Part shown: positions 1 to 64,000 of the stretch, piece after piece | Position numbering within the stretch: position 1 is the first letter of the stretch | Layout of the letters: every line of letters begins with the position of its first letter | NCBI RefSeq assembly: GCF_042408735.1 | Contig: NZ_JBHOQV010000156.1 | Coordinates: forward strand, 78,442 to 142,441 | Origin: Thermogemmatispora sp. | GTDB lineage: Bacteria > Chloroflexota > Ktedonobacteria > Ktedonobacterales > Ktedonobacteraceae | Length of the DNA: 64,000 nt | Direction of reading: 5' to 3' | The notes under the pieces: generated by a model | Told to the model about the DNA's origin: nothing | Database searches by the model: none | What the model saw: only the letters and a program-made list of their open reading frames with translations | Translations under genes and position numbers: made by a program

Positions 1-3000
1 GAGACAGAGCAGGTGCGTCCAAAGCTCTATCGCTGCCGAGCGGTTGAGAAGGTCTCTGGCGCCGATCGCCCCCGCATCGTTATGCTCTATGAGCTTGATC
101 TTGATCCGCTGGAGCGGAAAAACGCTAAGGACTTCTATACACGCACCTACCAGGCGTTGGAGAAGCTGCAGCCAACTGGCCTGGTCCCACGAGCGGAGAC
201 GCCTTTCCCCTGGTCGGACAGGTTTATGGTGGTGCCGATCGTCCCTCCCGAGGGACGCGCCTTGAGCGCTCTCCCGCTACCAGAGACGCGCGAGGAGTTT
301 GTACAGGAGCTGCAGATGGCAGTCCAGGCTTTCAAGGGACTGGCCCAGATCCACGCTCAGGGCGTCCTCCACCGCGCACTGACGCCCGCCGCGCTGATGG
401 TACAGTTCTCAAGAGGCCAGCCTCCTCGGGTGACGTTTAGCGACTTCTACGCCGCCCGCGTCGGCGGCATGTCTATCGCGGCTACTCTGGATAAGACCGC
501 GGTCGATGATCCGTACGCTGCTGAGGATGTGCTGATTGGTTATGAGTTTGCAACGCAGCAGACGGATACTTTTAGCCTGGCGCTGGTACTGCTTGAGCGC
601 CTCTCCGGTACCCCTATTTCTGCACTGCGCCCTACAGTCGATGATCCGCCCCGCCTGCCTGATAAGCCACGCTGGCAGACTTTCCTGACTCCCTCTCTGT
701 CGGCTGCTCTGCTGGAGATCTTTCGCGCTGCATTGCTCCCGCCAGAGGGTGAGCAGCCTCCGACGGCCGATGTGCTGGCTCGCCGCCTGGAAGCTCTGGT
801 GTACGAGGCACAGGATCCACGACAGGATGAGGTTCCTCAGACCTTACTCAACGGACGCTTTATCGTTCATCGCCTGCTTGGCCAGGGAGCCATGGCTTGC
901 ACTTATCTGGCAAGCTACAGGGACTTTCCCGGCTTGGGGCAACAGGTACTTAAGCGCTTCCTGAATCCAGCTGATCTCTACGATCAAGCAATAAATGAAT
1001 ATAAGGCTCTAGAGAGTATTAAGAGCAAGTATTTCCCTACCATCAAAGAGATACATGGGATCAACGAAGATGCACATATCGTTATGGAGTATATCCCCGG
1101 TCCGACGCTGCAGCAGCTAGAAAGGGAATTTCCCTGGCCACTGGAACGCTGGTGGCCGCTGGCTCGCGATTTGCTGCGCGCTCTGACCGTGTTGGAGGAA
1201 CATGGTATCCTGCACCGCGATATTAAGCCGGCTAACATTATTCTGCACGAATTCGATAATCATCCGGTGCTGATAGACTTCGGGTTTGCGATGCGCCGTG
1301 GCGAGGAGCGTAGCCTGGCTGGTACGCCGCTCTATTTGCCGCCCGAGGCCCTGACCGCCGCCAGCCCGCCGGCTGACTGTGACCGCTACGCGGCGGCGGT
1401 GGTGCTTTTCAAGGTGCTGACAGGCAACTTGCCGTTCACCTACGATGAGGGCGGGCAACGCCTCCTGCGCTCGGCTGAGGAGCTTGAAGATGAGCATAAG
1501 CGGCGCCTGGCCACGGTTCTGCTGCGCGCCCTCGATCCTGATCCGGCTCGGCGCCCAACAAGTGCTTCTGCCTTCCTCGAGGAGCTGACGCAGGCCGAGC
1601 TGGCCGCCGTTGTCTTGACCGAGGAGCTCGCTCCGGTCCTGGAGGCAGTCCAGGAGCGCTCAGCCCTGGTAAATCCCTGGGTGGAGCAGGTGCGCGGCCT
1701 TTATCGCAAGAGTGCCAGCGGCAATGCCGATAATCGCGGCCTGGACAGCGACTTTGTGCGTGAGACCTACGTTCCGACAGCCCTCGATCGGCGGTTGCTA
1801 CCGCTTTTGTTGGAGTGCCGCCCCCTGGCTCTTTTCTTGTCGGGAAATCCCGGCGATGGCAAGACGGCTTTTCTGGAGCAGGTGCGCCAGGAGCTGATCA
1901 AGCGCGGGGCAACGGTCAGTCAGGCCGATCAAAGTGGCTGGGAGCTGCACTATGCTGGCCACATTTTCCGGAGCTGTTACGACGCCTCGGAGGCTCATCA
2001 AGGGCTGAGCGCCGATGAGCAGCTGACACGCAAGTTGCAGGGACTGGAAGGGTCCCAGCAGCCGGAGAGGGGGCTAACGGTGCTGGTGGCTATCAACGAT
2101 GGTCGCCTGGCCGACTATTTCGAGCGCTACGGCGAGCGCTTTAGCTGGCTGAGGAGGGAGCTGAGCCGCGAGGGGAAGCGGAATCGCTCGCTACGCGAGC
2201 GGACGGTCTGGCTGGTCGATCTGAAACGTCGCGCTTTTGTGGCGCTGCCGGGCGCAGAGGAGCGCTCGCTTTTCCGGCGCGTCCTGGATAGCCTGGTGGC
2301 CAAAGAGCACTGGACAATCTGCCAGCGCTGCGCCGCTGAGGCTGTCTGTCCGCTTTACCAGAATGCCCAGATGCTGCGCAAGAATCGTACTCGGCAGCGT
2401 CTGGAGTACCTGCTGTTGCTGACCCACCTGCGTCATCAGCGGCATATTACGATGCGCGACTTGCGCTCGGCTCTGGCTTATCTGATCACGGGCAATCTGA
2501 GCTGCCAGGAGGTCCACGCCGCTCGCCAGGGAGAGGATGGCGGGGCTACCCTGATCGAGCGCTCCTGCTGGCAAAGTGCTTTTGCTCCCCTCGAGACGGA
2601 GGATGAGCTGCTGCGCGATCTGCGGGCGCTGGATCCGGCGCGCTTCCCTCAGCCCCATCTGGATCGCTTTCTGCATTTCCATCGGAGCCAGCAAGATGCG
2701 CTCTTGCGCGCTGAGCTGATGGCCGATGGCCGAGATCTTCCACCACAGCGCTTTAAGGAGGAAGGCCAGTGGCTGGCAGCCTGGAAGCGGCGCCTCTACT
2801 TTTATGGCCCGCGCCTGGACGAAGAGAAACTGCCCAATTTGCCGGCTGTTCGCTGGCCCGAGCTGTTGCCCTACCGCTACGCGCTGCTGTACTTGCAGCT
2901 GCTCGAGGGCGAAGTGGAGCAGTTGGAGGAGACGCGCCGCAAGCTGGCTCTGGGCATCCTGCGCTCCGATGGTATTGAGGCCGATCTGCCCGCCGGCTAT

Positions 3001-3381
3001 CTCAGCGTGGTGGTGAAGGCTTCGGAAGAGCAGCAGCTGATTATCTTGAAGCAGTTCCCTCTAGAGGAGTTCGTGCTGGAGCCGGTGGGAAGCGATCAGC
3101 AGGAAGTGATTGAGACGCTGCCAGAGTTTCTCTTGCTGCGCCATCGTTCGGGGATGCCACGCCTGGAGATCTCGCTCGATCTGTTCGAGCTGTTGCTGCG
3201 CCTGGCCGATGGGCTGCAGCCAGAAGCCTGGGAGCTTCAGCCGCTGCTGGAGGATCTGCGCCACTTCAAACACGCCCTTCTGTTGATGGAGACACGCGAT
3301 CTGGTCTTGGTCGAAAATGCCCATCGTCTGTATCACCTGACTCAGCGCGATGGGAAGGTGGTCTGTACGACTATCGCCTGA
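1..3381 (+). CDS. 5'-truncated multidomain protein: degenerate kinase + intact Ser/Thr kinase + P-loop NTPase (MADS Mad6 / DndF-like defence protein)
   Basis: Frame is open from base 1 (ETEQVRPK...). First kinase-like domain HRALTPAAL/SDFY; second GQGAMA, VLK, HRDIKPANII, DFG; later Walker A SGNPGDGKT and INDGRL. Confidence 0.75.
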   Translation, partial: ETEQVRPKLYRCRAVEKVSGADRPRIVMLYELDLDPLERKNAKDFYTRTYQALEKLQPTGLVPRAETPFPWSDRFMVVPIVPPEGRALSALPLPETREEFVQELQMAVQAFKGLAQIHAQGVLHRALTPAALMVQFSRGQPPRVTFSDFYAARVGGMSIAATLDKTAVDDPYAAEDVLIGYEFATQQTDTFSLALVLLERLSGTPISALRPTVDDPPRLPDKPRWQTFLTPSLSAALLEIFRAALLPPEGEQPPTADVLARRLEALVYEAQDPRQDEVPQTLLNGRFIVHRLLGQGAMACTYLASYRDFPGLGQQVLKRFLNPADLYDQAINEYKALESIKSKYFPTIKEIHGINEDAHIVMEYIPGPTLQQLEREFPWPLERWWPLARDLLRALTVLEEHGILHRDIKPANIILHEFDNHPVLIDFGFAMRRGEERSLAGTPLYLPPEALTAASPPADCDRYAAAVVLFKVLTGNLPFTYDEGGQRLLRSAEELEDEHKRRLATVLLRALDPDPARRPTSASAFLEELTQAELAAVVLTEELAPVLEAVQERSALVNPWVEQVRGLYRKSASGNADNRGLDSDFVRETYVPTALDRRLLPLLLECRPLALFLSGNPGDGKTAFLEQVRQELIKRGATVSQADQSGWELHYAGHIFRSCYDASEAHQGLSADEQLTRKLQGLEGSQQPERGLTVLVAINDGRLADYFERYGERFSWLRRELSREGKRNRSLRERTVWLVDLKRRAFVALPGAEERSLFRRVLDSLVAKEHWTICQRCAAEAVCPLYQNAQMLRKNRTRQRLEYLLLLTHLRHQRHITMRDLRSALAYLITGNLSCQEVHAARQGEDGGATLIERSCWQSAFAPLETEDELLRDLRALDPARFPQPHLDRFLHFHRSQQDALLRAELMADGRDLPPQRFKEEGQWLAAWKRRLYFYGPRLDEEKLPNLPAVRWPELLPYRYALLYLQLLEGEVEQLEETRRKLALGILRSDGIEADLPAGYLSVVVKASEEQQLIILKQFPLEEFVLEPVGSDQQEVIETLPEFLLLRHRSGMPRLEISLDLFELLLRLADGLQPEAWELQPLLEDLRHFKHALLLMETRDLVLVENAHRLYHLTQRDGKVVCTTIA

Positions 3382-3410
3382 TCCTCAGGTAAGCACGAAG
3401 GAGAGCGACC

Positions 3411-5150
3411 GTGAAAGTAAAGCTGCCGAAAGACTTGCGCGGGGTGCGCTTCCCTCAAATGCTCCCTATCGAGATGAATGATTTTGACATCGATCTGCTT
3501 CTGCCTCTGCTGTTTTTTTCTATTCTTTCGGGAGGACGTGCCCGAGCAGGCATGAAAAACGACCCCAGTGCCATCGGTTTCTACATCGACCAGTTAAGTC
3601 AGCACCCAGCTGTCGAGGGTTTTGCAAGCCCTGAGAGGAGGCGCCTGCTGGAACGGCTGGTTCGTACTGCCCTGATTACTGTAGGGCGCGTTGGCCGCGG
3701 CCATAAGGATGAGCAGATTACATCTATTGTTCCCTATAACCTGCTTTGCTACAAGCCAGGCTTTCCAGAGAAATCAAGCCGTCTACGTAGTACAGATCTT
3801 TTTATCTACCAAATACTCCATAATTACCTTGGAAGCGATCAAGAACTCCGTCAATTTATTAAAGATGCTTTTGGACGTGGCATTGTCATCGGTCCCCCCG
3901 GCCAATTAGGAGGCGGTTACGATGGCGCCACAGAGCTGGATACTCTCACACGCCTCTCGCTGGCCTTTCTCGATGGCTTCGAGAGCATCAGACCTGGCCT
4001 GGGCCGAGACAAAAATAGCTATACTGGTGCCTGCCCGGGTCTGGCGCGTGAGCTGGCAGCGGACCTTGTGCAGTATATGTCTGCCTACCACGCCACCATG
4101 CCAACGCCGGCTTTCATTCACCATCTCCTGATTTTGATTAACTTTGAACTGTTTACCTACACCCTGAAGGTGGTCCACGCGGTGAACGCGCTCGTGGCCC
4201 AGCCAGAGAGCCTGCCTCCCGCCATGCGTGAGCCGCTGGAACCGTCACCCCCCGCCATCTATGTGGACTTCACCGGCCAGCCCGGCCCCAGTCAGGAGAT
4301 GGCTCGGGCCTGTGTGCGTCGCGACATCGAAGCCTACCAGAGCTTCTTGTCGGCGAATCTGTTGCTGCGCCAGTTGCATCGCTACGTGGAACAGCTCCAG
4401 CGAAACATCCGTCGGCGCGCTCTCATAGAACGCTTGCTTGGGAATGAGACCTCCGGTCCTCTCTACCTGCAACGCCTGCTGAGTCTACAGGGCCAAGCCG
4501 ACATCGAGGCCCAGGCCCGTCAGGACATCGACAAGATCTTTGACGAGAACAGCGAAGAGGCGAAAAATGATAGCAATGGCAATCATCACGATCTAGGAGA
4601 AGGACAAGAAAATAAGTTAGCTCGAAAGTATTTAGAGGACCTGCTCGCCAGCGCCGAGAGCGATCTAGAGGGCCTGGTCATCCTTTTGAAGGAGGGCCAG
4701 CGCGAAGCCACGCAGAATTTCGTGCGCTGGTACTGGAGCACGGGAGGTCTGACACGCGCTGAAGGTTTGCTCCGCGGGCAGCTGAAATACCGCTCGTCAT
4801 GGCAATATGCACCAACCAACGATCTACTGGCGGTCCTCGTGCAGCTTGCGGCGGCTCGCCTGAGCAACGGGAAAAATGGCGACCAGGAAGAGCAGAACGG
4901 TGATGGCCCTAGGCCCATCCGTCTGCAAGATTTCCTGCGCTTTCTCGACGAGCGCTTTGGCCTGCTCATCGATCGCCCACCCGCCCCCTTTGTGGGGGCC
5001 GAATACACTGCCGCCGCTCAGGAGAACCTGCGCGCCATGCAGCGCCGCCTGCGTCAGATGGGCATCTTTCGCGATCTCTCGGATGACTTCACGGTCCAGC
5101 GTCTTCACCCGCCCTATGCACCCTATACCATGGCGACATTACGGGGCTGA
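3411..5150 (+). CDS. Hypothetical 579-aa protein, Mad7/DndG-like by position and size
   Basis: Long ORF with GTG start and GAAGGAG upstream. Lies between the kinase gene and the giant ATPase. C-terminal ...RQMGIFRDLSDDFTVQRL. Confidence 0.6.
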   Translation: MKVKLPKDLRGVRFPQMLPIEMNDFDIDLLLPLLFFSILSGGRARAGMKNDPSAIGFYIDQLSQHPAVEGFASPERRRLLERLVRTALITVGRVGRGHKDEQITSIVPYNLLCYKPGFPEKSSRLRSTDLFIYQILHNYLGSDQELRQFIKDAFGRGIVIGPPGQLGGGYDGATELDTLTRLSLAFLDGFESIRPGLGRDKNSYTGACPGLARELAADLVQYMSAYHATMPTPAFIHHLLILINFELFTYTLKVVHAVNALVAQPESLPPAMREPLEPSPPAIYVDFTGQPGPSQEMARACVRRDIEAYQSFLSANLLLRQLHRYVEQLQRNIRRRALIERLLGNETSGPLYLQRLLSLQGQADIEAQARQDIDKIFDENSEEAKNDSNGNHHDLGEGQENKLARKYLEDLLASAESDLEGLVILLKEGQREATQNFVRWYWSTGGLTRAEGLLRGQLKYRSSWQYAPTNDLLAVLVQLAAARLSNGKNGDQEEQNGDGPRPIRLQDFLRFLDERFGLLIDRPPAPFVGAEYTAAAQENLRAMQRRLRQMGIFRDLSDDFTVQRLHPPYAPYTMATLRG

Positions 5151-5182
5151 TGCACTGAGCCTGCACTGGAAAGGGTTCAACT

Positions 5183-8100
5183 ATGGTGCTTTTTTCCCAA
5201 CAGAGCGATCTCAAGATTGAATTGCTGACAGAAGCGATCCTGAAGGAGTTGAAGGGGGCAGGTCCCGGCCACTGTGCCCGCGTCGATTTTCTGGAACTGG
5301 AGGATGTCCTTCTCCTCTGCCAGAGGTTACGCACGAGCCAGGAGGCCCAACAGGAAACGCTCTTTTACATCCTGGCCACGGAACGGAGCCAGACCGTCGA
5401 TGATCTTTTTATTCCCCCCGACCGCGCCATCGAGCTGCGCAACCGCAAGACTGGACGCTTTTGCCTCTTCATTCCCGCAGGCAGTGTGGATGCTACCGCC
5501 AGCTCTCTGGCCAACGCCTTCGCCCCCATCGACGGGCGCCAGCTTTATGAGGCAGCGCTGCGTGAGCTACAGCACCGCCTTCAGGTACGCTCTCCCGAAA
5601 CCGCTGCCCAAGTCCGCACGGTCTTCAGCCATCTGCGCCGCTGGCCTGGCCTGAGTCACGAGCGCCGCCTGGATTTCGTGGCTGCAGCCTTCGCCCGCGT
5701 CCAGAACGGTACGCCAGAGCGGCTCGGCCTGGAGTTATGGCGCGTCGGCCTCATCAGCGACGCCCGGCCCGAGTTTACCAACTACCTTGAGCGCAACCGG
5801 CGCCTGACTACCTTGCTGGCCCGGCCCAAGAAGTTTGACGCTACCCTGGTTGAGCGGGTGCAGGAGCTAAAGGTAGACACCCCCACCGCTAGAGAGCTGC
5901 TGCGCTTCTTGCAGGGCTACGTCCTCAGCGATGTCCACAGTTGGTCGCGCGCTCTGGAACAGGCTGAGTTGACGCTGGATCGCTGGCAGTTCATCCAGTA
6001 CGAGGAAAGCGATCTACGCGAATTTGAGCTTGTGCCTTTCATTAATCCCAAAGGAGAGGTCGAACGCTTTTGCCGTCTGGCTCAGCCCTATGGGCCAGGT
6101 AGTGCTCTCTACGCCTACTACGGTGAAAAAGGCGAGATGGTGGTACGCTGGAAGTGTAGGCCGGATAAACCTCGCAACCTGGGTGGCTGGCGCGTAGCTA
6201 TCGTGCCCGAGGAGTGCGAGCCGGGCTTTCGCGATAGCCTTTGGGAGCAGGACATTACGCAGAACCGGCGCAGCATCACTATCAGGCTAGACAAGCTCAA
6301 CCTTGATAATGAGGAGCCTCCCGACAGCGCCGTTTGCGTGCGCGTGGCCCCTCTGGGACCGGATGGCAATGAGCTGGTGACCAGGATCGGGGAAAAGGAG
6401 GAAATCTACTATAAAGACAGCCTGGCCTTTTATCTGTCCCCCGATCCGAGCTACCTGCCAGCTCCTACCACCGGCGACAGGCGCCAGACAGTGCCCACCC
6501 TTCCCTGGGGCCGGCTCAAGGTCGGCAGCGAGATCAGAGAGACCATTCTGGAGGAAAGCCTGCCCCAATGGCAGCATCACCAGTTCGCTTATTTCAGCCT
6601 GCTGCTCAACGGCAGAGATCGGTTAACCCTGGCCCTGAGCGAGACCTTACTGCAGCTGGAAGAGCGCATCCTTAAGGAGCCTGCTCAGGGTGGCTGTTTT
6701 CTTCTGGAGGTTGAAGAGCTGCGCCCCGTGCCGGCTGAGGCTATCAGGCCCTTCCCGCTGGCAACCGGTGAGGGCGAACAATGGCGCCATTTCTGGCGCC
6801 AGCGTGAGCTGTTCTTCCGGCGCCTGCGCCAGTCTGAGGGGCGCAGCGTGATCGAGGTGGCCGATTGGAGCAGCAGCCCCGACCTGGCCGATGCCGCCGT
6901 CCGTTATGCTCAGGCCTATCAGGCGCTGCTTGAGGAGCTGCTGGCAGGCAAGGCCAACAGCGACTTGCTGATCCAGGCCCTCTCTGTTGACAGCCTGCTC
7001 ATTCGCTTCATGAAGCAGGACCAAGTCGAAGAGGCCCTGATTATTCTGCCGACCCATCCGCTGCGTGCTGCCTGGTTTGCCGGCTATAGCAGACTGCTCA
7101 GCTCCTGGGAGGAAGTCCTGCTCGATCAGCCAAAGGAGCAGCGCAGGCGCCGCATCGACCTGGATACGCTCCGCCTGCTTGTTCCAGCCAATGTACCGCC
7201 ATTCGCCTATCATGCGGCCACCTCAACCGTCTTCATCTTCTTCCAGAATCTGCTTTTCTTCCACGGTGTAGCCTTGCCCGCCGCCGTCCCTGATCCCCAC
7301 CGGCGCTACGCCGACGTCGCCACCCTTCTCAACGCAAGACCTGAGAAGACCGATCCGGGCGATATTCGCCCTGAGCGTCTCAGCGAGCATCTTCGGCTCT
7401 TCCAAAGCCTGCATCCTTACGCTGATCCGCTGGTCCTGACCCTGGTCAATCCCGACCGCGGGGCCTTACTCGGCGAGGCTCTTAAGGGGTTGGCCCCCTC
7501 CTCAAAAGAGGAGGAAGAGGAGGAGGAAGGAATCAGCACAGGACCGGCAGGCGCCTTGCCGCTGCTTCAGATTGTCTCTTACAGCGAAAGCTGGCAGAGC
7601 GGCGCGCTGCAGGCCCTGACACGCACCTTACAGGAGAACGGCGGTCGGCACCTCTCTGGCTCAGGCCGCTCGACCGACCCTTTCCTGCCAGCTCTGGCTA
7701 CTACCACTCGACCGATCCGTCAACTACAAGAGGTGGAGGAGGAGCCACCCGAGTCGCATCTGGCCATTGTCAGCGACCTGCTCCGTCCACAGATCGTCGC
7801 CGTTCCCACCCAAGGAATGGCTTCGCTTAGCAGCGAGGTAAGCAGCTTCTCGCTCTATGGGCTGCTGCCACGCTTCATCTCCCAATTCAGCCAGGAAGGC
7901 AAGGCGCTTCTCTGGCGCTATCAGATCCTGACCGGTGGGGGGAAGCCTCTCCCTCACCCTGGAGGCCCGCGCTACAGCGAGACCTTGATCGACCTGCATA
8001 CCACGCTGCTCAAGGCTGGGGGCTACCTGCTCCAGGGAGAGACGGAGATGCAGCCCGCACTGCAGGTCACCCTCACGGCGGAGCTGCGCACCCTTCTGGA

Positions 8101-10303
8101 GAAGCTGCATCAGCGGGCCAACTGGGTGATTAATCTGGATCGCTTCTTCACCCTGGATTACTATGACTCGCCTCACCTGCCTGGCCTGGAGGAGGTGGCT
8201 CGCAAGTACGTGCTGGACTACTCGCCGGAGTTCACCGAGGGACTGGGGCACCGCATGATAGTGACCACCGCATGGCATCAGGAAATCACCTCGATGCTGG
8301 CTCAGGCGATGGAGGAGCTGGGCTTCTCACGCCTGGAAGAGAGCGTCAGCCGCCTGCTGCATGCCCTCAAAACCATCTCTGGGCGCCTGGCCCTGGAGGC
8401 CCTGGAGTCACCTTCGAGCGCTGCCGCCGCCGTGAGCCTTGGCGTGGTCGCCGCCTGGCTTGAACGCCAGGGTCGCCTTAAGCAGGCTGTCCTACTACCC
8501 GTCGACCTTTACCCGCGGATCTTCGCCAGCGGAGGCTCAGGGCAGCCAACCACCGGAGAGCACCACTGCGACCTGGCACTGATCGCTCTGAAGCGCAACA
8601 TCGTCGAAGCGACTTTCATCGAGGTCAAGTGGCGTCGCGGCTCCGTCCCACTTGAGCGCCTGGCGAGCGATATGGCCGTGCAGATGCGAGCAACCGCCGA
8701 AATGATGCAGCAGCGCTTCTTCGATCGGCAGCAGCTCGATGGCGCCATCCAGCGCGCCTACCTGGCCAACGTCTTGCGCTTCTACTTCGAACGTGCTCGC
8801 CGCTACCGGCTCTTCGACCCCCAGGCCGAAGCGGCCTTTCTAGACAACCTGGCCCGGCTTGAAAAGGCCGAGCTAGACTTTCGCCCCTTCTACGAAGGCT
8901 ATATCGTCAGCCTGGACAGCGAGCCGCGCAAACCCCTGGACATCGGCGGGGTCCGCATTCGGCTACTAACCGTGAGCGACTTCCGATCACTCCCCTTCAT
9001 CGAGGGCAGCACAGCCGAAACCCCTGAAGGCGTCGAGCCAGTCTCAGAAGGCGCCGAGACCTATCCGGGGCCTTCAGCCGGCGAGATAGAGCCTGGGGGA
9101 GCGGAAACCGGCGAGGCTGCCTCTCTGCCCGAGGCAGAGGACCAGCCCTATAGCCAGGTTCAGCGGGACGGGGGAGAGAAGGACGCCACCCTGCTCATGC
9201 CCACGCCAGTCTGGCGAAAGCAGCCAGACACAGCAGACGCTACAGACCGCGAGCAGCTACGCATCCCTCTCGGTCGCTCGCTGGGTGGACCGATCTACTG
9301 GAAGCCAGGCATCCAGGGCAGCCCTCATCTCTTTATTCTGGGCATCCCTGGTCAGGGGAAATCGTGGACCATTGAGCACTTGCTGGGCGAGCTAAGCCAG
9401 CAAGGTGTTCCGGCCCTCGTGTTGGACTTCCACGGCCAGTTCGCTGACCCCCAGGGGCGCTACTACCAGCGCGTTCGGCCTAACGTTCTCGACGCGGCCA
9501 GGGGCCTGCCGTTCAGTCCCTTCGAATGTGCCGCTTCCGGCTTGGCCTGGCGCACCAACGCTCTGGCCATCTCGGAGATTTTCGCCCAGGTCGCCGGCCT
9601 GGGAGCAATACAGCGCGATGTCATCTACACTGCTGTTCGTGACGCCTATCACGCCCACGGCTTCGAAGATGAGCTGAGCAAAGAAGAACGCAGCAAGCTG
9701 ACCTACCCCACCCTCCAGGAGGTCTTTCACCGCATCGAGCTGACAGCAAAGCAGCATCAGGTGGGCAATGTGACCGCTCGCTGCCGGCCGCTGCTCGAAA
9801 TGGATCTCTTCCGGCCCGAGGAGCCGCCTGTCAATCTCTCTTCGCTCATCGGGCCGGGCCTGGTGATCGACCTGCACCAACTCTACGCAGAGCTACTGCA
9901 ACTGAGCGCCGGCGCCTTTCTCCTCCACAAACTCTACAAAGACATGTTCCACTGGGGTCCTGCTGAGCGCCTGCGCCTGGCCATCGTCCTCGATGAGGCC
10001 CACCGCCTGGCGAAGGATAGAACGCTGCCCCGGCTCATGAAGGAAGGGCGCAAGTTCGGTATCGCGGTCATCGTCGCCAGCCAGAGCCTGGGAGACTTTC
10101 ATCCCGAGATCCTCAACAACGCCGGCACCCGCATCATCTTCCGCATGAACTACCCAGAATCGCGCAAAGCCGCCAGCTTCATTCGCGCTGGCCAGGGAAG
10201 CCAGATCATAGAGCGCATCGAGCAGCTAAGCGTCGGTAGGGCCTACGTTCAGACGCCCGAGATGCGCCAGGCCCTGATCGTTCGGATAGGTCCAGACGCC
10301 TGA
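5183..10303 (+). CDS. 1706-aa protein with C-terminal HerA/FtsK-type ATPase and a PD-(D/E)xK-like motif (Mad8/DndH-like)
   Basis: Walker A GIPGQGKS, Walker B IVLDEAH, EGRKFG, ASQ, RIIFR; upstream CDLALI...FIEVKW. Confidence 0.75.
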   Translation: MVLFSQQSDLKIELLTEAILKELKGAGPGHCARVDFLELEDVLLLCQRLRTSQEAQQETLFYILATERSQTVDDLFIPPDRAIELRNRKTGRFCLFIPAGSVDATASSLANAFAPIDGRQLYEAALRELQHRLQVRSPETAAQVRTVFSHLRRWPGLSHERRLDFVAAAFARVQNGTPERLGLELWRVGLISDARPEFTNYLERNRRLTTLLARPKKFDATLVERVQELKVDTPTARELLRFLQGYVLSDVHSWSRALEQAELTLDRWQFIQYEESDLREFELVPFINPKGEVERFCRLAQPYGPGSALYAYYGEKGEMVVRWKCRPDKPRNLGGWRVAIVPEECEPGFRDSLWEQDITQNRRSITIRLDKLNLDNEEPPDSAVCVRVAPLGPDGNELVTRIGEKEEIYYKDSLAFYLSPDPSYLPAPTTGDRRQTVPTLPWGRLKVGSEIRETILEESLPQWQHHQFAYFSLLLNGRDRLTLALSETLLQLEERILKEPAQGGCFLLEVEELRPVPAEAIRPFPLATGEGEQWRHFWRQRELFFRRLRQSEGRSVIEVADWSSSPDLADAAVRYAQAYQALLEELLAGKANSDLLIQALSVDSLLIRFMKQDQVEEALIILPTHPLRAAWFAGYSRLLSSWEEVLLDQPKEQRRRRIDLDTLRLLVPANVPPFAYHAATSTVFIFFQNLLFFHGVALPAAVPDPHRRYADVATLLNARPEKTDPGDIRPERLSEHLRLFQSLHPYADPLVLTLVNPDRGALLGEALKGLAPSSKEEEEEEEGISTGPAGALPLLQIVSYSESWQSGALQALTRTLQENGGRHLSGSGRSTDPFLPALATTTRPIRQLQEVEEEPPESHLAIVSDLLRPQIVAVPTQGMASLSSEVSSFSLYGLLPRFISQFSQEGKALLWRYQILTGGGKPLPHPGGPRYSETLIDLHTTLLKAGGYLLQGETEMQPALQVTLTAELRTLLEKLHQRANWVINLDRFFTLDYYDSPHLPGLEEVARKYVLDYSPEFTEGLGHRMIVTTAWHQEITSMLAQAMEELGFSRLEESVSRLLHALKTISGRLALEALESPSSAAAAVSLGVVAAWLERQGRLKQAVLLPVDLYPRIFASGGSGQPTTGEHHCDLALIALKRNIVEATFIEVKWRRGSVPLERLASDMAVQMRATAEMMQQRFFDRQQLDGAIQRAYLANVLRFYFERARRYRLFDPQAEAAFLDNLARLEKAELDFRPFYEGYIVSLDSEPRKPLDIGGVRIRLLTVSDFRSLPFIEGSTAETPEGVEPVSEGAETYPGPSAGEIEPGGAETGEAASLPEAEDQPYSQVQRDGGEKDATLLMPTPVWRKQPDTADATDREQLRIPLGRSLGGPIYWKPGIQGSPHLFILGIPGQGKSWTIEHLLGELSQQGVPALVLDFHGQFADPQGRYYQRVRPNVLDAARGLPFSPFECAASGLAWRTNALAISEIFAQVAGLGAIQRDVIYTAVRDAYHAHGFEDELSKEERSKLTYPTLQEVFHRIELTAKQHQVGNVTARCRPLLEMDLFRPEEPPVNLSSLIGPGLVIDLHQLYAELLQLSAGAFLLHKLYKDMFHWGPAERLRLAIVLDEAHRLAKDRTLPRLMKEGRKFGIAVIVASQSLGDFHPEILNNAGTRIIFRMNYPESRKAASFIRAGQGSQIIERIEQLSVGRAYVQTPEMRQALIVRIGPDA

Positions 10304-10321
10304 TGAGAGCGAAAACAGACC

Positions 10322-10381
10322 GGCCGGCTGGCGGGCGGGACTGCCAGCATGTGGCTGGCACTCCCAGCCGACCAGCCGGCC
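10322..10381. terminator. GC-rich hairpin between convergent genes, possible terminator
   Basis: GGCCGGCTGG (10322-10331) pairs with CCAGCCGGCC (10372-10381); inner TGCCAGC pairs with GCTGGCA. No clear U-tract. Confidence 0.45.
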
Positions 10382-10521
10382 AATCTATCTGGCTGGCTGA
10401 TCGGCTGGCTCACCGGGGGTTAGCAGCACCCGCCTGCTCCCTCCCTCCCCAGTAGCCTGGTCAGGCACCAAGTTTGGCCTTGCTCACTCCGGCAGACCGC
10501 CCGACCACTCCAGACCGCTGC

Positions 10522-11661
10522 TCACAACGGCCGATGCACCACATTGGAGCTGATGCCCAGGCGCCAACCAGTATAGGCATCGATCACAACCTCCTCCAGC
10601 GCGCCGCGGTCCAGGCTGCTGAACTGCTCCGGCTCCGCCTGGATCTGCTGCAAATCGGCGCGCATAAAGAGGCTGTTAGTCAGCACCGCCCCAGACAGGC
10701 GCGCCTGCTGTAAATTGGCGGCGCGACAATCGGCGGCATAGAGATAGGCGTTAGACAGGTCGGCCCCCTTGAGCAGGGCCTCCACCAGCGAGGCTCGACT
10801 GAGGTCACAGCCACTCAGATCGGCGCGCGAGAGATTGGCCCTGGCGCAGTCAACCTTGCTCAGATCTGCGTTTCTGAGCACCGCCTGGAACAGATAGGCC
10901 CGATTCAGGCTTGCCCCCCGCAGATTGGCTTCGTGGAGAGCCGCATCGACCAGATTGGCCCCGTAGAGCGAGGCTCCACAGGCATAGACTCCGTTCAAAT
11001 TCGCTTTACTCAGGACCGCCAGGTTGAGGCGCGCCCCGCTCAGATTGGCCCCACTCAGGTTGGCCTCACGCAGATGGGCTCCCACCAGATTGGCCCCACT
11101 CAAGTCGGCTCGACTCAGATCGGCCTCGTCCAAGACCGCCCCGCTCAGGTCGGCTCCGCTCAGGTCGGCTCCAGCCAGATTGGCCCGGCTCAGATTGGCC
11201 AGACTCAGACGGGCCTGGCTTAAATCGCAGCGACGGAGATCGACGGCGATGAGGCCAGCTTCGACCAGCATCGCCCCGTGGAGATCGGCTCCGCGCAGAT
11301 CGACGCCCCCCAGATCGGTCGAGCGCAAATCAGCCTCCCGCAAGGAGGCTCCCAGGAGATTGGCCCCGATCAGGTTGACGCCGATCAGAAAAGCCTTGCT
11401 CAGGTTGGCCCGGCTCAGATTGGCATGACTCAGGTCGGCCTTGCGCAGATAGGCCCCACAGAGATAGGCCCCGCTCAAATTCGCCTCAGAGAGATTAGCT
11501 CCGCGCAGATTGCCCCCACTGAGATCGACCTTCTGCAGATCGAGCCGGCTCAGGTCAGCCCCATCAAGCATAGGAACACGTTCCTGCCGATAGGCCTGGA
11601 CAATCTCCACCAGGGCCTCCTCTCGCCCAAGTCCCCCTAACTGCGGCTCCATCTCAAGCAT
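10522..11661 (-). CDS. Pentapeptide repeat protein
   Basis: About 300 aa of A(D/N)LxG-type repeats (ANLSG, ADLSR). Confidence 0.9.
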   Translation of the reverse strand: MLEMEPQLGGLGREEALVEIVQAYRQERVPMLDGADLSRLDLQKVDLSGGNLRGANLSEANLSGAYLCGAYLRKADLSHANLSRANLSKAFLIGVNLIGANLLGASLREADLRSTDLGGVDLRGADLHGAMLVEAGLIAVDLRRCDLSQARLSLANLSRANLAGADLSGADLSGAVLDEADLSRADLSGANLVGAHLREANLSGANLSGARLNLAVLSKANLNGVYACGASLYGANLVDAALHEANLRGASLNRAYLFQAVLRNADLSKVDCARANLSRADLSGCDLSRASLVEALLKGADLSNAYLYAADCRAANLQQARLSGAVLTNSLFMRADLQQIQAEPEQFSSLDRGALEEVVIDAYTGWRLGISSNVVHRPL

Positions 11662-11667
11662 ACAACC

Positions 11668-12300
11668 TTACAATCCTTTCCTCTGAATGATGCCATGTTG
11701 CTCCAGCTCACTCAGCAGCTGGCTGACCACCCGCGGCTCCTTCCCCATCAGCTGAGCCAGATCGAGCACCCGGCGCCGGCCATCAATCAGCAAAAAGAGC
11801 TGGCGATGAGCACGCGAGAGCCGGTATTGCTCGATCAATAGCAGAGCCTGCTGGAAGGGCAGCACAGGGCAAGGGATAGCGTAGTAAGAAGCATCAGAGG
11901 GACGAGTATCCCGTCCCTGCCCGCCGACACCCGCTCCCGGCTGGGTGCCACGAGTCGAGACGGCAGGTGGCCCTTGCGAGGAGGCAGAGGTCGCCAGGTC
12001 TCCTGGCTGCCTCACGCCGGCAACCAACCATGCCAGGAGCTGTTTGGTTGTCTCATCAAGGACTGCGGGATTAAAGCTAAAGCGACACCTCCCCCAGGTA
12101 CTCAGCCAATTGAGGGCAGCATGATCCTTGCGGCGACCGGCGCTGGCCTGGGTCACCTGACCCTTCACAAAGGTAATCGTTCCCTCCTCGAAGAGATCGC
12201 CAGTCCCCCGCCAGACCGTCAGCGTGCCACTGCCACGCGCAAGCTGGATCAGCTGAATGATGGTGACCAGGTGGTCCGTCACGCCTTCCTGCTCTGACAT
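11668..12300 (-). CDS. DUF4388 (PatA-N-like) domain protein with C-terminal wHTH-like segment
   Basis: IQLIQLARGSGTL...GTITFVKGQVTQA...AALNWLSTWG; C-terminal LFLLIDGRR..LAQLMGK...LLSELEQHGII. Confidence 0.65.
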   Translation of the reverse strand: MSEQEGVTDHLVTIIQLIQLARGSGTLTVWRGTGDLFEEGTITFVKGQVTQASAGRRKDHAALNWLSTWGRCRFSFNPAVLDETTKQLLAWLVAGVRQPGDLATSASSQGPPAVSTRGTQPGAGVGGQGRDTRPSDASYYAIPCPVLPFQQALLLIEQYRLSRAHRQLFLLIDGRRRVLDLAQLMGKEPRVVSQLLSELEQHGIIQRKGL

Positions 12301-12567
12301 AAGCCTGCTCCCCAGAGAAACCAGCCATAACCGTCAACCCCAGATCAAGACATCCCTGTCAGGACACATGAGCCTGGACTAGATAGCGTTCTCGTAGCAG
12401 ACAGAACCAGACCATCCGGAGAAAAAAGGGCAAACAAGGTCCGTGGTCGCTGAGAAGAGGCGAAGGGCACGACGCCTTCACTTTGGCCGGGCACCCGCCG
12501 CCTCTGCCCGCCTGGCTCTCTCTTCCATCTTCCAGGAGCCAGCCCAGCAAACCTTCTACCAGGCTCA

Positions 12568-14163
12568 CTAGCGATTGGCGACACGCTCGCTCTCTAGAGA
12601 GAACGCTCCGGCAGAGGAGCTTTGGCTGAGCTGACGCGCCTGCTGCAGAAGGCGTTCCTCCGAGAAACCCGTCACCGGGCGGATCGCATAATCAGTCGGG
12701 CTGGTGTTATCCTGGCCACGAGGGAAGCCGAACAGGTCAAAAAGGGGCGTCAGAGCACAAGAGAGGACCAGATTCAACACAAGCCCGGCGAAGGCAGCAT
12801 AGACATTGAACGAGAGGCCACCCAGCGTCAATGGGTAGACCGTCGCAAAGTTCTGCGTGAGTACCATCCAGGTGCCGAGGATCATTCCCCCCGCCCAACC
12901 ACAGATCAGAGCCAGGTGATGGAACCAGCGCGTATAGAGGCCCAAGAGGACTGCCGGCAGGATCTGAATGATCCAGACGTTGGCAAAAAGCTGCAGATTA
13001 ATGGCGAAGTCCGTCGGGAAGAAGATGATGAAGAGCAAAGCCCCGAACTTGATCACCAGCGAAGCCGTTTTGGCCACCGCCGATTCCTCGCGCTCCGTAC
13101 AGTTGGGATGGAAATATTCGCGGTAAATATTGCGCGTAAAGAGATTGGCAGCCGCGATGGACATCACACCAGCGGGAACCAGGGCCCCAATAGAGATGGC
13201 GGCAAAGGCAAAGCCGGCCAGCCACGGCGGCAACATGCTGGCGAACAGTGAGGGAAGAGCACTATTGGTTTTGTAGAGAGGCGACGGCTTGATACCGGCG
13301 GCAATCGCTAAAAAGCCAAATAGCCCAATGAGGGACTGCAGGAAAGTATAGGCCAGCAGGAACGGCAGCGTCCTCTTCAATGTCCGGCGACTATTGGCGC
13401 TCAGCATGGCGGTAAAGGCGTGAGGATAAAGGAAGAGCGCCATCGCGGAGCCAAGAATCAAGGTAGAGAACGTGCTATACTGGGCCGGAGAGAGGGTCAA
13501 CTTGCCAGCAGGAACCGCAGCGAAGACACGCGACAAGCCTCCCAGACGAAGAGAGATGATGACAAAGCTAACAATCGCTACCAGCCAGATGGAGAGGTCC
13601 TTAAAGATTGCAATGAGGGCCGGACCACGCAAGCCGCTGACATAGGTATAGAGGGCCAGGATGAGGAAGGCAATGAAGAGGGCCAGCTCGACGTTGATCC
13701 CCATCTGGGCAATACAGACCTGGATGCCGTAGATCTGAATGGCAATATAGGGCATGGTGGCCATAATACCAGTGACCGCCACCACCAGCGCCAGGGCGCT
13801 GCTGCCGAAACGCTCGCGTACAAAGTCGGCCTGGGTGACATAGCCACGATGACGGGCAATCACCCAGAAGCGGGGCATCATGAGCAAAGCAAAGACAAAA
13901 GCCAGGGTCAGATAGGGCGAGGCAAAAAAGCCCTGCGCCCCCTGAGCATAGACCAGGGCCGGCACCGCCATGAAGGTGTAGGCGGTGTAAAGATCACCCC
14001 CTATGAGAAACCAGGAGACCACCGGCCCAAAGCGCCTTCCCGCCAGCGCCCACTCCTGCAGCCTGTTTAGATCCCCTGGCCGCCAGCGCGAGGCCAAGAG
14101 GCCCATGATGGTCATCGCAATGAAAACACCTACGAAGACCGCCAGCATTCCCCATTGAATCAT
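12568..14163 (-). CDS. Sodium:solute symporter (monocarboxylate MctP/YhjB-like)
   Basis: Many TM helices; EWALAGRRFG, GGDLYTAYTFMAVPALVY. Confidence 0.85.
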   Translation of the reverse strand: MIQWGMLAVFVGVFIAMTIMGLLASRWRPGDLNRLQEWALAGRRFGPVVSWFLIGGDLYTAYTFMAVPALVYAQGAQGFFASPYLTLAFVFALLMMPRFWVIARHRGYVTQADFVRERFGSSALALVVAVTGIMATMPYIAIQIYGIQVCIAQMGINVELALFIAFLILALYTYVSGLRGPALIAIFKDLSIWLVAIVSFVIISLRLGGLSRVFAAVPAGKLTLSPAQYSTFSTLILGSAMALFLYPHAFTAMLSANSRRTLKRTLPFLLAYTFLQSLIGLFGFLAIAAGIKPSPLYKTNSALPSLFASMLPPWLAGFAFAAISIGALVPAGVMSIAAANLFTRNIYREYFHPNCTEREESAVAKTASLVIKFGALLFIIFFPTDFAINLQLFANVWIIQILPAVLLGLYTRWFHHLALICGWAGGMILGTWMVLTQNFATVYPLTLGGLSFNVYAAFAGLVLNLVLSCALTPLFDLFGFPRGQDNTSPTDYAIRPVTGFSEERLLQQARQLSQSSSAGAFSLESERVANR

Positions 14164-14579
14164 ATGTCTCTTCTCCTATGGCACGAGTCTTGCAGGAAAA
14201 CGCCACATCACAGCTCTGTGTATGCTAAATGAGGCTGGCCCGCTCCTTTTATCCTCTCGCGTGAAGAGCCACTCAACTGTAATGCTTCATCTCATTATCT
14301 GTACCTTGTGCACTGTACATCGGGCTAATTCAGTCTGGTCCTTCCTCTCTCCGCCTGGTTCGTTTTTATCATGTTGTATGCTCTTCGATAAGTGTCAGTA
14401 TAGCACTACATCAAAGTACGGCGAGGGACCATAGCCTTTTTTTCCCAATCAAGGCAGGGTTAAGCCGCTTTGGCCTCTTCCGAGGGCCTATACTAGACCT
14501 GAGTAGTCCGGCCTGGTCGGTAGCGGATTGGTTGCTGTCTCAGCCAGACCGGCCAGGGCAAGCATGATCCGGAGAGGGT

Positions 14580-14795
14580 GTGACAACCATGCTACCTGAA
14601 GAATCGCTTCGCAGACGTGGGCGTCTCTGGCCCTTCACGCTCCTGCTCATCCCTTTTCTAACCGCCGTCTGCCCGGCTCTCTATAACCAGGTGGAACCAA
14701 CCCTGTTCGGCGTTCCGTTCTTCTACTGGTTCCAGATGTTCTGGATCATCGTCACCGCTACGATCGTGGGCCTGGTCGCCATGCTGACCGACTAG
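14580..14795 (+). CDS. DUF3311-like small membrane protein (usual SSS partner)
   Basis: LLLIPF...YNQVEPTLFGVPFFYWFQMFWI signature. Start is GTG 14580 or ATG 14589. Confidence 0.75.
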   Translation: MTTMLPEESLRRRGRLWPFTLLLIPFLTAVCPALYNQVEPTLFGVPFFYWFQMFWIIVTATIVGLVAMLTD

Positions 14796-15404
14796 CCAGG
14801 TGCAGCAGGCAAGGCAATACCCCTTTCTGCAGCCTGCCAGCAGCTCCCTTTGGCAGCCAGACCCCATCTGCGGCGGCCCATGTCGGGCAATCTTCGGCAC
14901 AGCGGACAACCATGGCAGGCTGGAAGGGTTCTATCTGTCCTTCTTCTACCTGTCCGGCAGGACTCTTCGATTTCCTGGGACTTTCTACCTTCTTTTGATT
15001 TCTGTGCTGATACTCCTCTGAAGGAGGGCCTATTGGCCCTGCCTCTCCCTGTATAGACTGGCGCCTGCCCTGTCGGCGGTCAATCTACTTACCGGCAGCC
15101 GTACTTGCCTTGCAGGCTGCCGTGTGGTATGACTTTGCTATGATGCGCCTTCAGCGGATGCCTGCTTTGAGCCTTGCCCTCCAATGGCCAGCAAGCAGGT
15201 CCTGTGCTGGCTCTATGCTGACAGGTAGGGCTGCCTCTCCCCCTGCCAGCGAGTTTGTAACCGCCCCGCTGGTTTCCCCGTTGAGATTACTGGCATCTTC
15301 CGATCACAGTAGCAGCAGCCCCCTTCCTCATGCTGGCCCGCCATCCTCTCGCTATTCATTAATATGAAAATGATGTTCGTTTTGAAAGAGTACTGGAGCG
15401 AGCA

Positions 15405-17633
15405 ATGTTAGAAGAGCAAGACGAGAACAAAACGGTACCGCGCCCCGTGCCAGTTCAGCCAGAGGCCCCTTCTCAGGCCGCGTCCCGGGAAGGACAGCCA
15501 GGCCAAGGAGAGGCCAGGCAAGATTTCCATTCGGCAGCAGGGATCTCAGGCAAGACGGTCATCCAGGGAGAAGGCAGCGTTGCCAGTCAGACCGAAGCCG
15601 TCGTTGATGGTGAGCCGGCCTCGACGAGCGCTCCAGAGCCTGCGCGGCTGGCCGCTGTGACCGTGGAGGAGCTGCTCGATCTACAGATTGCCTCGGACCC
15701 TCAGCTCTCGCCCGATGGCTCCCTGATCGCTTTCACCCTTCAATGGAACGATCGCAGCGCCCAGGAGAGCAAAAGCGCCATCTGGGTGGTTCCCAGCCGG
15801 AAAGAGGCAGCCGGCAGGGCCCGTCAATTGACCGCTGGGGAACACCAGGACTTCGCTCCCCGCTGGTCGCCACGGGGCGATTGGCTGGCTTTTCTCAGTA
15901 CTCGCTGTGGAGGGAAACCGCAGATCTTCTTGCTCCCGCTGGGCGGCGGGGAGGCACGCCAGTTGACCAGGCTGCCCAATGGCGTGAGTGAGTATAGCTG
16001 GCGACCCGATGGCCAGGCCCTGCTCGCGCATAGCCCCTGGAAGCCGGCTGATGATCAGCTTCAACAGGCTGAGGCGGGCAAGGAGGAGCCGGCCCAGGTC
16101 TACACCCGTCTCGATGAGCAGTGGGACGGTGTCGGACACTGGCATGGACGCCGAATGCAGCTGTGGTTCGTTCCTCTGGAGGGGGAAGCCGTACGCCTGA
16201 CCGCTGAGCCGGTGCATTTGCTACAGTCATGCTGGTCGCCTGATGGCAGTGCAGTCGCCTTCTGCGCCAATCGCCGCCAACAGCCCGACCTTAGTACGAG
16301 TATGGCTCTCTGGGTATTGACCCTGGCCACGGGACAGCTCCGCCGATTGACTCCTGAGGAGGGTCTGGCTCAGATGCCCGCCTGGTCGCCCGATGGTCGC
16401 TATCTTGCTTACTACTATGCTCCCGATCAGACTGAGACCTGCAATATCACCCCCTGGGTTGTGGCCGCCGATGGCAGCCAGGAGCCGCGCCCCGTCTTTC
16501 CCGAGCAGGCAGACTATACCTGTCAGGTCACCATCGTTGACGAGCTGCGTCCCCCCAACGAGTGGCTCACCCGCCCACAGTGGTATCCTGACAGTCGCCA
16601 TCTGCTGGTGACGATCCATCAACGAGGCCAGGCCCATCTCTACCGTGTCGATTGCCAGACCCAGGAGCTGACTCCTCTGACCGGCAGCAGCGGGCGCTAC
16701 CTAAGCCCCCATTTGGCCAGCGATGGCTCATTGATCGCAGTTGTGCGGGCCGATTGGTTTACGCCCGGCGACATCTGGTCTCTACGGGGTGAAGGCTCAC
16801 AGCTCCAGCGCCTGACAGCCGTCAATGAGCGTTTTCTGCGCAACCATCAACTGGTCCGTCCCCGTCGCCTGACGTGGCAGGCCCCTGACGGGCTGTCGAT
16901 CGAGGGCTGGCTCTACCTGCCACCATTGACTGCTGGCCAGCAGGCCCCGCTGATCCTGGCCGTCCACGGCGGGCCAAGCTGCGCTTGGGGCGATGCCTAC
17001 GTCCATGAGTTCCAGGTCCTGGCAGGCCAGGGGTTCGCTGTTCTGGCCGCTAATCCGCGCGGCAGCGATGGCTACGGCGAGGCCTTTCGCCGTCGCATCC
17101 TTAACGACTGGGGCGGCGAGGACCTGGGCGATCTGCTGGCTGGCCTGGACTACGTTATCAGCATCGCCCCTGTCGATGAGCAGCGTCTGGGCATCACTGG
17201 CCTGAGCTATGGAGGCTATATGACCGCCTGGGCCATCACGCAGACAACACGCTTTAAGGCTGCGGTCAGTCGCAACCCTGTGACCTATCTGCCGAGCTGC
17301 CGTTTGCTCTCAGATCAGACTCTCTGGTTCGACCTGGCAATGGGCGGGGCCGGCGAGGAACACCTCCTTGAGCGCTCCCCCCTGGCTTTTGCAGACCGCA
17401 TCACAACGCCCCTCTTGCTTCTGCACGCCGGCGATGACCTGCGCTGTCCCTTCAGTGAGTCGCTGCAATTGTTTGTTGCCTTGCGCAGACGCCGCCAACC
17501 TGTCGAACTGGTGCGCTATCCGGGCACCAGTCACACGATGGATTGGCCAGGGGTCGGCACTCCAGCTCAGCGCTGCGATCGGCTGCGTCGTACGCTGGAG
17601 TGGTTTCAGCGCTTCCTCTTGCCGGAAGAGTAG
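15405..17633 (+). CDS. S9 family (prolyl oligopeptidase/acylaminoacyl) peptidase with beta-propeller
   Basis: Repeated PxWSPDG; VHGGP; nucleophile GLSYGG; DDLRC; TSH. Confidence 0.9.
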   Translation: MLEEQDENKTVPRPVPVQPEAPSQAASREGQPGQGEARQDFHSAAGISGKTVIQGEGSVASQTEAVVDGEPASTSAPEPARLAAVTVEELLDLQIASDPQLSPDGSLIAFTLQWNDRSAQESKSAIWVVPSRKEAAGRARQLTAGEHQDFAPRWSPRGDWLAFLSTRCGGKPQIFLLPLGGGEARQLTRLPNGVSEYSWRPDGQALLAHSPWKPADDQLQQAEAGKEEPAQVYTRLDEQWDGVGHWHGRRMQLWFVPLEGEAVRLTAEPVHLLQSCWSPDGSAVAFCANRRQQPDLSTSMALWVLTLATGQLRRLTPEEGLAQMPAWSPDGRYLAYYYAPDQTETCNITPWVVAADGSQEPRPVFPEQADYTCQVTIVDELRPPNEWLTRPQWYPDSRHLLVTIHQRGQAHLYRVDCQTQELTPLTGSSGRYLSPHLASDGSLIAVVRADWFTPGDIWSLRGEGSQLQRLTAVNERFLRNHQLVRPRRLTWQAPDGLSIEGWLYLPPLTAGQQAPLILAVHGGPSCAWGDAYVHEFQVLAGQGFAVLAANPRGSDGYGEAFRRRILNDWGGEDLGDLLAGLDYVISIAPVDEQRLGITGLSYGGYMTAWAITQTTRFKAAVSRNPVTYLPSCRLLSDQTLWFDLAMGGAGEEHLLERSPLAFADRITTPLLLLHAGDDLRCPFSESLQLFVALRRRRQPVELVRYPGTSHTMDWPGVGTPAQRCDRLRRTLEWFQRFLLPEE

Positions 17634-17843
17634 GCTCAGCTTAGCGCCGTTTAGCGTCTTGCGGGCCTTCCAGGCCGATAAGGTCCACCCTTGCCCAAGA
17701 CATCACAGGCACGCAAGAAAGAAAGCGGGCGTAAGGAAGGGAGAGCAGCAGATCTGGCCTCCTCTTCTTACGCCCGCCCATATCCCCATCTGGGCCGCTA
17801 GCGCTCGCTGCGCTGGCAGCCCTTCCTGCACTTGCATCGGGCA

Positions 17844-18254
17844 TCAGTGACCCGGCAAGAAGATAAGGACCATGCAGACGAGAGCCGCAAGCACCAGAAG
17901 CAGACAGTAAAGGCCCGCCACTAGACGCGAGAGGGTCTGCGCGCTTGGACTCCAGCTCAGGCTCCGCCAGGCCGTTCCTCCGCTCACAAGGACGATTCCC
18001 AACAGGAACAGAACGGCCAGCGCGTGACCCTCGATGATCTCAACGGTGCTGCCAGTCAGCAAGACAAGTGGCGTCAATACGGCTGAGAAGAGGAGAATGC
18101 CCGCCACAATGTCCAGGGCCGCCATCCCCAAAAAGGCAGTCTCCTCGAAGCGATAGTAGCGCAGCCGAGAGGTGGCCCTGACAAGGATGATTAGCGCTGC
18201 GATATAGGCAACCAGGCTGAGCAGAATAAACAGAAAAATAGACATACCTCGCAC
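17844..18254 (-). CDS. Hypothetical membrane protein
   Basis: 136 aa with about four hydrophobic segments. Confidence 0.6.
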   Translation of the reverse strand: MRGMSIFLFILLSLVAYIAALIILVRATSRLRYYRFEETAFLGMAALDIVAGILLFSAVLTPLVLLTGSTVEIIEGHALAVLFLLGIVLVSGGTAWRSLSWSPSAQTLSRLVAGLYCLLLVLAALVCMVLIFLPGH

Positions 18255-18559
18255 AAGAAAGATGTGTTGTCTTTGGAGTATTCTCTGCTACAAGCGCATT
18301 CTTATCCCTTGAGGCTGAAACTCAGTCCACTAGAGTAGACGTGCGAGCACGACTTCAGGTTTCTGCCAACCCTTTTTTGCCCTGGAGAGTGGCAACTCGG
18401 CGCCAGCGGCGTCGTTTGCGCGCGTTTGCCTTGCTTATGAACCCGGAACTACCCTACACGAAGGCCGAAGGCGTCTGATATTTCGATATCCGGTAGTTTT
18501 GTATTTTACCCTCCCCAGGTAATCCATCTTCGGCGGATGGGACAGGATACCCGAAAGCA

Positions 18560-18587
18560 TTGACAATTCGAAATACACAGGTAGACT
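18560..18587 (+). promoter_or_regulatory. Sigma70-like promoter for the APC permease genes
   Basis: TTGACA-16 bp-TAGACT, 35 nt upstream of ATG 18622. Confidence 0.5.
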
Positions 18588-18621
18588 TCTATTAAAAGCT
18601 CTGCTTCAGGCTCTCTCTGCT

Positions 18622-20163
18622 ATGAGGCAACGAGAAAGGAAGGGCATGAACCTTATGGAAGTGGAAAGTCCTGGTGCTCAGCTAGCAACACATCCGTCAT
18701 CAGGAAGGGCATTACCTTCCGAGCAGTACGTGGAACGGGTGATGCCCCCTGTCCTGGGGACGTTGGATATGACGGCCATCTTTTTAGGAGCCATCTTCTA
18801 CCTGTCGAACAGCGCTACAGCTGCTACGGCTGGTGCGGTTTCCTTTCTCTACTGGCTGGTCTGTGGAGTCGCCTTCTTCCTTCCCTGTGTTTTGAGCACG
18901 GCTCAGCTGGGGCTGCTTTTCCCCTATGAGGGCGCCCTCTACAACTGGACCTATCGCACGCTGGGAACCTTTTGGGGCTTCTTTGCCGCTTTCTGCGCCT
19001 GGCTACCGGGTATTCTGGCACTTGTTAGCGGCTTCGGCACGGCGATCACCTACCTGCAAGGTCTGCACGATGGCTGGCTGGCAGCCCCCTGGCAGCAGGG
19101 AATGGTGATTGTCTTCCTCATTCTCCTGGGCACCGTTCTGACCGTACAGCCGTTGCGTGTGCTGCAGAGCGTGCTCAACGTTACTGTTGGTCTGCTTCTG
19201 CTGGCGGTGATCCTGATTACTGTGGCAGCCTTTGTCTGGCTGGCGACAGGTCATAGTCCGGCAGCACCCTTCGGGCATCTGGACGACTGGCGACCCGGGC
19301 CGGCCAACTTCGTGCTCTTTGGCTTCCTTGTTCAGTCCTACCTGGGCACCGAGGTTCCTCTGGCAATGGCCGGCGAGATCCGTCCCGTTCAACGCCGACG
19401 AGTGATTCTGCTCCATCTGCGCTGGGGGACGCTGCTCGTCTTCGCCAGCTATCTTCTGACAACCTTCGCGGCCCTCGTGGTGCGTGGACCAGAAGGGGCT
19501 TCCGATCCCATCGTCTTTATCAGTGTGGTCGATCAGGCCCTGGGACGAGCTGCCGGCAACGTGACAGCGGTCTGTCTGCTGTGTTTCTTCATGGTTGCTC
19601 CGCTGATCTACAACTATACCTTCGCCCGCCTGCTGCTCGTCGCCGCTATCGATGGACATTTGCCAATGAGCCTGGCCAGGGTCAATCGAGCACGGGCCCC
19701 GGCTAACGCCATTTACTTCCAGTCGGTAGTGGCTCTGGCTTTCACGGCCCTGAGTTATTTCGCTCTTCCTTACCTTTTCCCTCTCGGCCAGCCAGCCGAT
19801 CTGTCAACGATCATTTTCACCGTTTCGCTGGCTGCCCTGACCCTGGTCTGGTTGATCTCGATTCCTTTTCTCTTTATCGATGTGCTGGTGGCTGCGCGCC
19901 GTCAGCCGGCGATCTTTCACGAGCATCGCCTGCTCCCTCTTCCCCTGTTCTGGTTGCTCGCCCTCTTCGGGACGCTCTCCTGCCTGCTGGCAATCGTGGA
20001 TACCCTGCTGAACTCCTGGATCCCCGATCTGCTCACGCCGACCGCCTGGTGGCTCGCCGTCGGTGGCACAACCCTCGCCTGCCTGGTGCTGGGCTTGGTG
20101 GGCAGCATGGTGGCTCGCGGTGAGGCAAGCTGGGAGCGCTGGCGCGGCCAGGCCGGCCTGTGA
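18622..20163 (+). CDS. APC family amino acid permease
   Basis: About 12 TM segments; PYEGALYNW, LGTEVPLAMAGE. Confidence 0.85.
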   Translation: MRQRERKGMNLMEVESPGAQLATHPSSGRALPSEQYVERVMPPVLGTLDMTAIFLGAIFYLSNSATAATAGAVSFLYWLVCGVAFFLPCVLSTAQLGLLFPYEGALYNWTYRTLGTFWGFFAAFCAWLPGILALVSGFGTAITYLQGLHDGWLAAPWQQGMVIVFLILLGTVLTVQPLRVLQSVLNVTVGLLLLAVILITVAAFVWLATGHSPAAPFGHLDDWRPGPANFVLFGFLVQSYLGTEVPLAMAGEIRPVQRRRVILLHLRWGTLLVFASYLLTTFAALVVRGPEGASDPIVFISVVDQALGRAAGNVTAVCLLCFFMVAPLIYNYTFARLLLVAAIDGHLPMSLARVNRARAPANAIYFQSVVALAFTALSYFALPYLFPLGQPADLSTIIFTVSLAALTLVWLISIPFLFIDVLVAARRQPAIFHEHRLLPLPLFWLLALFGTLSCLLAIVDTLLNSWIPDLLTPTAWWLAVGGTTLACLVLGLVGSMVARGEASWERWRGQAGL

Positions 20164-20280
20164 GAAGAGGCCCGGGCGCCCCTGACTACCCGAGGGATCT
20201 GCCTTCCCTCTGACGGCCTTGACTGAGCGTCCCGATTCGACTGATGATACAGGACAAGATCTTTCTCAAGGAGGCTTGCT

Positions 20281-21846
20281 ATGTCCGAGCAGCAACCGCT
20301 GATGCTGAGCGAGGTGGCCCAGAAAGAGAAACGCAAGCTGCGCAAGGAGCTGTCGCTCTTCTTCATGGTCTGTTTTACTCTGACGGCCATGATCAATATC
20401 GATACGCTGGGGGCCGTCTCTTCTCAGGGGGGACAGGTCTTCCCCTGGTTGCTGATTACGGCTCTGACGTTCCTGATCCCCTATGGCTTGCTGACGGCAG
20501 AGCTGGGCAGCACTTTTCCGGAGGAGGGCGGCATCTATGTCTGGTGCAAGTTGGCGGGCGGACGTCTCTTTGCGGCGATTGCTTCTATTTTCTATTGGGT
20601 CTCTAATCCACTCTGGGTCGGCGGGACCCTGGCGGTGACGACTATCGCCGCTTTGAAGACCTTCTGGTTCGGCAACAGCGATCTCCTCTTCGGAGGGAAT
20701 AAGACTATCGATGCGATCGTTGAGATCGTGATTGCCCTGATTTTTATCTGGTTTACGACGTGGAGCGCAATTGTCTCTCTGCGCATCGGTAAGTGGTTCT
20801 CAACGATCGGGATTATTTTGAAGCTCTCCCTGCTGGGGCTGTTTGTGATTCTGGCTTTGGCTTTCTTCTTCGGGGGCAAGGCCAGCGGCGCTCACTTGAG
20901 CTGGAGGGATTTGCTGCCAACCACGAATCTGGGATTGATTTTCAGCAGCATTATTCCGGTTCTGGTTTTCAACTGGGCCGGCTTCGAGCTGCAGAATGGC
21001 GCCGGCGAGGAGATGTTTGAGCCTCAGCGCGACGTGCCCCGCTCGCTGCTGCGCGCTGGAACGATTGGGGTCCTGGCCTACGCCATCCCGATTCTGGTGA
21101 TTCTGCTGGCGCTACCCAAAGACCAGTTGTCTAACGTCGGGGGCTTCCTGGATGCTTACCAGGTGGTGGCTAGCATCCTGCCCGCTCCGCTGGCCACCGC
21201 TCTGGGTTGGCTGATCGCAGCGGCCCTGATCCTGACGCTGGCCAGCGCCGGAGGTACCTGGCTGATGGGAGCCGATCGCACCTACGCGGTGACGGCCCTC
21301 GACGGAGCCGCCCCCGTGGTTCTGGGACGCTTTAGCTCTTACTTCGGTACTCCGCTGGCGATGAATCTGCTTTCGGGTAGCGTGGCCACCGTGGCGATGG
21401 TGGCAGCGATCCTGGTGACGGCCTTCGGCTCCGGCGAGTTGTCAACGCTTTTCTCTCTGGTCCTGGGCTTCACGATTTCGACGACGGCTCTCTCCTATGC
21501 GTTCATCTTCATCTCCTATATCGTTTTGCGCTACAAGTACCCAGAGGTGGAGCGCCCTTATCGGGTGCCTGGGGGTATGGTTGGTCCCTGGATCGTGACG
21601 CTGCTGGCCCTGGTTTCGGTGCTGGTTACGGCTTATTTTACTCTGATTCCTACGGATGAGACGGTCAGCAGCTACCAGATCAGCCGCTTGACCTACGAGC
21701 TGACTCAGCTACTGCCGATCGCGATCGTACTGGTGGTGGCCGTGATCTTCTACCTGTGGGGACGCTTTGAGCAGCGGCGCCTGACGACAGGCGACCTTGT
21801 CGGCGAGGCGGTAGCCGATCAGGCCGCTGGCAGCAGTCTGCAATAG
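20281..21846 (+). CDS. APC family amino acid permease
   Basis: PEEGGIYVW, GFELQNGAGEE, ERPYRVPGG; AGGAGG RBS. Confidence 0.88.
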   Translation: MSEQQPLMLSEVAQKEKRKLRKELSLFFMVCFTLTAMINIDTLGAVSSQGGQVFPWLLITALTFLIPYGLLTAELGSTFPEEGGIYVWCKLAGGRLFAAIASIFYWVSNPLWVGGTLAVTTIAALKTFWFGNSDLLFGGNKTIDAIVEIVIALIFIWFTTWSAIVSLRIGKWFSTIGIILKLSLLGLFVILALAFFFGGKASGAHLSWRDLLPTTNLGLIFSSIIPVLVFNWAGFELQNGAGEEMFEPQRDVPRSLLRAGTIGVLAYAIPILVILLALPKDQLSNVGGFLDAYQVVASILPAPLATALGWLIAAALILTLASAGGTWLMGADRTYAVTALDGAAPVVLGRFSSYFGTPLAMNLLSGSVATVAMVAAILVTAFGSGELSTLFSLVLGFTISTTALSYAFIFISYIVLRYKYPEVERPYRVPGGMVGPWIVTLLALVSVLVTAYFTLIPTDETVSSYQISRLTYELTQLLPIAIVLVVAVIFYLWGRFEQRRLTTGDLVGEAVADQAAGSSLQ

Positions 21847-21916
21847 GCAGGGCTGGAGGAGCATCCTGCTCCGGCCAGTCAGAAGAGGCTGCCTGTAAAG
21901 CACCCAGGCAGCGACT

Positions 21917-21970
21917 GTTCCCTCTCTCTGCCCCTTGTTGGCCTCGCCTCGGCTGGCAGAGAGAGGGGAC
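21917..21970. terminator. Long stem-loop between convergent permease and ADH genes
   Basis: CCCTCTCTCTGCC (21920-21932) pairs perfectly with GGCAGAGAGAGGG (21955-21967); extends by 3 bp. Confidence 0.5.
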
Positions 21971-22231
21971 CTGCTTCAGGCCACATCTGGTAGCGCTTCT
22001 GCGCTCTCGAAAGCTGAGCATAACCAGACGCGCTTTCAGCACACCATCCAAAGGGGCGCGACGGCCCTGGTGGGTCGCCGGCCCGGCTTATGCCGGCCAC
22101 AAAGGCTCGGGGCCTGCTCAACTCTGCAGGAGCCGGGTCTCATTCTTACTTACACCAGCTCCAGGCCGGCTTTGCCGGGAAGAGGGGCTCGTTGGCCGGC
22201 CTCCTTCCGCAGTCAGCTTTTTTAGCTTCTC

Positions 22232-23266
22232 TCAGGTTTCCGCCGGCACCAGAATGCCGCGCCCATGCAGATGGCCGCTCTCCAGATCATGAATGGCATC
22301 CAGGGCTGCCTCCAACGGATAGACCGCCGTGTGTAGCCGTACCTTCCCTTGAGCCGTCAGGGCCATCAACTCGACTAGATCGTTGTAGGTCCCGACCAGG
22401 TTGCCAATAAAGTTGATCTCGGTCGAGATGATATCAATAGTCGGCACGACCAGGCGACCGCCGTAGCCAATGACATAATAGTAGCCGGCACGGCGCAACA
22501 TGGCGACTCCGCTTTCCAGGGCACCACCTTCGCCCACAAAATCAAGAATCACCTCGGCTCCCTGGCCTTCCGTGATTTCGCGAACTCTGGCGACCTCACC
22601 GTCATCGGCAAGCACCGTGTGATCGGCTCCCCACCCGCGGGCCAGCTCCAGGGCCTCTGCCGACCTGTCGACCACAATCACTTCGGCAGGCGTCAGGGCC
22701 TTGAGACACTGGACACCGATGTGGCCCAGGCCACCGGCGCCGATGACTACTGCTCTGGTACCAGGATAGAGGAGCGGCACGGCCTTCTTGACGGCATGAT
22801 AGGCCGTCAGGCCGGCATCGGCCAGGGCGGCGATGTCCTTGGGGGCCAGCGATGGATCAAGCTTGACAACGGCTCGTGCCGTGGTCTTCAAAAATGCCGC
22901 CATTCCACCGTCAGTGGAAATGCCCGGAAAGGCCGAGTTGGCACAGTGCATGTCGTTCCCCGCTCGACAGGCACGGCAGAAGCCACAGGTGATGAGTGGA
23001 TGCACAATAACAGTGTCGCCTACAGCGACGTTGCTGACCCCCGAGCCAACGGCATGCACCCAGCCAGCGTTTTCGTGCCCAAGCGTGTAGGGGAGCGTCA
23101 CACCGGATTTCTCGGCCCATTGCCCTTCGATGATATGCAGATCCGTCCGACAAAGGCCGGCTCCTCCGATGCGCACGATGACATCGAAGGGACCGCTGAT
23201 CGTCGGCTCAGCTACCTCTTCAACTACCGGCGCTTGATTGTAGGCGTGGAGACGAACGGCTTTCAT
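22232..23266 (-). CDS. Zn-dependent NAD(P) alcohol dehydrogenase (MDR family)
   Basis: LCRTDLH, GHENAG, CGFCRACRAGNDMHC, GAGGLG. ATGA overlap with the upstream gene. Confidence 0.92.
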   Translation of the reverse strand: MKAVRLHAYNQAPVVEEVAEPTISGPFDVIVRIGGAGLCRTDLHIIEGQWAEKSGVTLPYTLGHENAGWVHAVGSGVSNVAVGDTVIVHPLITCGFCRACRAGNDMHCANSAFPGISTDGGMAAFLKTTARAVVKLDPSLAPKDIAALADAGLTAYHAVKKAVPLLYPGTRAVVIGAGGLGHIGVQCLKALTPAEVIVVDRSAEALELARGWGADHTVLADDGEVARVREITEGQGAEVILDFVGEGGALESGVAMLRRAGYYYVIGYGGRLVVPTIDIISTEINFIGNLVGTYNDLVELMALTAQGKVRLHTAVYPLEAALDAIHDLESGHLHGRGILVPAET

Positions 23267-24072
23267 AGGGGATCCTCTCCTTCCTGGCTATGCGCTGTCT
23301 CTGCGCTGGCATGCTGGTAACGAGTGCGAAAGAGGGCGCTGCACATGGCGGTGTCGAAGAGGAGGCTCAGGCGTACCGCGCGCAGGCGACGCAGAAAGCC
23401 CTGAAGATCGCCACCTGGAATCGGCTCCCCTCGCTCGTCAACAAAGAGCGGACCGCCCAGACGCAACAGTCCCAGAGCCTGCCCTCGCTCAACGTAGGCC
23501 CGGGCCGCCCGGCCCAGCGTCGAGAGCTGGAGAGCAGCCTCCGGCAGACGCAAGCAGGCTACATCACCCGCTTCATCCCAGGAGAGATCTTCCAGGCACC
23601 GGCTGCGCAGCGTTTCCTCGCTCAGACCCGCCCGCAACAAACGACGCAGCAGCAGATCCTGGCGCATGAGAAAGCCTTTGCGTAAGAAAGTGCGACGCAA
23701 TTCCTGTAGATCGCTGTCCGTCGTGACCTCATCGGGAAAAGCGGCGGCAAAGCTGAGGCCACTATTGACCGCAGTCGAGATGGCCTCGCCGGCACAATGG
23801 TCGAGGAGATAGATCCGGACGCTGCCTACACCTGGCACAGCTCGCGCCTTCTCGGCCAGATCGGAGGCCATCAGATAGGCGAAGTTCGGCGCACACCAGA
23901 AGGTCGGCAGCTTCAAAAAGATGCTGACCGCCGTCCCTTCGATTTCGAGGCGGTCGACGAAGCCCAGGTCTACCAGCGGCCTATCTAGTTCGGGATCAAG
24001 CACATCGGCGATGGCCGCCCAGACCTGTTCTGGCCTTACGTGGGAAGCGCCTCCTACGTCTTGGATGGGCAT
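23263..24072 (-). CDS. DUF59/PaaD-like metal-sulfur cluster biogenesis protein with C-terminal extension
   Basis: VLDPELDRPLVDLGFV...LKLPTFWCAPNFAYLM. Start moved to ATG 24072 (MPIQD) after RBS AAGGGGAG. Confidence 0.8.
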   Translation of the reverse strand: MPIQDVGGASHVRPEQVWAAIADVLDPELDRPLVDLGFVDRLEIEGTAVSIFLKLPTFWCAPNFAYLMASDLAEKARAVPGVGSVRIYLLDHCAGEAISTAVNSGLSFAAAFPDEVTTDSDLQELRRTFLRKGFLMRQDLLLRRLLRAGLSEETLRSRCLEDLSWDEAGDVACLRLPEAALQLSTLGRAARAYVERGQALGLLRLGGPLFVDERGEPIPGGDLQGFLRRLRAVRLSLLFDTAMCSALFRTRYQHASAETAHSQEGEDPL

Positions 24073-24226
24073 AGCTTTTCTCCCCTTGTCTTGCCATCGA
24101 ACGCGCGACAGGACCGGTAGAGAGCCGGGCCCGGTCTGGTGAGCCGGCCGCGCCCGAGCCAGCTCGCCCCCGTTCTCGGAAACCGGCCCAGGCGCTGGCC
24201 GCCGTCGGCTGGCCGCGGCAGCCGAC

Positions 24227-25318
24227 TCAGGCACCAGCCTCAGCGGCTGCGGAGCTGCTCGCCCCTTGTGACTTCAGCCGGCTACCGTTCTCTCCTGCGG
24301 CCACCTGCTGGGCTAGCTCGTCGCCGCTTAGCTTTCTCAGCTGCTCTTCGGGATCGATGCCATAGAGGCGCGCCGCGTTCAAGCCCATAATCTTGCGCTT
24401 CACGTCGAGGGTGAGATCAACCTTGAATTCTTCTTTCAGGTCTTGAGGCAGCTCGAAGGCCATGAAGCGCTCCACCAGCCAGCGGGGCTCCCAAATGGCA
24501 TAGTCGCTGCCAAAGAGAATCTTGTCCGGTCCCACCCAGAAGAGCAGGTTGGCCATGATCTCGGCAAAGTAGCGAGGGCGAGGATAAATGAAGGGTAAGG
24601 CTACGGCCAGGCCAGCGTAGACGTTTTTCTCCTGGACGGCAATCCAGCAGAAGTCTTCCAGACGCGGCAAGCCAACGTGCTCGACGATAAAATTCAGCTC
24701 GGGAAAATGGGAGGCAGCATCGTCGACATCGGCTACATCGAAGGCGTCGCGATTGAGAGGATAAATGGTCGGGCCTTTATGCACATGGATATTAGTGATC
24801 CCTAGCCTGGCGCATTCCTCCAGATAACGGTAAGCTTCGGGACTGGAGAGCTTGTAACCCTTCGAGGAGCCACGCCATTCCGCCGTATAGAGCTTGACGC
24901 CTTTGATGTCCCACTGGTCCTTCTGACGCCGCAGATAGTCCAGGCCAGCATCACCGTCGCGCGCATCCCAGGCCCCGTTGAGGATAAAGCGCTCGGGATA
25001 GCGCTGCTTCATGACGCTGTTTTGCTCGATGGTATTGAAGCCATTGATGAAGAACTCGCTGAGATAGGTGGGCTGGAGAATAGCCATATCGACGTAGCCC
25101 TTGACAAACTCGTCACGGGCCATGCGCTCCGGCGTATAGCGCTCAAAGTCGCTGAGCGGCCAAACGTACTCAGCGGGAGAAAGATTGCGGTGATAGTCGT
25201 AGAAGCAGTCGATCCAGCCGCGCCCATACTGGTTGCGCTGGTTGGCGGGACTGGCGTCCCAGAGATGCGTGTGGGCGTCAATGATGAAAATCTCTTCGCC
25301 CGTCGAGGTGCGGAACAT
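24227..25318 (-). CDS. Amidohydrolase-2 family metalloprotein
   Basis: IDAHTH, GVKLY, HVHKGP, VEHVG, LFGSDY. Confidence 0.88.
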   Translation of the reverse strand: MFRTSTGEEIFIIDAHTHLWDASPANQRNQYGRGWIDCFYDYHRNLSPAEYVWPLSDFERYTPERMARDEFVKGYVDMAILQPTYLSEFFINGFNTIEQNSVMKQRYPERFILNGAWDARDGDAGLDYLRRQKDQWDIKGVKLYTAEWRGSSKGYKLSSPEAYRYLEECARLGITNIHVHKGPTIYPLNRDAFDVADVDDAASHFPELNFIVEHVGLPRLEDFCWIAVQEKNVYAGLAVALPFIYPRPRYFAEIMANLLFWVGPDKILFGSDYAIWEPRWLVERFMAFELPQDLKEEFKVDLTLDVKRKIMGLNAARLYGIDPEEQLRKLSGDELAQQVAAGENGSRLKSQGASSSAAAEAGA

Positions 25319-25708
25319 CAGCCGGCCTCCTTTGTGTCCAGCAGGTCAACAGCGACCCGCTCCGTGATCCCTTCGGCTCGCGCTGGCCTGGACCCGGCCA
25401 GGACTTTGTTCTTCCAGGGCCAGCCAGCTCCAGTGCTCTCACGGAGCACGAGCCAGGGAGGGAGTTCGAACGCATTACGCTGCCTATGCCTTCAGAACAG
25501 GCGAATCCCTTGTTGATTTCTTGCCCGGCCCCCTATCTTCCTTGCTTGGACCGTCTTGTAACTTGAGACTCCGTCTGCGCAGACTGGCTCATCAGAGGAA
25601 CCAAGAAGGGCCTGAACCGCTCACCGCTTGGGCTGAGTACCCAGATCGGCTCCAGTCTCTGGCTTACGCTGCCAGCATAGCATAAAACGATACCAGTGTG
25701 TAGATCGA

Positions 25709-25727
25709 GATTTCATTATTTGAAATC
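25709..25727. promoter_or_regulatory. Palindromic operator (probable IclR site)
   Basis: GATTTCA-TTATT-TGAAATC, between the divergent amidohydrolase and IclR genes. Confidence 0.55.
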
Positions 25728-25741
25728 CTGTCTCATCCTGC

Positions 25742-25769
25742 TTGACACTAAGACGCGGCCCAGTATAAT
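25742..25769 (+). promoter_or_regulatory. Sigma70 promoter of the IclR gene
   Basis: TTGACA-16 bp-TATAAT. Confidence 0.65.
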
Positions 25770-25874
25770 CCCAGGTAAGGAAGGCATGCTTTACCGGGAA
25801 GGAAGGAGCGTCGCTACAGGCAAGCTCGCCAACTGTGGCACGCTTCCTCCCATGTGCAAAGGAGCAACAGTGTC

Positions 25875-26774
25875 ATGGCCAACCGCTCTCACGCCCACCC
25901 GCAAGCCTCGGATGGCCCAGCCCCAACGTCCAAACGCGATGTCCTACGCTCGGCGCAGCGCGTGCTCGCCATTCTCGACCTCCTCGCCCGTATGCCCGGC
26001 GGATTGACCGTCCGCGCCGTAAGCAGGCTGCTCCAGATCAATATCAGCACCTGTTATCACAGTTTGAATACGTTGCAGGCCGCTGGCTACATTGAGCGCC
26101 TTCCCAGCGGCCACTATGTACTCGGGCCACAGATCCCCTATTTGAACGATGCATACCTGCGCACGCTGACCTGGGAATGGCCAGTACCAGCGGCAGACCC
26201 CTCAGAGAATGGCAGAGCTGTCTCCCCTCCACCAGTCCAGCAGCCCTCCCTCTTGCAGCGGCTGCGCCCCATTCTGCACAGCTTGAGCGAGCGCAGCCAG
26301 GAGACGGCCTATCTGGCCGGCTGGCGCTACGGCGAGGTCGAGCTGCAGGCCATTGTCGAGCCTGCCCACGCCGAGCGCATTCCGGGCATCTACATCGGCT
26401 ATCGCGGCCAGGCCCATGCCCACGCTCTGGGAAAAGTGCTCCTCGCTTATAGCTCGCCAGCTTTCGTCGAGGACTACCTTGCCCGCCACACCCTGATCCG
26501 CCTGACTCAGCGCACGATCGTCGAACGCTCCCTTCTTTGCGAAGAGCTAGACACGGTCTTTCATCAGGGCTATAGTATCGACCGCGAGGAGTTGCACCCC
26601 GGGACAATCTGCCTGGCAGCGCCTGTCAGAGATGCCCAGGGCCGGGTCAGAGCGGCCATCGCTATTTCGTTCCGCAGCGATCAGTTTTCCCGCCACGGCG
26701 AGTGGCTGACTTCCCAGGTCCTGCGGGCTGCCCGCCAGGCCAGCGCTGAGCTGCGCCTCTCACGGCATCGCTAG
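25875..26774 (+). CDS. IclR family transcriptional regulator
   Basis: RSAQRVLAILDLL HTH, HAHALGKVLLAY, GYSIDREE, CLAAPV. AAGGAG RBS favours ATG 25875. Confidence 0.9.
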   Translation: MANRSHAHPQASDGPAPTSKRDVLRSAQRVLAILDLLARMPGGLTVRAVSRLLQINISTCYHSLNTLQAAGYIERLPSGHYVLGPQIPYLNDAYLRTLTWEWPVPAADPSENGRAVSPPPVQQPSLLQRLRPILHSLSERSQETAYLAGWRYGEVELQAIVEPAHAERIPGIYIGYRGQAHAHALGKVLLAYSSPAFVEDYLARHTLIRLTQRTIVERSLLCEELDTVFHQGYSIDREELHPGTICLAAPVRDAQGRVRAAIAISFRSDQFSRHGEWLTSQVLRAARQASAELRLSRHR

Positions 26775-26980
26775 CCGATGACGCCGCCGCTCCAATGCGA
26801 CGGCTGACAGGTACCGCAGGCGCTTGCTCTCTGCTCGCCCGCCGCTTCTCCCTCGCAAAAGTCCTGGTTGCCGCACAAAAATAGACCGGGACGTACGTAG
26901 TTGTTTATAATAAGGGACACAGGAGCTGCGACCATTCACAATAGTGCGGAGAAGAGAGATCAAGCCAGGAGTCTAGTGCT

Positions 26981-28825
26981 ATGGTCACAACGTTGATTAT
27001 TGGGGGCATTATTGTCTGCGTGCTGGCCGGGGGCCTGGGGGTCTTCCTTGGCTTGCGCGTTCAGCGCCACTTTATCGAGAGCATCCGCAAGCAGCAAGCA
27101 GCCTGGGAACGAGCGGAGGAGGCGCGCCGCCAGGTCTGGGAACAGAAACAGCAGCGCGAGATGGCTGCCCAAAAGCAGAGCGTGGCCAATCAGGTCGAGC
27201 AGCTACGCAAGGCTTACGAGGAGCGCCTGAATCAGGCGATCAGTCAATTCGGCGTCGAGCTAGAGCTGGCGCGCCTACCCCGGGTGGATGAGACGCCCAT
27301 CCTGTCCAAGGCCGCGGAGGCAGGGGCCGCTATGCCCGCCCATTGGCGGCCCGCCAACCTGTACAAGGCCGACCTTTCGCAGCGCGATCTTTCCCATCGC
27401 TATCTGGGGCGCGCCGATCTGCGCGGGGCGCGGCTGGTAGGCGCGAATCTTTCAATGGCCGATCTCTCACGCGCATGCCTGGCCGGCGCGGATCTGACAA
27501 GAGCTAATCTGACAGGGGCCAATCTCTCGTACGCCGATCTGCGCGAGGCCAACCTGAGCGAGGCCACTTTGCTGGTGGCAGACCTGCACCAGACGAACCT
27601 GACCGGGGCCCGGCTGGATAACGTCTACAGCCTGACCGAGGAGCAATTGCGCTCAGCTATTCTCGGTCCCCAGGCCCGCAGCGAAGTTGAGGTGGAAGAG
27701 ACCTCGCCACGCATGCCGGCGGTTCGCCCAAGACGTATTATCCCCGAGCGCCCTGCCGCAGGAACAAGCCCTGGCAGCTCCCGCGCCAAAAGCCAGGATG
27801 GTCCCCTTCCAACAGGAGAGGCCACTCTCTCAGCCAGCTTCACAGGCTCCAGCGGCACCGCAACCTCTCCCGACGTAGAAGAGGCAGCCTCTTCGTTCGC
27901 GAACGCCGCCAGCTTAGCCGCGACCGGCCTCTCTTCGGGTCAGGAGGCAGCGACTCTGCCCACCTCTTCGGCTGCACTAAGCGCCGAGACAGCCCCCGAG
28001 TCGGCCGCGATCAGCGCTCCTTCCCCGGCAGAGGAAAGGCAGGAAGCGCCGTTGATCGCTTCGCCCTCCAGCGAGGCCAGCCAGCAGGAGGAGAGCAGCG
28101 ATGACTACTTCTCGCCCGAGAGCCTGGCCTATATGATGGAGGAGCGACCGGCAGGACAGCCACCAGAGATTCCCGCCTGGCTGAAGGCCCTTGAAACTTC
28201 TACCGGCGGCACGACACTCAACTTCGGCGCAGACTCAGAGTCGACGCTCCCGGGCCTGGCTTCATCCCTCCCCACAGAGGAGGAACACTCGGCTTCCTCA
28301 CAGGAAGAGACAGAGAGGGCGTTCTACGCCTCCGAGAGCTTCGATCGGCAGGAGGAATTTCCCTCCTCTGCGACCTTGCCCTGGACGGCATCGAGCTGGG
28401 AACGCGCCTGGAAGGAGGCCGTTGAGCGCTCCGCCGCCTTCTCCCAGCAGGAGGCGGAGACGGCAGAAGAGAAGGAAGGTCACCAGCTCGCGGAAGATGC
28501 ACCAGCCAAGGCCACCCCGTTCAGCTTCGAGGTGCCGAATAGCGCCTACGAGCTGCAGGCCACCAGCGGCAACGAGGTGGAGGAGCAATCGCCCGAGGCA
28601 ACCTCTCCTTCGGACTTCCCACAGGTCCCGGAAACCCCGTTCTCGGTTCCTACCCTGGATACGCTGCCCTTCATCGAGCGCTTAGTCGATCCCCTGCCTC
28701 AGTCGGAACGCACCAGCGCAGAAAGCTTGCTTGATCCCCAGGTTGCCGACCACATCGTCGATACGCAGGAGCTGCGCGCGCTCAAGCAAAAGTCACCAGC
28801 CTCCGGCGAACAAGCCACCTCCTGA
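26981..28825 (+). CDS. Membrane-anchored pentapeptide repeat protein with long acidic low-complexity tail
   Basis: N-terminal TM segment, Q/E-rich coiled coil, ADLxG repeats at about aa 125-225, then an S/E/A/P-rich tail. Confidence 0.75.
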
Positions 28826-29106
28826 CTGGAATGGCAGCGGAGGCCTTCGCAGCGCAGCGCAGCGCTCCTGGCCGCCTTGCTCCGCTCCGCCCAGGCTATT
28901 TCTGCGCCTCTCTCCAGCACTGAGCGCACTCGCAGGCCGGCCAACCAGGTGAGCCGGCCTGGGGCAGGCTTGCGCTCTCCTCTCTCTTCGCCCGCTACAC
29001 GCCTGGCTACTCTTCTGGCTGGCACTTCACAGGCGGCACAAATATGCTATACTAGAGCGGCAAACGGGCGGGGACGCCAAGGTATTCGACAAGGAGTAGA
29101 CGTTAT

Positions 29107-29874
29107 ATGGCCAGAGAACAGCATCTGCCACTGGAAGGCAAGATCGCACTTGTGACTGGAAGTAGCCAGGGTATCGGGCGGGCAGTGGCTCTGCGTCTGG
29201 CTCAGGCGGGAGCAGATGTCGCTGTGAACTACTATCGTCATGCGGAGGCCGCCGAAGAGGTACGCGCCCAGATCGAAGCCCTCGGCAGACGCGCCATCGC
29301 GGTCCAGGCTGACGTGAGCCAGGAAGAAGATGTCAGCAGGCTCTTTGAGCAGATCAACCGTGAGCTGGGGCCGGTGACCGTGCTGGTAAATAACGCAGGA
29401 ACCACCCGCGATAAGCTGATTCTGCAGATGTCGCTTGCCGATTTTGAGGATATTTTGAATATCAACCTTCGTTCGGCTTTCCTTTGCACCCGCGCAGCCC
29501 TGCGCACGATGATGAAGGCGCGCTGGGGCCGCATCGTTAACGTGACCTCGGTCGCCGGTCTGCTTGGCAATGCCGGCCAGGCTAACTATAGCGCTTCGAA
29601 AGCGGCCATCATCGCTCTGACGCTCAGCACAGCGCGCGAGATGGCCAGCCGCAACATCACGGCCAACGCCGTGGCGCCGGGCTTCGTCCCCACAGAGCTA
29701 ACCTCGAAGCTGACAGAGCAGCAGCGTAAGCAGATGCTCGACCTGACCCCTCTTGGGCGCTTTGGAACCCCCGAGGAGGTTGCCGCCACGATTTGCTTCC
29801 TCTGCTCACCCGAGGCTGGCTATATTACTGGCCAGGTCATCTGCGTCGACGGAGGCATGGCCATGCATATCTGA
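29107..29874 (+). CDS. fabG: 3-oxoacyl-ACP reductase
   Basis: TGSSQGIG, NNAG, YSASK, GNAGQANY, ITGQVICVDGG. Confidence 0.88.
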   Translation: MAREQHLPLEGKIALVTGSSQGIGRAVALRLAQAGADVAVNYYRHAEAAEEVRAQIEALGRRAIAVQADVSQEEDVSRLFEQINRELGPVTVLVNNAGTTRDKLILQMSLADFEDILNINLRSAFLCTRAALRTMMKARWGRIVNVTSVAGLLGNAGQANYSASKAAIIALTLSTAREMASRNITANAVAPGFVPTELTSKLTEQQRKQMLDLTPLGRFGTPEEVAATICFLCSPEAGYITGQVICVDGGMAMHI

Positions 29875-30077
29875 TCTGCCGGCTTCCCTCTCCCCTCTGG
29901 CTCCTCGGTTTCGATCACCCCCTCTGTTGCTGGCCTTCTTTCCTTCGGCCCTGCTTGTCCGGCTCTCTCTTGCTCTGAGCGGGAGATTTTCGGCGCAGGG
30001 CCACCGACCCTGAAACAATTTTGGGGCGAACTTTCTCTAATTCGATAACACCGACACCAGCTCAGGAGGCTCAACTG

Positions 30078-30944
30078 ATGGGCTTGATCGAAACCGAGGA
30101 AACCAACCAGTTCACCTTCGAACCCTTTGCCGCGCACCACTTTTATACCGAGATTAATCGCGCGCTCGTGCAGCAGGCCCTGGCGCACCTGGAAGGAAAA
30201 GGGCAAGCGCACGAGCAGCCCCTCACCATCGTCGATATGGCCTGTGGCACCGGCGCTGTCACGCGCCTGATCGCTGAGGAGCTGGCTCGCCAGGGACGAC
30301 AGGCACGCTTGATCGGCGTCGATCCTTCGGCAGAAGCCCTGCGCCGCGCTCATAAGAGTATGGAAGCGCTGGGTATGCAGGCTGAGTTTGTCCAGGGCGA
30401 AAGCGAAGACCTGCCGCGCATCGTCCAGAACGCCGACATGGCCTTCTTCTGCAACGCTATCCACCTGGTCGCCGACAAGCTCGCCGCCTTCCGCCAGATC
30501 TCCGCCATTCTTCGCCCAGGCGGCATCTTCGCCTGCAATAGCGCTTTCTACGAGGGCACCTATGTGCCAGGCACCGAACGCTTTTATCGTATGTGGACGC
30601 GCCGCGCCGTGGGCTGGCTGCGCAAGACTCACCCGGATATCCGCCCTTCGCGTGAAACCAAGGCTCAGGCCATGCAGTGGCTCTCGCCCGAGGAATACGC
30701 CGCTCTCTTCCGCGAGGGCGGTTTCAGCCGCGTGGAGATGACGCAGACTCAGGTCTCAATCTCGCTCGATGCCTGGAAGGACCTGGGTCAATACTGGCTC
30801 TTCATTGAAGGCGCCCTACCAGGGGTACCACTCTCCCTCGGCGCCCAGGCCCTGGGAGTGGCGGTCTATGAGGCCGGCCAGGAGCTTGGCCTGCAGGAGG
30901 TACCTCGCATGTGGCTCCAGATGGTGGCAATGAAGGACGCCTGA
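30078..30944 (+). CDS. Class I SAM-dependent methyltransferase
   Basis: VDMACGTG, GVDPS. Start ATG 30078 after AGGAGG. Confidence 0.85.
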   Translation: MGLIETEETNQFTFEPFAAHHFYTEINRALVQQALAHLEGKGQAHEQPLTIVDMACGTGAVTRLIAEELARQGRQARLIGVDPSAEALRRAHKSMEALGMQAEFVQGESEDLPRIVQNADMAFFCNAIHLVADKLAAFRQISAILRPGGIFACNSAFYEGTYVPGTERFYRMWTRRAVGWLRKTHPDIRPSRETKAQAMQWLSPEEYAALFREGGFSRVEMTQTQVSISLDAWKDLGQYWLFIEGALPGVPLSLGAQALGVAVYEAGQELGLQEVPRMWLQMVAMKDA

Positions 30945-31056
30945 GCTGCCAGTCGGCAGCTCTTGCCTGGCTCGCCTTTTCCCAGCTTGCTCCCCTGGCA
31001 GGACACGCTTCCAAAGTCACCTACCAGGCCCGAAGGTTTCCCACGCCCTGGGCCAG

Positions 31057-31722
31057 TCAGGAGATGGCGGGCGGCGCCTGCAGGATGGCATCGTAGAACT
31101 GTATTTCATATTCATGGCTCAGACGGATGACGCGGGCCAGGCGCCGAGATTGAGCCGCTTCGAAGGTCTGTTCGCTGAGCCAGCGTTCCAAAGGGGGAAG
31201 TCGCTCACTGATGGCCAGATGGGCGCTGAAAAAGGCCACCTGGGAGGCATCCAGACCGTAATGGCGCATCAGCGCCGGATAGATACGCAGGCAGAGCTGG
31301 GCAAAGACGTCTTCGCTGGCCCCCACCGCCGCCAGCCACTCCCACGGGGAACCCGTCTCCAAGATCCAGTAGAAAAAGTTGAGCAGCGCCTGGCAGCCTG
31401 CCAATGGCTCAACCTGGGCAAAGGCGGTTCGAGGAACACCAACCGCCTCGCCGAAGCGTATCAGCAGTTCCGGGCCCCCTTTTTTAGCGGCCAGTTTATC
31501 GATGAGCATCTCCTGCAACTGTAGATCCGGCGCAGCCCGGGCGATAGCCAGAGCATCAAGACGATAAGCATCCTGGACAATGAGCCAGTCCTGGAGGGCG
31601 AAGAGGCCCAGCCTCTCCCTGGCAAGTGTACCATTCTCAATGCCGCTCCAGAAAGGGTGAGAAAGGATGCGCTCGCGCATCGCTTGTAGCTCTGTCGTGA
31701 GCAGCCGATCAAACCAGGCCAT
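31057..31722 (-). CDS. TenA/PqqC (heme-oxygenase-like fold) protein
   Basis: ILSHPFW, FALQDW, FFSAH, HEYEIQFYD. Confidence 0.7.
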   Translation of the reverse strand: MAWFDRLLTTELQAMRERILSHPFWSGIENGTLARERLGLFALQDWLIVQDAYRLDALAIARAAPDLQLQEMLIDKLAAKKGGPELLIRFGEAVGVPRTAFAQVEPLAGCQALLNFFYWILETGSPWEWLAAVGASEDVFAQLCLRIYPALMRHYGLDASQVAFFSAHLAISERLPPLERWLSEQTFEAAQSRRLARVIRLSHEYEIQFYDAILQAPPAIS

Positions 31723-31892
31723 TGCTCAACTCCTTGACTGTGGTTCTCTTCCTGGACTGATAGTGCGGCTCAGACCACCTGCACCGCTTCGTTGTTGCCA
31801 GGTGGGCCAGTGATCCGCTACACTTACAGCGGAGCTATGCATTCGGTCCTACCTGCCTCTGAGCAGGAGCGGGAGAAGGCGGGAACAGAAGC

Positions 31893-32183
31893 ATGTTGGA
31901 TAATCTGACGCTGATCCCCCTGTTTGCCTTTAGTCTGGCCGCCTTGATTTTCGTGGGTCTGGCGATCGACAGCTTTGTGGAGCGTGGCCTCTCCTTCTCC
32001 AGCCTGGCCCGCTTTTGTCTAGAGCTGGCCCTGAGCGGTCTGCTGCTCTTGCCCGTGGCCTATGTGCTGCTCGACGCCAGCGGCGAGTGGTACACCTTCG
32101 TCGGGATCACTGTCCTGTTGCTGGTGGCAGCCCTCGCTGCCCTGCTGGGTCAGCTTGTCCGACTCACCAGCCCCAGACGCTGA
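31893..32183 (+). CDS. Hypothetical membrane protein
   Basis: 96 aa with three hydrophobic segments. Confidence 0.55.
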   Translation: MLDNLTLIPLFAFSLAALIFVGLAIDSFVERGLSFSSLARFCLELALSGLLLLPVAYVLLDASGEWYTFVGITVLLLVAALAALLGQLVRLTSPRR

Positions 32184-32359
32184 GCGCCTACCAACCTACA
32201 CGGAAGAGGAATGCGTCGGTAGCAGACGGCACCACAAGGGCGGCGGCTGAGGGTCCCCAGGCCGGCCCCCCGACCTCAAGGATCCCGTCAGCCGTGCGCC
32301 CCACTGCCGACAGGCACCGGCACGCCACTCGCTTTCTTTCTTTGGCCGCTGATCTTCAT

Positions 32360-33928
32360 TCAGTGGCCAGGAGGCTCAGCCTGCCCAAGACCGGCCAGGG
32401 CGTGGAAGACATTTCTGAGGGCCGGATAGAGAGCGCGATATTGCTCGTAGAAGCGAGCATAGAGCGCAACCAGCTCAGGCCGGGGCGCCGTGCTCTCAAT
32501 TACCCTGACCGTGCTCGCGCAGGCGGCCTCGACCGAGGGATAGAGGCCAGCCGCTACTCCCGCCAGCAAGGCGGCGCCGAAGGCCGGCCCTTCACTGGCA
32601 TTGGTCACGGCCAGCTCAACACCCAACACATCGGCAATGATTTGGCGCCAAAGAGGACTCCGAGCGCCGCCCCCAGTGGCCCGCACCTGCTCTAGCCGCA
32701 ATCCCTGAGCCGTAATAATCGTGAAGCAGTCTTTGAGACTAAAGGCCACTCCCTCCAGCACGGCGCGGATGAGATGGCGACGGTCATGAGCGGCGGTCAG
32801 ACCGATCCATCCCCCACGAGCGTAAGCGTCGAGATGCGGCGTGCGCTCCCCCTGCAGATAAGGCAGGAAGAGCAGCCCCTGGCAGCCAGGTGGAGCGCCC
32901 TGCGCCTCGCGCGCGAGCAGCTCATAGGCATCCAGACCCGTCCAGCGCTCCAGGGCGCGCTCGGGGAGACCCAGGTAGTCGCGCACCCACCGCAACGAGA
33001 GGCCCGCCCCCTGCGTCACCCCCATCAGATACCAGGCGCGCGGCACGGCATGATTGAAGGTATGAATGCGCGGTATCGGCCCCGAGCGATCAACGTGGGG
33101 GGCCTCGGCATGGGCCAGCACGACGCCGCTGGTGCCGATCGAGACCAGAGCGAGACCGGGTCGCACCACGCCGTTGCCCACCGCCCCACAGGCATTATCA
33201 GCCCCACCACCGGCAACCGGTGTACCGGCAGGCAGGCCCGTGAGAGCGGCTACCTCCTCTGTGATTGCACCGGCGACGGCCTCAGCCGGCACCACCGGGG
33301 GCAGGAGAGCAGGATCAAGCCCGACAGCCTCCAGAACCTCGCGCGACCAGCTTCCCCCGGTCACATTCAGCAGGCAGGTCCCGGCGGCATCGGAGATCTC
33401 CATCGCCATTGTCCCAGTTAAACGGTAGCGGATGTAATCCTTGGGCAGCAGGACAGTGCGCACGCGCGCAAACAGTTCCGGCTCATGCTCACGTACCCAG
33501 AGAATCTTGGGCGCCGAGAAGCCCGGCAGAGCCGGATTAGAGACCAGCTCGATCAGACGCCCAGCCCCAACACGCTCGGTCATCCAGCGACACTGTGGCT
33601 CGCTGCGCTGATCCGCCCAGATGATGCACGGGCGAATCACCTGGGCCGCCTCATCTAAGAGGACAATGCCATGCATCTGGCCGGAGAGACCCACCCCACG
33701 CACGTCCAGGGGCCGCACCCCGGCTTGTGCTCCCTGCTCCAGGCAGGCGCGAATCGCCTCGAGCGTCGCCTGCCACCAGTCAGCCGGATTCTGCTCGGCC
33801 CAGCCCGGACGCGGATGAAAGAGCGGATAGTCCACAAAAGCTGAGGCCAGGGGACGGCCATCCGCCGCATCGAAGATGGCCGCCTTCACGCCAGTGGTGC
33901 CCAGATCAATACCAAGTAGCGCTTCCAT
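32360..33928 (-). CDS. xylB: Xylulokinase (FGGY kinase)
   Basis: LGIDLGTTGVKA, GLSGQMHG, GGGADNAC, ISIGTSG, PYLQGERTP, GGGARS. Start set at MEALLG. Confidence 0.88.
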   Translation of the reverse strand: MEALLGIDLGTTGVKAAIFDAADGRPLASAFVDYPLFHPRPGWAEQNPADWWQATLEAIRACLEQGAQAGVRPLDVRGVGLSGQMHGIVLLDEAAQVIRPCIIWADQRSEPQCRWMTERVGAGRLIELVSNPALPGFSAPKILWVREHEPELFARVRTVLLPKDYIRYRLTGTMAMEISDAAGTCLLNVTGGSWSREVLEAVGLDPALLPPVVPAEAVAGAITEEVAALTGLPAGTPVAGGGADNACGAVGNGVVRPGLALVSIGTSGVVLAHAEAPHVDRSGPIPRIHTFNHAVPRAWYLMGVTQGAGLSLRWVRDYLGLPERALERWTGLDAYELLAREAQGAPPGCQGLLFLPYLQGERTPHLDAYARGGWIGLTAAHDRRHLIRAVLEGVAFSLKDCFTIITAQGLRLEQVRATGGGARSPLWRQIIADVLGVELAVTNASEGPAFGAALLAGVAAGLYPSVEAACASTVRVIESTAPRPELVALYARFYEQYRALYPALRNVFHALAGLGQAEPPGH

Positions 33929-34114
33929 CGGCATGCATCCTGGAAAAGCAGACTGACAGAGTGGGGGCTGCTGGTCCGCTGGTCGAGTAGAACCAGGCGC
34001 GAGCCGGCCCGTTGTGCCGACCTGGCTTCCAGCTCCTGGACAGCTCACCCGGCCTGATCAACGAGAAGCCGCCCCCCTCCGACGTGGCAATCAGTCTGCG
34101 CTGTTCTCTTCTCC

Positions 34115-35182
34115 CTACGAGCGCTTCTTGCGCTGCTGAACGATGCGATCGATGTAGGCCTGATCGAGACCCAGCGTCTCGTAGACGATACGATAGCCCT
34201 CGACAGCGTCGGCACGGGCCCGCGCCTCAGCCAGAGCCTGGCGATCGATCTTGCGCGCCAGATCATCGATAAAGGCCCACTGCAACACAGAGCGGCGCAC
34301 CGCGGCGATCTGGTCCTCGGTATAGGGATAGAGATCGTAACCGATTCGCTCGCCATGCTGGCCATAGCCGACATCCTGCAGCGTCATGGCCAGCTCCAGG
34401 GTCTGCATAAAGAAAGAAGCGCCGACCATGTTATCGTCGTCGAAGGTGCCCCAGCCCGAGTTGGCATGCTGATGGCCCAGGCGCCCTTCGGCATGCAGAA
34501 GAGCGGCGTACTCGGCCAGGTTTTCCCCATTCATAATCAGATGCTGCCAGTCCATATTGACAAGCAGCCGCGAAGTATCGACGCCAAGACGCCCGATGCG
34601 CTCGATCGTATAGAGGCAGGCGGCGATATTGCGCATCAGAATGTTCATGGCCGGCTCGCTGTTCTTATGCTCCAGGAAGACCTTGACGCCCTTGGAAGCG
34701 GCATGGGCCACAACCTCAGCCACGCCCTCGACAAAGAGGTCCCAGGTGCGGGCGTAGTCGCGCTGGAAGTTATAGTTATAGCCCTCGGCCCCAGGCCAGA
34801 TAATGAAATTGGCGCCCAGAGCGGCAGCCAGATCAACACCGCGCTTGAGCGTCTCAATACCGCGGCGGCGCAGGGCGGGATCGGGGTTAATAAAGGCGCC
34901 GAGCTTGTAGGTGGGGTCGGTATGCAGTCCGGCGGCGATGCAATAGATGTCCATCGGGCCCAGAGCGGCCTTGATAGCCTCGACGGTATCCTCGTTGATC
35001 TCGCCCGGATAATGGTACTCGAGGCCATCGACCAGATCGGCCAGTCCATCAACCACGCGCTTCGTGCGCGTGACCATGTCCTCGTTGGCCACCTCGGGAT
35101 GGTAGCCGGGCGGGACAAAGCGCGTAACGTTGGGGCCAAAAGCCCAAATCCCAACGCTGTTCTTGATGGCTTGCTGTTCCAC
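34115..35182 (-). CDS. Xylose isomerase-like TIM-barrel sugar isomerase
   Basis: WAF, LHTDP, GAF, WPGAEG, EHKNSEP, DWQH, FDDD, GYDLYP; adjacent to xylB. Confidence 0.75.
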   Translation of the reverse strand: MEQQAIKNSVGIWAFGPNVTRFVPPGYHPEVANEDMVTRTKRVVDGLADLVDGLEYHYPGEINEDTVEAIKAALGPMDIYCIAAGLHTDPTYKLGAFINPDPALRRRGIETLKRGVDLAAALGANFIIWPGAEGYNYNFQRDYARTWDLFVEGVAEVVAHAASKGVKVFLEHKNSEPAMNILMRNIAACLYTIERIGRLGVDTSRLLVNMDWQHLIMNGENLAEYAALLHAEGRLGHQHANSGWGTFDDDNMVGASFFMQTLELAMTLQDVGYGQHGERIGYDLYPYTEDQIAAVRRSVLQWAFIDDLARKIDRQALAEARARADAVEGYRIVYETLGLDQAYIDRIVQQRKKRS

Positions 35183-35481
35183 TGCTCCCTCCTTAGAATG
35201 AGATTCCGGTGGACTGTCTCCCGGTACGGTTGTCTCTGTCTGGCCCCCCGTTGCCCAGGAAGCAATCGCCGATCCACCTTTAAGTATACACCCGCCGGGC
35301 CTGAAAAGGCGATGGGAAGGCAGAAGACCCGCCCAAAGCAGGGTTTCCCATCCCTCACCCGCTCACTGCAGCCGGCAATCAATCAAGCAGTCAGACAGAT
35401 AGACTGGCTGATCTGAAGCGTGCTGGGGAAGGATAGAGCAGAGTGAAACAGAGGTTCAAGAAGGGAAGCATAAAGAAGGTA

Positions 35482-35511
35482 TTGACAGAGAAAACCGGGG
35501 TTCTTTATAAT
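35482..35511 (+). promoter_or_regulatory. Consensus sigma70 promoter with no CDS for about 1 kb downstream
   Basis: TTGACA (35482-35487), 18-bp spacer, TATAAT (35506-35511). Confidence 0.75.
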
Positions 35512-35517
35512 CAGCCC

Positions 35518-36445
35518 ATCTACCAGCCTGGTTGATCTTGCAAGCTGGATAACCTGCTGGTAGCAAATCCAGGTTCAGTCAGCAGAAGAGCAGAGAGATG
35601 GCCATAGATCCCATGGCTCAAGCCGGGGGCCTGAAGGCGCCGGAAGGTGCCTGAGAGCTTTCAACGCAAGTCGGTATCTATGGCCTCCCCGAGCGTCGGA
35701 GGCCGGAGGACAAGGGCGATGAGGACGCTACGTTCCCCAAGTCATTACGTTCGGGGTGCTTCTCTAGCCTCCGAGAGACGTGGCCAGTGGCTAAAGAGCG
35801 CGCGGAGGTGTCAGCGAGCCGCATTCGGGCGGAGCATCTCCCACACGGGTCGAAACGATTGAAGGTGCCGTTGAAGGTCGCTGCGTTCATAAAGGCCACT
35901 CCCTGGGCGTTGCCCCATCGGCTTCTGTCCTTGGGTCTGCCAGTGGAAGGTGGGTGGAAGCGAGAACCAAGAAAGAGCCGTTGGAACGTGGGTTGCCGAA
36001 AGCGCACCTTTCCGATGCCTGCTCTGTAGATAGGCCGGAAAAGATCGCTAGAGCGCAAAAGGATGCGGCCACGTGGTCGGCCGTTGGCCGTGGCACGCAC
36101 AAGAGGCGCTTTGGCCGGCAGACTGGGGAGATGATGGTGGCCGACGCGCCAATGGAGAAGAATGCGGGAAGATGGATTGATTGGTCGCGTAGCTGTCCGT
36201 GTCAGCGAATATTTCGACAGTAAGGACAATGCAGGGAAACAGGTTTGTCCAGGCCGATCGGAAGGGCACCGGCAATTGTTGCAGCAAGCAGATGGATAGC
36301 CATACGAGAAGAAAACAACAGCGGGCCGACGTCCGCGCTGCACTTCCTCCCCATTGCCTAAAGGTGGGGGCATCCGTGCAGCGGAAAGGAATTGGTGAAA
36401 GCCAGGCCATGTGAGGTTTTACCACGACCATAGCGTAATGTCTCG
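35518..36445 (+). ncRNA. Candidate large structured ncRNA (~0.9 kb), family unassigned
   Basis: More than 12 helices found by eye, including long-range nested ones (35600-35609/35676-35685; 35707-35721/35916-35931; 35934-35941/36117-36124; 36137-36142/36405-36410). GNRA tetraloops, A/G-rich linkers, no credible ORF. Ends are approximate. Confidence 0.6.
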
Positions 36446-36549
36446 TAGGGGTTAAATTTGTGCGCTCCCCAAAGAGCTGCGCTCACCGCCCTGCTGTTAC
36501 CCGCGTTTCGCGGTGCAGACCTGGTATTTGCGAAGGAGGCTGTTCTTTC

Positions 36550-37875
36550 ATGAGGAGAAACTGGCTACGCTTTATGGCTCTGACGATGGGCCTACCCTTG
36601 CTTGTAGCAATGCTGGTAGCCTGCGGAGCCGGCACGACGACAACGGGTACGGGCACCAGCACGACGCAGGGGTCCACTATCATCAAGGTTGCCACTGATT
36701 TTCCAGTCAGCGGCGCGGATGCCGGTATTGGAAAATCGACCGAGAACGGGGCACACCTGGCTGTCGATGAGGCCAACGCCAACCATGTGATCCCCGGCTA
36801 CACGCTCCAGTTCGATCCCCAGGATGACGTCGGCGCCTCGGGCATGCACGATCCGACGAAGGGCGCGAACAATATGAAGGCTCTGGTCGGCGATGCTCTG
36901 GTGGCGGGCGTGGTTGGCCCGCTCAACAGTAACGTGGCCCAGGCCGAGATGCCGATTGCCAATCAGGGCCCGCTGGCAATGATCAGCCCGGCCAATACCA
37001 ATCCCTGCCTCACCAAGGAAGGGGCCGATGTGGGCTGCACTGGCGCCAACGATCTGGTTCCGAAGCTGCGCCCCACAGGAAAGGTGACCTACTTCCGCGT
37101 CGCAGCCACCGATGACCATCAGGGGCCAGCTATGGCCGACTACCTCTACAATACGCTGCATCTGCGCACGGCCTATGTCATCGATGATACCGAGACCTAC
37201 GGCGCTGGCCTGGCGAAGTACTTCGTCCAGGAGTGGACAAAGCTTGGTGGCACGGTGGTCGACGGCAAGAGCCATAGCGTCAAGAGCACGACTTCCTATT
37301 TGAACCTGCTGACCGCAGCAGCAGCCTCCAAGCCCGACGTGATCTACTTCGGCGGCAACTACTCGACCGGCGGGCAGTTGATCCAGCAGCAAATGATGAC
37401 TATCCCTGCCTTGAAGAACGCGGTCTTCGCGGGCGGCGATGGTCTGACCGGCAGCTCGGATTTCTATAAGCAGATCGTCAGCTCGGGCGGTAAGGCCTAT
37501 ATGACGGTCGCCGCTCCCGACGTCTCGAAGATCCCCGCTGCCCAGACCTTCGTTAAGAACTATACGGCCAAGTACGGCGATGTGGGTCCCTATAGCGCTG
37601 CGGCCTACGATTCCATGAATATCCTGATCCAGGCTATCAAGGTGGCCCTGACAAAGACCCATACGCCAAAGGATTCCAGCGATGCCGCTCAGGCCCAGGT
37701 CTTCCGCCAGGCCGTCATCGACGCCCTGAAGACCATCACCTATAACGGCATCACCGGCAAGATCTCCTTCGACCAGAACGGCGATACGACGAACAAGATC
37801 TTCACCATCTACCAGGTCACCACCGTCAACGGCAAGCCGGATCTGCTGGCGAAGGATGTCGTTACTGTCCAGTAA
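36550..37875 (+). CDS. livK: Branched-chain amino acid ABC transporter substrate-binding lipoprotein
   Basis: GAAGGAGG RBS then ATG 36550; lipobox LVAC; VVGPLNS, MISPANT, AYVIDD. Confidence 0.85.
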   Translation: MRRNWLRFMALTMGLPLLVAMLVACGAGTTTTGTGTSTTQGSTIIKVATDFPVSGADAGIGKSTENGAHLAVDEANANHVIPGYTLQFDPQDDVGASGMHDPTKGANNMKALVGDALVAGVVGPLNSNVAQAEMPIANQGPLAMISPANTNPCLTKEGADVGCTGANDLVPKLRPTGKVTYFRVAATDDHQGPAMADYLYNTLHLRTAYVIDDTETYGAGLAKYFVQEWTKLGGTVVDGKSHSVKSTTSYLNLLTAAAASKPDVIYFGGNYSTGGQLIQQQMMTIPALKNAVFAGGDGLTGSSDFYKQIVSSGGKAYMTVAAPDVSKIPAAQTFVKNYTAKYGDVGPYSAAAYDSMNILIQAIKVALTKTHTPKDSSDAAQAQVFRQAVIDALKTITYNGITGKISFDQNGDTTNKIFTIYQVTTVNGKPDLLAKDVVTVQ

Positions 37876-38247
37876 CAAGTAGTAGAGCGTTTTTCAAGCA
37901 GGCAGGCCAGCAACAGCAAGCGCCGAACCCAGGCGATGCGGCCAGCGGAGCTGGCCTGCCTTTCAGGTTTCTATCAGCTGTAGTTTCTACAGCCTCGGTC
38001 GGCTGAAGACCCTCTCCAGGCTGGTGTCCCTGTGGCTCCTGTTGCTTGCATAGTTCGCCGTTTCTACAGTCCTCATCGCCCACTTCAGCCGACTTTTCTA
38101 GATAAGGCGGGAGAAAGCCAGTCAGTCAGATAGCCAGCTAGCCTATCAGCCTGTCAGCTTCAGCCATCGACCACAGCTTTCTCTTGCCTTGCTCCTACCC
38201 GTCAGATGCTGGTATCATAAACTGGCAGAAGGTGAGGTGCAGGTTCT

Positions 38248-39210
38248 ATGAGTCCTACGACCCTGTTTTTGCAATTGCTCGTCGAGGGGCTTGTCATTGG
38301 GTCGATCTACTCACTGGTCGCCCTGGGCTATACGATGGTCTATGGGATCATCGAGCTGATCAACTTCGCCCATGGCGATATTTTCATGATGGGCACCCTC
38401 GTCAGCCTGTTCATGGTAACGAACATCTTTCACCTGTCAGACGTCTCCAAGATGCCATTTGGCAATATGCTTGCCATGCTCGTTATAACCTGCCTGGCAT
38501 CCATCGTCGTCTGTGCACTGCTTGGAGTGCTCATCGAACGGGTGGCCTACCGCCCGCTGCGCAATGCTCCTCGCCTGGCTCCGCTCATCTCGGCCATCGG
38601 CGTCTCGCTGGCACTGGAGGATATAGCTAAGGCCCTCATTGGCCCGAATCCTGTGGCGGCCCCATACATGGTACCGCTGGTCCACTACAACATCGGCTCG
38701 ATCGACATCACCAACACCGACATCATTGTGCTGGTTGTGGCCCTGGTCCTGATGGTGGGCCTGCAGTGGTTGGTGACGAGCACTCGCATCGGACGGGCGA
38801 TGCGGGCCGTGGCCCAGGATCGCGAGGCTGCCGCCCTGATGGGGGTCAACGTGGATCGAGTAATTGCCATCACGTTCCTGATTGGGGCCGGTATCGCCGG
38901 GGCGGGTGGCTTTGTTTTCCTGCTCTCCACCAACAACACAGTCTTCAATGTCGGCTTCGAGCTGGGGCTGTTCGCCTTCACCGCCGCAGTGCTGGGTGGG
39001 ATCGGCAACCTGGTCGGCGCTATGCTCGGGGGCCTGGTGATCGGCCTGATCCGCGCCATGGTCACCTACATTCCCGATCGTGATCTTCCTTTCGGCCTGC
39101 CGCATGGAGGCGTGGCCTGGCAGGATGCCGCTGTCTTCGCTATCCTGATCCTGATCCTGGTCTTCCGCCCCACTGGCCTCCTCGGGCAGCAATTGGCAGA
39201 GAAGGTCTAG
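38248..39210 (+). CDS. livH: Branched-chain amino acid ABC permease
   Basis: ALGYTMVYGIIELINFAHG, GRAMRAVAQD, AAVLGGIG. Confidence 0.9.
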   Translation: MSPTTLFLQLLVEGLVIGSIYSLVALGYTMVYGIIELINFAHGDIFMMGTLVSLFMVTNIFHLSDVSKMPFGNMLAMLVITCLASIVVCALLGVLIERVAYRPLRNAPRLAPLISAIGVSLALEDIAKALIGPNPVAAPYMVPLVHYNIGSIDITNTDIIVLVVALVLMVGLQWLVTSTRIGRAMRAVAQDREAAALMGVNVDRVIAITFLIGAGIAGAGGFVFLLSTNNTVFNVGFELGLFAFTAAVLGGIGNLVGAMLGGLVIGLIRAMVTYIPDRDLPFGLPHGGVAWQDAAVFAILILILVFRPTGLLGQQLAEKV

Positions 39211-39256
39211 CCACGAGGCGTGAACACGCACGCGTCGCTATAAGAGGTAACAACAG

Positions 39257-41272
39257 ATGGCTATGTTGGTCCCTTCCCAGATTCTGCCACAGACAGGCGA
39301 AACCCGTCGGCTGCTTCTTAAATGGGTTATCGCCTTTTTGGTGCCGGTACTTGTTTTTACCCTCGTCTGGAGCGGCGAGGCGATCCTCAATGCGGCCCTG
39401 CTGACGATTTTCTCTGGTGGCTCATTCGAGGACATTTCTCGACTCTCAGCACTTGGTGCTGGCCTCTTCATGCTGCTCTTTTATGGCATCATTATGGGGC
39501 TGACGGGCTATCTGACGGCTGCCGACAGTGGCCGTCAGAGCACGCTGGATCTGTGGATCTCGATGTTCTTCTTCACGGTGGTGCCAATTCTGCTGATCTA
39601 CATTACCGCGAACCTGTTTGTGGGCCTGGCCGCTTCGGTGGTGGTCTGGGCCATCTACTACTATGGGCGCCGCCTCGTCCGGCGCTTCCGTCCCTCCCCT
39701 ACCCTTCCTCCCCTGCCCCCCCTCAAAGTCCTCGACGCCGAGATGCGCGCCACCCTGATGACCCGTGCTCGCCTTGGAGGTTTCTGGTTCGGGCTGGTCT
39801 TCTCCGCCATCTGGCTGGTGGTTGATCTGCTCTTCTACTTTACTGGCCAGTACGGCCAGGGCCAGACCTCGCTGGTGCTTCTGGCCTGGGTCCTGCTGCG
39901 AACCATCCTGCTCCCCGTGGCTGGCTGGCTGACAGGGAGTCTGGGCGGCCGGGTGGCGGTCCGCCACGCTCTCCAGGTCAACGGCAACGGCAGCAACGGC
40001 GATCGCTCCGGCGCTACGGTGAGCACCCGCCAGCTACGCGCGCTTTCGGCTACCCGCGCTCGCGAGGAGGCACGCGACCTGGTGCCCAACGATTTGCCTC
40101 TGCGCAGCACGGGGGCGCGCAATTTCTACCTCTTGCTCCTCCTCGCCCTGCTCTTGTTCTACCCCATGATCGATCCCTTCCTCTTCGGCTCAGGTACGGA
40201 CTCGCGCCTGGACAACTATGGCAACGCTGGCTACTATGTGATCCTGGCTCTGGGCCTGAATATCGTTGTGGGCTTCGCCGGCCTGCTGGACCTGGGTTAT
40301 GTGGCCTTCTTTGTGATTGGGGCCTACACCTGGGCCATGGTCGGCTCACCTCAGCTCACGGTTCTGACCGGCATTCACATCAATCCGGACATCTGGCCCT
40401 GGCTCTTTTGGCCGATGTTGATTGTGGCTGCCCTGATCGCCGCTCTCTGGGGCATTCTGCTGGGCGCGCCAACCTTACGCCTGCGCGGCGACTACCTGGC
40501 GATTGTGACCCTCGGCTTCGGCGAGATTATCCCCATCGTGGTCCAGAATCTGGATAAGTATACCAATGGCACCAATGGCCTCACCGGAATCTACTCGCCG
40601 GCCTTCTTCGGGATACGCTGGAATGTCTCAACCTCGGAGCCATACTACTATCTGATCCTGGTGCTGATCGCCTTCGTGCTGCTGGCTAATTTGCGCCTGC
40701 GCGATTCGCGCATCGGTCGCGCCTGGATCGCTATGCGCGAGGATGAGATCGCCGCAGCTTCTTCGGGGATCAATCTAACAGGCACAAAGCTGCTGGCCTT
40801 TGCTGCGGGCGCTTTCTTCTCGGGGATCGCTGGGGCTTACTACGCCGCCAAGCTGAGTACGGTGACTTCCGGCAACTTCAGTTTCAGCGACTCGGTGATC
40901 TATCTGGCAATGGTGGTCCTTGGCGGCCTGGGCAGCATTCCTGGCGTGGTGGTGGGTGCCCTGGCCGTCTATGCGGTCAATGTCCTGGTCCTGCCTCAGC
41001 TCGACGCTCTGGGAAACGATCCCAGCAGTATTATTCACCCCCTCTATAGCCAAATCCTGCAGGTGATCCCGAATTTCTCCTTCAGCAATATCCGTAACCT
41101 GATTTTCGGGATCATCCTGGTGGTGCTGATGATCTTCCGGCCCGAGGGGCTGATCCCCAGTACGCGCCGACGCCGTGAGCTGCACCGCGCTGAAGCCGAA
41201 GGGGTGGAAATTACTCCGCTCGACACCCCACCCGGAGCTCCTGGCTTCGAGTCAGAGATGCGCGTCGAGTGA
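39257..41272 (+). CDS. livM: Branched-chain amino acid ABC permease with extra N-terminal membrane domain
   Basis: LGLNIVVGFAGLLDLGY, LRLRGDYLAIVTLGFGEI, AMREDE; about 290 extra hydrophobic residues at the N-terminus. Confidence 0.85.
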   Translation: MAMLVPSQILPQTGETRRLLLKWVIAFLVPVLVFTLVWSGEAILNAALLTIFSGGSFEDISRLSALGAGLFMLLFYGIIMGLTGYLTAADSGRQSTLDLWISMFFFTVVPILLIYITANLFVGLAASVVVWAIYYYGRRLVRRFRPSPTLPPLPPLKVLDAEMRATLMTRARLGGFWFGLVFSAIWLVVDLLFYFTGQYGQGQTSLVLLAWVLLRTILLPVAGWLTGSLGGRVAVRHALQVNGNGSNGDRSGATVSTRQLRALSATRAREEARDLVPNDLPLRSTGARNFYLLLLLALLLFYPMIDPFLFGSGTDSRLDNYGNAGYYVILALGLNIVVGFAGLLDLGYVAFFVIGAYTWAMVGSPQLTVLTGIHINPDIWPWLFWPMLIVAALIAALWGILLGAPTLRLRGDYLAIVTLGFGEIIPIVVQNLDKYTNGTNGLTGIYSPAFFGIRWNVSTSEPYYYLILVLIAFVLLANLRLRDSRIGRAWIAMREDEIAAASSGINLTGTKLLAFAAGAFFSGIAGAYYAAKLSTVTSGNFSFSDSVIYLAMVVLGGLGSIPGVVVGALAVYAVNVLVLPQLDALGNDPSSIIHPLYSQILQVIPNFSFSNIRNLIFGIILVVLMIFRPEGLIPSTRRRRELHRAEAEGVEITPLDTPPGAPGFESEMRVE

Positions 41273-41355
41273 CGAGTTGTGTGCATGAGTGACGGACTGC
41301 GAGGGAGACGAATGCTATCCAATAGTGAGGTTGTTCCTAGCTGGAGGCTGCAACC

Positions 41356-42237
41356 ATGACTGCTGAGCACGAGCAGGCCCCTCAGCCCGCGCGCCGCCCT
41401 TTGCTGGAACTGAAGAAGGTGACCAAGCACTTCGGCGGCCTGGCCGCGGTCCAGGATGTCGACCTGGTCGTCTATCCCCAGGAGATCGTGAGCATCATCG
41501 GGCCGAATGGCGCGGGCAAAACAACGGTTTTCAATCTGATCACCGGTATCTACCAGCCTACGACGGGGGAGATCATTTTCGAGGGCCAGCCCCTCGAGAG
41601 ACCAACGCCCAACTACGTCGTGCAGCGCGGCATCGCTCGCACCTTTCAGAATATTCGCCTCTTCAATAATATGACGGTGCTGGAAAACGTGCTGGTGGGC
41701 CAACATCTGCGCCTGAAAGCCTCTATTCTGGACGCGGTCTTCCGACCTCCCTGGGTGAAACAGGAGGAGGAGGAGGCCCGCCGCCGCGCCATCGAGCTGC
41801 TCAGCTTCTTCGGCCAGCATCTGGTCGATCGCCAGGATGAGTACGTCATCAATCTCTCTTACGCCGATCGTCGCCGGGTGGAAATTGCCCGCGCCCTGGC
41901 TTCGAACCCTAAATTGTTGTTGCTCGATGAGCCTACCGCCGGCATGAACGAGGCGGAGACGATGGAGGCTGTGCATTATATCCGCCGCCTGCGCGATGAG
42001 CTGCACCTGACCATCTTGCTGATCGAGCATAAGCTGATGGTGACTATGGGGATCTCCGACCGCATCGCCGTCCTCGATTATGGACGTAAGATCGCCGAGG
42101 GATTGCCCGATGAGATTCGCCGCGATGAGCGGGTGATTACAGCCTATCTCGGAAAGGCGGCTTCTGCCGACCGCCAGACCTGGCAGGTGGCGCTTCGGCG
42201 TGAGCCGGAGGGGGAGGCGAATAACCACCATGAGTAA
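41356..42237 (+). CDS. livG: ABC transporter ATP-binding protein
   Basis: GPNGAGKT, IARTFQNIRLF, LLDEPTAG. Confidence 0.9.
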   Translation: MTAEHEQAPQPARRPLLELKKVTKHFGGLAAVQDVDLVVYPQEIVSIIGPNGAGKTTVFNLITGIYQPTTGEIIFEGQPLERPTPNYVVQRGIARTFQNIRLFNNMTVLENVLVGQHLRLKASILDAVFRPPWVKQEEEEARRRAIELLSFFGQHLVDRQDEYVINLSYADRRRVEIARALASNPKLLLLDEPTAGMNEAETMEAVHYIRRLRDELHLTILLIEHKLMVTMGISDRIAVLDYGRKIAEGLPDEIRRDERVITAYLGKAASADRQTWQVALRREPEGEANNHHE

Positions 42238-42315
42238 GCGAGTACTGATTGGGCCAGGAGCCCCGCAGCTCTCCGTTGTCCGCCACAGGGCCGCCGCCAG
42301 CGTGGGAGGGACACG

Positions 42316-43035
42316 ATGAATGAAGTGATGCTAAAATTGGAGCACGTCGATACGTTCTATGGCCCCATCCAGGTGCTCCACGATATCAATCTGGAGGTGC
42401 GTCGCGGCGAGATCGTCTGTCTGCTCGGGGCCAACGCTGCCGGTAAGACAACTACTATGAAGACAATCTTCGGCCTGGTTCGTCCACGCCGAGGAACCAT
42501 TACTTTCGATGGCCAACGCATCGACAATAGGCCCGCAAGCGACATTGTCCGCCTGGGCCTGGCTCTGGTCCCGGAGGCGCGCCGCATTTTCCCACGCATG
42601 ACGGTGCTGGAAAATCTGCAGATGGGCGCCTATACTCGGACAAATAAGGCCGAGATAGAGCAGGACCTTGACCACGTCTGCCAGATTTTTCCACGTATTA
42701 AGGAGCGCTTGAAGCAGGTCGCAGGCACTCTCTCGGGCGGCGAACAGCAGATGCTGGCTATGGCTCGCGCTTTGATGTCGCGCCCGCGGATGATGTGCAT
42801 GGACGAGCCGTCAATGGGCCTCTCTCCTATCCTGGTGGAGACGGTTTTTGAGACAATTGTCCGCATCCGCTCGGAGGGCGTGACGATCTTTCTGGTGGAG
42901 CAGAATGCCTCGATGGCTCTGAGCCTGGCCGACCGCGGGTATGTCTTGCAGACCGGCAAGATTGTCTTGAGCGATACAGCCGCTAATCTGCTGCAGAATG
43001 ACCTGGTGCGCCAGGCTTATCTCGGCGGCTCTTGA
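42316..43035 (+). CDS. livF: ABC transporter ATP-binding protein
   Basis: GANAAGKT, LSGGEQQM, MDEPSMG, VEQN. Confidence 0.92.
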   Translation: MNEVMLKLEHVDTFYGPIQVLHDINLEVRRGEIVCLLGANAAGKTTTMKTIFGLVRPRRGTITFDGQRIDNRPASDIVRLGLALVPEARRIFPRMTVLENLQMGAYTRTNKAEIEQDLDHVCQIFPRIKERLKQVAGTLSGGEQQMLAMARALMSRPRMMCMDEPSMGLSPILVETVFETIVRIRSEGVTIFLVEQNASMALSLADRGYVLQTGKIVLSDTAANLLQNDLVRQAYLGGS

Positions 43036-43276
43036 GCGGCTGCGCTCCAATCTGGCATCGGGCGCTGCCAACGCAGCAGAGAGGCCAAAATCAGTCGTGG
43101 CAGTCGATGGTCCGCACGACCCCTACCAGTCAACTTCCTTGAAGAACGGCGGGTCGGCGGACCTCTCTTCTACCAACAGCCCGCTTTCTCTGGCGAGGGC
43201 CAGGACGCGTCGGCGGGCCGCTCACCGTTGGAACTTGCCAGCCGCGAGACAGTCCAGAAATAGGAGATGATCTATC

Positions 43277-43825
43277 ATGGAGATCCGTAGCTATGATTAC
43301 GCCCGCCGACGCGGCGTCCGCTTCCTTTCCTGGGAGGAGGTCGCTCACCTGAGCCGCAAGCTGGGTGAGGCCCTGGCCCAGGAGCAAATCGAAGCTATCG
43401 TGGGTATTGCTCGTGCGGGCCTCTTCCCTGCCACGCTGGTCGCCTGCGCGTTGCGGCTCGATCTCTATCCCGTGCGAGTGAGCCGGCGCCTTCAGGATGA
43501 GGTGCGTTTCAGTTCACCTGTCTGGCATGTGCCGCTGGTTGCAGAGGTGGCCGGCAAACGCGTTGCCGTTGTCGATGAGATTGCCGATAGCGGGGAGACA
43601 CTGACGTTGGTGGCGGAGCAGGCGCGCGCGCTCGGAGCGGCTCAGGTGGTGACCGCCGCCCTGGTCTCTCATAGCTGGGCCAGGCCGCAGCCAGCCAGGG
43701 TGGCGCTGCTGACGGATGAGCTGGTGGTCTTTCCCTGGGACCAGCAGGTGTTGATAGATGGCACCTGGCAGCTCCACCCGGAGATCGTCACCGCCCTGGC
43801 CGCCCAGCACAAGGGTTCTTCCTGA
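43277..43825 (+). CDS. Type I phosphoribosyltransferase (Gpt-like)
   Basis: IVGIARAG, VAVVDEIADSGETL, VVFPW. Confidence 0.8.
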   Translation: MEIRSYDYARRRGVRFLSWEEVAHLSRKLGEALAQEQIEAIVGIARAGLFPATLVACALRLDLYPVRVSRRLQDEVRFSSPVWHVPLVAEVAGKRVAVVDEIADSGETLTLVAEQARALGAAQVVTAALVSHSWARPQPARVALLTDELVVFPWDQQVLIDGTWQLHPEIVTALAAQHKGSS

Positions 43826-43988
43826 GATCGGCTGTGACTGGCCGCTTCCTGGCCTTCGGTCAGCCGGGTCCGCACTCTGGCCGGGCGGGCAGCAGGTTTG
43901 ACTGCCCGGTCGCCGGCCCGTGTCCGTACTGGCTTCGTTCGGAGCGGCAGACGGGCCAGGCACTGAGCCGGGCCCGTTCGCTTGCCGC

Positions 43989-44858
43989 CTAGGGACCTGG
44001 ATTGACGGCCCAGGCCGTCAGCCCAAAACCGACGATGGTGTAGTCCTCCGCGGCCATCTCCTCCAGCATCTGCTGATAGACTTGCTCAAATTCTCCTTCG
44101 CTGATAACTCCGCTGGCCAAGAGAAAGGGCTTTGTCAGACAGAATAGGGCCTGCATGTCTCTGTAGCCGCTATCGTGCATCGGCATCCCGTAGGAGCCGT
44201 CGTAGTAGAAGGCCCGGCGCTGGACGTTGACAAAACCCGCTTCACGCAGAAGACGCGCCAGCATGTAGACCACCCCAGAGGAGTTGCCGTCGACGGAAAA
44301 GGTCCGTTTCTGCAGAGCCAGCGCGCGGTTGAGACAGCCATAGAGGCGCTGATACGCCGGGCTGTTGCTGACTGGGGTTTCAATCTCGGTGAGACGGATG
44401 ATGCCGCCGGGACGGAGAATGCGCCGACATTCCCTGAGAAGCGCTGGCCAGCTCTGCTGATCCATAAAGGCCATAATGAGTCGCGCATTGGCCAGATCAA
44501 AAGAGGCGTCGTGGAAGGGGAGCCGCTGCCTGGCGTTGGCTACTTCGAAGGTAACGTTGGATAACTCCCGCACCCGCGCTGTGGCCAGGGCATAATCGAT
44601 CATGGTCGGGTTGATATCGATCCCTACGACCTCTAGATGAGGATAACGGGCCGCCAGCTCTAGCGCCCAGCCTCCTGGACCACAGGCGATGTCGAGCACT
44701 CGTCGAAGCTGGCTGAGATCGCCCAGCTCCGGCAGTAAGCCCCCCATCGCTTCGCTAAAGAGCCGCTCCTGCTCAAGGAGCCGGGCAGTCTCCGCTCCTT
44801 GTTCGATATCAATGAAGTACCGGTTCTCTCCTGAAGAAGGGGTGGTATCGCTGGTCAT
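43989..44858 (-). CDS. Class I SAM-dependent methyltransferase
   Basis: VLDIACGPGGW, GIDI, LPFHDASFD, LRPGG. Confidence 0.88.
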   Translation of the reverse strand: MTSDTTPSSGENRYFIDIEQGAETARLLEQERLFSEAMGGLLPELGDLSQLRRVLDIACGPGGWALELAARYPHLEVVGIDINPTMIDYALATARVRELSNVTFEVANARQRLPFHDASFDLANARLIMAFMDQQSWPALLRECRRILRPGGIIRLTEIETPVSNSPAYQRLYGCLNRALALQKRTFSVDGNSSGVVYMLARLLREAGFVNVQRRAFYYDGSYGMPMHDSGYRDMQALFCLTKPFLLASGVISEGEFEQVYQQMLEEMAAEDYTIVGFGLTAWAVNPGP

Positions 44859-45118
44859 GATGCCGCTGCCCTCCTTGTCCTGCGTTGTACTGTCCTGTCC
44901 TGCTCATCAATGCCCTGTCCAGCGGACCGGTCGCTGCAGGCTGGTCAGCAAGATGGGAGACCGGCGTTCGCTGGAAGCACAGGCCCAGACAGTTGAATCA
45001 ATCAATAATGATCTTTCTATATGTTACCGCAGGAGAGGTAAGGGTGGCTAGCAGTAGAAGCGCGCCGAGAGAACCGGCGCCAGGAGACCATGAGCCACCT
45101 GGGCTGCAGCGGTCACGC

Positions 45119-45520
45119 TCAGGTCCAGTTGGAAGGGTGACCTGATCCGCCTTGATGAAGGCCGCGCGCCTGACCGTGAGCAGAGAGCGTCAGGTGGGCC
45201 GGGCGCATGCTAGCGCTCAATGGCAAGGCAACCACGAGAACCCCATTCCCATAGGTGACGTTGGCTCGCTCGCCATCGACGGTCTGCTCTAGCTGCAGCT
45301 CGCGATGGTAGGCGCCAATGCTCCATTCGTCGATCAGCAGCTCTTTGACATCCTTGAGCAAAGCTCGTAGATCCCCGTGCAGGATCAGGCGCCCGCCCTC
45401 CTGCAGCTCAATGTGAATGTCTTCTGGCTCCATGCCCGGCATGGGAGCCGCCACGATCAGACGGTCCTCGCTCCGGTACATTTTCACGGGGACATGGTGG
45501 ATTTTCAGCCGTTCTTGCAT
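45119..45520 (-). CDS. Hsp20/alpha-crystallin small heat shock protein
   Basis: APMPGMEPEDIHI, ANVTYGNGVLVVALP. GGAGG RBS before ATG 45520. Confidence 0.8.
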   Translation of the reverse strand: MQERLKIHHVPVKMYRSEDRLIVAAPMPGMEPEDIHIELQEGGRLILHGDLRALLKDVKELLIDEWSIGAYHRELQLEQTVDGERANVTYGNGVLVVALPLSASMRPAHLTLSAHGQARGLHQGGSGHPSNWT

Positions 45521-45752
45521 TGTTGCACCTCCTGCCAGCAAGAGGCCTGGCTTAGTTCGACTTCTTCACTTGTCGCTTGCCCTTCTCTAAGAAGAGGCAC
45601 GATCTGCAGCCAACGAGGGTGTCAGTCAGGTTCGCTTGCCAGGCTAGCTCAGCCGGGGGCCTTTCCATTTCGGCGCACAAAGAAAAGAATTCTTTGACCG
45701 AGAGCGTGATTTCCACCACTATCTTCCGAGGAAGCAACAGAAGGGAGGCAAG

Positions 45753-47144
45753 ATGGTACAGATGGAATTAACGTTTGAGGCCGTGGCCGCTCTTGCTCCC
45801 GATAATCAGGTATTGCAGGCCGGGCAGAAGCTCGCGAACCAGAAGCACTGGCAGGGCCTGGGGCAAAACGAGCAGGCCTTGTGGGGGGAATGCCAGGGCA
45901 GTGCTCTCTACCGTACCTGCGTGGATAAACTTTCTCTGCATACTTCCTGCTCCTGCCCCAGTCGAAAGATTCCTTGTAAGCACAGCATCGGCTTGCTTTG
46001 GCTGGCCGTGGCCAAGGCCAGCAGCCTGCCAGATGCCAGGCCACCAGAGTGGGTCGAGGCTACTCTCGCACGCTTGACGGAATCCCGCAGCCGGAGCGGC
46101 GTTCGGCAGCCAACGGTCCGAGGAGGCAGTGAGCAGATCCCAACCTCCGCACGGCAACAGCAGCAGCAGCAAGGGCGTCAGCAACGGGCCAGGCGGCGTC
46201 AAGAACGGATGCTCCAGGGTCTGGAGCGCTTTGATCTCTGGCTCGCCGACCTGCTGCGTAATGGCCTGGCCGATTTGCAGGGGGAGACGCTGCGTCAGTG
46301 GGAGCAGCAGGCGGCGGCCCTGGATGACGCGCAACTCCCTGGCCTGGCTGGCCGCCTCCGCTCGCTGACGGCGATCCCCTACAGTCACCCCGGTTGGCCA
46401 GAGGCTCTCGTGCACCAGCTCGGGCGACTGGCTCTCCTGAGCGAGGCTTTCCGCCATCTGGAACGGCTCGACCCCGGGCTACAGGAGGATGTGCGCCAGG
46501 CTATGGGCCTCTCGCTCCAGCCAGAGGAGCTGTTGGCCCGTGGGGAGCGCGTCCGCGATCGCTGGCTCTTCCTTGGCCAGTCTACAGAGCAGAGGGACCA
46601 GCTCTGGCAGCAGCGGACCTGGCTGCTTGGACGCCACACGGGTCAGGAGGCGCTGCTGCTGCAATTTTCTCCTGGCAAACGGCCAGCCTTCTTTGAACAC
46701 TATCCTCTGGGGTGCGAACAAGAAGCCGAGCTGCTCTTTTGGCCAAGTGCCTATCGGCAACGCGCCCGACTGCTAGCGTACCTTGGTCCAGCTATACCTA
46801 TCGCTGAGAACCTGCCCGGAGCCTCCAGCTTCGATGAGTTTTTACAAACGGTGGCAACGGCGCTGGCGCGCCAGCCCTGGCTGGAGCGTTTCCTCTGCAT
46901 TCTCAAGGAGGCCAGCCCTATCTGCCTCGACGAAGGTCAATCCTGGTATCTCCGCGACCGCCACGGCCAGGCTCTGCCGCTGAGTCGCGGCCAACACTGG
47001 CCATTACTGGCCCTCTCAGGTGGCTATCCTTTAACTGTTATCGGCGAGTGGAATGGGAGGGAGCTGCTGCCGCTGGCAGCCTTGAGCGCCAGCGAAGGCT
47101 TCCAGCCGCTGGCTTCCTTTGGGGACAGCTTGTCCAGGCAGTAG
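45753..47144 (+). CDS. SWIM zinc-finger protein (YehQ-like)
   Basis: WGECQGS; CSCPSRKIPCKH. Confidence 0.8.
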   Translation: MVQMELTFEAVAALAPDNQVLQAGQKLANQKHWQGLGQNEQALWGECQGSALYRTCVDKLSLHTSCSCPSRKIPCKHSIGLLWLAVAKASSLPDARPPEWVEATLARLTESRSRSGVRQPTVRGGSEQIPTSARQQQQQQGRQQRARRRQERMLQGLERFDLWLADLLRNGLADLQGETLRQWEQQAAALDDAQLPGLAGRLRSLTAIPYSHPGWPEALVHQLGRLALLSEAFRHLERLDPGLQEDVRQAMGLSLQPEELLARGERVRDRWLFLGQSTEQRDQLWQQRTWLLGRHTGQEALLLQFSPGKRPAFFEHYPLGCEQEAELLFWPSAYRQRARLLAYLGPAIPIAENLPGASSFDEFLQTVATALARQPWLERFLCILKEASPICLDEGQSWYLRDRHGQALPLSRGQHWPLLALSGGYPLTVIGEWNGRELLPLAALSASEGFQPLASFGDSLSRQ

Positions 47145-47160
47145 CCAGGAGAGGAAGAGT

Positions 47161-48762
47161 ATGAGACGCATAGAGAGACTGGTTCAGATAGCTTTAAGCG
47201 GAACACGTCAGGCCCAGCTCTCCGGCGAGCTGGCCGCGGCCCCCTTCAATGGGCTTCCCGATATGCTGCCTGCCAGCATGCCACTGGAGCGCAAGCTGCT
47301 GTTGCTGGCGGGGGCAGAGGCCATCTATAGCCTGGCAGGCACCCAAACGCTTCCCCTGGGGGTAAACATCGCCCCAGCTCCCAGCGAGGAGCTGGCTCCA
47401 TGCTCTCCCAGTGCCGCGCGGATAATCCAAAATATACTGCAGCGGCCAGGAACTGAACTGCTGCTTCAGGCTCTGGGACTACTGGTCAATCATGGCCGCC
47501 GCCTTCCCTCTCCCTTTCTCCCCGCCGTCCTCGCGAGACTGTCGACCTCTTCAGCAATGGTGCCCTCTCTTGGGCAAGCGTTGGGAAAGCGCGGGCGCTG
47601 GTTAAGCAGCCTGCATCCCTCCTGGCGCAAGCTTGTCAGCGGTCTGTGGTCAGTGACCGAGATGAGCGACGAGGAGAAAAACTGGCACTGGCGCGAGGGT
47701 AGCCGCGATGGAAGAGAGAGGCTGCTGCGCCAGCTACGGATCTATCAGCCCTCGCTGGCACGCCAGTGGGCGGCCCAAGCCTGGCCGGAGGAAGGGATAG
47801 AGCAGCGCCTGGCTTTGCTCGAAGTCTTCGCGCTGGGACTGGAACAGGCCGATGAGCCTTTTCTTGAGCAGCTACGGTACGGGCGCAGCCAGCGCGAACG
47901 CCGCCTGGCTAGCGAGCTGCTAGTGCGCTTGCCCGCTTCCAACTGCCGCCGCGAGCTGCTGGCGCTAGCTGGCAACCTGCTTCAGGTTGAGCAGCGACCC
48001 GAGGGATGCAGCATCTGTATCCACCCCCCAGAGGTCTTTCCACCAGAGTGGAAACGCTTCGGCCTCTCAGAGGAGCAGCCACGTACCCAGTGGCTGTCAG
48101 ACCTCATCAGTCTGGTTCCTCCCAATCACTGGGAGGAGCGACTGCAGCTCTCTCCGTCAACGATCGTCAGTCTCCTTGAAAGCGACTGGCGCGAGACGGT
48201 GCTGGCGGGTCTCAGGCAAGCTACTTTGCTGCATGGCGCTTCCTCCTGGGCCCGCGCGCTCCTCTCCTGGGCGGATCCGCAGACGCATGAGCCTCTTACG
48301 GGAGCCGCAGATCTGCTCGTTTGTCTGCCAAAGCAGGAGGCAGAGCAGTTTCTCATAGAGGTTCTGATCTCTTCCGAGCATCCCTGGCACCAGAGCTGGG
48401 GTGTCCTCTTAAGCAAGTTGCCTCAGCCCTGGGGCGCCTCGTTCGGTAACTACTTTCTTGCTTATCTGCAGGAGAGGCTACCGCGCTTGTTGGAGTCCTG
48501 CACGGTGCATCCAACAGGCAGGAACGAATCATTGATGCAAGAAATCCTGCAGTGGCGAGAAACACTTAAAATTGCGACCTGCGCCCTTCCAACGGAATGC
48601 CTCGACCTTGCCCTGCAGGTGACTGAGTCCATTTCGTTCCCCGAAGGCTCTCCAGGTTTAGCTGCTTACTACACTCAATACACTATTAAGTCTCACTTTG
48701 AATCTTTTGTAGCGGAGATCACCTTACTTCATGATCTGGAGAAGGAGCTAGCGAGCCAATGA
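47161..48762 (+). CDS. DUF5691-like helical protein
   Basis: LGKRGRWL, DEPFLE...GRSQRERRLA. Position in the SWIM-AAA-VWA cluster; 4-nt overlap with the next gene. Confidence 0.6.
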   Translation: MRRIERLVQIALSGTRQAQLSGELAAAPFNGLPDMLPASMPLERKLLLLAGAEAIYSLAGTQTLPLGVNIAPAPSEELAPCSPSAARIIQNILQRPGTELLLQALGLLVNHGRRLPSPFLPAVLARLSTSSAMVPSLGQALGKRGRWLSSLHPSWRKLVSGLWSVTEMSDEEKNWHWREGSRDGRERLLRQLRIYQPSLARQWAAQAWPEEGIEQRLALLEVFALGLEQADEPFLEQLRYGRSQRERRLASELLVRLPASNCRRELLALAGNLLQVEQRPEGCSICIHPPEVFPPEWKRFGLSEEQPRTQWLSDLISLVPPNHWEERLQLSPSTIVSLLESDWRETVLAGLRQATLLHGASSWARALLSWADPQTHEPLTGAADLLVCLPKQEAEQFLIEVLISSEHPWHQSWGVLLSKLPQPWGASFGNYFLAYLQERLPRLLESCTVHPTGRNESLMQEILQWRETLKIATCALPTECLDLALQVTESISFPEGSPGLAAYYTQYTIKSHFESFVAEITLLHDLEKELASQ

Positions 48763-49925
48763 AAAAGGAGTCGCAACAAGAGACGCAGCAGCGGGAGCGA
48801 AACCGCACCTCGGCCAGCAAGAGCGAGCAGGCTCTAGAGCGCGCAGCCCAAGCCGTTTTGCGCCAGCACGCGGAGCAACAATTTGCCGGGGAACTCGAGG
48901 AGCTGGCCCGGGTAGACGGGCGTCAGCGTCCGCCGAACTGGCGCCTGTCGCCCTGGGCAGTGCGCACCTACCTGCTGGGGGGACGTCTCCCAAATGGCTT
49001 CGAGATCTCCCCCAAATACATCGGCAACGCCCGCCTGATTGAGATCGCCATCAGCACCCTGGCAACGGATCGCGCTCTGTTGCTCTACGGTCTGCCCGGG
49101 ACGGCGAAGTCTTGGGTCAGCGAGCATCTGGCGGCAGCTATCTCGGGCGACTCAACCCTACTCGTCCAGGGCACGGCGGGCACGGATGAGAGCGCGCTGC
49201 GTTATGGCTGGAACTACGCCCGTCTTCTGGTCGAAGGACCTTCAGAAGCGGCGCTGGTGGTCAGTCCCTTGATGAAAGCCATGCAGGAGGGAAAGCTGGC
49301 CCGCCTCGAGGAGCTGACGCGCATGGCCAGCGAGGTCCAGGATACGCTCATCACTATTCTCTCGGAGAAAACGCTCCCCATTCCAGAGCTGAATAGGGAG
49401 GTGCAGGCCCGTAAAGGCTTCAACGTGATCGCGACCGCCAATAACCGCGATAAGGGAGTCAACGACCTGTCCAGCGCCTTGATGCGCCGCTTCAATACAG
49501 TGGTGCTGCCGCTGCCACAGAGCGTGGAAGAGGAGGTTCGCATTGTTGAGCAGCGGGTGAGCGACCTGGGCCGGGCGCTGGAGCTGCCCGCTGAGAAACC
49601 AGCTCTGGAAGAGATTCGGCGCGTGGTGACCGTCTTCCGCGAGTTGCGCGCGGGCAAGACCCTGGACGGCAGACTGACGCTGAAGGTGCCCAGCGGCACG
49701 CTCTCGACAGCCGAGGCTATCTCGGTGCTTAACAGTGGGCTGGCCTTAGCTGCCTACTATGGGGACGGCAGACTGCGGGCTAGCGATCTGGCCGCCAGCC
49801 TGACGGGAGCTATTGTGAAGGACCCTGTTCAGGACCGCATTGTCTGGCTGGAGTATCTGCAGACGGTCATGAAGGAGCGCAGTGACTGGCTCGACCTCTA
49901 TCGAGCTTGCCGGGAGGTGATTTGA
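48759..49925 (+). CDS. MoxR-type AAA+ ATPase (YehL-like)
   Basis: GLPGTAKSW, EELTR, ATAN, LMRRF. Confidence 0.85.
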   Translation: MKKESQQETQQRERNRTSASKSEQALERAAQAVLRQHAEQQFAGELEELARVDGRQRPPNWRLSPWAVRTYLLGGRLPNGFEISPKYIGNARLIEIAISTLATDRALLLYGLPGTAKSWVSEHLAAAISGDSTLLVQGTAGTDESALRYGWNYARLLVEGPSEAALVVSPLMKAMQEGKLARLEELTRMASEVQDTLITILSEKTLPIPELNREVQARKGFNVIATANNRDKGVNDLSSALMRRFNTVVLPLPQSVEEEVRIVEQRVSDLGRALELPAEKPALEEIRRVVTVFRELRAGKTLDGRLTLKVPSGTLSTAEAISVLNSGLALAAYYGDGRLRASDLAASLTGAIVKDPVQDRIVWLEYLQTVMKERSDWLDLYRACREVI

Positions 49926-49928
49926 GCG

Positions 49929-52205
49929 GTGGCTTTCTTTTTCTTCGGCATCCGCCATCACGGTCCCGGCTGTGCCCGTAGCCTGTGCTCTGCTCTGGCC
50001 GAGCTTACTCCCGATCTGCTGCTGGTGGAAGGTCCTGCTGACGCCCAGGCGGTTCTGCCTCTGCTCATTGATCCACAGATGTCTCCGCCAGTGGCCCTGT
50101 TGATCTACCGACCCGAGCAGCCGCGCCAGGCCAGCTACTACCCATTGACGGTCTTCTCACCCGAGTGGCAGGCTTTGCGCTACGCTCTTGAGCGCGGGAT
50201 TCCTGCGCGTTTCATCGACCTGCCACAGGCTCTGGTCTTTGGAGAAGAAGAGGCAGCCAGAGAGAGAGAGGAGGGAGAGGAAACAGCCTCCACGGCGGAA
50301 GCCAGCGAGGGGGCCAGCGCCAGAGAAGAGCCTGAGATTGTCCAGGTCGATGACCCGCTGACCCTGCTCTCTCTGGCTGCAGGCTATCAGGACCAAGAGT
50401 TGTGGTGGGAGCGACAGATCGAGCAGCGGCGGGATGGACGGGGAATCTTCGAGGGCATCCGGGAAGCCATGCGCGTGCTGCGCGGCGGGAGCGCGCCCCG
50501 CCATGAGCGAGAAGCCCAGCGCGAGGCCCATATGCGGCAGATGCTGCGCCAGGCCCGAGCGGAAGGTTTTGAGCGTATCGCCGTCGTTTGCGGCGCCTGG
50601 CACCTGCCCGCCCTCGAAGATCTTGACGCCTTCTCTGAGGCCGACGACCGCGCCCTCCTGCAGAACTTAAAGCGGGTGAAAGTAGAGGCTACCTGGATTC
50701 CCTGGAGCTACGACCGCCTGACTTACGCCAGCGGCTACGGGGCCGGCATCGCTGCCCCAGGCTGGTACGAGCTGCTCTGGTCGACCCCCGCTCAGGCCGG
50801 CATACGCTGGGTCGCACGGGCAGCCGAGTTGCTGCGCCAGGAGGGGTTCGAAACCTCTCCTGCCAGCGCTGTCGAGGCTGTACGCCTGGCGGAGACGCTG
50901 GCGGCCCTGCGCGATACCAGCGCCCCGGGATTGGACGAGCTGAATGAGGCTATTCAGAGCGTGCTTTGCCGAGGTGAGACCGCTCCACTGGAGCTGATCC
51001 GGCAGCGGCTGACCGTCGGCTCCCGCATGGGCCAGGTTCCCACGGAGACGCCAGCAGTTCCCCTACAGCGCGAGCTGGAACAGCAGCAGCGACGTCTGCG
51101 TCTGCAGCCCTCAACGGATGCCGAGGAGCTGGAACTTGATCTACGCAATGAGATCGACCGGGCGCGCAGCCGCTTGCTCTACCGGCTGCGCCTGCTGGGC
51201 ATCCCCTGGGGCCAACCCTTACCTGTCCCAAAGACGAAACGGGGCACCTTCCACGAGCGCTGGCAGCTACAGTGGCAGCATGAGTTTACCATTCTTCTGA
51301 TCGAGGCCAACGTCTGGGGCAATACCCTGGAAAGCGCCGCTACGAACCTGGCTATCGATACTGCCGAGCGCTGCCAGCATCTGGCTCAGCTGACCGAGTG
51401 GCTGGATCAGGCGCTGCTGGCCGAGCTGCCTCCGGCTATCACCCGGCTCCTGGAGCGCCTCCAGGCCTGTGCCGCTCTGGCGACCGATGTGAGCCATATC
51501 ATGGACGCCATGCCAGCTCTGGCCCGTGTCGCACGCTACGGCGATGTGCGCGGTAGCGATAGCGCCCAGGTGCACTCTATCGTAGAGGCGCTTTTCGCCC
51601 GTGCCCAGATCGGCCTGCCGGCTGCCTGCCTGGCTCTCGACGAGGATGCTGCACGTGCGCTGCTGGGCAGCATCGAGCGGCTGGATAGCGGTCTGTTGAC
51701 CTTCGGTGAGGAGCAGATGCTAGAGAGCTGGCACAGTTTGCTGCAACGTCTGAGCGAGGATGAGCACCCTCATCCGCTGCTGCGTGGACGGTTCTGCCGG
51801 CTGCTGCTGGACCGCCAGCGCCTGGACTCCGCCACTCTGTCACGCCTGGCCAGCCGCCAATTCTCTCCCGCTGTAGCGCTTGAGGAAACTGCGCTCTGGC
51901 TGGAGGGCCTGCTGGAGGGCCGCGGCCAGCGTCTACTTGTTTTAGACGGACTCTGGCGCACCCTCGACGAGTGGCTACAGGCGCTCAGCGAAGAGCAGTT
52001 TCTACTGCTGCTGCCTCTGTTGAGGCGCGCCTTCCGTAGCTTCACCGATGCTGAGCGGCGCGCAATGGGCGAAAAGGTTTATTACCTCCATCGCCCCCGC
52101 TCCGGGCCGTCTGCCACAGGCACCGATCTCCTCAATGAAGAGCGGGCCCGCCTTGTCTTGCCTGTTCTGAGCCGTCTGTTGGAGGTGAACCTGCATGCCG
52201 ATTGA
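49929..52205 (+). CDS. DUF5682 / YehM-like protein
   Basis: FGIRHHGPG, LVEGP, RFIDLP, REAHM, VCGAWH, SGYGAG. Confidence 0.8.
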   Translation: MAFFFFGIRHHGPGCARSLCSALAELTPDLLLVEGPADAQAVLPLLIDPQMSPPVALLIYRPEQPRQASYYPLTVFSPEWQALRYALERGIPARFIDLPQALVFGEEEAAREREEGEETASTAEASEGASAREEPEIVQVDDPLTLLSLAAGYQDQELWWERQIEQRRDGRGIFEGIREAMRVLRGGSAPRHEREAQREAHMRQMLRQARAEGFERIAVVCGAWHLPALEDLDAFSEADDRALLQNLKRVKVEATWIPWSYDRLTYASGYGAGIAAPGWYELLWSTPAQAGIRWVARAAELLRQEGFETSPASAVEAVRLAETLAALRDTSAPGLDELNEAIQSVLCRGETAPLELIRQRLTVGSRMGQVPTETPAVPLQRELEQQQRRLRLQPSTDAEELELDLRNEIDRARSRLLYRLRLLGIPWGQPLPVPKTKRGTFHERWQLQWQHEFTILLIEANVWGNTLESAATNLAIDTAERCQHLAQLTEWLDQALLAELPPAITRLLERLQACAALATDVSHIMDAMPALARVARYGDVRGSDSAQVHSIVEALFARAQIGLPAACLALDEDAARALLGSIERLDSGLLTFGEEQMLESWHSLLQRLSEDEHPHPLLRGRFCRLLLDRQRLDSATLSRLASRQFSPAVALEETALWLEGLLEGRGQRLLVLDGLWRTLDEWLQALSEEQFLLLLPLLRRAFRSFTDAERRAMGEKVYYLHRPRSGPSATGTDLLNEERARLVLPVLSRLLEVNLHAD

Positions 52206-53400
52206 AGAGAAGGAGCGCCTGCGCCGCTGGCGTCTGATTCTGGGCCGTCAGGCGGCCAGCGCCCTCAAGCTCTACCCCTCGCTGAACGAAGATGCCTTAG
52301 AGCCTGATGAGTCGCTCCTCAGCCGCAGCGACCGGATTATCGACCGCGCTCTGGAGCAGCTCTACGACAGCGAGCGCTCTGGAGGACTGGGACCATCGGC
52401 TCCCTACCTCCCGCGCTGGCTGGGTGACATTCGCACCTACTTTCCTACTCCGGCGGTACATGTTCTGCAGCATGATGCCGTTAAACTTCTCAATTTAAGG
52501 CAGCTACTTCTAGAACCGGAGCTATTGGCCACTGTTGAGATCGACATGCGGCTGCTGACCCAGCTGCTCGCGCTTAAAGATGCCCTGCCCGAGCGCACAC
52601 GTGAGACGGCCCGCAGCGTTGTCCGCAAGCTGGTTGAGGAGCTTGAGCGCCGGCTGGCCTATCGCATGGAGCAGGCCGTACGCGGGAGCTTGAGCCACGC
52701 CAGCCGGACCAGACGCCCGCGTCCCTCCGACATCGATTGGGACCGCACCATTCGCGCCAATCTCCGCCATTACCAGCGAGAGCAGCAGGTTCTCATTCCC
52801 GAGCGTCTGATCGGACATCAGCGCAAGCAGCGCCGTTCCTCCCTGCGCGATATTGTCCTGTGCGTTGACCAGAGCGGCTCGATGGCTGCCTCTGTCGTCT
52901 ATGCCTCGATCTTTGGGGCCGTGCTGGCCTCACTGCGGGCCGTCTCAACCCGCATGATCGTCTTTGATACAGAGGTGGTCGATCTGAGCGAGCACCTGCA
53001 GGACCCCGTCGAGCTGCTTTTCGGCGTTCAGCTCGGAGGAGGCACCGATATCAATCACGCTCTGAGCTACTGCCAACAGGTAATCAGGCGTCCGCGCGAA
53101 ACAGTGCTGGTGCTCATCACCGACTTGTACGAGGGAGGAGATAGCAAGCGGATGCGGCAGCGCGCCGCCACGCTGGTGGAGAGCGGTGTTCAGTTGATCT
53201 GCCTGTTGGCTCTCAGCGACCAGGGGACGCCGGCCTTCAATACGGAACTGGCCCGAGACCTGGCCGCTTTAGGCATTCCGACTTTTGCCTGTACGCCGGA
53301 GCTGTTCCCTGAACTGATGGCTGCCGCCCTTCAGCACCGCGACCTCAACCTGTGGGCTGCGCAGCATGAGATTGTCACGGTGCGCGCCGCCCAGCAGTGA
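52195..53400 (+). CDS. VWA domain protein (YehP/CoxE-like)
   Basis: LRRWRLILG; MIDAS DQSGS, GGGTD, LITD. Confidence 0.85.
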   Translation: MPIEEKERLRRWRLILGRQAASALKLYPSLNEDALEPDESLLSRSDRIIDRALEQLYDSERSGGLGPSAPYLPRWLGDIRTYFPTPAVHVLQHDAVKLLNLRQLLLEPELLATVEIDMRLLTQLLALKDALPERTRETARSVVRKLVEELERRLAYRMEQAVRGSLSHASRTRRPRPSDIDWDRTIRANLRHYQREQQVLIPERLIGHQRKQRRSSLRDIVLCVDQSGSMAASVVYASIFGAVLASLRAVSTRMIVFDTEVVDLSEHLQDPVELLFGVQLGGGTDINHALSYCQQVIRRPRETVLVLITDLYEGGDSKRMRQRAATLVESGVQLICLLALSDQGTPAFNTELARDLAALGIPTFACTPELFPELMAAALQHRDLNLWAAQHEIVTVRAAQQ

Positions 53401-53476
53401 GGTTTCTCCCCAGGAGAGCGAGCGCTGTCGGCAGAGGCTTTCGGCAGAGCTGCTCTTTGCCTCGCTCGCTCTCCCT

Positions 53477-54901
53477 CTACCCCCTCTCTTCGTCGGTAAA
53501 GGCGCTAAACAGGTTATTGAGGGCCTCCGCCAGAGTGGGATGGGCAAAGATGGCGTCACGCAAGGTGGTATAGGGGAGCCTGCCGAGCATGGCCAACTCT
53601 AGCATTGCCATGATCTCGCCTCCCTCGATGCCGAGGATGGCCGCCCCCAGAATGTGCCCGCTCTCGGCATCAACGATGGCTTTCATGAAGCCTCGCGGCT
53701 CATCCACTTCCAAGGCCCGCGCGACGGCACTCATGGGCAGCCTGGCTATGCGAATGCGACGCCCTGCAGCCCGAGCTTCGGCCTCGCTCAGGCCAATGCG
53801 CCCAAGCTGGGGATCAATGAAGATCGTATAGGGCACGGGACGCTCGCGAGTGCTGGCCTGACCTCCCTCAAGAAGATTGGTGCGCAGGATACGAAAATCG
53901 TCATAAGAAATGTGGGTGAAGGCGGGACCAACACGGGCGTCGCCGATAGCATAGATCCCTGGGACACTGGTTTCGAGTCGCTCATTGACAAGGACGCGCC
54001 CACGCTCATCGGTTTGCACGCCACAGGCTTCCAGATTCAGGCTATCGGTATTGGGCTGGCGACCTGCCGCCAGCAGGAGATGGGAGGCAGTCACCTGGCG
54101 CTCGCCCTGGGGAGTGGCCACCTTCAGACGGAGCTGGCCATCGGGGAGAGACTCGACCTGCTGAGGGACTGCCTCCATCAGGAGTTGAATGCCATCTTCG
54201 CGCAGAATCTGGGCGACCGCTTCGGCCACGTCGTCATCCTCATGGGCCAGCAGGCGCTTTCCGCGATGGACAATGGTAACGCGGCTACCAAAGCGACGAA
54301 ACATCTGGCCAAACTCAAGGCCGACGTAGCCCCCACCGACAACGAGCAGGTGAGATGGAAGGCGATCCAGCTCCATGATAGAAGTCGAGTCCAGAGCCGG
54401 TACGCTCTCCAGTCCCGGCAGCCGGGGCCAGGCCGGCCTGGCCCCAACATCGATAACAATGATCTCGGCCTGCAGGCGATGCAGTCTGCCGTCGGCCAGC
54501 CTTACTTCCAGCTCCTTGGGAGCAACAAAGCGAGCTTCGCCTCTCAGCAGATCGAGGCCCGAGGTCTCACTAAGCCGGCGCTCGCTTCCCTGGCGGAAGC
54601 TCTCAACGATGTCACGCTTGCGCTGGCGGACCACGGCCAGGTCGACCAGCGGTTCCCCTTCTGGGAGGCGTACTCCATAGCTGGCCGCTCGACGGACGAG
54701 GTAGGCAACGCGCGCGCTGGCGATCATGGTCTTGGTAGGAGTACAGCCTGTATTAATGCAGGTTCCTCCAATGTGCTCTCGCTCGATGATGGCCGTTCTG
54801 CGTCCGGCTTTAGCCAGTGCCGTCGCCAGGGGGCCACCGCCCTGGCCAGCTCCGATGATAATGGCATCATAGACTGCTCCAGGCCCCGCTGTACTTGTCA
54901 T
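53477..54901 (-). CDS. FAD-dependent pyridine nucleotide-disulfide oxidoreductase (RclA/MerA-like, no C-terminal Cys pair)
   Basis: IGAGQGG, GGTCINTGCTPTK, GGGYVGLE, YAIGD, AHPTLAE. Confidence 0.85.
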   Translation of the reverse strand: MTSTAGPGAVYDAIIIGAGQGGGPLATALAKAGRRTAIIEREHIGGTCINTGCTPTKTMIASARVAYLVRRAASYGVRLPEGEPLVDLAVVRQRKRDIVESFRQGSERRLSETSGLDLLRGEARFVAPKELEVRLADGRLHRLQAEIIVIDVGARPAWPRLPGLESVPALDSTSIMELDRLPSHLLVVGGGYVGLEFGQMFRRFGSRVTIVHRGKRLLAHEDDDVAEAVAQILREDGIQLLMEAVPQQVESLPDGQLRLKVATPQGERQVTASHLLLAAGRQPNTDSLNLEACGVQTDERGRVLVNERLETSVPGIYAIGDARVGPAFTHISYDDFRILRTNLLEGGQASTRERPVPYTIFIDPQLGRIGLSEAEARAAGRRIRIARLPMSAVARALEVDEPRGFMKAIVDAESGHILGAAILGIEGGEIMAMLELAMLGRLPYTTLRDAIFAHPTLAEALNNLFSAFTDEERG

Positions 54902-55114
54902 GCCGCTTCTCTCTTCCTTTCTTCTACCCTTGTCTGCGAGCTGAGATCCTCAGCTCGCCAGGGTTTATCTCTTGTCCTCCCGTTTTATCTTGACGCTACA
55001 GCCAACACGCATAGCGGTTCCCTGGCGTGTCAGTGCTCCCTCGCCTCACTGGGCCAGCCCCGTCAGAGCAGGTGCATCCCTCTGTGGCGCGCGCTCTTTC
55101 GCCGGGTGAAGGGA

Positions 55115-55930
55115 TCAGATCACCTGGGTCCAGACGGCGATACAGAGCCAGCTTGTCCGATACTGTTCCCACTCCGCTGGTAACTCGGTAAGGACCTGAT
55201 TCATCGCCTGCGGGGAGAGTCCAAACTGGGCCCCAAGCGCTGTTCGCAGGTGCCGCAAGGCCTGGAGGACATCGCGGCAGAAGAGTTTGCCTGCTTGCAG
55301 GCCCCAGAGAGGGATGGCAATCGGACGGACATGTGGCACCAAGCCAAGCCTGGCGAGGCGTGCAGGTAGCTCCAGTGCAGAGGAGAGTTCAATGTCGCAG
55401 CGAAGGAAGAACTGACGTAGCCAGCGCTGTACCAGCAAGGTGCAAGGGCCCGGATTCAGGCAGTGGTCGCTTAGCTCGACCAACTCGATCCAGCCGTTAA
55501 GAGCGGTCACTCGCTTCAGTTCTTCGAGGGCCTGGTCCCAGGCTGGCAGAGGAATGGCCCCCGCCAGGAAGCGTTGATGGGTATAGTGGCTGATGCCATC
55601 TTCCAAGGGTAGTCCTCCGAGCAGGCTAGCTCGGATCACCTGGCAATTGCGCGGCAACCTGCGCAAGAGGGCCAGGCTGCTGTCAACCGTCAGTACTTTA
55701 GCCTCTGTCCAGCGCCGCGCCGCCTCCTTCGCCCAGATTCCGGTCCCCGTGCCCACGTCCAGAATGACGCGCGGGCGCTCGACCGGGGCCAGAAAATGGG
55801 TGCCCAGGAGACGGTAGAGACTGTAGTGCTGAAATTCCAGCCGATCTTGCTCGCTGAGAGTGCGCGGCAACAGATAATAATCGCGTATGTCTGGCCGAGT
55901 CTGTTGGCCGCGAGAAGGATCTTGTAGCAT
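55115..55930 (-). CDS. Class I SAM-dependent methyltransferase
   Basis: YLLPR...RLEFQH, ILDVGTGTGIW, GLPL, GWIELVE. Confidence 0.85.
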   Translation of the reverse strand: MLQDPSRGQQTRPDIRDYYLLPRTLSEQDRLEFQHYSLYRLLGTHFLAPVERPRVILDVGTGTGIWAKEAARRWTEAKVLTVDSSLALLRRLPRNCQVIRASLLGGLPLEDGISHYTHQRFLAGAIPLPAWDQALEELKRVTALNGWIELVELSDHCLNPGPCTLLVQRWLRQFFLRCDIELSSALELPARLARLGLVPHVRPIAIPLWGLQAGKLFCRDVLQALRHLRTALGAQFGLSPQAMNQVLTELPAEWEQYRTSWLCIAVWTQVI

Positions 55931-56663
55931 GGTTTGACCAGCCTCTCCATCGTCATGACTGCGCAGCCCAGAAGCCCATCGGCGAACAACTTTTGCCCGG
56001 AGATTACGACCTTACAGCCTGTGCGCTTCAAGCAGCCGCAACCTGGATAGTCTCCCAGCGTAGGGCGAGCTGCTGGCGCCCCTTCGGATCCAGGGTAGTC
56101 TCCGAGGAGGGAGGTCGTCAAGAGCATTGTCATCGTCCCGGATAAGGGCGCTGGCACAGCACGTCTTCCATAAAGACATGCCGCTGGGGACCCCTGGCTT
56201 CGGCCAGGGGAGGAAGAAGGCTCCCTCCCGACGCTTCGCATGGGGTTGACACCGCCGTCTCTCCGGTGGTATCCCGCTCTTCATGCGGCCAACAGCACTG
56301 GCCAGCGGACAGCAACGGCTTCGCCTCACCTCGCGGGAGGAAGCGGGTTTACCCAGCCAGGGCTGCTCGACTGCCCCGTGGGCAGTGAGCCGCGGTCAAC
56401 CAGTCCGCAAGCCCGGGCCGGTCAGGCTGCGGGCCGGCTCATGGCTCAAGCCAGGAGCCGTTGACCGGGGAGGCAAAGGGTTCCTTCCAGAGGCAGGCCA
56501 AGGCCGCACTTTCTCCCTTCTGGTCAGGATAGCCAGGTCGCTCTATAATACTACAAGGCAGTGCTTTCGGATAGCGGGCCGCTCGCTTTAGTGGAGCGGC
56601 CCTTAGCTTGCCGCTGCGGCCTCGCGCCGTGACCAGCCGGCCCCCTGTGCTCCCAGGCCATGC

Positions 56664-58373
56664 ATGCACCGAGCGACTACGCCACTACTTTTGCTGGATA
56701 GGAATGATTCTGAATTGATGAGGAACGCCTTTAGCAGTACTCTGGGCACAAGCACAGAGTCAGAGCCTGCCTTTTTCCCCTGGCAGCGACAGCGCCTGCT
56801 CCCTCTGCTGACAGAGGCACACGAGCGCGCTCTGCGCACAAGGCGCGCCGCAGTTGTAAGCATCAGTGGTCCTGTTAAATTGGCCAGCTCTCCCCCGCCT
56901 TTCCCGGCCGCAGGCGAGCCTCAGCTCTCGCCAGTCGAGGGCTGCGCGACGGGCCAAGGGCAGGGGAACGAGGAAGAGCTAGCTGCAACCGCCAGGCCAG
57001 CCGAACTCGATCCTCTGACCTGCTTCGCCGTCGGGCCTGCGCTTGGCCTGACAGAACGCTTCTACTGGCAGGAGCCGGAAGAGCAACGCATTCTGGTCGG
57101 GCTAGGCAGCGCGCTCACCCTGGAAGCCCGGGGACCGGAACGCTTCCAGCATCTGGCCAACGCCTGGCAGCACCTGGCGGCGGAGGCTCTGGTGGCAGCG
57201 GAGCCGTCGGGTGCCGAGTTGACGGTGCGCAATTCCCACCCTCTCCTCTTCGGCGGCTTTGCCTTCGATCCAGAGCAGCCGCGGTCGGCGCTCTGGGCAG
57301 GCTTCCCCGACGGGTTGTTAATGCTACCTTCCTTCCTGTTCACCTTTTCTACTCCTGAACCTACGCTGACGGTCAACGCGCTGGTTGCGGCCGAGACAGA
57401 TCCGCTGGCGCTGGGGAGAGACCTTTTGGCCCAACTGGCGGCCCTAGCTCAAGCTCTGCAGGCACGACCCGCCAGAGCTGTCTCTCCCGCGGTAACGCTG
57501 GCCAGCGAGACAGCCTCCTCCCTGCGCCTCGAGCCGCTGCTGTCTCCGGCGGCCTGGATGGAGCAGGTCGCGCAGGTCGTCAGCCAGATCCGTCGCGGCG
57601 CTTATGAAAAGGTTGTGCTCGCCCGCGCTGTACGCCTGCTCCGCCAGGATGGAATCTTTGAGCCAGAGCCAGCCCTTCAGCGCCTCCGCACAGCCTACCG
57701 GGAGGCCTATCTCTTCGCCTTCAGTCGGGCCGGACGCTGCTTTCTCGGAGCCACGCCAGAACGTCTCGTCGAGGCCCAACACGGCTCGCTAGAGACAATG
57801 GCCCTGGCTGGCTCTGCCCCTCGCGGTCGCTCTCCTCACGAGGATGAGCAGCTCGCCCGGGCCTTGCTGAGTAGCCGCAAGAACCAGCGTGAACATCAGA
57901 TTGTCGTGCAGATGCTCAGACAGGCTTTGGGAAACCTGTGCACAGAAATACACATCGATCCAGAACCACACCTGCGCCGGCTGAGGAATATTCAGCACCT
58001 GGAGACGCGCATTACCGGCAGGTTGCTGCCCGGTCGCTCTGTCCTGGAAGCCCTGGCGGAACTGCATCCCACCCCGGCAGTCGGAGGGTTTCCGCGCGCC
58101 GCCGCCCTGGCCGCAATCCGCGCCGGCGAGCGGCTTGACCGCGGCTGGTACGCGGCCCCGATCGGTTGGCTGGACGCCGCTGGCAACGGGACCTTCGCTG
58201 TGGCCCTGCGCTCAGCTCTGATAGGCGGTCAGGAAGCGACGCTCTTCGCCGGCGGCGGGATTGTGGCCGATTCCGACCCGGCCAGCGAGTACGCCGAGAC
58301 TGGCTGGAAGTTTCGCGCCATGTTAGGGGCGCTGGGAATGGATGAAGATGACAATGAGAGCAGCCTCCGATAG
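56664..58373 (+). CDS. menF: Isochorismate synthase
   Basis: FGGFAF, EKVVLAR, GATPERL, ALAGS, HPTPAVGG, RGWY, GGGIV. Start uncertain (56664 or 56718). Confidence 0.85.
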   Translation: MHRATTPLLLLDRNDSELMRNAFSSTLGTSTESEPAFFPWQRQRLLPLLTEAHERALRTRRAAVVSISGPVKLASSPPPFPAAGEPQLSPVEGCATGQGQGNEEELAATARPAELDPLTCFAVGPALGLTERFYWQEPEEQRILVGLGSALTLEARGPERFQHLANAWQHLAAEALVAAEPSGAELTVRNSHPLLFGGFAFDPEQPRSALWAGFPDGLLMLPSFLFTFSTPEPTLTVNALVAAETDPLALGRDLLAQLAALAQALQARPARAVSPAVTLASETASSLRLEPLLSPAAWMEQVAQVVSQIRRGAYEKVVLARAVRLLRQDGIFEPEPALQRLRTAYREAYLFAFSRAGRCFLGATPERLVEAQHGSLETMALAGSAPRGRSPHEDEQLARALLSSRKNQREHQIVVQMLRQALGNLCTEIHIDPEPHLRRLRNIQHLETRITGRLLPGRSVLEALAELHPTPAVGGFPRAAALAAIRAGERLDRGWYAAPIGWLDAAGNGTFAVALRSALIGGQEATLFAGGGIVADSDPASEYAETGWKFRAMLGALGMDEDDNESSLR

Positions 58374-60192
58374 ATCGACACCAGCTAATCCACTCTACGC
58401 TTACGTCGGGGCCTTTGTCTCGGAGCTACGGCGCGCTGGCATCGCGCATGCGGTAATCTGCCCTGGCTCGCGCTCGACACCGCTGGCCATGGCCTTCGCA
58501 GAGGAGGAGGGCATCCGTATCTGGATGCATATCGACGAGCGCTCGGCGGCTTTCTTTGCCCTGGGTCTGGCCAAGCGCCTGGCCGCCCCCGTGGCCCTGC
58601 TCTGCACCTCGGGTACGGCAGCGGCGAATTTTTTCCCGGCCATTATCGAGGCCAAACTGACGCGCGTCCCGCTGGTAGTGCTGACCGCCGATCGGCCGCA
58701 CGAGCTGCGCGACTGCGGGGCGCCCCAGGCCATCGATCAGAACCGCCTCTATGGCGTGCACGTGAAATGGTTTGTGGACGCCGCTCCGCCCGAAGCCACA
58801 CCAGCCGCCCTGCGCTATATTCGCACCCTGGCCAATCGGGCTGTCGCCCTGGCGCGGGCCAGGCCCTCCGGTCCTGTCCATCTCAATCTTCCTTTCCGCG
58901 AGCCGTTGACACCGGAGCCACAGCCAGAGCGGCTGCCCTCGCCCGCTGAGCGTGAGCCTCTCGCCTGGGAGGGACGGGCTGAGCAGACCCCCTACGTGCG
59001 AGTCACTGCGGCAGAAGGCGGCGGCCTGCCAGCGGCTGAGGTGGCGCGTCTGGCGGCGCTGCTGCGCCGGCATAGACGCGGCCTGATTATCGCCGGACCC
59101 CAGAGTGAGCCGCACCTGGCTCCGGCCCTTCAACGGCTGGCTGCCCGCTGCGGCTATCCCCTGCTCGCCGATCCTCTCTCGCAGGTGCGCAGTACCGGAC
59201 AGCCCGCCGCGACGGTCCTGCGCAGCTACGACGCTTTCCTGCGTAGCGAGCGCTTTGTGGCCGAGGCCGTTCCTGATCTGGTGCTGCGTTTTGGCGCTAT
59301 GCCTACCTCTAAACCACTCTTGCTCTATCTGCAGCGCTACGCCGATCGGCCCCTGCTGGTGGTGGATGGCGACGGTGGCTGGGAGGAGCCGACGCAGCTC
59401 GCCAGCGACATGCTTCATGCCGATCCCCTGCTTATCTGCCAGCAGCTTGTCGAGGCCCTGGCCGAGACCACCCAGGACCAGCCATCTTCTGAGGATTGGC
59501 TCGGACGCTGGCAACAGGCCGAGCGCCTGACACAGCAGGCCCTGCGCAAGACGATGGAGAGCTTCGAAGAGCCGTTCGAGGGGCGGGTTTTCAGCGAGCT
59601 GGCAGAGCTGCTGCCCGACGGCGCGACGCTCTACGTGGGCAATAGCATGCCTGTACGCGACCTGGATACCTTCTTCTGGAGCGAACGGCGCATTCGTTGC
59701 CTCGGCAACCGTGGCGCTAATGGAATCGATGGTCTGCTCTCCAGCGCTCTCGGGGTCAGCGCAGCTCACCAGGCACTGGCCGAGAACGATCCTGTGGTGC
59801 TGGTCATCGGCGACCTGGCTTTCTTCCACGACCTCAATGGCCTGATGGCCGCCCACTTACACAAGCTGTCGCTGCTGGTCATTTTGATCAACAACGATGG
59901 AGGCGGGATCTTTTCGTTCCTGCCTCAGGCGGCCTATCCAACCCATTTCGAGCGGCTCTTCGGAACTCCCACTGGCCTCGATTTCGCACCAGCCGTGAAG
60001 ATGTACGGCGGGGATTTTCGACGCGTTGCCTGCTGGGACGAGTTCCGCAGCGCCTGCCAGGAAGGGCTAAGCCGGGGCGGGCTGCGGGTAATCGAGGTTC
60101 GCACAGAGCGAGCACGCAACGTGCTGCTCCATCGCCGGCTCTGGCAAGCGGTCGATGAGGCATTGCATCCAGCCACCAGCGCGGGGGTATAA
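58342..60192 (+). CDS. menD: SEPHCHC synthase
   Basis: CPGSRSTPL, DERSAAFFALG, TSGTA, NRGANGIDG, GDLAFFHD, NNDGGGIF. Confidence 0.95.
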   Translation: MKMTMRAASDRSTPANPLYAYVGAFVSELRRAGIAHAVICPGSRSTPLAMAFAEEEGIRIWMHIDERSAAFFALGLAKRLAAPVALLCTSGTAAANFFPAIIEAKLTRVPLVVLTADRPHELRDCGAPQAIDQNRLYGVHVKWFVDAAPPEATPAALRYIRTLANRAVALARARPSGPVHLNLPFREPLTPEPQPERLPSPAEREPLAWEGRAEQTPYVRVTAAEGGGLPAAEVARLAALLRRHRRGLIIAGPQSEPHLAPALQRLAARCGYPLLADPLSQVRSTGQPAATVLRSYDAFLRSERFVAEAVPDLVLRFGAMPTSKPLLLYLQRYADRPLLVVDGDGGWEEPTQLASDMLHADPLLICQQLVEALAETTQDQPSSEDWLGRWQQAERLTQQALRKTMESFEEPFEGRVFSELAELLPDGATLYVGNSMPVRDLDTFFWSERRIRCLGNRGANGIDGLLSSALGVSAAHQALAENDPVVLVIGDLAFFHDLNGLMAAHLHKLSLLVILINNDGGGIFSFLPQAAYPTHFERLFGTPTGLDFAPAVKMYGGDFRRVACWDEFRSACQEGLSRGGLRVIEVRTERARNVLLHRRLWQAVDEALHPATSAGV

Positions 60193-60195
60193 TGA

Positions 60196-61086
60196 ATGGA
60201 GGTACAGATTGAGCGCCACCTTCTCCAGGTCAATGGGCTGCGGCTGAGCCTGCTGGAGGCCCGCCCAACAGACCAGAGGACTCAGCCGGCGCTGGTCCTG
60301 CTGCACGGCTTCACGGGAAGCGCTCTCGGCTGGGGCCCCTTCCTTGAGGAGTTCGCCGCCGCCGGCTGGCGGGTCATCGCCCTTGATCTGCACGGCCACG
60401 GCCTCTCGGAGGCCCCTGCTGATCCTCGGCGCTATAGCATGGAGCACTGCCGCGCCGATTTGCTCGAGGCCCTTCGCCAGCTCGGGATCGCTCCCGCTCA
60501 GGCCATTTTGCTGGGCTACTCGCTCGGTGGACGTATCGCGCTCTATTGCTCCTTCTCGGGCTTCTTCCGCGCGCTCATTCTGGAAAGCGCTTCGCCAGGC
60601 ATCGCCGATCCCCAGGAGCGCGAGCTGCGCCGGCGTCATGACGAGGCGCTGGCCGCCAGCCTCGAGCGCGAGGGCCTGGCGGCCTTCGTGACGCGCTGGG
60701 AACAGCAGCCGCTCTTTGCCAGCCAGCAGCGCCTGCCCGCGGAAAAGCGAGCCGCTCTGCGTGCCCAACGTCTGGCCAATCGACCGGAGGGCCTGGCCGG
60801 CAGCCTGCGCGGCGTCGGGACTGGCGTCCAGCCCCCGCTGCATGCTCGCTTGCCGGAGCTGCAGCTGCCAGTCCTGTTGATTTGCGGGGCCTTAGACGAA
60901 AAGTTCTGCGCCATCGGCCAGGAGATGGCTCAACGCTTACCCCACGCCACCCTGGCTATTGTGCCCGAGGCCGGCCACACCGTTCATCTGGAACAGCCCA
61001 GACGTTTCGCCGAGCTGGTTCTCTCTTTCTGCTCTTCTCTACCGGCCTCGGACACGCCTGAACGTCAGGCTACCTCGTTTCAGTAG
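60196..61086 (+). CDS. menH: SHCHC synthase (alpha/beta hydrolase)
   Basis: LHGFTG, GYSLGG, GALDEKF, AGHTVH. Confidence 0.88.
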   Translation: MEVQIERHLLQVNGLRLSLLEARPTDQRTQPALVLLHGFTGSALGWGPFLEEFAAAGWRVIALDLHGHGLSEAPADPRRYSMEHCRADLLEALRQLGIAPAQAILLGYSLGGRIALYCSFSGFFRALILESASPGIADPQERELRRRHDEALAASLEREGLAAFVTRWEQQPLFASQQRLPAEKRAALRAQRLANRPEGLAGSLRGVGTGVQPPLHARLPELQLPVLLICGALDEKFCAIGQEMAQRLPHATLAIVPEAGHTVHLEQPRRFAELVLSFCSSLPASDTPERQATSFQ

Positions 61087-61122
61087 CGCATATCAAGGGA
61101 GAAAGGGGAATTTTCAGAATCT

Positions 61123-61941
61123 ATGTCCATCAACTGGCAAAAGGTCTGCGATTATCAGGACATTATTTTCGAAAAGGCCGAGGGCATCGGCAAGATCACC
61201 ATCAACCGCCCAGAAGTTCATAACGCTTTCCGCCCAGAGACCCTGAGCGAGATGATCGACGCCTTCAACCGCTGTCGCGAGGACCCCGAGATCGGGGTGG
61301 TGATCTTGACGGGGGCCGGCACGAAAGCCTTCTGCTCGGGAGGCGACCAGCGCGTGCGCGGCGAGGGTGGCTATGTCGATCAGGGCGGGGTGCCGCGTCT
61401 CAACGCCCTCGATCTGCAGAAGGTTATTAAGTATCTGCCCAAGCCCGTCATCGCGATGGTCGCCGGCTATGCCATCGGCGGCGGCCACGTGCTGCATGTG
61501 CTCTGCGACCTCACGATTGCCGCCGATAATGCGCGCTTCGGCCAGGCGGGGCCGCGCGTGGGCAGCTTCGACGCCGGCTGGGGCGCCACTATGCTGGCGC
61601 GTATCGTGGGCCATAAGAAGGCCCGCGAGATCTGGTATCTTTGTCGCCAGTATAGCGCTCAGGAAGCCTATGAGATGGGCCTGGTCAACAAGGTGGTGCC
61701 TTTGGAGCAGCTAGAGGAGGAGACCATCAAGTGGGCCAGGGAGCTGCTGGAGAAGAGTCCCACGGCTCTGCGCTTCTTGAAGGCAGCCTTCAATGCTGAT
61801 ACCGATGGCCTGGCCGGCCTGCAGGACCTGGCCGGCAACGCCACTATGCTGTTCTATATGACTGAGGAGGGCAAGGAAGGGCGCAACGCTTTCCTGGAGA
61901 AGCGCAAGCCGAATTTCTCCAAGTTCCCACGCCTGCCCTAG
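61123..61941 (+). CDS. menB: 1,4-dihydroxy-2-naphthoyl-CoA synthase
   Basis: FCSGGDQ, YAIGGG, GSFDAG, AREIW. Confidence 0.96.
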
Positions 61942-61944
61942 CCC

Positions 61945-62390
61945 TGAGCCGCGAGCCGACTCCTTGAGGGCCTCCAGCCCATGCAGCACATCGGTCAGCA
62001 GCAAGTGCCCGCTGGCCCCGGCCCAGCGGCCGAGCGGGACCGGGATGTCCTGGCTGACGACGTCAAGGCAGCCGGCCTGGGTGAGCAGGTCTCCCAGTCG
62101 GTGCAGGACCTCCCTCTCAAAGCCCAACTGCCGGCTGATGCTGGTGAACCAGTCCAGCAGGCGCCGGGTGGCCGGTCCGGCAGGCTGGATGAGATCGCTG
62201 AGTTCCAACAACTCGATCCAGCCGCCCGAGCGGGTGACGCGCACCAGCTCCTGCACGACGGTGGGCCAGGCGCGGGCAGGAATGGCCGCCACGAGGAGGC
62301 CCTGATGGGTGTAGCAGAACTGGCCGGAGGGAAACGGGAGGCCCTCCAGGACGTTGGCCCGCACAAAGACGCAGGTGGGCGGGACCGGCT
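61945..62390 (-). pseudogene. C-terminal remnant of a class I SAM methyltransferase (paralogue of 55115-55930)
   Basis: VRANVLEGLPFPSGQFCYTHQ...ELVRVTRSGGWIELLE...IPVPLGRW. No SAM motif I upstream and no stop before the frame runs antisense into menB. Confidence 0.65.
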
Positions 62391-62959
62391 GCGGCAGGGA
62401 TTGGAGGGATCCAGGCGAGGCAAGCCGGGGCCGCGTCCCAGGACTGTTTGAGGGCCGGAGCCCCTGGCCGGTCTCTCGGCCTGACCGGAGAAAGGGGAGC
62501 GTCCTGAAGGCAGGTGAGCCGCGCCTGGCTCGGGGGAGCGCGCCCCGCCTGGTCCAGGCCAGGAGCGTCAAGGCCCTCGCTCCTGGCACGGTGCTTCCGG
62601 CAAGGCCCCTTCTGGAGCGAGGGAAGCCGGCCTCGGAGGCGAGGCCTCTCGTCAGGGGGAGGTGAGACCCAGTCGCAAGGGGGATCACAGAGCCAGCTCC
62701 TGACCAGGCTGGGATGGTGGTTGCTCCGTTCCCTCACACGTGCTCCATGCTCCTGCCGTGGTGCCACCGGCGCTGGGACCTGACCGTCGAAGACAGGGGG
62801 AAGGAAAGACACCGCGTCGGGGAGACCGGGAGACCTCCCCCCTCCACCATGGCCCATGTGAGGGCCTGATTCGAAACTCGTTCGAGGCCAGCGTCTGAGC
62901 CACTCCAGGCTGGCCCGATCGGGCCGAAGAGCTGCAGTTCTTGCCGCTGAAGTCATCTG

Positions 62960-63147
62960 AAAGAGGCTGGTGCTTCCTCGAAACTCGCCCCTTGAGCGCT
63001 GCAGCCAACGAGTTTCGAGGCGAGCCGTCAGAGAAGGGGAAATGAGGGGGGAAGCGGGAGATGGCGAGGCGCTCAGCTGCCAAAAACGGGGCCTGAATCG
63101 TTAGAGCAGATGGAAGATGTATCCCGGAGGGGTTTTCGAGGGGGTCG
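62960..63147 (+). promoter_or_regulatory. Probable CRISPR leader
   Basis: Non-coding segment directly 5' of the intact repeat. Contains a 12-bp inverted repeat (62976-62987/63009-63020). 5' limit approximate. Confidence 0.45.
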
Positions 63148-63266
63148 GTTGCAGAGGCTTCGATCCGCTTCAGGATACTGAAATTCATCTTTCTCTTCCA
63201 TATTTCGTACCGCCCGTTGCAGAGGCTTCGATCCGCTTCAGGATATAGAAATCAGGATACTGAAAT
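63148..63266 (+). CRISPR. Orphan CRISPR mini-array: two 37-nt repeats, one 31-nt spacer, plus a 14-nt partial repeat
   Basis: GTTGCAGAGGCTTCGATCCGCTTCAGGATACTGAAAT (63148-63184); spacer 63185-63215; second repeat with 2 substitutions (63216-63252); CAGGATACTGAAAT (63253-63266). ATCC/GGAT stem followed by an 8-nt tail. Confidence 0.8.
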
Positions 63267-63267
63267 T

Positions 63268-64000
63268 ATGCTCGATAGGCTGGCTGTCGAAGCTATTGAC
63301 TGGCAGTGCTACTGCCTGTCGCTGCGCGCCCCCTTCCGTACTGCTCACGGGCTGCTGACTGCCCGCAGGGGAGCAATCATCGAGGTGAAGGGGGCCGGCG
63401 GCAGCCTGCAAGGCTACGGAGAGCTGGCACCGCTGCCGCCCTTCAGTCCCCCGCTGGAGCGTACACTAGCCGCTCTGCCTACGCTGGCCAGCCGCCTGCA
63501 GGGTATGTCGCTGGCCGCCGCGCTGGCACTTCTTGAGAGGGAGCAGGAAAGGGCCGATAGCCACCTGCCAGCGCCGGTGACCTTCGCTCTGGAAGTTGCC
63601 TTGCTGGACCTGCAGGCCCGCGCTGCCAGACAAGGTCTGCTGGCCCCCTATGCCCGCAGCGCCGTTCCCGTCAACGCCGCGATTGGCGTTGCTGCTCCCC
63701 CCGAGGCCGCCCAGGCCGCTCGCCAGGCAGTGGCCTCCGGCTTTCGCTGCCTGAAGCTGAAGCTGGCAGGAGCCGGTAAGGAAGGAGAGGACCTGGAGCG
63801 CCTGGCGGCGGTGCGCGCCAGCATCGGCCAGAATATTACCCTGCGTCTGGATGCTAATGCGAGCTGGAGCCTTGCCCAAGCCGAACAGATGCTGCGCGCC
63901 TGCGCTCCCTATGGGGTCGAGTACGTCGAGCAACCGCTTGCCGCCGACGACCTGGAAGGACTGCGCCAGCTCCGTCGTCGCTCTCCCGTTCCCATCGCCG
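63268..64000 (+). CDS. menC: o-succinylbenzoate synthase, 3'-truncated by the window end (absent from the ORF track)
   Basis: MLDRLAV...LRAPFRTAHG...GELAPLPPFS...CLKLK...LRLDANASW...EYVEQP, all in one frame from ATG 63268. Confidence 0.9.
   Translation, partial: MLDRLAVEAIDWQCYCLSLRAPFRTAHGLLTARRGAIIEVKGAGGSLQGYGELAPLPPFSPPLERTLAALPTLASRLQGMSLAAALALLEREQERADSHLPAPVTFALEVALLDLQARAARQGLLAPYARSAVPVNAAIGVAAPPEAAQAARQAVASGFRCLKLKLAGAGKEGEDLERLAAVRASIGQNITLRLDANASWSLAQAEQMLRACAPYGVEYVEQPLAADDLEGLRQLRRRSPVPIA

Follow-up and report, generated by a model that had tools for sequence, protein, structure and literature searches.

We analysed a window of 64,000 nucleotides (C2:78442-142441 of the genome) from a hot-spring Thermogemmatispora MAG, which consists of 211 contigs and is 94.6% complete. 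The ORF listing revealed three large, coupled genes (G1, G2 and G3) at the start of the window; as the first-pass annotation had described, they are co-oriented and closely spaced, with intergenic gaps of 29 and 32 nt. Within the window, G1 is open at its 5' end and encodes 1126 residues. The upstream DNA was fetched, and the gene was found to begin with a GTG codon 582 nt before the window and to encode a protein of 1320 aa, so that window residue 1 corresponds to residue 195 of the full protein. TAAGGAGG and a promoter-like site (TTGCCC-18-TGcTATAAT) precede this GTG start, and G1 is predicted to have its own promoter-like site and RBS. The site lies inside the 295 nt that separate G1 from a PA0069-family radical-SAM gene; the other neighbours in the 18 kb read upstream are iolD and iolC (inositol catabolism) and a LacI regulator, and pentapeptide, DUF4388 and SSF genes follow the trio downstream. 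The locus lies among metabolic and housekeeping genes, with no obvious defence island around it. No RNA runs holding the trio sequence were listed; only hot-spring metagenome DNA runs contain it. The coordinates of the genes and their domains are collected in Table 1.

Table 1. Positions of the three genes and their domains in the window.
Feature	Position	Strand	Basis
G1, MAD6-like / kinase-fused DndF	1..3381	+	NCBIfam MAD6, Pfam, Piscinibacter Mad6 alignment
G1 inactive kinase-like domain, ~residues 230-460	106..798	+	Second Pkinase stretch; boundaries approximate
G1 active Ser/Thr kinase domain (by motif), residues 483-717	865..1569	+	Pfam Pkinase, 289-523 in window numbering
G1 DndF/SspF core: derived P-loop kinase, then C-terminal alpha+beta region	1774..3378	+	PADLOC SspF
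G2, MAD7 / DndG-like, 579 aa, GTG start	3411..5150	+	NCBIfam MAD7, PADLOC, AF2 fold
G3, DndH / Mad8-like giant protein, 1706 aa	5183..10303	+	PADLOC, Piscinibacter Mad8 alignment
G3 middle region, ~residues 280-1080: beta-sandwiches, then alpha/beta methyltransferase-like Rossmann fold	6020..8422	+	AF2 model and Foldseek
G3 PD-(D/E)xK restriction-endonuclease domain	8480..8977	+	D1130, E1147, K1149; motif CDLALI...FIEVKW
G3 acidic/Pro-rich linker, disordered, hypervariable, ~residues 1266-1349	8978..9229	+	Identity profile, pLDDT
G3 HerA/FtsK-type ATPase	9230..10288	+	Pfam, PDB matches

The G1 protein was found to contain the following components in order: a NERD domain, a dead kinase, a Ser/Thr kinase that is live by motif, and the P-loop core of DndF/SspF. 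The NCBIfam MAD6 model (NF047741) matched residues 1-597 of the full-length protein with 481.9 bits, above its cut-off of 460, and PADLOC mad6 gave a value of 3.5e-40. Residues 42-1366 of the 1391-aa Mad6 protein of Piscinibacter aligned to G1 with an E value of 7e-60. The NERD nuclease-like domain (residues 12-122; Pfam NERD 5e-16) lies outside the window and belongs to the architecture shared by the 15 orthologues of the stand-alone clade. In the inactive kinase-like domain, the catalytic loop reads HRA, with the Asp missing, and SDF/TNF stands in place of DFG. The HRA and FSDFYAA ([ST][DN]F) motifs were kept in 15/15 orthologues of the stand-alone clade, and the pseudokinases of five MADS-linked or L048 sequences carry HRN or HRD, with DFG likewise missing. 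The active kinase domain (Pkinase, 4e-37) contains a G-loop (GQGAMA), a VLK Lys, HRDIKPAN and DFG, and matched the PDB kinases PknB and ULK3 at ~1e-17. Every one of the 15 orthologues of the stand-alone clade has HRDIKP[AES]N, and all but L054, which has DFS, have DFG (14/15); at the same positions, the MADS-linked clade shows H[QC]D and DFN. The DndF core revealed a Walker A motif (GNPGDGKT, K815), an INDG strand motif and a Cys cluster (CxxCx6C); it was matched by PADLOC SspF (5.4e-32 and 2.6e-27, window residues 592-879), and G1 was weakly matched by Pfam AAA_16. Walker A (G-N-[PA]-G-D-G-K-T), IN[DE]G and the Cys cluster (third Cys spacing 6 or 7) were kept in 20/20 orthologues. These features are those of DndF as described previously, whose P-loop kinase has a canonical Walker A, an Asn-containing strand motif, a large helical lid and an optional Zn-binding insert (PMC10853773). 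The kinase and P-loop that had been read in gene 1 from the letters alone are both present.

G2 was matched end to end by the NCBIfam MAD7 model (NF047733) with 472.9 bits, above its cut-off of 410, and by PADLOC mad7 (2.3e-17) and SspG (3e-5); the precomputed Pfam family PF26611 (MAD7) is assigned to all homologues. The first-pass annotation had seen no clear motif in this protein; no catalytic motif was found in it, and the local Pfam copy gave no match. A sequence search against the PDB gave no match either, and DndG was found by fold comparison only: the AF2 model (pLDDT 86.7, pTM 0.89) showed DndG 7exx as its sole significant PDB match (E 3.9e-6, prob 1.00, TM 0.52 on the target), with the runner-up at only E 0.37. 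DndG is regarded as the constant DNA-binding subunit of DndFGH, in which DndH carries the REase and HerA/FtsK domains (PMC10853773), and G2 is a putative DNA-binding subunit.

PADLOC revealed that G3 is related to DndH (1.7e-35), mad8 (1.9e-24) and SspH (1e-7). The NCBIfam MAD8 model (NF047742) reached 47 bits over residues 29-231 versus its cut-off of 175, and the Mad8 protein of Piscinibacter aligned to G3 over its residues 572-1251 (680 residues) with an E value of 1e-33. DndH has been described with an eight-domain plan, whose N-terminal part comprises an inactive SWI2/SNF2 domain, an HTH, two beta-sandwiches, a TRD and an inactive Dam methylase with a nested TRD (PMC10853773). An AF2 model of G3 residues 240-1285 (pLDDT 79.8, pTM 0.71) was compared with known structures by Foldseek; for this multi-domain query, FnIII-type beta-sandwiches were matched with prob 1.0 and SAM-methyltransferases weakly (best E 4e-3), and no BpuSI-type match was found. 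Reading by eye, we found no intact SAM or [SDN]PP[FYW] motif in the middle region. The fold matches of this region are weak; they would be consistent with the eight-domain plan, and they weakly support an inactive methylase with a TRD region in G3.

The nuclease motif (EVK) and the HerA/FtsK domain that had been proposed for gene 3 were both borne out. The model puts the nuclease D where a strand begins and ExK in the strand that follows; among 21-22 orthologues, canonical Mad8 included, the D is invariant and E/K are >= 90% conserved. The C-terminal ATPase contains Walker A (GIPGQGKS, K1393), Walker B (VLDEAH) and a Gln (ASQS) after an Arg-containing stretch. It was matched by Pfam TrwB_AAD_bind (1.9e-11), DUF87 (6e-9) and HerA_C, and in the PDB by HerA (4d2i, 1.5e-8) and the C-terminal domain of DptH (7es4, 1e-6). 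Between the nuclease and the ATPase, the linker showed only 23-40% identity within the genus versus ~75% for the rest of the protein, and its pLDDT dropped to less than 50 where the model ends. A swap of a specificity cassette in G3 within the genus was considered and rejected; the identity profile is flat except for this disordered linker.

To place the trio among known systems, we compared it with MADS, DndFGH/SspFGH and type 2 BREX. MADS was described in Pseudomonas aeruginosa SMC4386 by Maestri et al. (preprint 10.1101/2023.03.30.534895; see also PMC13662399). A canonical MADS operon has eight genes, and the trio follows methylase, OLD-like and specificity genes in it. The mad6, mad7 and mad8 genes are each required for defence, and mad2-4 are needed as well; mad1-5 are treated as accessory in the MADS detection model (preprint 10.1101/2023.03.30.534895). 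The order of the trio is the same here and the sizes are similar (1320/579/1706 aa versus 1391/557/1858 aa in a canonical MADS on a Piscinibacter plasmid); Piscinibacter Mad6 and Mad7 align with G1 and G2 along their whole length, and both trios share the NERD, pseudokinase, kinase, P-loop, D..ExK and HerA/FtsK features. However, identity to canonical Mad6-8 is only ~25%, and neither the locus nor the genome carries mad1 (HTH), mad2 (N6 methylase), mad3/mad4 (OLD-like ATPase, Toprim nuclease) or mad5. In the MAD7 tree, the Thermogemmatispora copy belongs to a lineage apart from the methylase-linked MADS clade.

The order of the trio also corresponds to that of DndFGH (DptFGH)/SspFGH, namely F (P-loop), G (medium, no catalytic motif) and H (~1700 aa, nuclease and ATPase) (PMC8092258). 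In contrast to G1, classical DndF and SspF do not have the ~780 extra N-terminal residues that hold the NERD and two kinase domains, and the classical DndF/G/H NCBIfam models gave no match to G1, G2 or G3. PglW of type 2 BREX resembles G1 in its N-terminal NERD-like domain, pseudokinase and Ser/Thr kinase and aligns over G1 residues 15-718, but the PglW NCBIfam model reached only 153 bits versus its cut-off of 990, and the C-terminal half of G1 is a DndF core, not a PglW C-terminus. Unlike type 2 BREX, the locus contains no PglX, PglY or PglZ partners and no BREX genes. With MAD6 and MAD7 above their cut-offs, PADLOC matches to mad6, mad7, mad8, SspF, SspG, DndH and SspH, and a G2 fold that corresponds to DndG, the earlier assignment to a mad6-7-8 / DndFGH-like module holds.

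Stand-alone DndFGH has been described computationally by Rakesh, Aravind and Krishnan (NAR 2024; PMC10853773). These authors reported that most DndFGH carriers are not coupled to phosphorothioate modification genes, that DndF can be fused to NERD and to tandem inactive and active S/T/Y kinases before the derived P-loop kinase, and that DndFGH may act as a stand-alone counter-invader system (PMC10853773). The trio studied here shares this concept and architecture and likewise has no modification module. The paper gives no Ktedonobacteria example, and the string 'Chloroflex' is missing from its text. The first-pass annotation had suggested that a missing partner would make the locus a new variant. 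This is half right: the partner is indeed missing, but stand-alone DndFGH with the same DndF fusion had already been described (PMC10853773). Earlier work covers the family, the fusion and the stand-alone state, the proteins bear names in curated NCBIfam and Pfam models, and conceptually the locus adds little.

It had also been supposed that a self-marking module lies upstream of the window or is missing. No gene of the methylase, specificity, OLD, dnd or ssp kind was found in the 18 kb read upstream. This stretch contains the iol genes, the LacI regulator and the radical-SAM gene only, and a marking module directly before the window was rejected on these grounds. No linked N6-adenine methyltransferase or specificity gene (mad2, mad5) was found within these 18 kb or in ~54 kb downstream. 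Searching the whole genome by tblastn, we found no match to Piscinibacter Mad3 or Mad4 at E 1e-3 and no Mad5 homologue; the Mad1-5 search was negative, with only a marginal Mad2-like match on an unrelated 1419-aa MmeI-like enzyme. The DndC model (TIGR03183) gave no match in the genome, and the search for DndE (PF08870) gave none but gave none in any control genome either and so cannot show absence. The module is therefore missing, both upstream and, for Mad3-5 and DndC homologues, from the genome as assembled; since this is a MAG of the completeness given above, a partner could lie in the missing sequence. None of the 16 loci of the same Ktedonobacteria clade, this one included, carries mad1-5. 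A conserved fourth gene was rejected, as all-against-all clustering of the flanking ORFs of the 16 loci showed only three recurring genes; apart from these, antisense shadow ORFs clustered together, as did an unrelated SDR gene in 3 loci. The radical-SAM gene was rejected as a fourth component, since it adjoins the trio only in Thermogemmatispora and one close MAG, lies 295 nt from G1 with the promoter-like site in between, and is absent from the other carriers.

The trio might instead be the restriction arm of a split system, with a methyltransferase elsewhere in the chromosome protecting the host DNA as in MADS, where self is recognised by m6A and the system's own methylase is needed (preprint 10.1101/2023.03.30.534895). 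The genome encodes three N6_Mtase-domain proteins, on contigs C112, C103 and C62. The first, an Eco57I-like enzyme of 782 aa, is one candidate for such a role; it is kept in 8/8 genus genomes at 62-80% identity, a divergence similar to that of the trio. However, its full-length orthologues are confined to Thermogemmatispora and one other genus, in which only 2/5 carriers have the trio, and most remaining trio carriers lack it. The C103 enzyme has, by eye, its own MmeI-like N-terminal nuclease motif, and the C62 enzyme is a large fused protein. With an adjacent methylase in 0/16 loci of the clade, no Mad5-like specificity protein in the genome and no swapped or hypervariable specificity cassette in G3 within the genus, we consider a split system unlikely.

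The trio occupies the same chromosomal site in every Thermogemmatispora genome with readable flanks, MAD7 is present in 8/8 genomes of this genus, and the trio has been retained vertically within it. Across Ktedonobacteria, the family was found in 35/169 genomes and 18/62 genera. The dN/dS values of 0.07-0.18 indicate purifying selection on the trio genes. G1-G3 are intact as ORFs across genus and class, and this conservation, together with these dN/dS values, argues that the ORFs are not due to chance. The alternative of a relic, a remnant of an eight-gene MADS that lost mad1-5, has no function and drifts to decay, could draw on the broken copies that we observed: in T. tikiterensis (L005), G3 is interrupted by an inserted IS605/TnpB element, L050 and L053 have fragmented genes, and G2 of L062 (G078) has a TAG stop. 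A nuclease arm might also be silenced without its methylase. We nevertheless judge a relic very improbable, because ~3600 codons are intact here and in 4/5 complete Thermogemmatispora loci fetched (L004, L006, L009 and L011), purifying selection is evident, all catalytic motifs are kept, and G1 has its predicted promoter-like site and RBS. Moreover, the stand-alone copies form a large lineage in the MAD7 tree outside the mad2-5-linked clade, which has 100/100 support, so they are not recent deletion derivatives.

A housekeeping role, in which a kinase-regulated HerA/FtsK-nuclease complex has taken on, in this genus, a task in maintaining or repairing the chromosome (compare HerA-NurA), would suit the fixed position between metabolic genes, the presence in all genus genomes, the adjoining radical-SAM gene and the lack of an obvious defence island, but is highly unlikely given that the family is absent from 134/169 Ktedonobacteria genomes and repeatedly pseudogenised, within the genus too, that the dN of the trio exceeds that of its flanks by a factor of two to five, that the radical-SAM gene is unlinked in other carriers, that related stand-alone trios elsewhere adjoin BrxL, SIR2 and a methylase, or a DO-GTPase and a type I RM system, and that the MADS homologues are proven defence genes (preprint 10.1101/2023.03.30.534895). 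The patchy class-wide spread, the decayed or IS-hit copies and the defence-gene neighbours of relatives constitute defence-like population behaviour; the fixed site among housekeeping genes is unusual for a mobile defence island.

We conclude that G1-G2-G3 is, with a probability of about 80%, a stand-alone DNA-restriction-type defence cassette of the Mad6-Mad7-Mad8 / DndFGH / SspFGH family. By homology, the three proteins would assemble into one complex in which DNA would be bound by G2, through its DndG fold, and by those domains of G3 that read DNA. G3 would also translocate DNA by means of its C-terminal HerA/FtsK ATPase, and its PD-(D/E)xK domain would nick or cut the DNA of an invader. 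G1 may act as the sensor and regulator, with nucleotide bound by its DndF-type P-loop kinase domain, and the Ser/Thr kinase that is live by motif may serve, like the NERD nuclease domain, as a signalling or back-up effector module. Because no marking module was found adjacent or elsewhere in the genome, discrimination between self and non-self is most likely modification-independent; the cue could be the topology, entry or replication of invader DNA, or invader nucleotides, and borrowing of an unlinked mark by the trio would be a less likely option. Since MADS also needs mad2-4 (preprint 10.1101/2023.03.30.534895), the Mad6-8 core may not suffice alone.

A further reading of this defence cassette, which we put forward tentatively and at less than even odds, is that the F-G-H trio works as a fully autonomous immune machine without any DNA mark and that the widespread lineage outside the methylase-linked MADS clade, which is fixed and passed on vertically in Thermogemmatispora, uses another cue. 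The HerA/FtsK motor might capture DNA as it enters or is packaged, or the module of DndF P-loop and kinase might sense nucleotides or proteins of the invader; Ser/Thr phosphorylation could be a licensing or abortive-infection switch.

The locus offers a clean, intact, thermophile-derived and methylase-less Mad6-8 / kinase-DndFGH cassette with well-defined boundaries and a predicted promoter, and sister genomes supply natural knock-outs of the trio. If such trios defend alone, they would reveal how self can be told apart by a large restriction-type machine that uses no epigenetic marks, and also what role the kinase plays; both are questions for MADS and DndFGH alike. If the autonomous reading is true, MADS, Dnd and Ssp would each be the trio engine with a different bolted-on marking module.

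The first-pass annotation had described three co-oriented, closely spaced ORFs, and inspection of the window confirmed this layout with the sizes given in the table. The gaps were 29 nt between G1 (the MAD6-like, kinase-fused DndF gene) and G2 (the MAD7/DndG-like gene) and 32 nt between G2 and G3 (the DndH/Mad8-like gene), and all of the motifs listed earlier were recovered in the ORF translations and alignments. Upstream DNA revealed that full-length G1 has 1320 aa and starts at a GTG located 582 nt before the window. Because TAAGGAGG and a promoter-like site, TTGCCC-18-TGcTATAAT, precede this GTG, the trio is a cassette with its own start signals; from promoter to G3 stop it spans about 11.1 kb.

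Features of the trio, its neighbourhood and related loci (plain coordinates, window; C, contigs of this genome; L, fetched loci)
Feature	Coordinates	Strand	Description
G1 (window part)	1-3381	+	ORF open at window start; 1126 aa inside window
G2	3411-5150	+	ORF, 579 aa
G3	5183-10303	+	ORF, 1706 aa
G3 nuclease-ATPase linker	8978-9229		Acidic, Pro-rich, length variable among orthologues
Genes upstream of G1			iolE-like, iolD, iolC, LacI regulator, PA0069-family radical-SAM gene
Radical-SAM gene	L003:6398-7564		PA0069/Rv2578c family; ~295-1460 nt upstream of G1, outside window
Genes downstream of G3			Pentapeptide-repeat protein, DUF4388, sodium:solute symporter, S9 peptidase
C112 methylase	C112:17565-19823		Eco57I-like N6-methylase, ~750 aa, no obvious nuclease domain; outside window
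C103 ORF	C103:35654-39911	-	1419 aa, N-terminal D...DAK nuclease-like motif, C-terminal N6-methylase with GNPPY; outside window
Insertion in T. tikiterensis T81	L005:12549-15345 (NZ_MCIF01000002.1)		2.8 kb, in G3 orthologue
BrxL locus of G144 (a Ktedonobacter)	L051:12829-19936		BrxL Lon-like protease gene and two large genes, divergent beside stand-alone trio
Phosphorylase-protease gene of G102	L049:14445-16952		835-aa protein with PNP_UDP phosphorylase, CHAT protease and VWA domains

Full-length G1 scored 481.9 bits against the curated NCBIfam MAD6 model, above its cut-off of 460. Pfam assigned residues 12-122 to NERD and residues 483-717 to a protein kinase domain and found an additional, weaker kinase stretch. 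We aligned 20 orthologues, 15 from the clade of stand-alone trios (those lacking a DNA-marking partner) and 5 others. In all 15, the first kinase-like domain carried HRA and (S/T)(D/N)F and therefore lacked the catalytic Asp and DFG; the remaining 5 sequences contained HRN or HRD. The second kinase domain retained the G-loop and HRDIKP(A/E/S)N in every stand-alone-clade orthologue, with the VLK-type Lys and DFG each present in 14 of the 15. The PADLOC SspF models matched residues 786-1073 (5e-32), a region in which 20/20 sequences kept G-N-(P/A)-G-D-G-K-T, the strand motif IN(D/E)G and the cluster CxxCx6C. The Walker A Lys of this region is K815, the HRD Asp of the second kinase domain is D601, and D49, E62 and K64 are candidate catalytic residues of NERD.

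G2 matched the NCBIfam MAD7 model end to end (472.9 bits versus a cut-off of 410), and its relatives carry the NCBI name MAD7 and Pfam PF26611. A sequence search of G2 against the PDB gave no match. Its AlphaFold model (33 sequences, pLDDT 86.7, pTM 0.89) significantly matched one structure alone, the crystal structure of DndG (7exx), with an E-value of 3.9e-6 and a probability of 1.00; the second-best match had an E-value of 0.37.

For G3, PADLOC revealed matches to DndH (1.7e-35), mad8 (1.9e-24) and SspH, Pfam assigned HerA/FtsK-type ATPase families, and the PDB matches were HerA and the C-terminal domain of DptH (= DndH). The score against NCBIfam MAD8, a model that spans the N-terminal 200 positions only, was 47 bits versus a cut-off of 175. 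Among 21-22 orthologues, canonical Mad8 included, D1130 was invariant and E1147 and K1149 were at least 90% conserved; the Walker A Lys of the HerA-type ATPase is K1393. In the structure model of residues 240-1285 (pLDDT 79.8), these three residues were predicted to lie on adjacent strands in the arrangement of a PD-(D/E)xK nuclease. A Foldseek search with this model returned FnIII-type beta-sandwich matches and weak SAM-methyltransferase-fold matches, which fit the published eight-domain plan of DndH but are no proof of it. The linker between nuclease and ATPase was just 23-40% identical within the genus.

When plasmids were searched with G2 by tblastn, a Piscinibacter gummiphilus plasmid was identified whose eight genes are arranged as the MADS papers give for mad1-mad8: an HTH protein, an N6 methylase (668 aa), an AAA ATPase (445 aa), a 215-aa protein and a 443-aa protein in the mad1-mad5 places, and a protein kinase (1391 aa), a 557-aa protein and a 1858-aa protein in the mad6-mad8 places. 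Mad6 of this plasmid aligned with G1 over residues 42-1366 (E 7e-60), Mad7 with G2 over residues 1-547 and Mad8 with G3 over residues 572-1251; hence G1-G3 are homologues of Mad6-8 and share approximately 25% identity with them. The original reading as a MADS mad6-7-8 or DndFGH-like module was thus supported by the MAD6 and MAD7 scores, the PADLOC matches and the DndG match, and the trio is a member of a kind that has already been described computationally. Rakesh, Aravind and Krishnan (PMC10853773) found DndFGH to be mostly decoupled from dndABCDE and proposed a stand-alone counter-invader role for it; their description further covers the Asn-type strand motif, the Zn-binding insert and the end of DndH that combines REase and HerA/FtsK. 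In the MADS preprint (10.1101/2023.03.30.534895), each of mad6, mad7 and mad8 was required for defence, and these three are the sole mandatory genes of the detection model. In a 2026 paper, Mad7-Mad8 is considered a second ATPase-nuclease module, and how it is coordinated with Mad3-Mad4 is stated not to be known.

MAD7 model matches were present in 35 of 169 genomes of the class Ktedonobacteria, in 18 of its 62 genera and in all eight Thermogemmatispora genomes. Twenty 20-kb regions were fetched for locus comparison and sorted into three groups. Four were canonical MADS loci, 42-59% identical to the Piscinibacter operon; all four contained mad2 and mad5, and two also contained mad3 and mad4. 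Fifteen, 40-57% identical, belonged to the window's type and lacked mad1-5, and one divergent locus, L048, showed no mad2-5 in its 20-kb region. Clustering of the flanking ORFs of 16 window-type loci left the three genes as the only recurrent ones. In the MAD7 tree, the copies linked to mad2-5 formed one clade with 100/100 support, and the stand-alone copies all fell outside it, in a large and diverse lineage. Several copies were decayed: G1 and G3 were fragmented in L050 (G088), G1 was fragmented in L053 (G061), and the MAD7 gene of L062 (G078) contained a TAG stop, which points to recurrent loss of the trio in Ktedonobacteria.

More distant stand-alone trios adjoin BrxL, or SIR2 and an N6_N4 methylase, or a UvrD-like helicase accompanied by a DO-GTPase and a type I RM system; these neighbourhoods are defence-island contexts. 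The genes beside the trio of G144 suggest an adjoining BREX locus and a defence island in this genome. The 835-aa protein of G102, encoded next to a VWA protein and near a stand-alone trio, resembles a conflict system in its architecture.

The first-pass annotation had placed the marking module either upstream of the window or among the missing; it was not upstream, and its absence was borne out, as the genome (5.77 Mb, 211 contigs, 94.6% complete) contained no homologues of Mad3, Mad4 or Mad5 and no match to DndC, and 16/16 examined loci of the clade lacked a partner. DndE also gave no match in the genome, a weak result because the model was silent in all control genomes as well. We favour a mode in which host DNA would be spared without a mark, because no marking gene is linked to or co-occurs with the trio and the stand-alone copies are deeply separated from the methylase-linked clade. 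Alternatively, host DNA may be spared by an unlinked mark, the genome being an incomplete MAG. Four N6_Mtase-domain matches were found elsewhere in the genome, in three proteins that by sequence are large fused enzymes. The one that resembles a plain methylase, on C112, is present in 8/8 genus genomes; it is absent in most other trio carriers and is therefore not an obligate partner. This methylase is unlinked to the trio and is 62-80% identical across the eight genomes, a range as for the trio. The 1419-aa protein on C103 appears to be an MmeI-like enzyme of type IIL/IIG, and the same contig also carries several Ser/Thr kinase genes.

G1, G2 and G3 would form a single complex. Within it, DNA would be bound by G2 along with the G3 domains that read it, translocated by the HerA/FtsK motor of G3 and nicked or cleaved by the PD-(D/E)xK domain. 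The P-loop domain of G1 may sense a nucleotide, and its kinase and NERD domains may act as a regulator or as back-up effectors.

By its homologues, the organism is a Thermogemmatispora (Ktedonobacteria, Chloroflexota), and the genome derives from a hot-spring metagenome. The context of the trio is common to T. carboxidivorans, T. aurantia, T. tikiterensis and several MAGs; the copy of T. carboxidivorans (L004), a cultured organism, is intact. Within the genus, the flanking proteins other than the radical-SAM protein were 81-96% identical and the trio 72-80%; dN/dS of the trio was 0.07-0.18, and its dN was two- to fivefold that of the flanking genes. The trio proteins are thus constrained yet fast-evolving. 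The radical-SAM gene adjoins the trio genus-wide but is unlinked in other genera, and it evolves at about the pace of the trio (63-77% identity, dN/dS 0.14-0.24), whereas the other flanking genes do not. In T. tikiterensis T81, the G3 orthologue is split after residue ~272 by an insertion that carries an IS605-family TnpB with OrfB_IS605 and Cas12f1-like TNB domains, and this cultured strain is a natural knock-out of the DndH-like gene. The interest of the trio is modest and lies in the means by which a restriction machine might avoid attacking self when no marking module accompanies it.

Follow-up and report, generated by a model that had tools for sequence, protein, structure and literature searches.

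A structured-RNA candidate in the livK leader of Thermogemmatispora sp. is very probably an internally deleted, decayed ISC element

Introduction

The HEARO RNA (Rfam RF02033) is the omegaRNA scaffold of the IscB nuclease, and the IscB guide adjoins the transposon end, in the host DNA outside it (Meers et al., 10.1101/2023.03.14.532601). As the guide is taken from host DNA outside the element, IscB omegaRNAs need transcription from outside; their transcription depends on an outside promoter, and ISC elements are biased to sites with same-orientation upstream genes (Meers et al., 10.1101/2023.03.14.532601). The subterminal hairpins of such elements are recognised by Y1 transposases (Kapitonov et al. 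2016, PMC4810608). The ISC2 elements of Ktedonobacter racemifer are multi-copy and polymorphic between species, lack inverted terminal repeats and have subterminal hairpins instead, start with a 5′ end of the form GT^CA... (the caret marks the cut), sit in targets that look like GT^GG or GT^GA with no evident duplication, and encode IscB only, with TnpA needed in trans (Kapitonov et al. 2016, PMC4810608). The PATE/MITE-like derivatives of IS200/IS605 elements are protein-less, keep both transposase-recognised ends and are mobilised in trans (Meers et al. 2023; Kapitonov et al. 2016).

The present locus lies in a 64,000-nt stretch of Thermogemmatispora sp. DNA (the window, here meaning that whole stretch). 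A ~0.9-kb interval upstream of livK had been proposed in a preliminary description, made from the sequence alone, as an ornate non-coding RNA. The interval is very probably an internally deleted, decayed copy of an ISC element (IscB-type IS200/IS605) inserted between the livK promoter and livK. It resembles the ISC2 elements in copy number, polymorphism and end structure, its target appears to be of their kind, and like them it would depend on TnpA in trans; it differs from them in measuring ~790 bp rather than ~1.35-1.8 kb, in its 896-bp deletion and in encoding no nuclease. With the PATEs it shares the absence of a protein, the retention of both ends and, probably, mobilisation in trans, although it is much longer and carries recognisable omegaRNA and iscB remnants. 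The element is thus a degenerate member of the known ISC/IscB-HEARO family and no new RNA class.

Results

The whole inserted element is a non-autonomous ISC copy of ~790 bp on the plus strand (~35603..36395, each boundary being uncertain by a few nt) and lies in the same orientation as livK, ~90 nt downstream of the livK promoter. Empty sites were sought by BLAST among 40 relatives with 35482-36550 as the query. The two flanks (query positions 1-107 and 913-1069) are ~11 nt apart, at 83-93% identity, in all seven same-genus genomes, and the left flank (35482-35588) has 91-93% identity in the sister species. Since the flanks are adjacent in each of these seven genomes, ~790 bp were added in the source lineage. 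The 5′ terminus has the form G(T/C)^CATAGA, the 3′ terminus ...GGAATTGG^TGAA, with GT (GC in the window copy) as the 5′ flank and GGTGAA as the 3′ flank; the sister sites contain GGTGGG and GGTGAA, with a small indel at the junction. By this alignment the termini appear to fit the ISC2 ends with GT^GG or GT^GA targets of Kapitonov et al., but poor alignment of the 14 nt to the left of the element (35589-35602) with the sister sites, where an indel of 5-8 nt is needed, prevents the exact insertion cut from being placed.

The host sequences on either side are those of the livK locus. The sigma-70-type promoter TTGACA-N18-TATAAT (35482..35511, plus strand, with TTGACA at 35482 and TATAAT at 35506) is real, as had been claimed, with a match at 12 of 12 consensus positions, and is part of the host livK leader rather than of the inserted element. 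Identical promoter sequence is found at six sister-species loci without the insertion, and because promoter, leader and livK are contiguous in the sister species without the ~800 bp, the consensus promoter is, judging from these loci, the native livK promoter. The 5′ part of the native leader (35512..35602, plus strand) is conserved to ~35588 in the sister species, and its last ~14-20 nt occupy the position of the IscB omegaRNA guide in intact elements. The 3′ part (36396..36549, plus strand) contains the ribosome binding site GAAGGAGG and has 89-93% identity to the sister species, in which it is continuous with the 5′ part. No plus-strand terminator is predicted. The leader is followed by the gene for a livK-like periplasmic branched-chain amino-acid binding protein (36550..37875, plus strand; Pfam Peripla_BP_6, E 3.7e-31) and, downstream of it, by a branched-chain permease gene (BPD_transp_2), and the other neighbour of the interval is a xylose-isomerase-like TIM-barrel gene (34115-35182, minus strand).

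The native livK leader (35512-35588 plus 36396-36549) is itself of note, as it measures ~250 nt from promoter to ATG in the sister species, is ~90% conserved in seven species and contains a strong hairpin, CTACCAGC...GCTGGTAG, at 35521-35563. None of the Rfam families matches it, and it may be an unrecognised leader element. A minus-strand ORF of 231 aa (35678-36373) was also considered as a gene; it has no Pfam match and is treated as spurious. It shows patchy similarity only, with frame breaks, to an antisense ORF of the related copy at C115, and the intact Pyrinomonas iscB gene likewise has long antisense frames.

The first part of the element (35601..35819, plus strand) is a truncated omegaRNA scaffold of the HEARO family, covering approximately model positions 1-165 of 211. 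It has 81% identity to an own-genome paralog, C122:2579-2796, and the slightly longer interval C122:2579-2845, just upstream of IscB, is a full-length match to the Rfam HEARO model (67.7 bits, E 1e-13). The 5′ part of the window copy also aligns over 221 nt with a Pyrinomonas HEARO RNA that scores 128.8 bits (74% identity, E 7e-37). On the HEARO covariance model the window copy itself reaches 13.7 bits (E 1.2-4.7, 35601-35731) against a gathering score of 83 bits, and the livK-leader locus is absent from the matches of a whole-genome HEARO search. The score being so far below the gathering score, family membership rests on homology to the paralogs and not on the covariance model. As in HEARO, P1 (GGCCAUAGA/UCUAUGGCC) is present with compensatory changes together with three hairpins (the first hairpin, the AGCGU/ACGCU hairpin and the hairpin UUCGGGGUG...CCUCCGAG), and the RNA part stands at the element end, in sense to iscB and behind an outside promoter. 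Unlike HEARO, it lacks model positions ~166-211, which were removed by a deletion between 35819 and 35820. According to the structure lines of the HEARO match, this deletion took the 3′ strands of three pairings, namely the last hairpin, an 11-bp long-range helix and the pseudoknot. The strand left without a partner has drifted in the window copy, which reads GUUCCCCAAGU vs GUUAUCCCGGU in the C122 and C115 copies, and of the three omegaRNA parts that of the window copy has diverged furthest (78-81% identity). RNAalifold on a MAFFT alignment of nine own-genome HEARO copies yields a partial structure only. Downstream of the truncated omegaRNA, on the same strand, lies an iscB remnant with no intact iscB ORF. 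The truncated omegaRNA is probably non-functional.

The deletion junction (35812..35832, plus strand) is placed by a four-way alignment and exact coordinates, with CAGCGAGC on its left side and CGCATTCGGGCGG on its right. Relative to C122, 896 bp are missing (C122:2797-3692), and the window copy jumps directly to C122:3693. The missing segment held the omegaRNA 3′ strands, a downstream extension of the omegaRNA and the N-terminal half of IscB with RuvC-I/II, the bridge helix and HNH. What follows the junction is a pseudogene of the C-terminal half of iscB (35820..36329, plus strand), with the RuvC-III H..DA motif and the target-adjacent-motif-interacting region. A tblastn alignment of C122 IscB residues 198-397 onto 35781-36323 gives 42% identity (E 2e-36), and the remnant corresponds to residues 271-465 of the intact 476-aa Pyrinomonas IscB. 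Read in three frames, the remnant is shifted in frame twice (frame path 0 to 2 to 0), contains in-frame stops and has lost 51 nt by deletion as well as its original stop codon, and the window copy codes for no nuclease, having only the frameshifted equivalent of residues ~271-465 of 476. The earlier statement that there is no credible ORF before livK is correct to the extent that 35512-36549 contains no intact plus-strand ORF, whereas it overlooks that 35820-36329 is a recognisable iscB pseudogene.

Imperfect subterminal hairpins are present at both ends of the element, without terminal inverted repeats. The hairpin at the omegaRNA-side end, TCCCATGGCTCAAGCCGGGGG (35609..35629, plus strand), is of the kind bound by the Y1 transposase TnpA, and the motif CCCCAYGGCTNAAGCCGGGGG is found at dozens of IS200/IS605-type ends in the source genome. 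The 3′ subterminal hairpin, CGCTGCAC...GTGCAGCG around CCCCATTGCCTAAAGGTGGGGG (36336..36383, plus strand), shares its motif class with other element ends and contains a CCCCA...GGGGG motif similar to the one at the 5′ end (35609-35629). All eight of its pairs form in the window, C115 and C122 copies, with one compensatory change from U-A to C-G; in the C125 copy the hairpin is not alignable (one of eight pairs).

Five related copies are present in the source genome, with loci on C115, C122, C125 and C192. The copies at C122 and C125 have ~0.9-1.1 kb extra in the middle, which encodes IscB, with matches to Pfam RRXRR (E 4e-38) and HNH and with TbaIscB (2e-36) and OgeuIscB (~1e-9) as PDB relatives. 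Genome-wide there are 13 HEARO matches (three above the gathering score), one Y1 TnpA and ~10 IscB loci, of which many are broken. As at least seven other HEARO-linked loci keep C-terminal IscB pieces only, the genome is home to a whole set of mini-ISC elements, deleted internally at differing breakpoints. Loci of this mini-ISC type are C39:28677-29640, C125:10651-11240, C97:~22900-24584, C65:55213-~55800, C30:10539-~11000 and C2:~164900-166496.

The copy at C115:18164-19052 has a deletion junction identical to that of the window copy (C115:18374-18390). The two copies have no flanks in common, and the C115 copy is an insertion too, being absent from seven of seven sister genomes. The identical junction at a second locus that is also absent from the sister species therefore indicates that the deleted form was mobilised in trans; the movement would have been by TnpA, and both end hairpins survive, as this would need. 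With C125 as the outgroup, a quartet count finds 24 sites that group the window and C115 copies, the other two groupings having 12 and 10. The window, C115 and C122 copies are nearly equidistant (81-83% identity), and a clade defined by the shared deletion is modestly supported; gene conversion could instead have copied the deletion between the window and C115 loci.

The differences among the window, C115 and C122 copies are spread evenly over codon positions with no third-codon excess, whereas C122 vs C125 retains a coding signature (0.58 at third positions vs 0.33 and 0.32). By these substitution patterns, the window copy appears to have decayed without protein-coding constraint after its insertion. 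In the best-preserved paralog, the C122 copy, the PLMP/RRXRR N-terminus is split over two frames (C122:2908-3443) and the substitutions unique to this copy have no third-codon bias. For these two reasons its iscB is probably also a pseudogene despite an open frame of 495 codons.

Within the species-representative collection, the closest intact relative to be found belongs to Pyrinomonas methylaliphatogenes K22, a member of a different phylum. The K22 element (NZ_CBXV010000002.1, L039 1024-2860) comprises the HEARO RNA of 128.8 bits, an open 476-aa IscB with an N-terminal PLMP and the same kind of 3′ hairpin. The K22 IscB shares 77% protein identity with the C125 copy despite the difference in phylum, and this degree of sequence similarity suggests a recent horizontal spread of this ISC subfamily.

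The Y1 transposase family PF01797 has its sole match in the assembly at C114:5004-5354 (118 bits), with one TGA inside the match. The Y1 transposase locus (C114:4889-5354) adjoins hairpins of the same motif class and is a candidate trans-mobiliser. Elsewhere in the window, an intergenic repeat of ~300 bp (56164-56466) has IS200/IS605-type hairpins at both ends (GTCAAC and CC.GGCT.AAGCC.GG, minus strand). The repeat matches no Rfam family and exists in at least 10 genome copies (74-83% identity); it appears to be a PATE/MITE-like relative, without a protein, from the same transposon superfamily.

Discussion

The features of the locus can be brought together in the following scheme. An intact ISC element comprises an omegaRNA scaffold of ~230-270 nt at one end, with its guide drawn from the flanking host DNA, followed by iscB and a short end region. 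The iscB product is an RNA-guided nuclease with RuvC and HNH domains, and the subterminal hairpins at both ends are used by Y1 TnpA, supplied in trans, for single-strand 'peel and paste' transposition. In the window copy the 896-bp deletion joined the omegaRNA, at position ~165, to mid-iscB. Retention of both end hairpins would have left the short form movable by TnpA, and since the divergence from the sister species it has entered at least two sites in this species, one of them being the livK leader. Most likely, the insert is now an inert passenger of ~790 nt in the livK 5′ leader, where it would be co-transcribed by read-through from the livK promoter. The dependence of IscB omegaRNAs on outside transcription explains the arrangement at the livK leader of a strong host promoter followed by structured RNA.

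A single ornate non-coding RNA of ~0.9 kb, of the GOLLD, ROOL or OLE class and expressed from the consensus promoter, is extremely improbable as an account of the same interval. Its promoter is real, many local hairpins exist as strings, with every string quoted in the preliminary description present at its position, and the 5′ quarter does derive from a structured RNA. What stands of the proposal is that the first ~220 nt come from HEARO, one of the families that had been listed for checking; there is no 0.9-kb RNA of the GOLLD, ROOL or OLE kind. The likeness to GOLLD, ROOL and OLE lies in size range and a GC-rich hairpin look only, while the window copy differs from them in having no covariance-model match, no excess folding stability and no site conservation, and in being mostly coding-derived. 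Rfam searches return nothing at gathering score over the whole window and no GOLLD, ROOL, OLE, intron or T-box match in 35300-36600 even at E ≤ 10, where the region yields chance-level ylbH and lncRNA fragments plus the weak HEARO match. The supposed folding beyond chance is not borne out, as z for 35518-36460 (943 nt) is -1.74 (plus strand) and -1.30 (minus strand). For the thirds 35600-35830, 35831-36120 and 36121-36401 it is -1.39, -0.33 and -0.16, and 20, 64 and 84 of 200 shuffles reach an equally good fold. Three of the quoted helices are kept in the window, C115 and C122 copies, two of them also in the more distant C125 copy: GGCCATAGA/TCTATGGCC, which is HEARO P1 and shows compensatory changes, AGGCGCC/GGTGCCT, which is one HEARO hairpin, and the 3′ end hairpin CGCTGCAC/GTGCAGCG. 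The long-range helices that were thought to close domains are lost, with 1-5 pairs left in the full-length paralogs; GGTCTGCC/GGCAGACT retains 5/8 and 4/8 pairs there, GTGGCC/GGCCAT 1-2/6 and CCAAT/ATTGG 0-1/5. The stretch is moreover absent in the sister species, and two thirds of it are iscB pseudogene. Pattern scans of genome and metagenome contig collections do not find the exact junction pattern, and BLAST over the 40 relatives with 35482-36550 finds flanks only and no same-junction copy. Two outcomes that the preliminary description had named beforehand as speaking against a large RNA are thus what was observed, namely a broken protein ORF that explains most of the region and folding that does not surpass that of shuffled sequence. 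Among other known classes, a group II intron was rejected since it has no Rfam match, the ends CATAGA...GGAATTGG are not GUGYG...AY and the paralog ORF is IscB and not a reverse transcriptase; retron and T-box models give no matches either.

A cis-regulatory switch of livKHMGF, either a riboswitch or an attenuator, in which helices within 35598-35845 exclude one another, would suit the position in the livK 5′ leader, and alternative hairpins are possible around 35635-35665. In every copy, however, these hairpins belong to the inserted HEARO scaffold, unrelated loci carry the same sequence, and the stretch is a lineage-specific transposon insertion without which seven sister species keep promoter, leader and livK, leaving such a switch next to no probability. 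A different proposal is that the short form is still useful, either as a stand-alone or decoy omegaRNA made from host promoters and binding IscB made elsewhere, or as a still-mobile mini-ISC. Both end hairpins are intact, the form has moved at least once, it is sense-oriented behind a strong promoter as omegaRNAs need, and the genome has at least one other IscB locus whose frame appears open (C39). Such usefulness is nevertheless very unlikely, given that the deletion took the 3′ strands of two helices and of the pseudoknot, that in the window copy, whose omegaRNA part is the furthest diverged of the three, the 5′ strand left unpaired has drifted, and that the single TnpA of the assembly has a TGA inside its match. 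It is likewise very unlikely that the short form is a selected, still-mobile 'mini-ISC' whose host-driven truncated omegaRNA acts as a decoy or competitor for IscB or as a tuner of downstream genes. The preferred reading remains that of an inert, decayed ISC copy.

For annotation, the livK operon of this species has an ISC remnant of ~790 bp in its 5′ leader, and the livK transcript must therefore read through the remnant or start inside it. The result removes a false lead for a new large-RNA class and shows, as a worked example, how an ornate RNA can be mimicked by GC-rich transposon debris that lies behind a host promoter. For IscB and omegaRNA biology, it adds a small case, an ISC derivative that transposed with its ends retained after an internal deletion.

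Follow-up and report, generated by a model that had tools for sequence, protein, structure and literature searches.

A fragment of a CRISPR locus has probably been copied to the start of menC in this Thermogemmatispora genome, where the tail of a CRISPR repeat now appears to serve translation initiation, and the same tail seems to be a portable cassette that recurs before other genes. The case is built on a 64,000-nt stretch of DNA (the window), which sits on a 175-kb contig (C2) of a 5.77-Mb assembly in 211 contigs, and on comparisons within that genome and with its relatives. Specifically, we propose that about 1,313 nt copied from another CRISPR locus of the same genome went in directly 5' of the menC start codon and brought with them a piece from inside a methyltransferase-like gene, a pre-leader, a leader, a repeat–spacer–repeat unit and a 14-nt partial repeat. 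The insert cuts menC off from menB and its native 5' UTR, as comparison with congeners shows, and menC translation would then start from the repeat tail, whose AGGA and A/U-rich 10-nt spacer resemble the native ribosome-binding site (RBS)—a step to which we are led by elimination and comparison. Transcription would reach menC–menE through a leader promoter, menDHB read-through, or both, with no terminator expected between, and the genome's Cas6 would cut both repeats to leave a menC mRNA with a short leader. Ectopic recombination from the many arrays of this genome would likewise spread GAGGAUACUGAAAG tails to the starts and leaders of unrelated genes.

The mini-array abuts menC and lies on the same strand. 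Repeat 1 (63148–63184, +, 37 nt, GTTGCAGAGGCTTCGATCCGCTTCAGGATACTGAAAT) is followed by an AT-rich spacer of 31 nt (63185–63215, +) and by repeat 2 (63216–63252, +, 37 nt), which is 95% identical to repeat 1, with both of its two mismatches in the tail (...GGATATAGAAAT). In this terminal repeat the tail is degenerate, ACTG having become ATAG (ATAGAAAT vs. ACTGAAAG). There follows an exact 14-nt tandem copy of the repeat 3' end (CAGGATACTGAAAT; 63253–63266, +), and a single T separates this partial repeat from the menC ATG at 63268. Repeat matches arose in none of 100 shuffles of the window, so the layout is not a chance one; the first-pass annotation, made from the same DNA, had described the succession of leader, repeat, spacer, repeat and partial repeat, and every coordinate it gave is correct. 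It had also singled out an AGGA (63254–63257) inside the partial repeat, 10 nt from the menC ATG, as the only Shine–Dalgarno (SD)-like motif, and within the last 20 nt before the start codon this is the case.

The direct repeats are within 23–47 nt and enclose a unique spacer of similar length, their number being the minimum for an array. Among 213 spacers genome-wide the menC-side one is the shortest (the others measure 34–42 nt, with a mode of 36), and all three menC-side repeat copies end in T, the terminal base being G in 226 of the 233 repeats counted in the genome. Its short spacer and degenerate second repeat suggest that the mini-array may be decaying. At 23 of its 31 nt the spacer matches, in antisense, an HTH-type gene carried by C139 and C162, two short repeated contigs (E 0.33, borderline); all other self-matches in the genome, cas locus included, were of chance-level length (11–13 nt), and an Rfam scan of 62800–63400 matched no family.

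Judged by its repeats and its leader, the element is a genuine CRISPR mini-array of the genome's own repeat family. The first-pass annotation had proposed a search of the genome for the same repeat, and the family proved to form at least nine arrays. With up to 3 mismatches allowed, two long arrays (C52 and C55) were found, each with a repeat 2 mismatches from repeat 1; with up to 8, there are at least 9 arrays of 8–45 repeats each, about 230 repeats in total, the close variants lying on C17, C16, C92, C160, C138, C27 and C99. The leader claimed upstream of repeat 1 is likewise real, in that about 320 nt (62828–63147, +) are homologous to leaders heading large arrays, both in this genome and in 7 congeners. 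Own-genome leaders that align with it belong to the arrays on C52, C27, C160, C17, C16 and C80 and to three other two-repeat mini-arrays (C38, C156, C42); in each of the 7 congeners 2–7 leaders align, nearly all of which precede multi-repeat arrays. The menC-side leader carries a conserved inverted repeat (CTCGAAACTCG...CGAGTTTCGAG, 62976–63020), and its conserved 90 nt adjoin the first repeat. At 157 columns conserved over 30 leaders it has 7 deviations, the genome's own large-array leaders having 6–14, and by that measure it is as intact as they are.

How this module came to lie before menC is indicated by the men operon of related species. The gene order is menD–menH–menB–insert–menC–menE, with menB (naphthoate synthase; 61123–61941, +) ending in a TAG stop at 61939–61941 and retaining a C-terminus conserved in all congeners. 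The native menB–menC gap measures 13–35 nt in 7 Thermogemmatispora congeners (11–35 nt when three other family genomes are included); here it measures 1,326 nt, about 1,313 nt of which are inserted. In six of the seven congeners the native spacer has the form AGGA-N10-ATG. The junction comparison in relatives that had been suggested at the outset thus identifies a short spacer as the native state in the seven congeners and the insert as peculiar to this genome: one Thermogemmatispora species carries it and 7 other species are without it. Junction alignment also recovers a remnant of the native spacer (61942–61954, +), in which GAGCCGCGA (61946–61954) is identical to the last 9 nt up to and including the A of the menC start codon in T. 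carboxidivorans and in the congener G003. This 9-nt match is suggestive of a native 5' UTR remnant and, because it extends up to the A of the ATG, would place the insertion essentially at the start codon, with the native 5' UTR now 1.3 kb upstream.

The insert itself is a patchwork of sequences that elsewhere in the genome lie beside CRISPR arrays, and it differs by 7–20% from every other copy. Its left part is an internal fragment, cut at both ends, of a SAM-methyltransferase-like gene (61957–62409, −; recognized by paralogue alignment) that is 80–93% identical to paralogues on C186, C200, C21 and C146; full-length paralogues extend beyond the fragment on both sides, and the fragment has no Pfam match. 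At 62388–62409 (+) a blastn map places a 22-nt junction, GCTGCGGCAGGGATTGGAGGGA, which is present twice on C21, 6.3 kb apart: window positions 62131–62409 correspond to C21:6992–6714 and 62388–62799 to C21:415–1, and the DNA between the two copies is absent at menC. The left parts of the insert are therefore joined at a 22-nt sequence doubled on C21. The pre-leader (62389–62827, +) recurs upstream of the C160 array (86%) and on C21 (89%). At the right junction, the observation that TATG follows three of four mini-arrays suggests that ATG microhomology was used. A mobile-element reading was considered and rejected: the copies have no common left ends, terminal repeats or target duplications and share only the ~170–320-nt leader, and no transposase, terminal repeats or target duplication was found in the leader-plus-mini-array modules.

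Downstream of the insert, menC (o-succinylbenzoate synthase; 63268–64000, +, running past the window to 371 aa in all and followed by menE) is intact, with its K-x-K, D, E, D and K motifs readable. The protein belongs to the enolase superfamily (Pfam MR_MLE_C at 8e-27, MenC_N weakly), and orthologues at the same position are 71–77% identical in six congeners and 56% identical in the seventh (G004). Since its N-terminal length equals that of the orthologues in six congeners, the ATG at 63268—the start that the first-pass annotation had assumed—is the orthologous one. A search of the genome for the MqnA/MqnD family of the futalosine pathway returned no member, which argues that the men pathway is needed. 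The genus Thermogemmatispora uses menaquinone. An intact menC, the lack of an MqnA/MqnD match and this use of menaquinone together imply that menC should be expressed through the repeat region.

If it is, ribosomes would have to be recruited there. The 3' tail of the 16S rRNA (CCUCCUUU/GGAUCACCUCCUUUCU) carries a canonical anti-SD, to which the AGGA at −14 to −11 of menC is complementary, within the 5–13-nt SD window. The last 120 nt before the menC ATG consist of repeat–spacer–repeat plus partial repeat and are thus CRISPR-derived throughout, so any menC RBS must be repeat-derived; the partial repeat gives AGGA-N10-ATG, in motif and spacing the native RBS of six congeners. By elimination and comparison, a repeat-supplied origin of the putative menC RBS is well supported, if short of proven. 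The earlier suggestion that CRISPR parts were co-opted for menC holds in this respect, the native RBS being displaced by 1.3 kb and an AGGA standing at the native spacing, but the partial repeat did not arise for menC in particular: tandem copies of this kind recur at array ends and in solo units, and this one would therefore have arrived with the inserted module. As a separate observation, the AGGA is only 4 nt long, and its position could be coincidence combined with survivorship.

Repeat tails of this kind are widespread. Tandem partial copies follow the terminal repeat of arrays or mini-arrays on C38, C42, C17, C138 and C99, accompany many solo units in the same genome, and occur at an array end in T. 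carboxidivorans and apparently also at its orthologues in two further species. Where the tail starts with G, the tandem junction reads GAAAGGAGGA, a canonical SD sequence. A profile search located about 46 solo or mini repeat sites outside the large arrays of the genome, and in several of them the unit immediately precedes a gene. Specifically, the start codon of a response regulator lies 0 nt after a partial repeat, that of a HEAT-repeat protein 0 nt after a repeat-tail unit, and that of an Rrf2 regulator 9 nt after one; Pfam domains begin at residue 7 of the response regulator and residue 3 of the Rrf2 regulator, so near the N-terminus that both start codons are supported. In relatives, units stand 0–7 nt before the starts of dnaX and two other genes (G004) and of the HEAT-protein orthologue (G001, G002). 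The own-genome dnaX and one other orthologue are without a unit, which points to independent events, and the HEAT-protein unit is common to three species, which suggests that it is old and has been retained.

Units are also found farther upstream, in 5' leaders of the same genome: in the metX leader between a consensus promoter and a SAM riboswitch, in the serS leader in the variable stem region of a T-box, and in the leader of an EF-G-like gene just 3' of the promoter. These three are lineage-specific, and each takes the place of a short stretch on which all 7 congeners otherwise nearly agree. All of the named start-codon and leader units are co-oriented with their gene. For solo units at large, a crude ORF criterion gave co-orientation of 16 vs. 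9 of 22 strong hits, a bias that is only suggestive, and intergenic survivorship explains part of the upstream placement; alone, it would also put many units upstream of genes. Taken together, these sites suggest that the repeat tail GAGGAUACUGAAAG is in effect a portable cassette for translation initiation. That CRISPR repeat tails recur in cis, as part of the leaders or RBSs of core genes, appears to be new, and in the literature on array read-through and repeat-derived RBSs we found no precedent.

A more far-reaching form of this proposal is that the type III-D-associated repeat tail (GAGGAUACUGAAAG, in tandem GAAAGGAGGA) has on repeated occasions been exapted in cis, as a 5'-leader and initiation module (menC, dnaX, Rrf2, response regulator, HEAT, metX, serS, EF-G-like), its mRNAs being Cas6 substrates and the essential genes among them Cas6-dependent or Cas6-tuned. 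Since the part of the repeat for Cas6 recognition is preserved in the units, such mRNAs would be Cas6 substrates; we nonetheless give the proposal in this form a low probability.

Whether such processing could take place depends on the cas genes of the genome. The first-pass annotation had termed the mini-array an orphan, which is right for its surroundings, since Cas1, RAMP and Cas6 family searches gave no match on contig C2 and no cas genes adjoin the mini-array, but not for the genome, whose other contigs encode Cas6, Cas1 and a type III-D locus. The type III-D set lies on C175 and comprises a Cas10-like protein, Csx10, two Csx7-type Cas7 proteins, Csx19, TIGR03986 and a SAVED effector (NCBIfam scores are above cut-off for Csx7, Csx19, TIGR03986 and SAVED and below it for Cas10 and Csx10). 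A second, partial type III-D copy is present on C85 and a lone Cas1 on C188. The search for a cas6 gene, another check proposed with the original claim, succeeded with TIGR01877 and then with PF10040 and PF19308, and the genome yielded no Cas6 with Pfam PF01881. The gene is a stand-alone one (C46:79303–80286; PF10040 53.8 bits, PF19308 31.7 bits, both above cut-off), and its product carries the G-rich loop GVGYKTPMGMG. No array adjoins the C175 type III-D locus in this fragmented assembly; we infer that the locus is tied to the menC-side repeat family.

Full regulatory co-option, as the first-pass annotation proposed, goes further: the leader would be the main menC–menE promoter, a Cas6 cut in repeat 2 would leave a 23-nt 5' UTR, and menaquinone synthesis would be tied to CRISPR, possibly to the point of Cas6 addiction. 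The conservation of the menC-side leader, equal to that of large-array leaders, is consistent with this reading, as are the presence of a Cas6 gene, the repeat units in the leaders of several other essential or housekeeping genes, and the lack of space for a terminator, of which none is predicted. However, menDHB read-through is unobstructed. A scan of 61800–63400 for sigma-70-like promoters and terminators found no site, and leader conservation singled out no promoter; a leader promoter and menDHB read-through would thus be equally possible sources of menC transcription. The insert is G-rich on its sense strand, which speaks neither for nor against Rho-dependent polarity. Processing at repeat 2 is likewise hypothetical. 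Its tail is degenerate, the cut at 63244/63245 would follow arithmetically from an assumed 8-nt handle, and handles can differ, measuring 13–14 nt in the Synechocystis type III-Bv system, where RNase E is used (PMC12464536). The ATCC/GGAT hairpin of the repeat has 4 bp and is not the predicted minimum-energy fold; its variants show little covariation (a 5-bp stem in the C99 variant, a stem kept via a wobble pair in that of C42), and computed folds did no better than shuffles, whether of the repeats or of the menC 5' region in its processed and unprocessed forms. On this evidence we regard full co-option as doubtful, though still worth entertaining.

We consider it unlikely that an ordinary small or decaying immune array came to lie beside menC by chance, with menC expressed by operon read-through, the AGGA fortuitous and the array merely tolerated. 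Such an account would accommodate the same-leader mini-arrays C38 and C156, which occur in unrelated settings and are convergent with their neighbor genes, the resemblance of the spacer to a multi-copy HTH gene, as expected of any ordinary spacer, and the signs of decay in the short spacer and degenerate repeat. It has difficulty with a native RBS that lies 1.3 kb away, so that any expression of menC requires some part of the repeat region to attract ribosomes, with an intact menC in a genome that yielded no MqnA/MqnD family member of the futalosine pathway, and with the recurrence of the same repeat tail directly before other start codons.

That the mini-array encodes a crRNA-like regulatory RNA (CreA, CreR or crlRNA type) and its spacer directs a Cas effector to repress a host promoter is very improbable, and the idea was rejected. 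Two repeats, one of them degenerate, around a single short spacer are indeed the known layout of such RNAs (PMC8501985, 10.1101/2023.03.03.530964), but the mini-array is neither in nor near a cas locus, the genome's effector is of type III-D and RNA-targeting, and the spacer has no meaningful promoter match, its best self-match (22 nt with 2 mismatches) lying inside a coding region on repeated contigs. An assembly artefact joining repeated CRISPR-flanking sequence into the men operon is the least credible reading: although the insert is multi-copy sequence of a kind that breaks many contigs of this 211-contig assembly, both of its flanks are the expected syntenic neighbors (menB to the left, menC–menE to the right) on a 175-kb contig and it is 7–20% different from all other copies, which makes misassembly unlikely.

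A copied CRISPR-locus fragment whose repeat tail serves menC initiation, the reading we prefer, has partial likenesses among known systems. The menC element is a member of the class of orphan CRISPR mini-arrays, with which it shares a leader plus repeat–spacer–repeat, the absence of adjacent cas genes, and repeats equal to those of cas-served arrays elsewhere in the genome. It differs from them in abutting a housekeeping start codon with a partial repeat at the RBS position, and in being a segmental copy that includes flanking non-CRISPR DNA. Insertion elements can supply outward promoters or RBSs to neighbor genes. By analogy, the menC element would be closest in its action to an insertion equipped with expression signals of its own, in that inserted DNA replaces the native signals of the downstream gene and only insertions that keep expression survive, while its donor is a fragment of a CRISPR locus and not a transposon. 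For the CRISPR machinery itself, the nearest counterpart is the type III-Dv CRISPR2 system of Synechocystis, which has a 37-nt repeat ending in ...ACTGAAA(G/C), like the Thermogemmatispora repeat. The two also share the gene set of Cas10, Csx10, Csx7-type Cas7s and Csx19 (the Synechocystis system is named in PMC12464536), but in Thermogemmatispora Cas6 is stand-alone and the arrays are scattered.

Other repeat-derived elements are more distant. CreA/CreTA, CreR and crlRNA (PMC8501985, PMC9458426, 10.1101/2023.03.03.530964) also use degenerate repeats outside normal arrays in a non-defense role; they are encoded in cas loci and act in trans on promoters, whereas the Thermogemmatispora units occupy, in cis, the 5' leader or RBS of unrelated genes and showed no complementarity to a target. 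The Racr RNA anti-CRISPRs of phages (PMC10651486) resemble these units in being solo repeat-derived elements scattered outside arrays. Racrs are phage-encoded decoys, and a Racr identity was rejected for the menC element; the Thermogemmatispora units are chromosomal, run in the same direction as housekeeping genes and are in part conserved across species.

Two roles have so far been known for ectopic CRISPR repeats, that of a guide acting in trans (CreA, CreR, crlRNA) and that of a phage decoy (Racr). In Thermogemmatispora, on several independent occasions, DNA derived from repeats has come to form the 5' leader or RBS of core genes, where it acts in cis or is at least so placed. The menC locus provides the clearest natural experiment, in that an intact gene has had its native RBS moved away, no MqnA/MqnD family member turned up, and the relatives are cultured thermophiles. 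Even if the units are merely tolerated, they document the spread of CRISPR fragments by ectopic recombination in an array-rich genome. If they do function, CRISPR arrays would offer a stock of translation-initiation cassettes ready for use, and Cas6 could process ordinary mRNAs, linking immunity to genes of menaquinone synthesis, replication and translation—a form of coupling of core metabolism to a CRISPR system, or of addiction to it, that would, if true, be new.

The same four bases, TATG, lie directly 3' of three of the four leader-bearing mini-arrays in this genome: at the array inserted at menC (C2:141707-141711, on the contig that carries the window) and at those on contigs C156 (94037-94040) and C42 (20415-20418). 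Among these three, the motif holds a real start codon only at menC. This commonality points to a trailer that the arrays share, or to junction formation through microhomology. The C42 locus itself (C42:20174-20414) consists of a diverged leader and a mini-array of two to three repeats with a palindromic spacer, and is co-oriented with leuC, 214 nt upstream of the gene.

The menC mini-array spacer (window 63185-63215) runs antisense to a gene on short repeated contigs (C139:258-279 and C162:267-279), within the part that codes for its HTH, with identity at 23 of 31 nt overall and at 20 of 22 over the last 22 nt. Judged from this alignment, the matched stretch could be a mobile element's protospacer that has since diverged. 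As for the origin of the insert of CRISPR-locus DNA at menC, the 6,992-bp contig C21 resembles a donor: there, a pre-leader is linked to the methyltransferase-like gene in its full length, across 6.3 kb that hold genes for two HTH proteins and for one HD-domain-like and one NUDIX-like protein. C21 probably flanks a further array.

At array ends in this genome and in T. carboxidivorans, the repeat's last 14–17 nt are often copied in tandem, one to three times, directly 3' of the terminal repeat (own genome, C38:27216-27339, C17:37486-37532, C138:5169-5215, C99:830-907, and within the C42 locus; T. carboxidivorans L079, G005:C1:~1479400). Every such copy follows the repeat variant of its locus, be it CAGG, GAGG, or GCGG. 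These copies might be the footprint of an integrase, a product of slippage, or RNA-mediated in origin; for the last, 14 nt equals the length of the handle in one Synechocystis system, as reported (PMC12464536).

A lone Cas1 of 453 aa (C188:1651-3012) sits on a contig of 10 kb that lacks Cas2 and any recognisable cas neighbours. Directly 3' of the type III-D effector genes, a protein of 610 aa that carries a SAVED domain at its C-terminus (C175:8746-10578) is likely a cyclic-oligonucleotide-activated effector.

Repeat-derived units also occupy 5' leaders, all on the minus strand: that of metX (C205:111024-111066), after a TTGACA-N17-TATACT promoter and before a SAM-I riboswitch; that of serS (C171:74783-74834), in the variable stem of a T-box leader; and that of an EF-G-like gene (C25:25322-25375). 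These three units are lineage-specific replacements, absent from all seven congeners. At several other genes a repeat-tail unit stops 0–9 nt before the start codon: in this genome at those for a response regulator, an Rrf2 regulator, and a HEAT-repeat protein (C39:68423-68465, C39:77350-77400, C190:19899-19931), and at dnaX and other genes in congeners G004 (C116:8240-8300, C134:1480-1530, C26:7146) and G001 (C2:1878380). The unit at the HEAT-protein gene is kept in three species.
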